Positions 1 to 26,126 of a DNA stretch of 26,126 bases are shown here, one piece after another. A program made the translations under genes and the position numbers. This DNA is from Oligoflexales bacterium. GTDB lineage: Bacteria > Bdellovibrionota_B > Oligoflexia > Oligoflexales > Bog-1112. Each line of letters starts with the position of its first letter. Positions within the stretch are counted from its first letter, which is position 1. The stretch lies in NCBI GenBank assembly GCA_045106415.1, contig JBGCEP010000016.1, forward strand, positions 1 through 26,126. The letters are read 5' to 3'. The notes beneath the pieces are model-generated. The model made no database searches and was not told the DNA's origin. It worked only from the letters and a program-made list of their open reading frames with translations.

Positions 1-1620
1 AAATGATGACAATGACGATGAAATAGATTCAAATTTAGATCTCGAAATCGACGAAAACAATAAAGACATCGAAGAAAATGATGACAATGACGATGAAATA
101 GATTCAAATTTAGATCTCGAAATCGACGAAAACAATAAAGACATCGAAGAAAATGATGACAATAACGATGAAATAGATTCAGATTTAGATCTCGAAACCG
201 ATGAAAAAAATAAAGACATCAAAGCAAATGATAACAATGACGATGAAATAGACTCAGATTTAGATCTCGAAACCGATGAAAACAATAAAGACATCGAAGA
301 AAATGACAACAATGATACTGAATTAGATTCAAATTTAGATCTCGAAACCAACGAAAACAATAAAGACATCGAAGCAAATGATGACAATGACGATGAAATA
401 GACTCAGATTTAGATCTCGAAACCAACGAAAACAATAAAGACATCGAAGAAAATGATGACAATGACGATGAAATAGACTCAGATTTAGATCTCGAAACCA
501 ACGAAAACAATAAAGACATCGAAGCAAATGATGACGATGAAATAGACTCAGATTTAGATCTCGAAACCGACGAAAACAATAAAGACATCGAAGAAAATGA
601 TGACAATGATACTGAAATAGATTTAGATTTAGATCTCGAAGCCGACGAAAAAAATAAAGACATCGAAGAAAATGATAACAATGATACTGAAATAGATTTA
701 GATCTCGAAGACATCGAAGCAAATGATGACGATGAAATAGATTTAGATTTAGATCTTGAAACCGACGAAAACAATAAAGACATCGAAGCAAATGATGACG
801 ATGAAATAGACTCAGATTTAGATCTCGAAACCAAAGAAAACAATAAAGACATCGAAGCAAATGATGACAATGATACTGAATTAGATTTAAATTTAGATCT
901 CGAAACCAACGAAAACAATAAAGACATCAAAGCAAATGATGACGATGAAATAGACTCAGATTTAGATCTTGAAACCGACGAAAACAATAAAGACATCGAA
1001 GTAGATGATGGCAATGATACTGAAATAGATTCAAATTTAGATTTAGATCTTGAAGACGACGAAAACAATAAAGACATCGAAGTAAATGATGGCAATGATA
1101 CTGAAATAGATTCAAATTTAGATTTAGATCTCGAAACCGACGAAAAAAATAAAGACATCGAAGTAAATGATGACAATGATACTGAAATAGATTCAAATTT
1201 AGATTTAGATCTCGAAACCGACGAAAACAATAAAGACATCGAAGCAAATGATGACAATGATACTGAAATAGATTCAAATTTAGATTTAGATCTCGAAGCC
1301 GACGAACACAATAAAGACATCGAAGCAAATGATGACAATGATACTGAAATAGATCTAAATATCGAAGCCGATGAAAGCAGTAAAGATCTCGAAGCAAGTG
1401 ATGACAATGAAATAGACCAAGAAACAAATAATGACAATGAAATAGATCTAGATATTGAAGAAAATGATGGTTGTGAAATAGATCTAGATATCGAAACAAA
1501 CCACAACAATGACAATGAAGTAGATCTAGATACCGAAGAAAATGGTGGTAGTGAAATAGATCTAGATATCGAAACAAACCACAACAATGACAATGAAATA
1601 AATCTAAACATCGAAGAAGA
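1..1620 (+). repeat. Intragenic tandem repeat array: about 19 units of 51/69/75/81 bp, then shorter degenerate EIDLDIE units
   Basis: The anchor TAAAGACATC occurs at 61, 136, 211, 286, 361, 436, 511, 580, 655, 775, 844, 919, 988, 1069, 1150, 1231 and 1312. A truncated unit lies near 710 and a variant at 1381. Consensus peptide is about NDDNDDEIDSDLDLETDENNKDIEA. Confidence 0.97.
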
Positions 1621-2695
1621 AAACAAGGGCGATGAAAAAGACCTAGATATCCAATCTAGCGAAAACAATGCAGATCAAAACATCGATACAAATGATAGCA
1701 ATGAAAAAAATCTCGGCATAAATTCAAAACAAAAAAATGATTTAAACATCGATCTTAGCACCGAAGAAGAAACGATTATAGATATTAGTAAAAAAACAGA
1801 TCACAATAACAACTTAGAACTCGAGATTGATAGCAATGAAATTCCCACCGAAGATAATCATCTCAATACAAAAATCAATATTGACCCACACTCCTCTGAA
1901 ATCACCAGTCCTTCTATGCCTCACACCGCATCAAGCAATCAAAGCAACATTGCCTTAGCGCTCCCAGATCTTGAACTTGAAAAAAACGAAGCATCTCTTC
2001 GAACAATTGACTCTATAGACAACGAAGTTATTGACAGCAACACTCATGAGCAAAGTATAGAAAAACAAGCTAAAGAAAATTGGGCAGAGCATGTATCGCC
2101 CCATGAGTCGCAGAATATAGGATCTGACATCAATGATATCAACCCTAATCAAACAGTACAGAACTCTGATTTTGATATCTCACTAGATTCAAATCAACGC
2201 CAAAACAATCAAGAAATAACAGAAGAAACAGCGCAACATGTTTCTTTTGCTGTAGGACACCTTAATCACGCAACAATGCGTATTGACATGACACCTGACA
2301 TCGACAAAGCCGTACAAGCTTGTTACAAAGGATTCTTTAAATCAGGCGTCAAAAGTGGGGCTATTCTAGAAAAAACTAATGGAGATTTCAAAATTCTTAT
2401 TGAATGGAACAAATCTACGCCCAAAATAGGATCTCAATCTACTTTAAAAACAGATGAGTTATCTTTAAGATTAGAGACCATTAATCAAGATAGGTGGGTG
2501 GAAAGCCCTGAGTTCAATCATTTATCAAATATAGAAACAGCAAACAATCTGAGTTCTCATCTTATAAAAACAACACATAATCACACAACTCTAGCTGCCC
2601 TCGCTTTATGGGACACCTCTCTTATTAAAGAAGATCTTGTTTCTAACGCTAGCCTCAAGCTTATAAAAAATCTTACCCACAAAATAAATCAATAA
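2..2695 (+). CDS. Large Asp/Glu/Asn-rich tandem-repeat protein, 5'-truncated by the window (>=897 aa), with a C-terminal globular domain of about 150 aa
   Basis: The frame starting at base 2 reads NDDNDDEIDSNLDLEIDENNKDIEE... I found no stop in it, and it runs in frame into the 1916..2695 ORF. All repeat length variants are multiples of 3. Confidence 0.85.
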   Translation, partial: NDDNDDEIDSNLDLEIDENNKDIEENDDNDDEIDSNLDLEIDENNKDIEENDDNNDEIDSDLDLETDEKNKDIKANDNNDDEIDSDLDLETDENNKDIEENDNNDTELDSNLDLETNENNKDIEANDDNDDEIDSDLDLETNENNKDIEENDDNDDEIDSDLDLETNENNKDIEANDDDEIDSDLDLETDENNKDIEENDDNDTEIDLDLDLEADEKNKDIEENDNNDTEIDLDLEDIEANDDDEIDLDLDLETDENNKDIEANDDDEIDSDLDLETKENNKDIEANDDNDTELDLNLDLETNENNKDIKANDDDEIDSDLDLETDENNKDIEVDDGNDTEIDSNLDLDLEDDENNKDIEVNDGNDTEIDSNLDLDLETDEKNKDIEVNDDNDTEIDSNLDLDLETDENNKDIEANDDNDTEIDSNLDLDLEADEHNKDIEANDDNDTEIDLNIEADESSKDLEASDDNEIDQETNNDNEIDLDIEENDGCEIDLDIETNHNNDNEVDLDTEENGGSEIDLDIETNHNNDNEINLNIEEENKGDEKDLDIQSSENNADQNIDTNDSNEKNLGINSKQKNDLNIDLSTEEETIIDISKKTDHNNNLELEIDSNEIPTEDNHLNTKINIDPHSSEITSPSMPHTASSNQSNIALALPDLELEKNEASLRTIDSIDNEVIDSNTHEQSIEKQAKENWAEHVSPHESQNIGSDINDINPNQTVQNSDFDISLDSNQRQNNQEITEETAQHVSFAVGHLNHATMRIDMTPDIDKAVQACYKGFFKSGVKSGAILEKTNGDFKILIEWNKSTPKIGSQSTLKTDELSLRLETINQDRWVESPEFNHLSNIETANNLSSHLIKTTHNHTTLAALALWDTSLIKEDLVSNASLKLIKNLTHKINQ

Positions 2696-2701
2696 GATAA
2701 A

Positions 2702-3850
2702 TCATTCAAAAGTTTTTACAGTAGGTTGAGGAATCTGCAAAGATGATAAAATCAGCTCAAAAACAAGATCTTTATAATCTCCATCAAATTCTTGTGCATT
2801 AGCGCCAGCTGAGTAGTATAAATCTTCAATTTCAATACTAAAACGTTTTCCTGGATCTAATACCCGATGACGAATATGGTCGACAGCATCAGGGTTCAAC
2901 TGCAGACTGTTCTCTCTGGCTGCTGCTGTATGATAAATTGCATTAAAACCATAATCAACTTGCTCGTTTGTTTTTGACTCTAAAATAAATGGAACACCAT
3001 GATTCGGCACAAACCACAGAGCAGGACTCACGCTGCTCAACGTTGCAGGCGAAGACTGTTGATAAGAAGCCCCATCTCTAAACTCTAAAGAACCACTCTG
3101 AAGATCAACATATTGGCTTTGATTTGATTGGGTCCAATTATTTTCCGCAAACCCATTTGCGATAATAAAAAAACCCAACTGCACATCTTCAGCTAACTCC
3201 CCAAGGTCAAGTGTATCTCCTGTCTGTAAGGGGCCTTGACCATATTGAGAACCAACTTCACTTGCGTTTTGCCAAATAATTTTAACATCATGTATCTTTT
3301 TATCTTTATCAACCTTGTACCATCCAAAAGTATTCAAAAAACCAGCTGTCTCTTGAATAAACTTCACAGATGCTCTCACCTTATTCACCACTTCAATACG
3401 ATCAACTTCATCCGATACATGCCCCCCTGATCCACTGCCATCAGATCCATTGTCACCAGAATCAGCTCCTCCTGAAGGAGGGTTCATAGTATCTACCACA
3501 GGAGCGCTTCCTGCTGACGTTCTGATTTTTGAGTTCACCTTCACTTTCAAAGAAACTTTTGCAGACACCTTATTTGCAGTTCCAGATGAGTTAGAGTTCT
3601 TCACAACAACCCTTCCTGCAACATCGACTTTTAATTTTCCAACATCTTTTTCAAGGTCTCCTGCCTGGGTTCCTGTGTGAACATTCGGTTCAGGTGAATC
3701 AGGATTGGAAGTCTCTGGTGGGTGCGTATCTGGATCAGGTTTTGAATCGTCTGATTTTGGTGGATCTCCAGCATTCTCAAAAACAAGTGGTTGGCATGCA
3801 TATGATAAAGACATCATAAAAAAAACTGGGATCATATAAGAAAATTTCAA
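2702..3850 (-). CDS. Lipoprotein with Pro-rich and Gly/Ser-rich linkers and a C-terminal DUF4114-like beta domain
   Basis: TTG start with GAGGTG RBS and lipobox LSYA-C. Motifs LGFFIIANG and IEDL...DGDYKDLVFEL resemble the DUF4114 pattern (FEDL...DxDYNDLVF). Confidence 0.75.
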   Translation of the reverse strand: MKFSYMIPVFFMMSLSYACQPLVFENAGDPPKSDDSKPDPDTHPPETSNPDSPEPNVHTGTQAGDLEKDVGKLKVDVAGRVVVKNSNSSGTANKVSAKVSLKVKVNSKIRTSAGSAPVVDTMNPPSGGADSGDNGSDGSGSGGHVSDEVDRIEVVNKVRASVKFIQETAGFLNTFGWYKVDKDKKIHDVKIIWQNASEVGSQYGQGPLQTGDTLDLGELAEDVQLGFFIIANGFAENNWTQSNQSQYVDLQSGSLEFRDGASYQQSSPATLSSVSPALWFVPNHGVPFILESKTNEQVDYGFNAIYHTAAARENSLQLNPDAVDHIRHRVLDPGKRFSIEIEDLYYSAGANAQEFDGDYKDLVFELILSSLQIPQPTVKTFE

Positions 3851-3891
3851 CTCTCACCTCGCAATAACAACCACAGACGCTCACGAGGTGC

Positions 3892-3918
3892 TTATCGGCT
3901 ACTCAGTATGAAAACTTT
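3892..3918 (-). promoter_or_regulatory. Sigma-28 (FliA) promoter
   Basis: The minus strand reads TAAAGTTT-catactgagta(11 nt)-GCCGATAA, an exact match to the extended FliA consensus, about 40 bp upstream of the 3850 start codon. Confidence 0.9.
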
Positions 3919-4155
3919 AAAGAAATAAAGGTCATTAAAAAAATCAACAATCATGTGGCATTACACTCTTTTATCGCACAACGCGACATGAGACCAAAAA
4001 GAACTCTTGAGATTCACTCAAAACAGTCATCAAAACCCAATATATACAATTAGTTACACGTAGGTTGAAAACTTTACTTTATTCCTCCAACGTGTTAAGT
4101 TCTCACCGCTAGATGCGGTATAACCATCTAATTATCCTTATATGAGGAGAAATAT

Positions 4156-5034
4156 ATGTGTTTTCAGATTTTCAACTTTGCCTTTCTCATCCTGACTCAC
4201 TTCACTGCCTTCAGTCAGGCTATAGCTGCTCCTCAGCCCGAGCTTCCTTACAAAATAATTCCATACATCAAACACATTCAGCCAGAAATCAAAGAACATA
4301 GCCTCGTAGCCTTCGACATTGACCTTACGTTATTAGTTCCCGCCCAATCTGTAGGTATGCCCCAATGGGTCAAAGCACGCCAAGATCATTTATTACGTAT
4401 TTACTCTGACCCTCAAGAGGCCTACGATCGACTCACTGCTGATTTTTCCGGGGTCTATAATCTATTGGGCTTTTTACCTGCTGAAAAAGAAACAGCAAGT
4501 TTCTTATCTCAGCTTAAACAAAAAAACATTGCCACAACTGCACTTACAGCAAGAAGCCTCTCTTTAATGCATGCAACACGCTTGCACCTTAAGGACAATG
4601 GAGTGACCTTTAATTCTCCGTTCCATTCACCACACACTGGACACCACACTCGAATTCTAGAACCTCACGAAACCCCAGAAAAAAAACTCCACCACCACGT
4701 TGCCATTGACCGCGGTGTTGTTTACTCTTCAGGACAACATAAAGGCATGGTCTTAGAACACGCCATCCAACGTTCAAAGTATGACTTGAAGCACTTAATT
4801 TTCGTCGATGACGAACCACACAATCTTTACAAGGTTTCCGAAACCTGCAAACAGCAAAACTGGGATTGCTCGCTTTTTCTTTACACAGGAACACGCAACC
4901 ATATCGACAACTTTGATCTCCAGGTTGCCAATAAAGAGTGGGAAAAGCTCCGGTCAAAAATTCGACTCCCAGAACAGTCCTTAGACGCACCTACTCAGAG
5001 CTGCTCGGCTCCCCAGCAGGCAAAGACCCTTTAA
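4156..5034 (+). CDS. DUF2608-family HAD-superfamily hydrolase with putative signal peptide
   Basis: HAD motif I FDIDLTL, motif II LTAR, motif III Lys (HKG) and motif IV IFVDD. RBS GAGGAG. Hydrophobic N-terminus ending in AIA. Confidence 0.8.
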   Translation: MCFQIFNFAFLILTHFTAFSQAIAAPQPELPYKIIPYIKHIQPEIKEHSLVAFDIDLTLLVPAQSVGMPQWVKARQDHLLRIYSDPQEAYDRLTADFSGVYNLLGFLPAEKETASFLSQLKQKNIATTALTARSLSLMHATRLHLKDNGVTFNSPFHSPHTGHHTRILEPHETPEKKLHHHVAIDRGVVYSSGQHKGMVLEHAIQRSKYDLKHLIFVDDEPHNLYKVSETCKQQNWDCSLFLYTGTRNHIDNFDLQVANKEWEKLRSKIRLPEQSLDAPTQSCSAPQQAKTL

Positions 5035-5524
5035 TTTCTGAGTCCTCAGTCTCAGGAAAATCAAACAAGCTTTTTTGCCCTAGCACGTCTGTAATCAGCC
5101 ATAAGCCTTCTTCTTTTTCCAACATCAGAGTGTTCTCAGTTTCTATTGTTGGTGCCTTCGCAAAATCGGTCTCCCCATCAGGAAGATCTTGATACGTCAA
5201 AAGAAAAGTAATTTCAGTGACGCGCGGTGTTCGGTCAACTCTATCTAAAATCGAAAAAGATTGCAGTTGGTAACGAGCATCAACATAAGCCTTCTTCATA
5301 GTCTCTTCAGTTGCCCCTGCCAGAGCCGCTTTCAACTTTCCACCCGTAAACTTCATAAGTAAGTGCTTTTCATCCACCGAAGACAGGTTAAAAGCGGTTG
5401 TTAAGTACGCTTCAACCACTTGTTCAGCAGACATTGAGCCGTGGGTATCTTCATACATCCAAGACGTCACCAAATCACACCCAACCACAAACATCGCTCC
5501 TACAACCCACAAAACATGCTTCAC
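4991..5524 (-). CDS. Hypothetical lipoprotein, possibly NTF2-like fold
   Basis: Lipobox FVVG-C. The pattern SAEQVVEAYL...LEKEEGLWLITDV is typical of NTF2-like small secreted domains. Its start overlaps the upstream stop by 4 bp. Confidence 0.65.
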   Translation of the reverse strand: MKHVLWVVGAMFVVGCDLVTSWMYEDTHGSMSAEQVVEAYLTTAFNLSSVDEKHLLMKFTGGKLKAALAGATEETMKKAYVDARYQLQSFSILDRVDRTPRVTEITFLLTYQDLPDGETDFAKAPTIETENTLMLEKEEGLWLITDVLGQKSLFDFPETEDSEIKGSLPAGEPSSSE

Positions 5525-6048
5525 GGTCTCTCCTCTGATTTTGCTTTTTGTATAATTGTCATACTTGGAAGACGGTTTGTCTTTCGACCCCGCTGCCCTG
5601 TACTCTTATGCTTATCGTATTGGTACGTCCTTGATGCACCAGAGCTTGAATGTTCAAACTTCGCACTCTGCTGATCTCCAAGCCGCTTAAGCTCTATGTC
5701 TACACGCGCTAACTTTAGCAATGAACCTTGAAAAGCATAAGTGCGACGCCCATCAATCACAACCTGGGTGTATTGAATACTTTTCTGATGGCTCACAACA
5801 AAAGGCCAAACAGACCGCATTGTCGGAGACAATGCTTTTTTAACAAGAACCTGAACTTCACACCCTCGAAAATCAGCTAAGGCCAACGCAACTGCAAGAT
5901 CAACATCATAAAATTCTGGGGTTTCTATCACAACCTGGTAACGAGCATCACGAATATCGCTTAGCATCTTTCCATGCAACTGTTCCCAACCCATCCCATG
6001 ACTCGAAACGCTCACAAGCCAAAGAAGAGCTGAAAAAACAAACTGCAT
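5521..6048 (-). CDS. Secreted hypothetical protein with a degenerate phospholipase D/Nuc-like domain
   Basis: Signal-like N-terminus. IRDARYQVVI...LAVALALADFRGCEVQVLV and VVIDGRR...GS resemble PLD-like domains, but there is no canonical HxKxxxxD. Confidence 0.5.
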   Translation of the reverse strand: MQFVFSALLWLVSVSSHGMGWEQLHGKMLSDIRDARYQVVIETPEFYDVDLAVALALADFRGCEVQVLVKKALSPTMRSVWPFVVSHQKSIQYTQVVIDGRRTYAFQGSLLKLARVDIELKRLGDQQSAKFEHSSSGASRTYQYDKHKSTGQRGRKTNRLPSMTIIQKAKSEERP

Positions 6049-6057
6049 AGAAAACCC

Positions 6058-7431
6058 TTATTTTTTTTGTACGATAAAGGCAGAGAAACCGTCAAGACCC
6101 TCTTTATGGCCAGCGAGCACCATAAAAAGATTATCGCGCGTCACAAACTTTTTGTAATAGTTCGGTAAAAATCGAACAGGTGTCACAACCTCTATCTTAC
6201 CGTCATAAGCCTTCTGGATCCAACTCAAGTGATCTGAACTTTCCTCAGGCTCAAAAGAGCATACCGAGTATATCAAAGTTTCCCCTGAGGAAAGCTGGTC
6301 TAACGCATGTGTAATCATCTTTTTTTGCAACTCAACCATTTGACGCAAGTGTGCTTTTGTTTTATGCATTTTACCTTCTGGGTGCTTTTGCAAAACTCCC
6401 AACCCAGAACAAGGAGCATCTAGCAAAATCTTATCGCACGCCCCTTCTCGCTTCCATTCTAAAAAATCCTGTTGTTTCCATTGAATTTTCGAATGACCCA
6501 GTCGAGCCGCTTGCTCTTTCGCTCGATGTATTGCATGCGGTTGCGCATCCATACCAATCACATTGGATCGACCCCCAGAAGCTTCAAAAATAGATGTCGT
6601 CTTACCCCCTGGACCACAACACACATCATAAATCGTTTCACTTTCCTGTGGGTCCACGAGCGAAGCCATGACTTGAGAAGACTCTCCTTGAATCGTGACC
6701 AATCCATTCGCAAAAGAAGGACCTGAAGGCAGCGGCAAATAATCAGCCTGCAGACAGCCACTTAAAGGACGACTTTTTGTGCGAACATGCTCCTCTTTCA
6801 AAAGGCTATGGCTCAACTGTTGAAAAGCATCATCGCCAGACACCTTCAGTTGATTCACCCTCAAACATCCTAAAGCTGGAGTATTGATACCCTGCAAAAG
6901 AGCTTTCGTTTTGTCATAGCCAAAACGATCAAACCATCTTTCCACAACCCAGCGCGGGGCAGCATACTGTAAAGAAAGATATGCTATAGGCTCTTTTTCT
7001 TTATCTGGCTTTTGAAAATATTTGGATTTACGCGCAATACTTCGCAGCATACCATTCACAAAACCAACAGCTTGATGTTGGCCATGGCTTCTCACATACT
7101 CAGCACTCTGGCTGACAGCTGCTCGATCAGGCACACGGTCCATATAATAGATTTGATAAGTTCCCATCACCAAAGCAGCACGCACTTCAGGAGTCGTATC
7201 ATCAAGGTTTCTTTTTTCAGAAGTCTTTTGCAGAATCCAGTACAACTTCGAATGCCACCTCAAAGCTCCCCATAGCATTTCTTTAATAAAACGCCTATCA
7301 AGTGAGCGAAGCTCTTTCGAGTTTTTTGCAAGCTCCTCCACAACCTGTGAAGGAGCTATTTTTTCAGAGCTAACACGCACGAGGGCGTCGTAGGCAATTC
7401 GTCTTGCTTCAGTAATTTTTTGTCGTGACAC
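6058..7431 (-). CDS. rsmB: 16S rRNA (cytosine967-C5)-methyltransferase RsmB/Sun
   Basis: N-terminal NusB-like domain (ARRIAYDAL, GFVNGMLR). SAM motif DVCCGPGGKT, plus LLDAPCSGLG and YSVCS carrying both catalytic Cys. Confidence 0.92.
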   Translation of the reverse strand: MSRQKITEARRIAYDALVRVSSEKIAPSQVVEELAKNSKELRSLDRRFIKEMLWGALRWHSKLYWILQKTSEKRNLDDTTPEVRAALVMGTYQIYYMDRVPDRAAVSQSAEYVRSHGQHQAVGFVNGMLRSIARKSKYFQKPDKEKEPIAYLSLQYAAPRWVVERWFDRFGYDKTKALLQGINTPALGCLRVNQLKVSGDDAFQQLSHSLLKEEHVRTKSRPLSGCLQADYLPLPSGPSFANGLVTIQGESSQVMASLVDPQESETIYDVCCGPGGKTTSIFEASGGRSNVIGMDAQPHAIHRAKEQAARLGHSKIQWKQQDFLEWKREGACDKILLDAPCSGLGVLQKHPEGKMHKTKAHLRQMVELQKKMITHALDQLSSGETLIYSVCSFEPEESSDHLSWIQKAYDGKIEVVTPVRFLPNYYKKFVTRDNLFMVLAGHKEGLDGFSAFIVQKK

Positions 7432-7450
7432 TTTATTGTGATTCCACTAT

Positions 7451-7777
7451 CTAAGGTTGATGAGAGTCTATTGGGGAGGTGAGGTGATCTTCCGAATCAT
7501 TCACATGAGCACTTTCCATTGGCTCACACTGCTTCAAACGGCGACGCATACGCCACAATTCCATTGAATTTTTAAATGTCTGCACCGCAAAAAAGCAACA
7601 TGAAAGACCAGCTCCTGATAAAAAACCTGTCAACACAGGTCTCCAAGCCGGCAGATCATAGCTGCGACCCAAAAACCAAAACGTATACTCAGACTGATTA
7701 TCCATGGCAAAGACCACACCGCAAGCAACCAGACCAACAACAAGAGCAAATTTCATTAATTGAATTAAAAACTTCAC
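7451..7777 (-). CDS. lapA: LapA (DUF1049)-family small membrane protein
   Basis: Two TM segments separated by FAMDN...LP, followed by a basic helix (WRMRRRLK). GGGAGG RBS with GTG start. Lies downstream of rpsA, a usual context for lapA. Confidence 0.65.
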   Translation of the reverse strand: MKFLIQLMKFALVVGLVACGVVFAMDNQSEYTFWFLGRSYDLPAWRPVLTGFLSGAGLSCCFFAVQTFKNSMELWRMRRRLKQCEPMESAHVNDSEDHLTSPIDSHQP

Positions 7778-7794
7778 AGCAACCTCCCAAAACC

Positions 7795-7834
7795 ATAATC
7801 GGCACGATCTTACTAACTAGATCGTGCCGATTAT
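7795..7834 (-). terminator. Stem-loop downstream of rpsA (terminator or stabilising hairpin)
   Basis: Perfect 16-bp inverted repeat ATAATCGGCACGATCT / AGATCGTGCCGATTAT with an 8-nt loop, followed by GGTTTT on the minus strand. Confidence 0.7.
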
Positions 7835-7855
7835 ACATGAATCTGACGAAGATGC

Positions 7856-9655
7856 TTATTCTTGGCCAGGCTCAAATGTCATTGTGTCGTCGCGACGAGC
7901 ATCCAATGAATCTTGCGCTTGAGAGAAAGCACTCGCTAAAGCCGTTTGTGGCTCGCTTGCAACTGTCCCCAAGTATTCTTTAAGGGCATCACCTTCAAGT
8001 CCTCGTTGATATGCTTTACGAGAAAGAGAGAAGCGGCGCTCTTCAGCATCACTTGCTAAGACGATGAAATCAATCTCATCACCTTCTTTAACTGTTGGCT
8101 CTGCGCCTTCAACAGCATTAGCATCAAGCTCACTAATGTGAATCATGCCGTCAACACCTTCAGCAATTTGTACAAAAGCGCCAAAGTCAGTCATACGAGT
8201 CACAACACCATGACCTTTTGTTCCTGGAACAAAATCACGAGAAGCAACAATCCAAGGATCTTCAGTCAATTGCTTAATACCAAGTGAGAATCTCTCACCT
8301 TTTGTATCAATTTGAAGAACCTTAGCTTCAACTTCAGTACCTTTTTTATAGATATCACCTGGGTGCTTTATGCGCTCAGTCCAGCTGATGTCTGAGATAT
8401 GAATCAAGCCGTCAATACCGTCTTCAATACCAACAAAGATACCGAAGTCTGTAATGTTACGGATTTTTCCACGAATAACATCACCAACTTGATATTTTTC
8501 TTTAACAATTTCCCAAGGATTCGGCTCAAGCTGCTTCATACCAAGACTGATACGACGTGCATCAAGATCAATAGCAAGAACAACAACGTTGACTTCATCA
8601 CCGATAGAGACAACTCGAGATGGGTGACGAATACGCTTTGACCAGCTCATTTCACTGATGTGAATCAAACCTTCGATTCCATCTTCAAGCTCAACAAAAG
8701 CACCGTAATCAGTCAGACTCACAACAGCACCAGCTGTTTTTGCTCCAACTTGGTAACGACTTGCTGCTTCAGCCCATGGATCATCTTGCAACTGCTTGTA
8801 ACCAAGAGAAACACGTTGACGGTTCTCATCGTAAGAAAGAACCTTAACTTCAACTTCTTGACCAACTTCAAATAATTGAGTCGGATGATTGATACGGCCC
8901 CAAGACATATCTGTGATATGAAGAAGACCATCAATTCCACCAAGATCAACGAAAGCACCATAATCTGTGATGTTTTTCACGATACCTTTAAGGATCGCGC
9001 CTTCAGCCAAACTGCCAAGAGTTTCTGAACGAAGCTTCTCACGGTCTTGCTCAAGCAATACGCGACGGCTAAGAACGATGTTTCCACGCTTTTTGTTGAA
9101 CTTGATAATTTTGAAAGTCAACTTGTTGTTGATCAATTTATCAAGGTTGCGCACTGGGCGTAGGTCAACTTGTGAACCAGGAAGGAACGCTTTAACGCCA
9201 ATATCAACTGACAAGCCACCTTTGACGCGTGCCATAATGACACCTTCAACGACTTCATCATTTTCATAAGCATCAGAGATACGATCCCAAGCGCGGAGCA
9301 TTTCCGCTCTTTCACGACTAAGAACCATTTCACCGTCATTGTCTTCAAAGCAGTCGAGGTAAACTTCAACTTCTTGACCAACTTCAGTCGTCAAACCACC
9401 TTCTGGGCTTTTAAACTCAATGATAGGGACTTCGCCATCAGCTTTATGGCCAATGTCGATATGAACAGAGTCGTTAGTAATACGAACAACTCGTCCTTTT
9501 ACAATACTTCCCTCAGTAATTTCCGAGCCACCAGGGGCCTGTTCCAGGAGTTGTAAAAATTCATTAGCTTCGTCGTCATGTTCCATAACGGCATTTGGCT
9601 CTTCCCAGTTGATTTCACCAATACCAGTTACGGTTGAAATAGATTGTTGTTTCAT
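7856..9655 (-). CDS. rpsA: 30S ribosomal protein S1
   Basis: Six S1 repeats (VKNITDYGAFVDLGGIDGLLHITDMSW, LTDYGAFVELEDGIEGLIHISEMSW and others), AFLPGSQVD, AGGAG RBS. Confidence 0.98.
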   Translation of the reverse strand: MKQQSISTVTGIGEINWEEPNAVMEHDDEANEFLQLLEQAPGGSEITEGSIVKGRVVRITNDSVHIDIGHKADGEVPIIEFKSPEGGLTTEVGQEVEVYLDCFEDNDGEMVLSRERAEMLRAWDRISDAYENDEVVEGVIMARVKGGLSVDIGVKAFLPGSQVDLRPVRNLDKLINNKLTFKIIKFNKKRGNIVLSRRVLLEQDREKLRSETLGSLAEGAILKGIVKNITDYGAFVDLGGIDGLLHITDMSWGRINHPTQLFEVGQEVEVKVLSYDENRQRVSLGYKQLQDDPWAEAASRYQVGAKTAGAVVSLTDYGAFVELEDGIEGLIHISEMSWSKRIRHPSRVVSIGDEVNVVVLAIDLDARRISLGMKQLEPNPWEIVKEKYQVGDVIRGKIRNITDFGIFVGIEDGIDGLIHISDISWTERIKHPGDIYKKGTEVEAKVLQIDTKGERFSLGIKQLTEDPWIVASRDFVPGTKGHGVVTRMTDFGAFVQIAEGVDGMIHISELDANAVEGAEPTVKEGDEIDFIVLASDAEERRFSLSRKAYQRGLEGDALKEYLGTVASEPQTALASAFSQAQDSLDARRDDTMTFEPGQE

Positions 9656-9733
9656 GTTTGTTATCGCTCCTGAAACGAACGGATTCTGAAAGGGTGGATA
9701 AAAAAGGTCGCTAACCGACCGTTGCGAGTTACG

Positions 9734-9763
9734 TCGTTAACATCATTTAAGCCCACCTGTCAA
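9734..9763 (-). promoter_or_regulatory. Candidate sigma-70 promoter for rpsA
   Basis: Perfect TTGACA at 9758-9763 (minus), followed after 18 nt by TAACGA preceded by TGn. The -10 match is weak. Confidence 0.35.
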
Positions 9764-9956
9764 GAATTTTACCTCCAAGTAAAAATGTCTTTTTTATTTT
9801 TCAGCCTCTCTATCACTATTTGCATCTTATTTTCAGATTCTTATAGAAAAACAATCTTCACCTGAAGCTTCAAATCAGCTAGAGCAGAACCCAGAAAACG
9901 GATCTGTTTTCGAGAGCGAGATATAATAAATAAAACTACCTGAGGAGAAAACTACG

Positions 9957-10826
9957 ATGCGCAACTGCTTCACACAGTTTTTATTCGCTTTTTTATGCTC
10001 ATTACTTTTTCAGCAAACAGCTTCCAGCGAGTGCGCAAAGCCTCTCTCACCTATTATGAATACTGAGGAGGTCTATAGCGGAGTTCCTTTTAAACAAGGT
10101 GAAGTCAGTACATATGAGGTTCATTATGCAGGCATTTTAGTTGGATACGGCGATATCCTCGTTCTCCCTCCTGTTTATCACGACAAAGGGTGGTTAAGAG
10201 TTTTTGAGGCCAGAACAAGAACAGCTGAATGGTACAGAGCAATTTTTGAAGCAAAAGATCTTGCTCGCGGCTGGAACCGCCCTCAAGATTTCGGCGTCGT
10301 CAAATTCAAAGTGCAACAAGATGAAACAAGCGCTTCAATCAGTCAACTTTTACAAGAAAAATGGCTTTCCTTTGATCACAGCCAATGTGAAGTAAAAGAA
10401 ACCATTAAAAAAAATGAAAATCCGCTAAAAAGGTCTGCTTTTGAATTACAACCCGGGGCAGCATCTTCACTTGGCTCCGTTTTCAAAATGAGAACCATGC
10501 CTTTAAAGATAGGAACAACAGAAAGAATCCTGGTCTTCTCATCTGGAAAAAACTGGTGGCTAGAAGGAAAAGTGAAAAATAGAGAAACAATCACCACACC
10601 AGCAGGTACTTACGACACAGTAAAACTCAAGCTTCAGACGTATATAGGAAAAGATCTACAACAAAAAGGGGAGGTTTATGCCTGGATCGCAGACAAACAC
10701 CCAAACCGCCCCCTTGTCATGATGACTGGCGATATTAAACTCGGAAGAGTAAAAGTGACTCTTCACAATTTTATTGCATCCAGCAAAGCCAGACCTTCAA
10801 TCATCGCCCCCACATCACCTGAATAG
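9957..10826 (+). CDS. DUF3108-family secreted protein
   Basis: Signal peptide. PFKQGEVSTYEVHY at the N-terminus and ETITTPAGTYDTVKL...WIAD...PLV at the C-terminus are typical of the family. GAGGAG RBS. Confidence 0.8.
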   Translation: MRNCFTQFLFAFLCSLLFQQTASSECAKPLSPIMNTEEVYSGVPFKQGEVSTYEVHYAGILVGYGDILVLPPVYHDKGWLRVFEARTRTAEWYRAIFEAKDLARGWNRPQDFGVVKFKVQQDETSASISQLLQEKWLSFDHSQCEVKETIKKNENPLKRSAFELQPGAASSLGSVFKMRTMPLKIGTTERILVFSSGKNWWLEGKVKNRETITTPAGTYDTVKLKLQTYIGKDLQQKGEVYAWIADKHPNRPLVMMTGDIKLGRVKVTLHNFIASSKARPSIIAPTSPE

Positions 10827-10828
10827 AA

Positions 10829-11743
10829 TTACAAATCAACTTGCTTCATTTTTTCAGCAAGCTCTCTTTGTTCAGCTGTCAGAGTTTTAGGGACAAGAAC
10901 TTCAAGCACAGCATAAAAGTCACCGCGGTCATCAACTTTTCCTGCTTTCGTTGGAAAACCAAGACCTTTGAGTCTTAGTTTACTTCCAGACTTTAGACCA
11001 GCTGGAATACGAACTCTTCTGGTGCCAGCTGGAGTTTGAACTTCTGCTGTCCCACCCAGCAAAGCGTCTGAAATTTTTACAGGAAGAGGCGTTTGAATAT
11101 CATGGCCATGCCTCACATATTGTGGGTGCTTACTCACTTTCACAATAACGTAGAGGTCGCCATTTTCTCCACCATAAGGCGAAGGAGCTCCTTGCCCACT
11201 CACCCTCAGTTTTCCACCATCTTTCATACCCGCAGGGACCTTGACTTTAATATCCCGTTGAACCCCTGGGTTGAGCCTATATTGCACTAAACGCTCACAA
11301 CCGTTCCACGCCTCATCAAAACTCACACTCACTTCGTATTCAACATCTTGACCACGGTTCATCGTCGCATGATGCCCTCCATGATGACCATGCTGCCCTC
11401 CAAAGCCTCCGCCTCCGCCGAAAAAGCGAGAAAAAATATCTCCTCCACCAGAGCCCATATCAAAGTCTCGGAAAATCGACCCAAAATCTGCACCTTGAAA
11501 AATATCTTCAGACGAATATTTCTGATGGAAAGCATTATCGCCAAACATGTCATACTGCTTCTTTTTGTCAGCATCTGACAAAACTGCATATGCTTCACTA
11601 ATCTCTTTAAATTTTGATTCAGCAGCTTCATCTCCTGGATTCTTATCAGGATGGTATTGTAGCGCTAGTTTTCTATATGATTTTTTAATTTCATCTGCAG
11701 ATGCCTTTTTAGACACCCCCAGAGTTTGATAATAATCAGCCAC
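10829..11743 (-). CDS. Class B J-domain co-chaperone (CbpA/DnaJ-like, no zinc finger)
   Basis: DYYQTLGV...HPDKNPGD J-domain, G/F region and DnaJ C-terminal domain (GDLYV, LRLKGLG). No CxxCxGxG. AAAGGAG RBS with GTG start. Confidence 0.93.
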
Positions 11744-11761
11744 GGTCGCACTCCTTTCGCT

Positions 11762-12406
11762 TCAAGCTAATTTAAGTGCAAATTCACAGTTGTCAAGATC
11801 AGAAAAACGCCTCAACTGATGAACAATCCTATGAAGGTTCGTCTCGCTCGAGACTTTCAGAACTTCACTCAACGAAAACCACTTAAGATCCAGGGATTCA
11901 TCAGAAATTTCTAAACTACTGGATCGGGAGGCAAAAAATAAATAAGTCACATCAAAATGGTAATGTTCCGCCTCACCTTTACGCTCTGGAATCATATGGA
12001 AATCTAAATCAAAAGGACGCGAACCACACTTATCCAAAACCTTCATGCCTGACTCTTCTATTCCTTCTCTATACGCCGCTTCAGGAAGAGATTCTCCAGT
12101 TTCGACATGCCCTCCCAGCTGTAGCCACCGACCTAGTTTTGCATGCAGTGTAAGCACCATCTTTTCACGACGCTCATCTAGAATCACCGCTGACGCAGTA
12201 AAGTGCCCCCCAAGCCCATTGTATTGACCAGTCTGCAAGAACTCTTCAAATGCGCTATAAATTTTATCCATAGAACAATCGAGCCGGTCTTTTCTCAGAG
12301 CTTTTATAGAGTCCATGATAAGGTTCTTAGCATCACAGTCCAAACCGGTGGTTTCTAATGAAGAATTATTCTTACTACAATCTTTTTCGACACTCTGTCC
12401 CATCAA
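11762..12406 (-). CDS. NUDIX hydrolase (true start may be 12316)
   Basis: Nudix box GGHVETGESLPEAAYREGIEESG. HFTASA, HAKLGRWLQLGGH and HYHFDVTYLF are subfamily motifs. Confidence 0.9.
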   Translation of the reverse strand: MMGQSVEKDCSKNNSSLETTGLDCDAKNLIMDSIKALRKDRLDCSMDKIYSAFEEFLQTGQYNGLGGHFTASAVILDERREKMVLTLHAKLGRWLQLGGHVETGESLPEAAYREGIEESGMKVLDKCGSRPFDLDFHMIPERKGEAEHYHFDVTYLFFASRSSSLEISDESLDLKWFSLSEVLKVSSETNLHRIVHQLRRFSDLDNCEFALKLA

Positions 12407-13659
12407 TTATTTCCCTTTCTATAGAGCCTGCTGCCGGTATTGTGGACACTATCTTAATAGGTCAGTATTCTCCACTATCCATGAGCTCCCTAGCAATATC
12501 GAACTCCATTGTCTCTGCTTTTTTCTGGATGCTAAGTTTTTTATCAACAACTCTCATGAGCCATACAGCACGCAGCTCACAGTCTCAGACAGATTCTATG
12601 AGTGAAAAACTCAGCACAAGTCTTATCATAGCGACAGTCTTTTCCATATCCCTGTCTTGCCTCATCGTCTTTTCCACAGACTTTCTCTTTTCTCTATATA
12701 AAGTTTCTTCTCAGCACGAGCATGAAACACTTTTGTATCTATATTTAAGGTTGATGAGCTTACCCTTCGCTCTTTTTTGCAGTTGTGCTAACGGTGTTTT
12801 TCGAGGACTACAGAGTTTTAAAGTACAACTTTACCTAGCTCTTATCTTAACCAGCACAAATATACTTATAAGCTCAGCCCTTGTCGTTCTTTATGACCAA
12901 GCTGTTCTAGGGTGTGGAATAGGAACCCTTGTCTCCTTCATTATGACAGCTGCTTACAGCTTCCATTTGCTATATAAAAACCATAAAATACACATCTGCT
13001 CGCCATCAAAAAAGTTTTTTCAAGATGATTTTTGGAGCTTACAAAAAGATTCTTTTAATGTTTTTTTGAGAACAAGCAGCTTAGTTGCCAGCTTATGGCT
13101 AATGACTCTTGCTGTAAGTCGCCTGCACCCTACAGCTTTAGCCGCACATCAAATTCAGCTTCAAGTCTGGCTGTTTGCGTCTTTCATTATGGACGGACTC
13201 GCCGTCACAGCTACAGCTCTATGCGGACAAGCTCATAAACTTCACGATCAAAAAACTTTTACGAAGATTGCTAAAAAATTCATTAATATGAGCTACTTCA
13301 TTGGCTTTATTTATGGCGCGATGTGTCTTTTGAGCTTTCAACCCATTGCTTCTTTATTCACACACAACACGCAGATTCATGAATTCTTAAAACAACCATG
13401 GTACCTCATGGCAAGCCTTCAGTGCATTGGAGCTGCAGTTTATTTATTCGACGGTTTATTATACGCGCAAGGCGAGTTTTCATTTATGCGCAAAAGAATG
13501 ATTGAGGCTTTCTTTTTCATTTATTTGCCCTCTTTATACCTACTACAAAACTCTTTCCTTGGTATTTGGGCCGCGTTTTCTGGTTTAATTTTATACCGTT
13601 TTATATCATCTAAAATATATTTCTCTAAAATTTTAAACACTCATAGAGCAGGTTTCTAA
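12358..13659 (+). CDS. MATE-family efflux transporter (DinF-like)
   Basis: About 12 hydrophobic segments. Motifs EPAAGIVDTILIG, GVFRGLQ and LAAHQIQLQVWLFASFIMDGLAVTA. Confidence 0.9.
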   Translation: MKNYSYYNLFRHSVPSIISLSIEPAAGIVDTILIGQYSPLSMSSLAISNSIVSAFFWMLSFLSTTLMSHTARSSQSQTDSMSEKLSTSLIIATVFSISLSCLIVFSTDFLFSLYKVSSQHEHETLLYLYLRLMSLPFALFCSCANGVFRGLQSFKVQLYLALILTSTNILISSALVVLYDQAVLGCGIGTLVSFIMTAAYSFHLLYKNHKIHICSPSKKFFQDDFWSLQKDSFNVFLRTSSLVASLWLMTLAVSRLHPTALAAHQIQLQVWLFASFIMDGLAVTATALCGQAHKLHDQKTFTKIAKKFINMSYFIGFIYGAMCLLSFQPIASLFTHNTQIHEFLKQPWYLMASLQCIGAAVYLFDGLLYAQGEFSFMRKRMIEAFFFIYLPSLYLLQNSFLGIWAAFSGLILYRFISSKIYFSKILNTHRAGF

Positions 13660-14925
13660 AGCAAATAAGTCAGACAGTTCTTCAATACTTTCCTCAGAAA
13701 GATCTTCATCATACATAAAACGCGAACACGCAGGTATCAAAGTAAACCCAAAAAGCACTCCCAACATCACGACAGTTCCTTCGAGAGGACTCTCCCCTAA
13801 CAGGCTTGTCAACCACAAGAAAACAGACCCTGATAAAAGCTTTAAAAACATAGCAAGACTTGATGCTTGCGTTTCTAAATCTGGAAGAACTCTTACCGTT
13901 CGAGCCATTGCATTATTAAAAGGAATACCCTGAAAAGAAAATGTTAAGATCGAAACAACAACTAAAAAAAGAGGGTAAGACTCCGCAAACCACAAAGCTC
14001 CCACCAATAAAAACCCACAAAAAACACTGCAGCAAGTCATAACGGTTTCAACTCGACGATGCCCAAATATTGCGCATATTTTTTCCGACGAAAAACACAG
14101 TCCCGCAAATCCAAACATAATGCCCATTTGAGTTACTGTATATAAAAGTTGACCATTCTGATCTTTAAGTGTTTGTTGATATAAAAAAGGAGCATATGCA
14201 ATATAAACAAGATAACAACCAAGCATCAAAGCTGGTATTGAAGCAGACGCTACAAAACAAGGAGACCTGATGAGTGATTTATAACTCTCTTTTAACGACT
14301 GCTCTGTTGATAATTGAGGCGCGTTTAAAGCTAAGTTTTGAGCCCATGGAAAACCTAGCGTTGCACAAAAGCTTAAAAGAACAACACACTGAAAACAAGC
14401 AGCCCAGTCTCGATACTCAATCAACAGCACACCGATCAAAGGAGCCAAACCCGTCGTCAGACACACCACACCATTTACAAAACCAAGCAAACGTTCTGAC
14501 TTGTGCCTATCGTAACACATTGGAAGTAATGCAAAAATAATAATAAAAAGATATCCACCACTCAGGCCTTGTAAAAATCGACCCGCAACAAGAAGCCCCA
14601 ATGAAGACTGTGAGCAAGAAAACACACTCCCCATGTTAAAACCTATGTAAGACAGCAACATCACAGCACGGTAGCTTAAAACTCGCACCAAGCCATAGCA
14701 AGAGACACAAGACAGAGCAAAACCTAAGAGATTGATAGAGAGAACCATTTGAGCGACAGCATAGTCTGCCTCAAACGCAGCCATCAAATGCGGAATAGCA
14801 GGAAGAACAATTTCTTTTTCCATCTCAACAACAAGTAAAATAACGACAAACCACAGGAATGAAAACCAGCTAACCGATTCTTTTTCTAATTGACTCAAGA
14901 AACCACCAAAAAAAACAAAACACAC
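13633..14925 (-). CDS. MFS drug-efflux transporter, Bcr/CflA (DHA1)-like; start may be TTG at 14898
   Basis: About 12 TMs. Motifs EIVLPAIPHLMAAF, GRFLQGL (motif B) and LAPLIG (motif C). Confidence 0.85.
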   Translation of the reverse strand: MCFVFFGGFLSQLEKESVSWFSFLWFVVILLVVEMEKEIVLPAIPHLMAAFEADYAVAQMVLSINLLGFALSCVSCYGLVRVLSYRAVMLLSYIGFNMGSVFSCSQSSLGLLVAGRFLQGLSGGYLFIIIFALLPMCYDRHKSERLLGFVNGVVCLTTGLAPLIGVLLIEYRDWAACFQCVVLLSFCATLGFPWAQNLALNAPQLSTEQSLKESYKSLIRSPCFVASASIPALMLGCYLVYIAYAPFLYQQTLKDQNGQLLYTVTQMGIMFGFAGLCFSSEKICAIFGHRRVETVMTCCSVFCGFLLVGALWFAESYPLFLVVVSILTFSFQGIPFNNAMARTVRVLPDLETQASSLAMFLKLLSGSVFLWLTSLLGESPLEGTVVMLGVLFGFTLIPACSRFMYDEDLSEESIEELSDLFALETCSMSV

Positions 14926-15050
14926 TGCTCTATACCGAATAGAGATCCCTTATGGCAAATACATTTTTATAATTTTTAAAAGAGAAACGTTATTAGAAAG
15001 GTAGGTACTCAAAAAAGACAAAATTTAAAGATATAAGGATTAAAGCACAA

Positions 15051-15089
15051 AATAAAAAAGAGCGTCTTAAAAAAACGCTCTTTTTTATT
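15051..15089 (-). terminator. Intrinsic terminator (potentially bidirectional) downstream of the 16223 lipoprotein gene
   Basis: 15-bp inverted repeat AATAAAAAAGAGCGT / ACGCTCTTTTTTATT, giving a T-tract on both strands. Confidence 0.8.
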
Positions 15090-15119
15090 AAAACAGAAGC
15101 TTCCACTTCATCTCTAATT

Positions 15120-16223
15120 TTATTTTTTAACAGAGACCAAGCAACTGTTATTACAGTCTGATTGAAATTCAGTATCAATCACCTTATGGCGACCAGTAAG
15201 AACAATAGATCGAGTTAAATCAATATAACCAGCCCCTTCTTTTTCCACATAACTTGAAATATAAGCTTTAACACCACCTCCAAAGTCAGCCTCTCGGACA
15301 GGAAAGCTTTCTTCAACAGATGAACCTGTGAGACCAAGTCCCCAGTCATCAAACTCAGAGTCACTCCCTGTTGATTTCTTTTTATCACCTTCAGCTTGCT
15401 TCGCTCGTAATTTATCAAGTTCTTTGCGTAACTCCGCAACTTCTTTTTGTGATTCAGACAGCTCTGATACGCCACCTTTCATATGATTTGTCACAAGAAG
15501 AGCAGTCACAAGACCCGCAAACGCAAAAGTAAAAATTCCACCTTGAGCTCTATATTTCCACCTTGCATCTTGCTTCACAGCGTCCGCATATAACCTTGTA
15601 GCTGAAGCAAAAGCTTCCGTATCGGCTCGAAAGTCGGCACTATTCACATCTAAAGTTTTGTTTTCTCGAGTTTCAATCGAAAGAATTCTTGAATCAAAAT
15701 CTGCAGCTGATTCACCTGGCTTAGGAACTCGAGCAGCATCTGCGATTCTCAGTTTTGCAGCATCATCAATCTGAGTGTGCCTAGATACAGCTCTAGCATA
15801 AGAATCAATCGCTCGATTCATATGGGTCGCACTATTATCTCGACGAGAACTTCCTGTCAGCTGAACGGCATTTTGCAAACCCTTCACATCGCTTCTTCTT
15901 ACAACAACCAAAACCTCACGGATTGGCGTCGCAATATATGACAACTCAGGAAACCTTTCTACCGGAAGTGACAAAAATAAAGCGTCATTTTCCAACCATG
16001 ACGTTTCTTTCGTGCCTGGACCATATTGCAAGTCGCCGTTTGCAGTTTTCGCTAACGCTCCTGGCGTAACAAGTGACATGACATGTCCACTATCTTTATG
16101 AGCTTCGACCTGCTCTTCTGTTACAACAGACTCTGGGTTTTCATCTTTCTTTGTCTTACAACTCCACAACCCCAAAACTCCGGTAACAGCCACTCCAAGA
16201 CAGACTCTATGACTTAACTTCAT
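15120..16223 (-). CDS. Hypothetical lipoprotein with an internal hydrophobic helix and coiled coil
   Basis: Start re-assigned to ATG 16223 (strong GAGGAGG RBS), giving MKLSHRVCLGVAVTGVLGLWS-C with a lipobox. Internal GIFTFAFAGLVTALLV is followed by heptad-like SELSESQKEVAELRKELDKLRAKQ. Confidence 0.75.
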   Translation of the reverse strand: MKLSHRVCLGVAVTGVLGLWSCKTKKDENPESVVTEEQVEAHKDSGHVMSLVTPGALAKTANGDLQYGPGTKETSWLENDALFLSLPVERFPELSYIATPIREVLVVVRRSDVKGLQNAVQLTGSSRRDNSATHMNRAIDSYARAVSRHTQIDDAAKLRIADAARVPKPGESAADFDSRILSIETRENKTLDVNSADFRADTEAFASATRLYADAVKQDARWKYRAQGGIFTFAFAGLVTALLVTNHMKGGVSELSESQKEVAELRKELDKLRAKQAEGDKKKSTGSDSEFDDWGLGLTGSSVEESFPVREADFGGGVKAYISSYVEKEGAGYIDLTRSIVLTGRHKVIDTEFQSDCNNSCLVSVKK

Positions 16224-16273
16224 ATCAATTTCCTCCTCAAAAAAATCTTCATCCAAGAATGGACCTGCCTCAT

Positions 16274-16300
16274 TCCTCGGAGTCTGAGGCAAACCCTTAA
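16274..16300 (-). promoter_or_regulatory. Possible degenerate sigma-28 promoter
   Basis: TTAAGGGT-N11-TCCGAGGA matches 5/8 and 5/8 of the FliA consensus at the correct spacing, 50 bp upstream of ATG 16223. Confidence 0.35.
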
Positions 16301-16441
16301 GTAAAATATTAAAAAAAATTATGTAGACTGCGATTTTTTTAAAAAAAACCAAAAATTAAAGATACTTACAACAAAAAATCACACTACATAAAAAAAAATA
16401 TTTTTGAAAGTTTCATGCTACCATATGAAATTCTCTACGAA

Positions 16442-18763
16442 CTATACAGGTTTTTGCTTCAATGTTGAGTGAGCAAGTTGTTCCAAATATGGCAACGGCT
16501 CTCCTGGCTCTCCGTACCATCTTTTATAATAAAAATAGTTCCTTAAGATCAATTTTACATAAGAACGCGTTTCTGAATAAGGTATGCTCTCAATAAACAA
16601 AAAGATGTCATCTCGCGAAAAACGTTTCATCCATTTTTTAGCTGCTGTAGAGCCTGCGTTATAAGCCGAGAGTGCATAAACAGGGTTTTCAAACCTTTTG
16701 AGTAAGCCATGCAAATGATTCACACCTAAAATAATATTTGCTGTTGCATCCATAAGTTTTTTTGAAGAAGGTTTCTGTAGAGATTTCTTCAAGCCCTGTG
16801 AGACATAAGACTCGGTTAATTTTTTAGCCTCCCCTTTTGCTGTTGCTCTCATCAGCTGCATCAAACCCACAGCTCCAGCTCCAGATCGGGCTTTGGGGTC
16901 AAACACACTTTCTTGGCGAATCAAAGACAAAACAAAATCAGGATCCATGTCTAAACGGTCCGCGTATTGCTCAACCACGTCATTAAATCTCCGAGGAAAT
17001 AGTAAACGCTCTGTTAAACTAGGCAACCCCTGGCGAAAACTTCTAGGAATTTTTCCGTAAACAATAATTGACTTTAACCAATCTCCACCCGCATGAAGAA
17101 CAAGGGATTGAATCATAGAAAGATGAGGACGAGAAACATCATAACCAAGCTCCGCGACTTCACATCGAGCTTCTTTTTGTAGACCGAGCCGCAATAGCGT
17201 AGCTGATCGAAGCGTTGTTTGTCTTTCCTCTTCAGTCAACACTCCAAGCAGATCTGCTAAACGAATTTGCCCTGTTCTCGCAGGAAAAAGCTGATAAGTT
17301 TTCCCCTCTACAGACTCCACTAAATAATGCCCCAGCGCACCGTAATATGTAGAATAATATTCACGGGCAACACGCTTCCAATACATAACTGCTCGCTCTT
17401 TTTTATTTTGTTGTAAAGAAATACGTCCTAACCAAAAAAGAGCAAACCCTAAAGACGAGACTTCTCTTTCGTCACGCGGTATTTCATCTTGCAAGGCAAC
17501 TAAACGAAAACCTGCTTGCTCCGCTTTCATAAATTCGTTGCGACTTACATAAATCAACAAAAGATGATTCAGTCCTTGCTCAACTTCTTTATGCTGAGGA
17601 TAAGAAGCGACAAAATCTTCAAATACGGATATTGCTTCTGGTATTTTAGACTGATTTTCAAGAACTTTAGCCTTCAACAAAAGAGCATTTCCTCTATGGT
17701 CAGAGGGCTGCTTTGAATACTTCAATATATTCTCAATATGAGCCAACGCCTGTGAATAACGGTCTTGTTGCCAATAAAGCCTGGCAATACGCAGATCAAT
17801 TTCACTTTTACCACGTTCGCCCCAGATGTTTTCCCACTGACCAGAAAAATCACGCCATGTTTGACGACTTCTCTCATATCCACGTCGACGATAACAGCGC
17901 GCAATTTTATGAAGTGATTCTGTAGCTAGCTCAAACCCTTCAGAGCTTTTCACCTTTTCTCTCAAACCAATCAATAATTGATCCCGAGCCGAAGAACAAC
18001 GAGAACGGCTGGCTAAAGCCTTCGCGTAAGAAAGGTGGTAGACAAAGAGTTCTTTGCTTGCTTTAGGAGTTAACCAAGGATAGCGCACAACAAGCTCAGG
18101 GTCTTTGTGAAGAAGACCTTTGAGCAATAATCGCACTTGTTCTTTTTTCTCATGAGGGACTACTTTTAAAACATCCCTTAAGTATCTCTTCCTATCTGCA
18201 GATTGCATTTGCGACAACCAGGCCACAGATTTCACAATTCTATCAGGGTGCATTGGTAGAGCACTCTCTCTACGGAGGTGACTAAGTACAAGATCTTTCT
18301 TAGCGCAACTTCTCCCCCCCGCCAAATCAAGGCCTTCACTATATTTTCGCAGCTGGCTCAGCGTCACACCAGGCACTTTCATTAACTCAGCAAAAACATA
18401 AGGTATTAAAACCGAATATTCATGAACACCTAGAGAACTCATATTTTTCTCTATTCTTTCAACAAGATCTCTATCGTATTTTTTTCTTTCATTCAAACTC
18501 ACAAGAAGAGCGTAATCTCTTTCCAATAATCCTTCTTGTTCCATCTCTAGAATTTGTTTTTTATTTTTATTTCTAACGGATATTTGACCTGAGTGACGAT
18601 CAAGCCATGACTTCAACTCTAAATCAGCTGAATTGAAACGCCGCCCTAAAGACTCATGCCTTCTTGGAGGAAGAGTTGCATATGCAACATTCACTAAAAA
18701 ACACCCTGAAAAAAACAAATATAAAGGCTTCAGATTAAAATCCAAAGTCATCATCGAGATCAT
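16442..18763 (-). CDS. slt: Soluble lytic murein transglycosylase (Slt-type) with TPR-like helical region; start may be 18751 or 18754
   Basis: Catalytic motif IRQESVFDPKARSGAGAVGLMQLM, plus AYNAG and FIESIPYSETRSYVK. Signal-like N-terminus and helical repeats. Confidence 0.9.
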   Translation of the reverse strand: MISMMTLDFNLKPLYLFFSGCFLVNVAYATLPPRRHESLGRRFNSADLELKSWLDRHSGQISVRNKNKKQILEMEQEGLLERDYALLVSLNERKKYDRDLVERIEKNMSSLGVHEYSVLIPYVFAELMKVPGVTLSQLRKYSEGLDLAGGRSCAKKDLVLSHLRRESALPMHPDRIVKSVAWLSQMQSADRKRYLRDVLKVVPHEKKEQVRLLLKGLLHKDPELVVRYPWLTPKASKELFVYHLSYAKALASRSRCSSARDQLLIGLREKVKSSEGFELATESLHKIARCYRRRGYERSRQTWRDFSGQWENIWGERGKSEIDLRIARLYWQQDRYSQALAHIENILKYSKQPSDHRGNALLLKAKVLENQSKIPEAISVFEDFVASYPQHKEVEQGLNHLLLIYVSRNEFMKAEQAGFRLVALQDEIPRDEREVSSLGFALFWLGRISLQQNKKERAVMYWKRVAREYYSTYYGALGHYLVESVEGKTYQLFPARTGQIRLADLLGVLTEEERQTTLRSATLLRLGLQKEARCEVAELGYDVSRPHLSMIQSLVLHAGGDWLKSIIVYGKIPRSFRQGLPSLTERLLFPRRFNDVVEQYADRLDMDPDFVLSLIRQESVFDPKARSGAGAVGLMQLMRATAKGEAKKLTESYVSQGLKKSLQKPSSKKLMDATANIILGVNHLHGLLKRFENPVYALSAYNAGSTAAKKWMKRFSRDDIFLFIESIPYSETRSYVKLILRNYFYYKRWYGEPGEPLPYLEQLAHSTLKQKPV

Positions 18764-20027
18764 CTATATCTCCATCATCACCGAAACCAAAAACAGTTTC
18801 TGGCTTAGTTCCATTTTGTGGTTGAGCAAGAAGAGATTCTTCAGCAATTTCTTCTAGCGGTGATTCTGTTGGTTTTGATGTGCTTGGAACTTGTCTTGAG
18901 GCTTTAGCAAAAGTAGGATCAAGTGTATTTGCTTCAAAGAAGCATTTTTTAGCTTCGGAAGGTTTGCCCCATCTTTGAAACCCAACTCCCTTGTTAAACA
19001 TCAAGCGAGATTTCAATGAGCTATCATCGCTGACAAGATTCATTGAAGTTTCATATAGCGACATTCCATGCTCATAACGACCTTGCCTCATAGACAGAAC
19101 CGCAGAAGTATTAAAAACAGAAGCAAGTTCTCTTTGCTCCGCTTCTCTCAATAAACCTAGAGCTTCATTGACATCACCCTCAACCAGTGCACAAGTCCCC
19201 TCTCCTTGAACAGCTTCTTTATGCCGTGGCTCTAAGGCCTGTGCATCTTGAAAGCTTTTTTTCGCTTCTTGATACCTTTGAAGCCTCATGAAATTTTTCC
19301 CTATTTCAACAAGTCTATCTACATGAAAAGGATTCAAGACATTCGCTTTTTCATAAAGCTCAGAAGCTCTGTCATGTTTATTAATTTTTACAAAACAACG
19401 CCCCAGTAAATGAAGAGCTCTTACATAAGGAGGTTGCCGATGCTCCCAAGGTTCTAATAAAGAAATTGCATCCATCCATCTTTCTTGTTGAATATAAAGA
19501 TCTGCAAGCTCTATTGCGACTCGAGGATTATCAGGCAGCTTCAATCTTAACTCTTCAACAGCCACAATCACTGATTCTATGCGTCCACTTCTTTTTGCAT
19601 CAGAAAATCCTGATAAGACATCTCTCAAGGGAGCTTCTTGCTCTTCAGATTCAGAAATATTTTCAATAATATCTCGAATTTTATTCCTTGAAATCTCACC
19701 TGTATGGATGTGATGCACAGAATACTCACAACCGACAGCAATGACCTCATCTGTTAGTGTTTTTCCCACTAAAATCACTGGACGAGTTTCTAAAGATGAG
19801 TCCTTGCGCAAGTGATCTAAAACAGAAACGACTGCAGATCGCCCCAACTCCCAATCAGCAATCAAAAGCATTCTCGGTTTTTCAAGCATCACTTCATATG
19901 CTTGATCACCATCGGACGTCATTTCAACTTTTGTAACACCAAGTCTACGTATTTCTTCCCGAAAAGCTTCACGCAAATCCATACGACTTGCAAATATCAT
20001 TGCTGAAGGTATCGTTTTAGACTTCAA
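18735..20027 (-). CDS. Atypical (pseudo-)receiver domain plus TPR-repeat protein with acidic C-terminal tail
   Basis: CheY-like pattern (DGDQAYEVM, LLIADW, LRKDSSLETRPVILV) followed by several TPRs (ALHLLGRCF, ANVLNPFHVDR, MFNKGVGF). Confidence 0.75.
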   Translation of the reverse strand: MKSKTIPSAMIFASRMDLREAFREEIRRLGVTKVEMTSDGDQAYEVMLEKPRMLLIADWELGRSAVVSVLDHLRKDSSLETRPVILVGKTLTDEVIAVGCEYSVHHIHTGEISRNKIRDIIENISESEEQEAPLRDVLSGFSDAKRSGRIESVIVAVEELRLKLPDNPRVAIELADLYIQQERWMDAISLLEPWEHRQPPYVRALHLLGRCFVKINKHDRASELYEKANVLNPFHVDRLVEIGKNFMRLQRYQEAKKSFQDAQALEPRHKEAVQGEGTCALVEGDVNEALGLLREAEQRELASVFNTSAVLSMRQGRYEHGMSLYETSMNLVSDDSSLKSRLMFNKGVGFQRWGKPSEAKKCFFEANTLDPTFAKASRQVPSTSKPTESPLEEIAEESLLAQPQNGTKPETVFGFGDDGDIDDLDDDFGF

Positions 20028-20036
20028 TTCATTACC

Positions 20037-20696
20037 TTAAGTTGCATCAGGTTGGGTAGCTGATGTTTTGAGTGGGTTCTCAGCCATCAGTTGAATATGA
20101 AGGTTTTCTGTTTCTGTAATAAGGTTACGTAGCCAAAGCTCTAATCGATCAACAAGGGTTTTTGCACACTCTTTCCATTCACCATTTTTTTGTTTTGACT
20201 TCAGGTCATGAATCATACGAACCAATAAGCCAGCCAGTGCGCAGGTTGCTGCTAAATTCAAATGAGAGCGATCCATTAAAGCATGAACATGCTCTAACAG
20301 CTCAACCATAAGGTTTAAATCCTCACAAAAATCTACATACTCTGCAGGAGGCTTCTCTATCCGATGTTGCCAACACACGACAGCAACTTTAGGTGTCGAC
20401 CTTTGCAAAGCCGCAGCAAGTTCACGAATCGCATCTAAAGACTCAAGAGCTAGAGTCACAGGAGAATCTACACAAATCTTAAGAAGACTCTCTTCGTTTA
20501 AAACCCTTTCTCTATCCCCAAAAGCAGGAAAACCTTCTTCATCTAAAGCAATTGCATGTTGATTAAGCTCCATGCTGGTCACAACCGATCCTTTATCTAG
20601 GAGGGTTTTTCCAATCCAGTCCATAGCATCATTTAAGCTGTGGACTGGTACCGGAACTGGGACCTTCATTTCACCAATAAATAGTTGTCTCAGCAT
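20037..20696 (-). CDS. Hypothetical protein (small beta-rich N-domain plus helical bundle)
   Basis: 219-aa ORF packed between neighbours with 6-9 bp gaps. It resembles, from memory only, hypothetical proteins of flagellin-glycosylation loci. Confidence 0.7.
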   Translation of the reverse strand: MLRQLFIGEMKVPVPVPVHSLNDAMDWIGKTLLDKGSVVTSMELNQHAIALDEEGFPAFGDRERVLNEESLLKICVDSPVTLALESLDAIRELAAALQRSTPKVAVVCWQHRIEKPPAEYVDFCEDLNLMVELLEHVHALMDRSHLNLAATCALAGLLVRMIHDLKSKQKNGEWKECAKTLVDRLELWLRNLITETENLHIQLMAENPLKTSATQPDAT

Positions 20697-20702
20697 ATTT
20701 GA

Positions 20703-22553
20703 TCATCCCGCTGAACTGGTTTTTACCTTTTTCAGAGATCTTTCGACCTGCTTTTGAAGAGCAACAGCTCTTTCATCGGCAGGGTCAGATTTAAGAATAT
20801 CTTTTAAAAGAGTAAGCGCTTCTTCATGCCGATGAGCTCTATACATAAGACCCGCTAAAGAATACGACATGTTGTGATCCGTAGGGTGAATTTTCAAGTA
20901 CGATTGAACAACATTTATCGCATCTGTGTAGTTTTCTCGTTCTTGAGAAAGTTGAACACATGAGAAAATAGCTGGCGTATTCTCAGGGTTTAACGTCAAT
21001 GCCTGAAGGATCCATTTATTCGCTTCATCAAGTTCACCCATTCCTTGAAACGCTAATCCCATACCAAGATTTGCCATTTCATCATTTGGTGCAAGAGCAA
21101 CCGCCTTCTCAAAGTGCATAACTGCAATGTCATATTTATTTTGAGTAAGATCAATAGTACCCAAACCAATACACGCTTTGTATGAATATGGATCCATTTC
21201 TGAAGCCTTCATGTAAGCATCCTTACCAGCCTCACTGTCGCCAAGCTTCGTAAAACAATCCCCAATCAGACGATAGAGATTAGCTCGATGATAAGGAGGG
21301 ATATCTTCTTCCTTATCCATTTCTTCAATGAGGTCAATGGCGACTAGGTACTGCTGAGAAGAAACTTTTGCCTCCACTTCAGCAATCTGTCTATCTATCA
21401 TTGAAATCTGCACAGGATGAATACTTTGCGTCGCATAATCTAATGCTGCTTCAAATTTTTCACGATACAAATCTCTATTCTCAAGATCGTTTATTTTATC
21501 TAAATTCTTATTAGAAATATCTTTCAGAAGATTATGTGCTGAAAAACCTTTTTTAATCGAATCAGAAAGAGAGGCAACTCCGTGAATGACAAAGTCCAAC
21601 CGATGTTTCCCAACATACTCATCAACAAGAGGAGTTCGACAAGCAAGAACCGGGAGGCCATGCGCCATACCTACTAAGAGACGAAACGGATCACCTTCAA
21701 TGCGATCCCTTGCTGCTTGTGCTCCGTAGTACAGCATATCTGCAGCACTAAACACAGCTTGTTGAGCTTGACGGCTTGGATGAACATGAATCACTTGTCG
21801 CTCAAGGCCAAGCTCAATCGCTCTTGCTCTCACCTCTTTGCTAAAAGAGCCAATTCCGTACAATAACACTCGAATATCTTCAGCAAAATCTGGAGTTTCA
21901 TTTTTTAATTTTTTAACAGCATGAAGAAGTTCCAACAAACCTTCTTCCCACTCTATTTGGCCCGTATATGCAATGACTCGATGCATTGATTGTAGCTCAA
22001 GAACTTTACGAGCTTCTTCTCTTGCTTGAGGTGACCTCGAAGCGATTTGAGCAACCCATGGCTTTAAGTCAATCACTCTCTCTTCTGGGACACCTTCTAA
22101 AAGAAGAGCCTCTCGAGCACCTTTTGATTGAACAATAAAAGCATCAGCAGCAGCTGTTATCTCTTGACGAATAGTCCGCATACTCTTGATATCTTCAGCT
22201 GGGAATGCCGTCATGTTGTCTACCCAAACCATGAGACGAAAACCATAACGCCAACGAGCTTTCAAAGATTGATATGCATAAACTCCAAGCCTTTCTTTTA
22301 CAATCACAACATCATAGCCTTTGAGAGCATTTTCAAGACCTGGAAGATACGTTGGATTTTCATCATGATCAGGCAACGCCACACAAGTTAGATCTTCAAA
22401 GCTACACGTTTCAGCGAGATAGCCACAAATAGACTCCGAAGCAATCAACTCAAGGTCATACGTTTGTGAAAGAAGTTGAAATTGATCAATCTCTTCAACC
22501 GACGGTAGGGTGCCGTACACCAGCGCCAACCGTTGTTTTTGTGATTTGTTCAT
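20703..22553 (-). CDS. GT4-like (GT-B) glycosyltransferase domain fused to C-terminal TPR repeats
   Basis: Start re-assigned to ATG 22553 (GGAG RBS). GT-B patterns ADAFIVQS, LLYGIGS and MAHGLPVLA. TPRs include LYRLIGDCF, FEKAVALAPND and ALTLNPEN. Confidence 0.8.
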   Translation of the reverse strand: MNKSQKQRLALVYGTLPSVEEIDQFQLLSQTYDLELIASESICGYLAETCSFEDLTCVALPDHDENPTYLPGLENALKGYDVVIVKERLGVYAYQSLKARWRYGFRLMVWVDNMTAFPAEDIKSMRTIRQEITAAADAFIVQSKGAREALLLEGVPEERVIDLKPWVAQIASRSPQAREEARKVLELQSMHRVIAYTGQIEWEEGLLELLHAVKKLKNETPDFAEDIRVLLYGIGSFSKEVRARAIELGLERQVIHVHPSRQAQQAVFSAADMLYYGAQAARDRIEGDPFRLLVGMAHGLPVLACRTPLVDEYVGKHRLDFVIHGVASLSDSIKKGFSAHNLLKDISNKNLDKINDLENRDLYREKFEAALDYATQSIHPVQISMIDRQIAEVEAKVSSQQYLVAIDLIEEMDKEEDIPPYHRANLYRLIGDCFTKLGDSEAGKDAYMKASEMDPYSYKACIGLGTIDLTQNKYDIAVMHFEKAVALAPNDEMANLGMGLAFQGMGELDEANKWILQALTLNPENTPAIFSCVQLSQERENYTDAINVVQSYLKIHPTDHNMSYSLAGLMYRAHRHEEALTLLKDILKSDPADERAVALQKQVERSLKKVKTSSAG

Positions 22554-22572
22554 GACGCATTCTCCAAGAAAC

Positions 22573-22926
22573 TTATATAGATCGTTGAAAACCACTCGGG
22601 TTCTGTGAACTTGACTGAAACTTACGAATATGAACTTTACCTTTTCTAAGCTCTATCCGCTGCACTTTTAGGTCATCCATCACCTGATTTAAAGCTTCCT
22701 TCAAAAGGCGATCTTGCCTTAACATATCTTCCATATGCACTCTCGACACACTATGATCTGCGGCGTAGTAACGAAAATTGCAAAAAGCCATCTTCCTCTT
22801 TCGAAGAAGAACTAATGCCTCCGTAACCATCAGCGAATCAAGAAGACATAGAGCCTCCTCTCCTCTTTCAAGGCAGACACTCAACGCCCGATCCGCTTTT
22901 GTGGAGTCACCATGCATAGAGACCAC
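22573..22926 (-). CDS. Small helical protein, tentatively FliT-like flagellar chaperone
   Basis: About 115 aa, all-helical. The pattern LL.KRK...ML.QD..L...L......L......LRKGK..I.KF is reminiscent of FliT. First gene of the operon. Confidence 0.45.
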   Translation of the reverse strand: MVSMHGDSTKADRALSVCLERGEEALCLLDSLMVTEALVLLRKRKMAFCNFRYYAADHSVSRVHMEDMLRQDRLLKEALNQVMDDLKVQRIELRKGKVHIRKFQSSSQNPSGFQRSI

Positions 22927-22946
22927 TCTTAGATGAACCTGTGTTC

Positions 22947-22976
22947 ATTCTATCGCTCAACCTAGTTTCGAGTCAA
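22947..22976 (-). promoter_or_regulatory. Candidate sigma-70 promoter of the five-gene operon
   Basis: TTGACT-N18-TAGAAT on the minus strand just upstream of 22926, with an AT-rich tract further upstream. Confidence 0.5.
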
Positions 22977-23528
22977 AATCACTTAAAAAATAAGATTTTT
23001 ATCACTTAAAGAAATAAATTCATGAAATACAAAAAAATATGAAACCTCATTGATATTTCAGTGTTTAACAAAAAACGCTAAAGTTTCAACAAATCGTAAC
23101 GCTTCTCAAAAAATAAAGATAAGTTTCTTAATTTAAAGCTTAAAGTTATTATAGGCAATTTTTTACTATAAAGTATGCACAAAATATATACCATCTCACC
23201 AAAAGCATGAAAAATAAAAAATGCTATTGTGAATTTAATTAAATCTACCTACGCTGATTTAAAATCAGATTTTTGCCTTCAGCGAAGACAGCTCCACTTC
23301 TCTCATATCAGATTATGGTGATTTTATTTATGCATTAAATCACAATAAGTTGATAAGCCCTGATTTTAAAGAAATATTTTCTATATAATAGTATAGAAAA
23401 TACTCTACCTTGGCATATCTTTCTTGTGGATTTGTGAATTCAAGATATTTTTAAATCAGCTCAAATCATGACAGAAATATTTGATAAATATATGGATATT
23501 CCCATAAAGTCATCAAGATAAAATGATG

Positions 23529-23579
23529 AAAAAATTAGACGTATCAAACTCAATTTTTTAGTCTGATACGTCTAATTTT
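23529..23579 (-). terminator. Intrinsic terminator downstream of the 24669 lipoprotein gene
   Basis: AAAATTAGACGTATCA / TGATACGTCTAATTTT form 16-bp arms (20 with a G-U pair on the minus strand), ending in T6, 16 bp after the stop codon. Confidence 0.8.
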
Positions 23580-23595
23580 GGGATCTATCATAGGC

Positions 23596-24669
23596 TTAAT
23601 TTGCATCAGTTTGGAAAGGAGTCACCGTATCCTTATAAGAAGAGTCACCAAAGACTCCTTTATGCGCTTGTGTAAATCCAGTAGGAAGAATTTCGCTCAC
23701 GCTAAAGCTGGTTATACTAGAACAATTTGTACTATCGACTTTATCGAGAGTTTTAGCATCAAGACAGATATCTAAATAATCTTCTGTATTGCTACAAAGA
23801 GTATCGATAACCGATTGATCAGGTTCCGCAAATATTCCTTTAGCATAAATATATGTGCCATCAGAACGAAGTCGAACCCCACAACTTACACCTGATCCCA
23901 TCGAGTGGTTTGCTCCCAAAGATATTTCAAATGAATTTTTTTCAGAATTTGCTTTTATCTGCATAAGAGATAATGCAGAAAGACCATCATGGGCTACGCT
24001 TCCGCCAGTTGCACTTCCATCAGATTTATCACCGTCCAAGCCTCCTTCAATAAGCTTATGAGACCCGATAAGTACTTCAATATCATTTGTTGCTGTGTTG
24101 TAGTTGGAATAAACGACATTCCCCGTTGATTGAGTTTCTGTAAGATAAAAATTGCCTCCATCAAGTCCAAATGCTAGTGCGGAAGTTCCTGTTCCATTTG
24201 GCATACCTCCTAAATCTTCCGCACACTGAAACTTTGCAGTCCTACTTATTCCAGAAGGAAAGCTATAAGAAAAATCTTGAGCCGCTTCTTCTTGGCATTT
24301 CTTTTCAGACTCTTGCGCACGTTTATCAAGCTCAGCCATACGCTCATCGATTTTATTAAGGTTGCAACGAATTCTACCTTCAATATCTGAAGGCGCACTG
24401 CCACTACACCCTTCTTTACCTCTAAAGATTCGAATAACCAGCCGCGAAAGAGCTCTGTTTTCGAAGCAGTCTGTATCTCCAGTGTTGCAAAGAACATCCT
24501 CAGCAAAACTTCTTAAATTTAAAGATGTTGACGTTGTTTTTAATCCATCAGGTGTAGCCTCTGCAACAGGCGGTTCTATCTGTGGTGCATTCAGTGACTT
24601 CCCACTCTTATCACCACAGCTTATTAAGCTAAAAGCTATTAGAAAAAATGTACCGTTTTTTTTCACCAT
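23596..24669 (-). CDS. Cys-rich hypothetical lipoprotein
   Basis: MVKKNGTFFLIAFSLIS-C lipobox and GAGGG RBS. About 10 further Cys, with a beta-rich C-terminal half. Confidence 0.75.
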   Translation of the reverse strand: MVKKNGTFFLIAFSLISCGDKSGKSLNAPQIEPPVAEATPDGLKTTSTSLNLRSFAEDVLCNTGDTDCFENRALSRLVIRIFRGKEGCSGSAPSDIEGRIRCNLNKIDERMAELDKRAQESEKKCQEEAAQDFSYSFPSGISRTAKFQCAEDLGGMPNGTGTSALAFGLDGGNFYLTETQSTGNVVYSNYNTATNDIEVLIGSHKLIEGGLDGDKSDGSATGGSVAHDGLSALSLMQIKANSEKNSFEISLGANHSMGSGVSCGVRLRSDGTYIYAKGIFAEPDQSVIDTLCSNTEDYLDICLDAKTLDKVDSTNCSSITSFSVSEILPTGFTQAHKGVFGDSSYKDTVTPFQTDAN

Positions 24670-24838
24670 CGATAAGCCCTCTAGACATAATACATACTCT
24701 ACACCTCTCGGGTTATTGGTATAAATTCTTTAAAAACCCTCTCTCAGAATAATTGCCACTCATTGACACAAGAATCTTTCTGATGTCTAGCCTCTTGTAC
24801 TCAATATAATATAGTTAAGAGCCTCATGCTTTATATAG

Positions 24839-24911
24839 GTGGTAGGCCGGGTAGGTCACCCATCCGGCCCTCAGTTCCCACCCGGCGTGCGCTACTAACG
24901 CACCGGGCGAA
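24839..24911 (-). ncRNA. Group II intron ribozyme domains V and VI
   Basis: DV is TTCGCCCGGTGCGTTAGTAGCGCACGCCGGGTGGGAA (24911-24875). DVI is GGCCGG-ATGGGTGACCTAC-CCGGCC-TACCAC, ending in AC. Confidence 0.85.
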
Positions 24912-24937
24912 CGATGAACTCTTTCAGAGAAGTGGTT

Positions 24938-25463
24938 TTAAAAGAGTTTAAGTACCGCTACAGGCCTTGGCGGAGGAAATCTATTTAGATAAAGCTTGAA
25001 ATCATCTCTATTCATAGATCTTTTCTGACTTCGACGGTTGATCCACTTGAAAAACGCTTCAAGCGCACGGTAGATCACTTTGGACACCTGACCCAGATTA
25101 CCTGAAATACCAAAATAGGCCATGTGACCCTTCAACTTTCTCCTGTACTGCTCCCAAAGGGAGTTTAATGGTAGCTGATTACGCTTGAATCTGGTCCATT
25201 TCGTCAGAGACACTACAGTTCACTTGAAAGACCTCTTCGAGGTCAGAGTCTTACTGACACTATAGCCTCGGCGGGATCGCCTCATGGCAAAAGTAAAACC
25301 CAGAAACTCGAAGGATTTTCTACATTATGAAGATTGTCTCTTATCCAGGGTGAAAACTTTTATCTTACTTGCGTTCATAGCGAATTCAAACCGTGTAAGA
25401 CGCCCTTTCAAAGCAGCCAGCACCCGGCAGATGCCTCTTGAATCCGACAGACAAATACACATA
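24938..25463 (-). pseudogene. Group II intron reverse transcriptase/maturase pseudogene fragment
   Basis: One frame reads MCICLSDSRGICRVLAALKGRLTRFEFAMNASKIKV...SS*CRKSFEFLGFTFAMRRSRRG...FK*TVVSLTKW... with in-frame stops at 25325-25327 and 25220-25222. The 5' part is cut off by the IS. Confidence 0.85.
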
Positions 25464-26126
25464 TATAGCATTGGTCACATTTATTTACTCAACATCTTCG
25501 TAGCCGCACAAACAGCATCATAAATAGAGTCACATCCATCTCTAAGAATTTTTTGTATTTTTGTTTTAACTTGATGCCACTTGTGTTCGATAGGATTGAG
25601 ATCTGGACTATATGGGGGAAGGTATAGAACTTCTGCCCCATACTCTTGAGCTATTTGAACTATATCTGAGGACTTATGAAATGAAGCATTATCAAGCACA
25701 ACAACTGCATTTCCACCCAAATGTTGGCTTAAAACCTTCTCAAGGTACGCATTGAAAACCTCTGCTGTACAACTTCCTTTAAATACAAATGGAGCAATAA
25801 TTTCGCTATGGTTGTTGAGTGATCCAATGATATTGACAGCTTTATGTTGTGAACTTCCTTTTAAACCATGGAGCCTGGAACTTTTATGACTCCATCCATG
25901 TTGACAGGATTCATTTTTCTTAACGCCACACTCATCGAGATAAATAATGTTTTTATCACTTTTATTATTTATTTCCTTTTGAAATTCACTCCGATTTTTA
26001 TCGCAGCGATTTTTGTATCCAAATGTTTTTTTTATTTATAAAACCGATAAGCCGCAAGTATCGACGAATACTCCGTGGAGAAATACCCCCCAATCTTGAG
26101 CCATTTCTTTGGAACTTCTATTAGGT
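25464..26126 (-). mobile_element. IS630-family insertion sequence (left end outside the window)
   Basis: The end reads TA-TAGCATTGGTCACAT (TA target plus terminal repeat) directly after the transposase stop, and a DDE transposase is present. Confidence 0.9.
25481..26126 (-). CDS. IS630 transposase, 5'-truncated and frameshifted (HTH part plus DDE domain)
   Basis: The frame from the A8 run (26026-26033) reads KKTFGYKNR...IIYLDECG...VVVLDNASFHK...YLPPYSPDLNPIEHKW. Upstream HTH fragments PNRSSKEMAQDWG and ISPRSIRRYLRLIGFINKK are in different frames from each other. Confidence 0.85.

Follow-up and report, generated by a model that had tools for sequence, protein, structure and literature searches.

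A conserved GT4-TPR gene trio beside the type II secretion genes of Oligoflexales is retained with the flagellum

Introduction

Which cellular machine is served by a run of five tightly packed, co-oriented genes in an Oligoflexales bacterium, and do the five belong together at all? The window analysed here is a 26,126-nt stretch of DNA from the source genome (G000), on the minus strand of which five ORFs, g1 to g5, span positions 16442..22926 (Table 1). A sequence-only reading had suggested that they may form a single module, linking flagellum assembly or glycosylation, through a FliT-like protein and two apparent pseudo-enzyme scaffolds, to local remodelling of the cell wall by a lytic transglycosylase. 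We followed up this proposal by comparing related loci, the distribution of the genes across genomes, and the folds and conserved residues of their products.

Table 1. Coordinates of the features in the window
Feature	Coordinates	Strand	Description
g1	22926..22573	-	117 aa, cytoplasmic three-helix-bundle protein
g2	22553..20703	-	GT4-fold domain (about residues 1-385) and C-terminal TPR array
g3	20696..20037	-	219 aa, N-terminal beta-grasp-like domain and C-terminal four-helix bundle
g4	20027..18735	-	430 aa, pseudo-receiver domain, TPR array and acidic tail
g5	18763..16442	-	773 aa, exported Slt70-family lytic transglycosylase
Promoter of the g1 transcription unit	22947..22976	-	sigma-70 type, TTGACT-18-TAGAAT, 10/12 consensus positions
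Spacer upstream of g1	22927..23595	.	AT-rich, non-coding; GC 0.256 in 23001-23500
IS630-family element	25460..26126	-	3' part of a multi-copy element, running off the contig; DDE_3 5.4e-20

Results and discussion

The five genes are not one evolutionary unit

Several elements of the earlier description were borne out. The genes are separated by gaps of less than 20 bp or overlap: g1 and g2 lie 19 nt apart, or overlap by 23 nt if g2 begins at the GTG at 22595 (630 aa) and not at the ATG at 22553 (616 aa, the Atlas form), gaps of 6 and 9 nt separate g2 from g3 and g3 from g4, and g4 overlaps g5 by 29 nt. In a Pfam scan TPR families match three of the five products (g2, g4 and g5), and a single candidate promoter with an AT-rich spacer precedes g1. 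No flagellin, fliD or fliS, indeed no flagellar gene at all, is found within the window; the flagellins and fliS of this genome are encoded on other contigs (fliS at C4:51228). The idea of one conserved five-gene module did not survive comparison with relatives: the order g1-g2-g3 is kept, but of 37 related loci only 9 have g4 and 24 have g5, which is absent after g3 in the other 13. We read the stretch as made up of genes of three sorts: the trio g1-g2-g3, g4 and g5.

The trio lies at the end of a type II secretion cluster

In all 54 Oligoflexales loci g1 adjoins g2, and in 53 of them the trio follows the last type II secretion system (T2SS) gene, with a gspN-like gene directly upstream on the same strand. 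In 7 of 10 Silvanigrellaceae-type loci a distant g2-g3 pair and a convergent gspL-M-N are 3.6-4.7 kb apart. This constant chromosomal neighbour had been overlooked by the sequence-only reading. In the source genome the spacer upstream of g1 is far longer than the gspN-g1 distance in relatives (median 114 nt), and the window ends within an IS630-family element. Its last 141 bases are the first 141 of contig C21 (100% identity; other IS630 copies are 93-97% identical), which has an HTH_Tnp_IS630 match at C21:51-440 and carries a T2SS cluster (two copies each of gspC and gspD, and gspE, F, G, J, K and L). In this genome the IS630 copy and other inserted DNA separate the trio from the T2SS cluster, and the contig overlap restores the neighbourhood.

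The promoter proposed for g1 is conserved: of 56 related loci, 52 have an element of the form TTGAC-N16-19-TAnA[AC]T in the interval from gspN to g1, as against a mean of 0.155 and a maximum of 2 in 200 shuffles. Upstream of g1 in the same 56 loci neither a sigma-28-like (0/56) nor a sigma-54-like pattern (2/56) is conserved.

The trio is retained with flagella

To classify the 95 Oligoflexales genomes we scored 81 as flagellate (77 with FlhA over the cut-off and 4 more by flagellin) and 14, with neither FlhA nor flagellin, as non-flagellate. g3 is present in 81/81 flagellate genomes versus 1/14 non-flagellate ones, and the glycosyltransferase (GT) domain of g2 in 80/81 versus 0/14, so that the proposed co-occurrence with flagellar genes holds for the trio. 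GspL is found in 92 of the 95, including all 14 that lack flagella; the trio has a conserved T2SS neighbourhood but does not co-distribute with the T2SS. A GspL tree of 41 genomes, among them all 14 non-flagellates, offers six independent contrasts in flagella. Along these, g3 changes in the same direction in five, in the opposite direction in none and remains unchanged in one, and g2 behaves likewise (5/0/1). There were at least five independent co-losses of trio genes with flagella.

The non-flagellate G014 has gspN without g1-g3, while its congeners G005 and G011 have gspN-g1-g2-g3; the G014 genome is not reduced (2.9 Mb versus 2.7-4.0 Mb in congeners). Exceptions are the non-flagellate G010, which has kept g3 alone, the flagellate G007, which lacks g2, and G013, where the TPR part of g2 is gone. 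In the sister family f18 g3 is detectable in 12 of 27 genomes and FlhA in 26, and in f17 g3 is found in 0/2 and FlhA in 2/2. Therefore, either flagella do not generally require the module or its divergence there puts it past the reach of the profile.

The proteins of the trio

The N-terminal domain of g2 is recognized as GT4 by Pfam (PF00534, 46.7 bits versus a cut-off of 26.4), and in an Atlas structure search the model over residues 1-380 superposes on GT4 clusters with TM 0.72-0.82. No signal peptide is apparent by eye, pointing to a cytoplasmic protein. Alignment with MshA (3c4q) confirmed that key residues are missing: the Arg is replaced by Q213, the Lys by E218 and the second Glu of the EX7E motif by V308, with the first acid, E300, being kept. 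The Arg and Lys (GR...KG) are donor-binding residues, which in GT4 enzymes bind the diphosphate of the sugar nucleotide, and with their replacement ordinary GT4 chemistry is unlikely. The same positions are Q/N, E/D and never acidic, respectively, in 9/9 orthologues with a mean column identity of 61%, which argues for selection and not decay. The label "non-catalytic" that had been attached to g2 is, for its part, not supported.

The model of g3 has a pLDDT of 88.5 and a pTM of 0.73. Foldseek retrieved no match to it in the PDB at E<=1e-3, and its VIA matches span only generic four-helix bundles. The family comprises 228 representatives at E<=1e-3.

For g1 the AlphaFold model (pLDDT 85.4) has three helices, at residues 5-30, 34-57 and 63-107. 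Its relatives, about 20 and all hypothetical, share an LRKAAFHNFR motif and a conserved C-terminal tail. Since the N-terminal helix is conserved as well (R21 is nearly invariant), the public gene call P0040 of 72 aa is too short. Like FliT, the flagellar export chaperone of FliD, g1 is small, all-helical and cytoplasmic; its model has three helices, where FliT has a four-helix fold. We considered its identification as FliT and found it unsupported: a Pfam scan at E<=0.1 gave no family, FliT (PF05400) included, and the sole NCBIfam match is UmoC (E 0.023, 14.8 bits versus a cut-off of 120). The FliT chains 3a7m_B and 6ch2_D rank 8 and 11 in the fold search (E 1.8-2.2, TM 0.44-0.45), among unrelated helical proteins, and neither fliD nor fliS is a neighbour.

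g4 and g5 vary among loci

The receiver match of g4 (PF00072) reaches 18.6 bits, below the cut-off of 30.2. Across residues 17-98 it can be aligned with CheY, and as in CheY-like receivers the phospho-Asp position is kept (D58, equivalent to CheY D57, in 12/12 sequences). The earlier claim of missing key residues is otherwise correct, as none of the 12 retains the acidic pair, the Thr or the Lys: S/T/A and S/K/P stand in place of the DD pair and I/A/G in place of the T87 equivalent, and the K109 equivalent is His in 10/12. These substitutions are conserved and hence do not represent decay. Similarity to FrzS-type pseudo-receivers is weak (E 0.07). The source genome has many g4 paralogues. g4 may be a pseudo-receiver/TPR adaptor that was added in some lineages.

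In g5 the SLT domain (PF01464; 85.9 bits, cut-off 21.3) comes after a signal peptide identified by eye (MISMMTLDFNLKPLYLFFSGCFLVNVAYA) and a long N-terminal part of helical repeats. As had been noted, the catalytic Glu motif is intact: RQES aligns with residues 476-479 of Slt70 (1qsa), i.e. with E478, the catalytic Glu being counted as E618 in g5, and an AYNAG motif is also present. These features liken g5 to Slt70 of E. coli and to BB0259 (LTaseBb) of Borrelia burgdorferi (PMC8517470); g5 nevertheless falls below both NCBIfam cut-offs (105 versus 536 bits for Slt70; 175.7 versus 234 bits for BB0259, NF047373 BB0259_flg_lyt). Its distribution is not linked to flagella. Among 31 genomes an orthologue (E<=4e-52) is present in five non-flagellates (G003, G006, G010, G018 and G019), and four flagellates (G004, G005, G011 and G015) have paralogue-level matches only (about 1e-24 to 1e-27). 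Thus, the flagellar link drawn by the sequence-only reading holds for g1-g3 and fails for the transglycosylase. The T2SS region often has g5 at its distal end, and in G003, G018 and G047 the gene comes directly after gspN. Its motifs predict an active Slt70-type lytic transglycosylase, distributed independently of flagella and commonly placed after T2SS genes.

A possible flagellin-directed system and its alternatives

The trio probably serves the flagellum, because it is kept only in species with flagella, though it lies next to T2SS genes. We give roughly even chances to the composite reading as a whole, in which g1-g3 would be a flagellum-dependent accessory module, g4 a lineage-specific adaptor and g5 an independent Slt70 enzyme. 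The trio would then be an ancient, separately promoted and perhaps co-transcribed cytoplasmic module of Oligoflexia, the retention of which depends on the flagellum. The TPR array of g2 may keep hold of flagellin, or of some other substrate of flagellar export, until it is exported, and g1 and/or g3 could act as adaptors, possibly in a complex with g2. g2 itself might use a non-canonical donor for sugar transfer, or else be a non-catalytic holder or regulator.

By analogy, the trio appears to be built like cytoplasmic flagellin-directed glycosyltransferase systems, which combine a GT-B domain, a TPR array and small cis-encoded helical-bundle partners. With FlmG, Maf/GlfM and GmaR g2 shares the joining of a GT domain to a TPR domain of the substrate-binding type, the cytoplasmic location and the dependence on the flagellum. 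FlmG of Caulobacter crescentus is described as a cytoplasmic, flagellum-tied TPR and GT-B protein of about 600 aa, the TPR domain of which binds flagellins (PMC7591256). g2 differs from it in the reversed order (GT, then TPR), in its GT4 type with substitutions at the Arg, the Lys and the second EX7E Glu, and in its two constant small partners; the likeness drawn here is one of described architecture. In Shewanella oneidensis, Maf-1's C-terminal TPR domain is reported to give flagellin specificity, and Maf-2 to need GlfM, a cis-encoded four-helix-bundle factor, with which it forms a ternary complex with flagellin (bioRxiv 10.1101/2023.12.03.569772). By description, this logic is that of g2 with g1 and g3. 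The trio differs in that the source genome has no Maf-type domain (PF01973), and in the folds of the small proteins, a three-helix bundle for g1 and a beta-grasp domain with a four-helix bundle for g3. On the supporting side, this genome has eight flagellin genes and two NeuB genes; a point against is that one of the latter is in a capsule/O-antigen-like context. GmaR of Listeria monocytogenes (637 residues) has an N-terminal glycosyltransferase followed by TPRs, and is reported both to modify flagellin and to regulate flagellar genes (PMC9638930). As a precedent, it stands for a GT-TPR protein that may act mainly as a regulator, although its GT domain is of about 180 residues and not of the GT4 fold, and it has linker and antirepressor domains (PMC9638930) that are absent from g2.

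Counting against the flagellar reading are the replaced GT4 residues of g2, the state of g2 in G007 and G013, the figures for f18 and f17, the sigma-70-like promoter, the lack of a conserved sigma-28 or sigma-54 pattern upstream of g1 and the T2SS as the constant neighbour. Furthermore, flagellar loss may be part of a wider shift in lifestyle, and therefore the co-loss could reflect another motility-linked process. The trio might thus serve chemotaxis, polar organisation or an attack-phase programme lost together with flagella, with no action on flagellar proteins. The phyletic pattern, being one of co-loss only, would fit this, as would the housekeeping-type promoter and the fact that TPR and pseudo-receiver proteins are typical scaffolds. 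We regard it as unlikely, given that a GT-B domain and TPRs with small helical partners are, in the sources cited, specific to flagellin-modifying systems (PMC7591256; bioRxiv 10.1101/2023.12.03.569772; PMC9638930), and that the excision in G014 was precise and local in a genome that is not reduced.

Alternatively, g1-g4 could be cytoplasmic regulators or scaffolds of the T2SS platform, with g5 opening the peptidoglycan for the secretin or pseudopilus. The gspN-like neighbour in the Oligoflexales loci, the Silvanigrellaceae-type pairs, the neighbourhood restored by contig overlap and the position of g5 straight after gspN in three genomes all speak for this, and helpers that bind peptidoglycan are known from T2SSs (GspA/GspB and the SPOR domain of LspD; PMC9239104). 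Against it, GspL is present in all 14 genomes without g2 and in the 13 without g3, and therefore without the trio the T2SS functions, or is at any rate retained. Together with the conserved promoter of g1's own and the loci that lack g5 after g3, this makes a T2SS accessory role quite improbable. We would attach a similarly low likelihood to a bolder version of the flagellar proposal, in which a GT4-derived protein that no longer binds sugar diphosphate is re-used with two small partners of its own as a holder of flagellin or export substrates, and its position at the T2SS end reflects coupling, the flagellum state (motile phase) gating secretion or the reverse.

The original five-gene model, with a dedicated flagellar lytic transglycosylase, gains something from the tight packing here, from g5 outscoring its paralogue on the BB0259 flagellar model (175.7 versus 99.2 bits) and from the single-domain FlgJ of the source genome (109-aa frame), so that a separate flagellar peptidoglycan enzyme is to be expected (PMC8517470), but it is very unlikely in view of the distribution of g5, its score below the BB0259 cut-off, the non-significant FliT similarity of g1 and the variability of g4 and g5 across loci.

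Conclusions

The neighbourhood of the trio points to the T2SS and its co-loss to the flagellum, and therefore annotation from the operon alone would mislead; gene neighbourhood and phyletic profile can indicate different machines. A few model bacteria are known to have GT-TPR systems directed at flagellin, and the mode of substrate recognition has proved to differ in each. Under the composite reading, the trio would be a third such design, based on GT4 and with two partners that are obligatory, from a barely studied phylum of predatory or host-dependent bacteria. If the coupling variant were true, the trio would constitute a direct regulatory bridge between the flagellum and the type II secretion system. 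The g5-type Slt70 enzyme, so often located after T2SS genes, is in turn a candidate for the role of dedicated cell-wall opener in a T2SS; no lytic transglycosylase is among the helpers cited above from PMC9239104. Oligoflexus tunisiensis Shr3 is a culturable carrier of gspN-g1-g2-g3 (locus L077), which makes the question of what the trio does for these bacteria testable.

Gene order around the trio in Oligoflexales

From the sequence alone, five minus-strand genes (g1-g5) had been suggested to form a single lineage-specific module. To trace them in relatives we located loci through alignment of g2, obtaining 66 Oligoflexales loci, including that of Oligoflexus tunisiensis Shr3 (L077), where gspJ-K-L-M-N precedes g1, g2 and g3. 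Across the 54 loci with at least 1.6 kb upstream, g1 always adjoins g2, and wherever the sequence extends 0.8 kb or more downstream (53 loci) g3 follows g2, counting L103, where an over-long ORF call obscured g3. The remaining two genes are inconstant: among the 37 loci with at least 5.5 kb downstream, g5 is present in 24, g4 in nine and both in eight. Hence the proposed gene order stands for the trio g1-g2-g3 but not for g4 and g5. Directly upstream of g1 in relatives lie type II secretion system (T2SS) genes, namely T2SSK, a PilM_2-type GspL and GspM-like and GspN-like genes, with the GspN-like gene on the same strand in 53/54 loci (the exception being L040). Ten more distant loci, whose g2 is 30-33% identical, are labelled as Silvanigrellaceae; these retain the g2-g3 pair wherever there is room downstream (9/9), and seven of the ten have a convergent gspN 3.6-4.7 kb away, accompanied in five by gspL and gspM, while two of the three lacking it end less than 2 kb from g3. 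A 146-aa gene upstream of g2 in this family was considered as a candidate g1 and rejected, hhalign finding no similarity (probability 1.25%).

Features of the window bearing on the trio and its surroundings
Feature	Coordinates	Strand	Remarks
Repetitive acidic ORF	2-2695	+	very long, D/E/N-rich units of ~25 aa, truncated by window start; non-repetitive C-terminal 259 aa without Pfam family
g5	within 22926..16442	-	ORF, 773 aa
g4	within 22926..16442	-	ORF, 430 aa
g3	within 22926..16442	-	ORF, 219 aa
g2	from GTG 22595 or ATG 22553	-	ORF, 630 aa or 616 aa, respectively
g1	within 22926..16442	-	ORF, 117 aa
Promoter-like TTGACT-18-TAGAAT	22976..22947	-	sequence scan
Lipoprotein-like gene	23596-24669	-	357 aa, no family; absent from this place in relatives
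Weak group II intron maturase remnant	24938-25213	-	GIIM 19.1 bits, below cut-off; absent here in relatives
Segment shared with G000:C21:1-141	25986-26126		100% identity over 141 bases

In the window the operon appeared isolated, as the sequence-only reading had it. The window ends in the C-terminal DDE part of an IS630-type transposase (DDE_3, 5.4e-20), and another contig of the same genome (C21 of G000) carries a complete T2SS cluster comprising two gspC and two secretin genes, gspE, F, G, J, K and L, and M-like and N-like genes; beyond its end at 1267, at the start of the contig, lies the N-terminal part of such a transposase. Given that the 141 shared bases are identical, as against 93-97% in at least 15 other IS630 copies, the two contigs most likely abut. 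The order would then run T2SS, IS630, GIIM remnant, 357-aa gene, AT-rich spacer and g1-g5, which would make the isolation a secondary state. Many IS630 copies stand at contig ends, so that the element ranks among the chief reasons why the assembly of this genome is broken. The T2SS cluster on C21 (L036, 11381-17695) has a tandem pair of GspC-like genes, which encode PDZ domains, and a tandem pair of secretin genes, whose products of 795 and 643 aa each contain N0, Secretin_N and Secretin domains.

From g1 to g4, successive genes are separated by 19 nt (or overlap by 23 nt), 6 nt and 9 nt, whereas g4 and g5 overlap by 29 nt; the spacer upstream of g1 spans 670 nt with a GC content of 0.256. The Atlas entry for g2 corresponds letter for letter to the 616-aa form. 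The public gene call for g1 (P0040) has only 72 aa; alignment and model show the conserved N-terminal helix to be part of the protein. A window-wide promoter scan returned 15 sites against 19.3 expected from shuffles, so that the site before g1 meant little by itself. Comparison across loci was more telling: a TTGAC-N16-19-TAnA[AC]T element, of which the window's is the same one, occurs between gspN and g1 in 52/56 loci, as opposed to a mean of 0.155 and a maximum of two loci in 200 mononucleotide shuffles. This conservation points to g1 as the predicted start of its own transcription unit, under a housekeeping-type promoter. Upstream of g1 a sigma-28-like pattern was found in 0/56 loci and a sigma-54-like one in 2/56; inspection by eye of the eight flagellin upstream regions of G000 yielded no clear common promoter.

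Domains, residues and folds

In Pfam and NCBIfam scans g2 matched Glycos_transf_1 at 46.7 bits (cut-off 26.4) along with many TPR families, g4 matched TPRs and, below threshold, a receiver domain (18.6 versus 30.2 bits), and g5 matched SLT at 85.9 bits together with TPR-like repeats. No family was recovered for g1 in these scans, nor any above cut-off for g3 (only a sub-threshold VipB_2 in Pfam), and neither protein had a match in PHROGs. The sequence-only reading had noted that the GT4 and receiver domains lack key residues and that the Slt catalytic Glu is intact, and alignments bear this out. An Arg, a Lys and the Glu residues of the EX7E motif have known roles in GT4 enzymes. Aligned with MshA (3c4q), g2 has GQIEWEEG in place of GRLQPFKG and IEGDPFRLLVG in place of NESFGLVAMEA, which puts Q213, E218 and V308 where MshA has Arg, Lys and the second EX7E Glu, respectively, the first acidic residue being retained as E300. 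Across nine orthologues the first of these three positions holds Q or N, the second E or D and the third no acidic residue, within a protein otherwise highly conserved (61% mean column identity). Against CheY, g4 retains the equivalent of D57 (D58) in 12/12 sequences and has lost those of the acidic pair, T87 and K109. The RQES of g5 aligns with residues 476-479 of Slt70, and hence the catalytic Glu is present; AYNAG is also retained. Decay of the gene set into pseudogenes was dropped as a reading, the orthologues being intact and conserved.

The model of g1 is a three-helix bundle (pLDDT 85.4). The fold search lent no support to the suggested FliT identity, FliT chains ranking no higher than 8 and 11 (E about 2, TM 0.44-0.45) amid unrelated helical proteins, the top match being PTS IIA-cellobiose at E 0.36. 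The g3 model (pLDDT 88.5, pTM 0.73) opens with a small beta-grasp-like domain and continues into a four-helix bundle. Foldseek found nothing for it in the PDB at E<=1e-3 (top, a BAG1 chain at 4.8e-3, TM 0.24), and the matches of a VIA-wide search were all generic four-helix bundles (Z 10-14) aligned to residues 77-212, scarcely covering the N-terminal domain. An HPt-like phosphotransfer between g3 and g4 was discarded, as HPt domains were among the generic bundle matches only and g4 is optional. Complex prediction for g2, g1 and g3, taking g3 as partner, scored 0.00 in both runs, which lacked controls and count neither way. The g1 and g3 families are small and unnamed, with about 20 proteins each in a search of 5.8 billion; a search of 1.84 billion recovered 228 g3 representatives at E<=1e-3. 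As far as unnamed families can be searched, the literature listed on Oligoflexia type II secretion, and on type II secretion with lytic transglycosylases, peptidoglycan and secretins, yielded no account of g1-g5.

Paralogues of two of the genes occur elsewhere in G000. At least eight pseudo-receiver/TPR paralogues of g4 (20-30% identity) lie on C83, C45, C67, C59, C27, C26, C21 and C18, two of them on C67, the contig with flhA. A second protein combining GT4 (PF00534) and TPRs, 568 aa long and distantly paralogous to g2, is encoded on C44 (L129, 5617-7323, minus strand); a flagellin gene (335-1264) lies 4.3 kb away, with CarD, PNPase and dUTPase genes in between.

The trio follows the flagellum

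We examined 95 genomes of the order. Of these, 82 have g3, 80 the g2 GT domain and 92 GspL, the three misses being genomes 67-82% complete. FlhA scored above cut-off in 77; among the other 18, G002, G037, G039 and G042 have 4-9 flagellin genes and were scored as flagellate, and the remaining 14, having no flagellin, as non-flagellate, giving 81 flagellate genomes in total. By this division g3 is present in 81/81 flagellates and in 1/14 non-flagellates (G010), and g2 in 80/81 and 0/14; the single flagellate without g2 (G007, 92% complete) has the locus g1-g3-g5. GspL is retained in 14/14 non-flagellates. In G018, G019, G049 and G050 (L160, L162, L163 and L172), all non-flagellates, the GspL match crosses one in-frame stop, TAA in G018 and TAG in the other three, of family f5.

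The loci show local excision of the trio genes. In the non-flagellate G014 gspL-M-N is followed by unrelated convergent genes, where its congeners G005 and G011 have gspN-g1-g2-g3; in G003, G047 and G018 g5 directly follows gspN. G010 (L120) has lost g1 and g2 and keeps an intact g3 directly after gspN, and its flagellate congener G013 (L123) has g1, a 408-aa g2 without TPRs and g3; these two look like snapshots of a decaying module.

To count independent changes we used a tree of GspL alone from 41 genomes, with two Silvanigrellaceae sequences as the root and SH-aLRT as the sole measure of support. All non-flagellates are in it, as is family f1 without the fragmented G015, and the other families contribute 1-4 genomes each, apart from f6 and f10, where GspL is missing or partial; the 54 genomes outside it are all flagellate and all have g3. 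Flagella changed at least six times on this tree, and in the six independent contrasts g3 moved in the same direction in five, in the opposite direction in none and was unchanged in one, as did g2 (sign test p = 0.0625, the best attainable with five pairs). When sampling was widened to the class (104 genomes, completeness 85% or more), two further families came in: f18 has FlhA in 26/27 and a detectable g3 in only 12/27 (E 1e-12 to 1e-18), and f17 has FlhA in 2/2 and g3 in 0/2. Hence the module is either not general to flagella or has diverged beyond profile detection.

The lytic transglycosylase

The expected co-occurrence with flagellar genes, which g2 and g3 display, fails for g5. Among 31 genomes g5 orthologues (E<=4e-52) are found in the non-flagellates G003, G006, G010, G018 and G019, while the flagellates G004, G005, G011 and G015 have paralogue-level matches only. 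Therefore g5 is not a flagellum-bound gene, and the suggestion that this enzyme serves the flagellum becomes unlikely. On its side were the single-domain FlgJ of G000 (109-aa frame), a separate lytic enzyme having been proposed for lineages with such a FlgJ (PMC8517470), and the score of g5 against BB0259_flg_lyt, the spirochaete flagellar model, which at 175.7 bits exceeds the 99.2 of its paralogue on C18 and stays below the cut-off of 234; against Slt70 PRK11619 g5 scores 105 bits (cut-off 536). The position of g5, often after T2SS genes, would fit a role in passing the T2SS through the wall. T2SSs use peptidoglycan-binding helpers such as GspA/B and a SPOR domain on LspD (PMC9239104), and T3SS and T4SS are reported to have dedicated hydrolases, type IVa pili doing without (PMC5285504). 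With the T2SS present almost throughout the order, co-distribution is uninformative on such a role.

A possible design for the trio

The build of g1-g2-g3 resembles that of cytoplasmic flagellin glycosyltransferases. FlmG combines a flagellin-binding TPR domain with a GT-B domain (PMC7591256), Maf-1 carries TPRs in a domain at its C terminus and Maf-2 requires GlfM, a cis-encoded four-helix-bundle factor (bioRxiv 10.1101/2023.12.03.569772), and GmaR, also a regulator, has an N-terminal GT followed by TPRs (PMC9638930). G000 encodes eight flagellins and two NeuB genes, one in a capsule-like context; no Maf domain was found in it. On this likeness and gene content, we consider it an even call whether g1-g2-g3 is a flagellum-dependent module of flagellin-glycosyltransferase design; that flagellin is its direct target is a more tentative proposal, on the doubtful side of even. 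In such a module g2 might either transfer sugar from an unusual donor or merely hold its partner. The dependence is one-way, in that genomes without the flagellum are without the module, and in these bacteria g1-g2-g3 is probably tied in function to flagellar motility.
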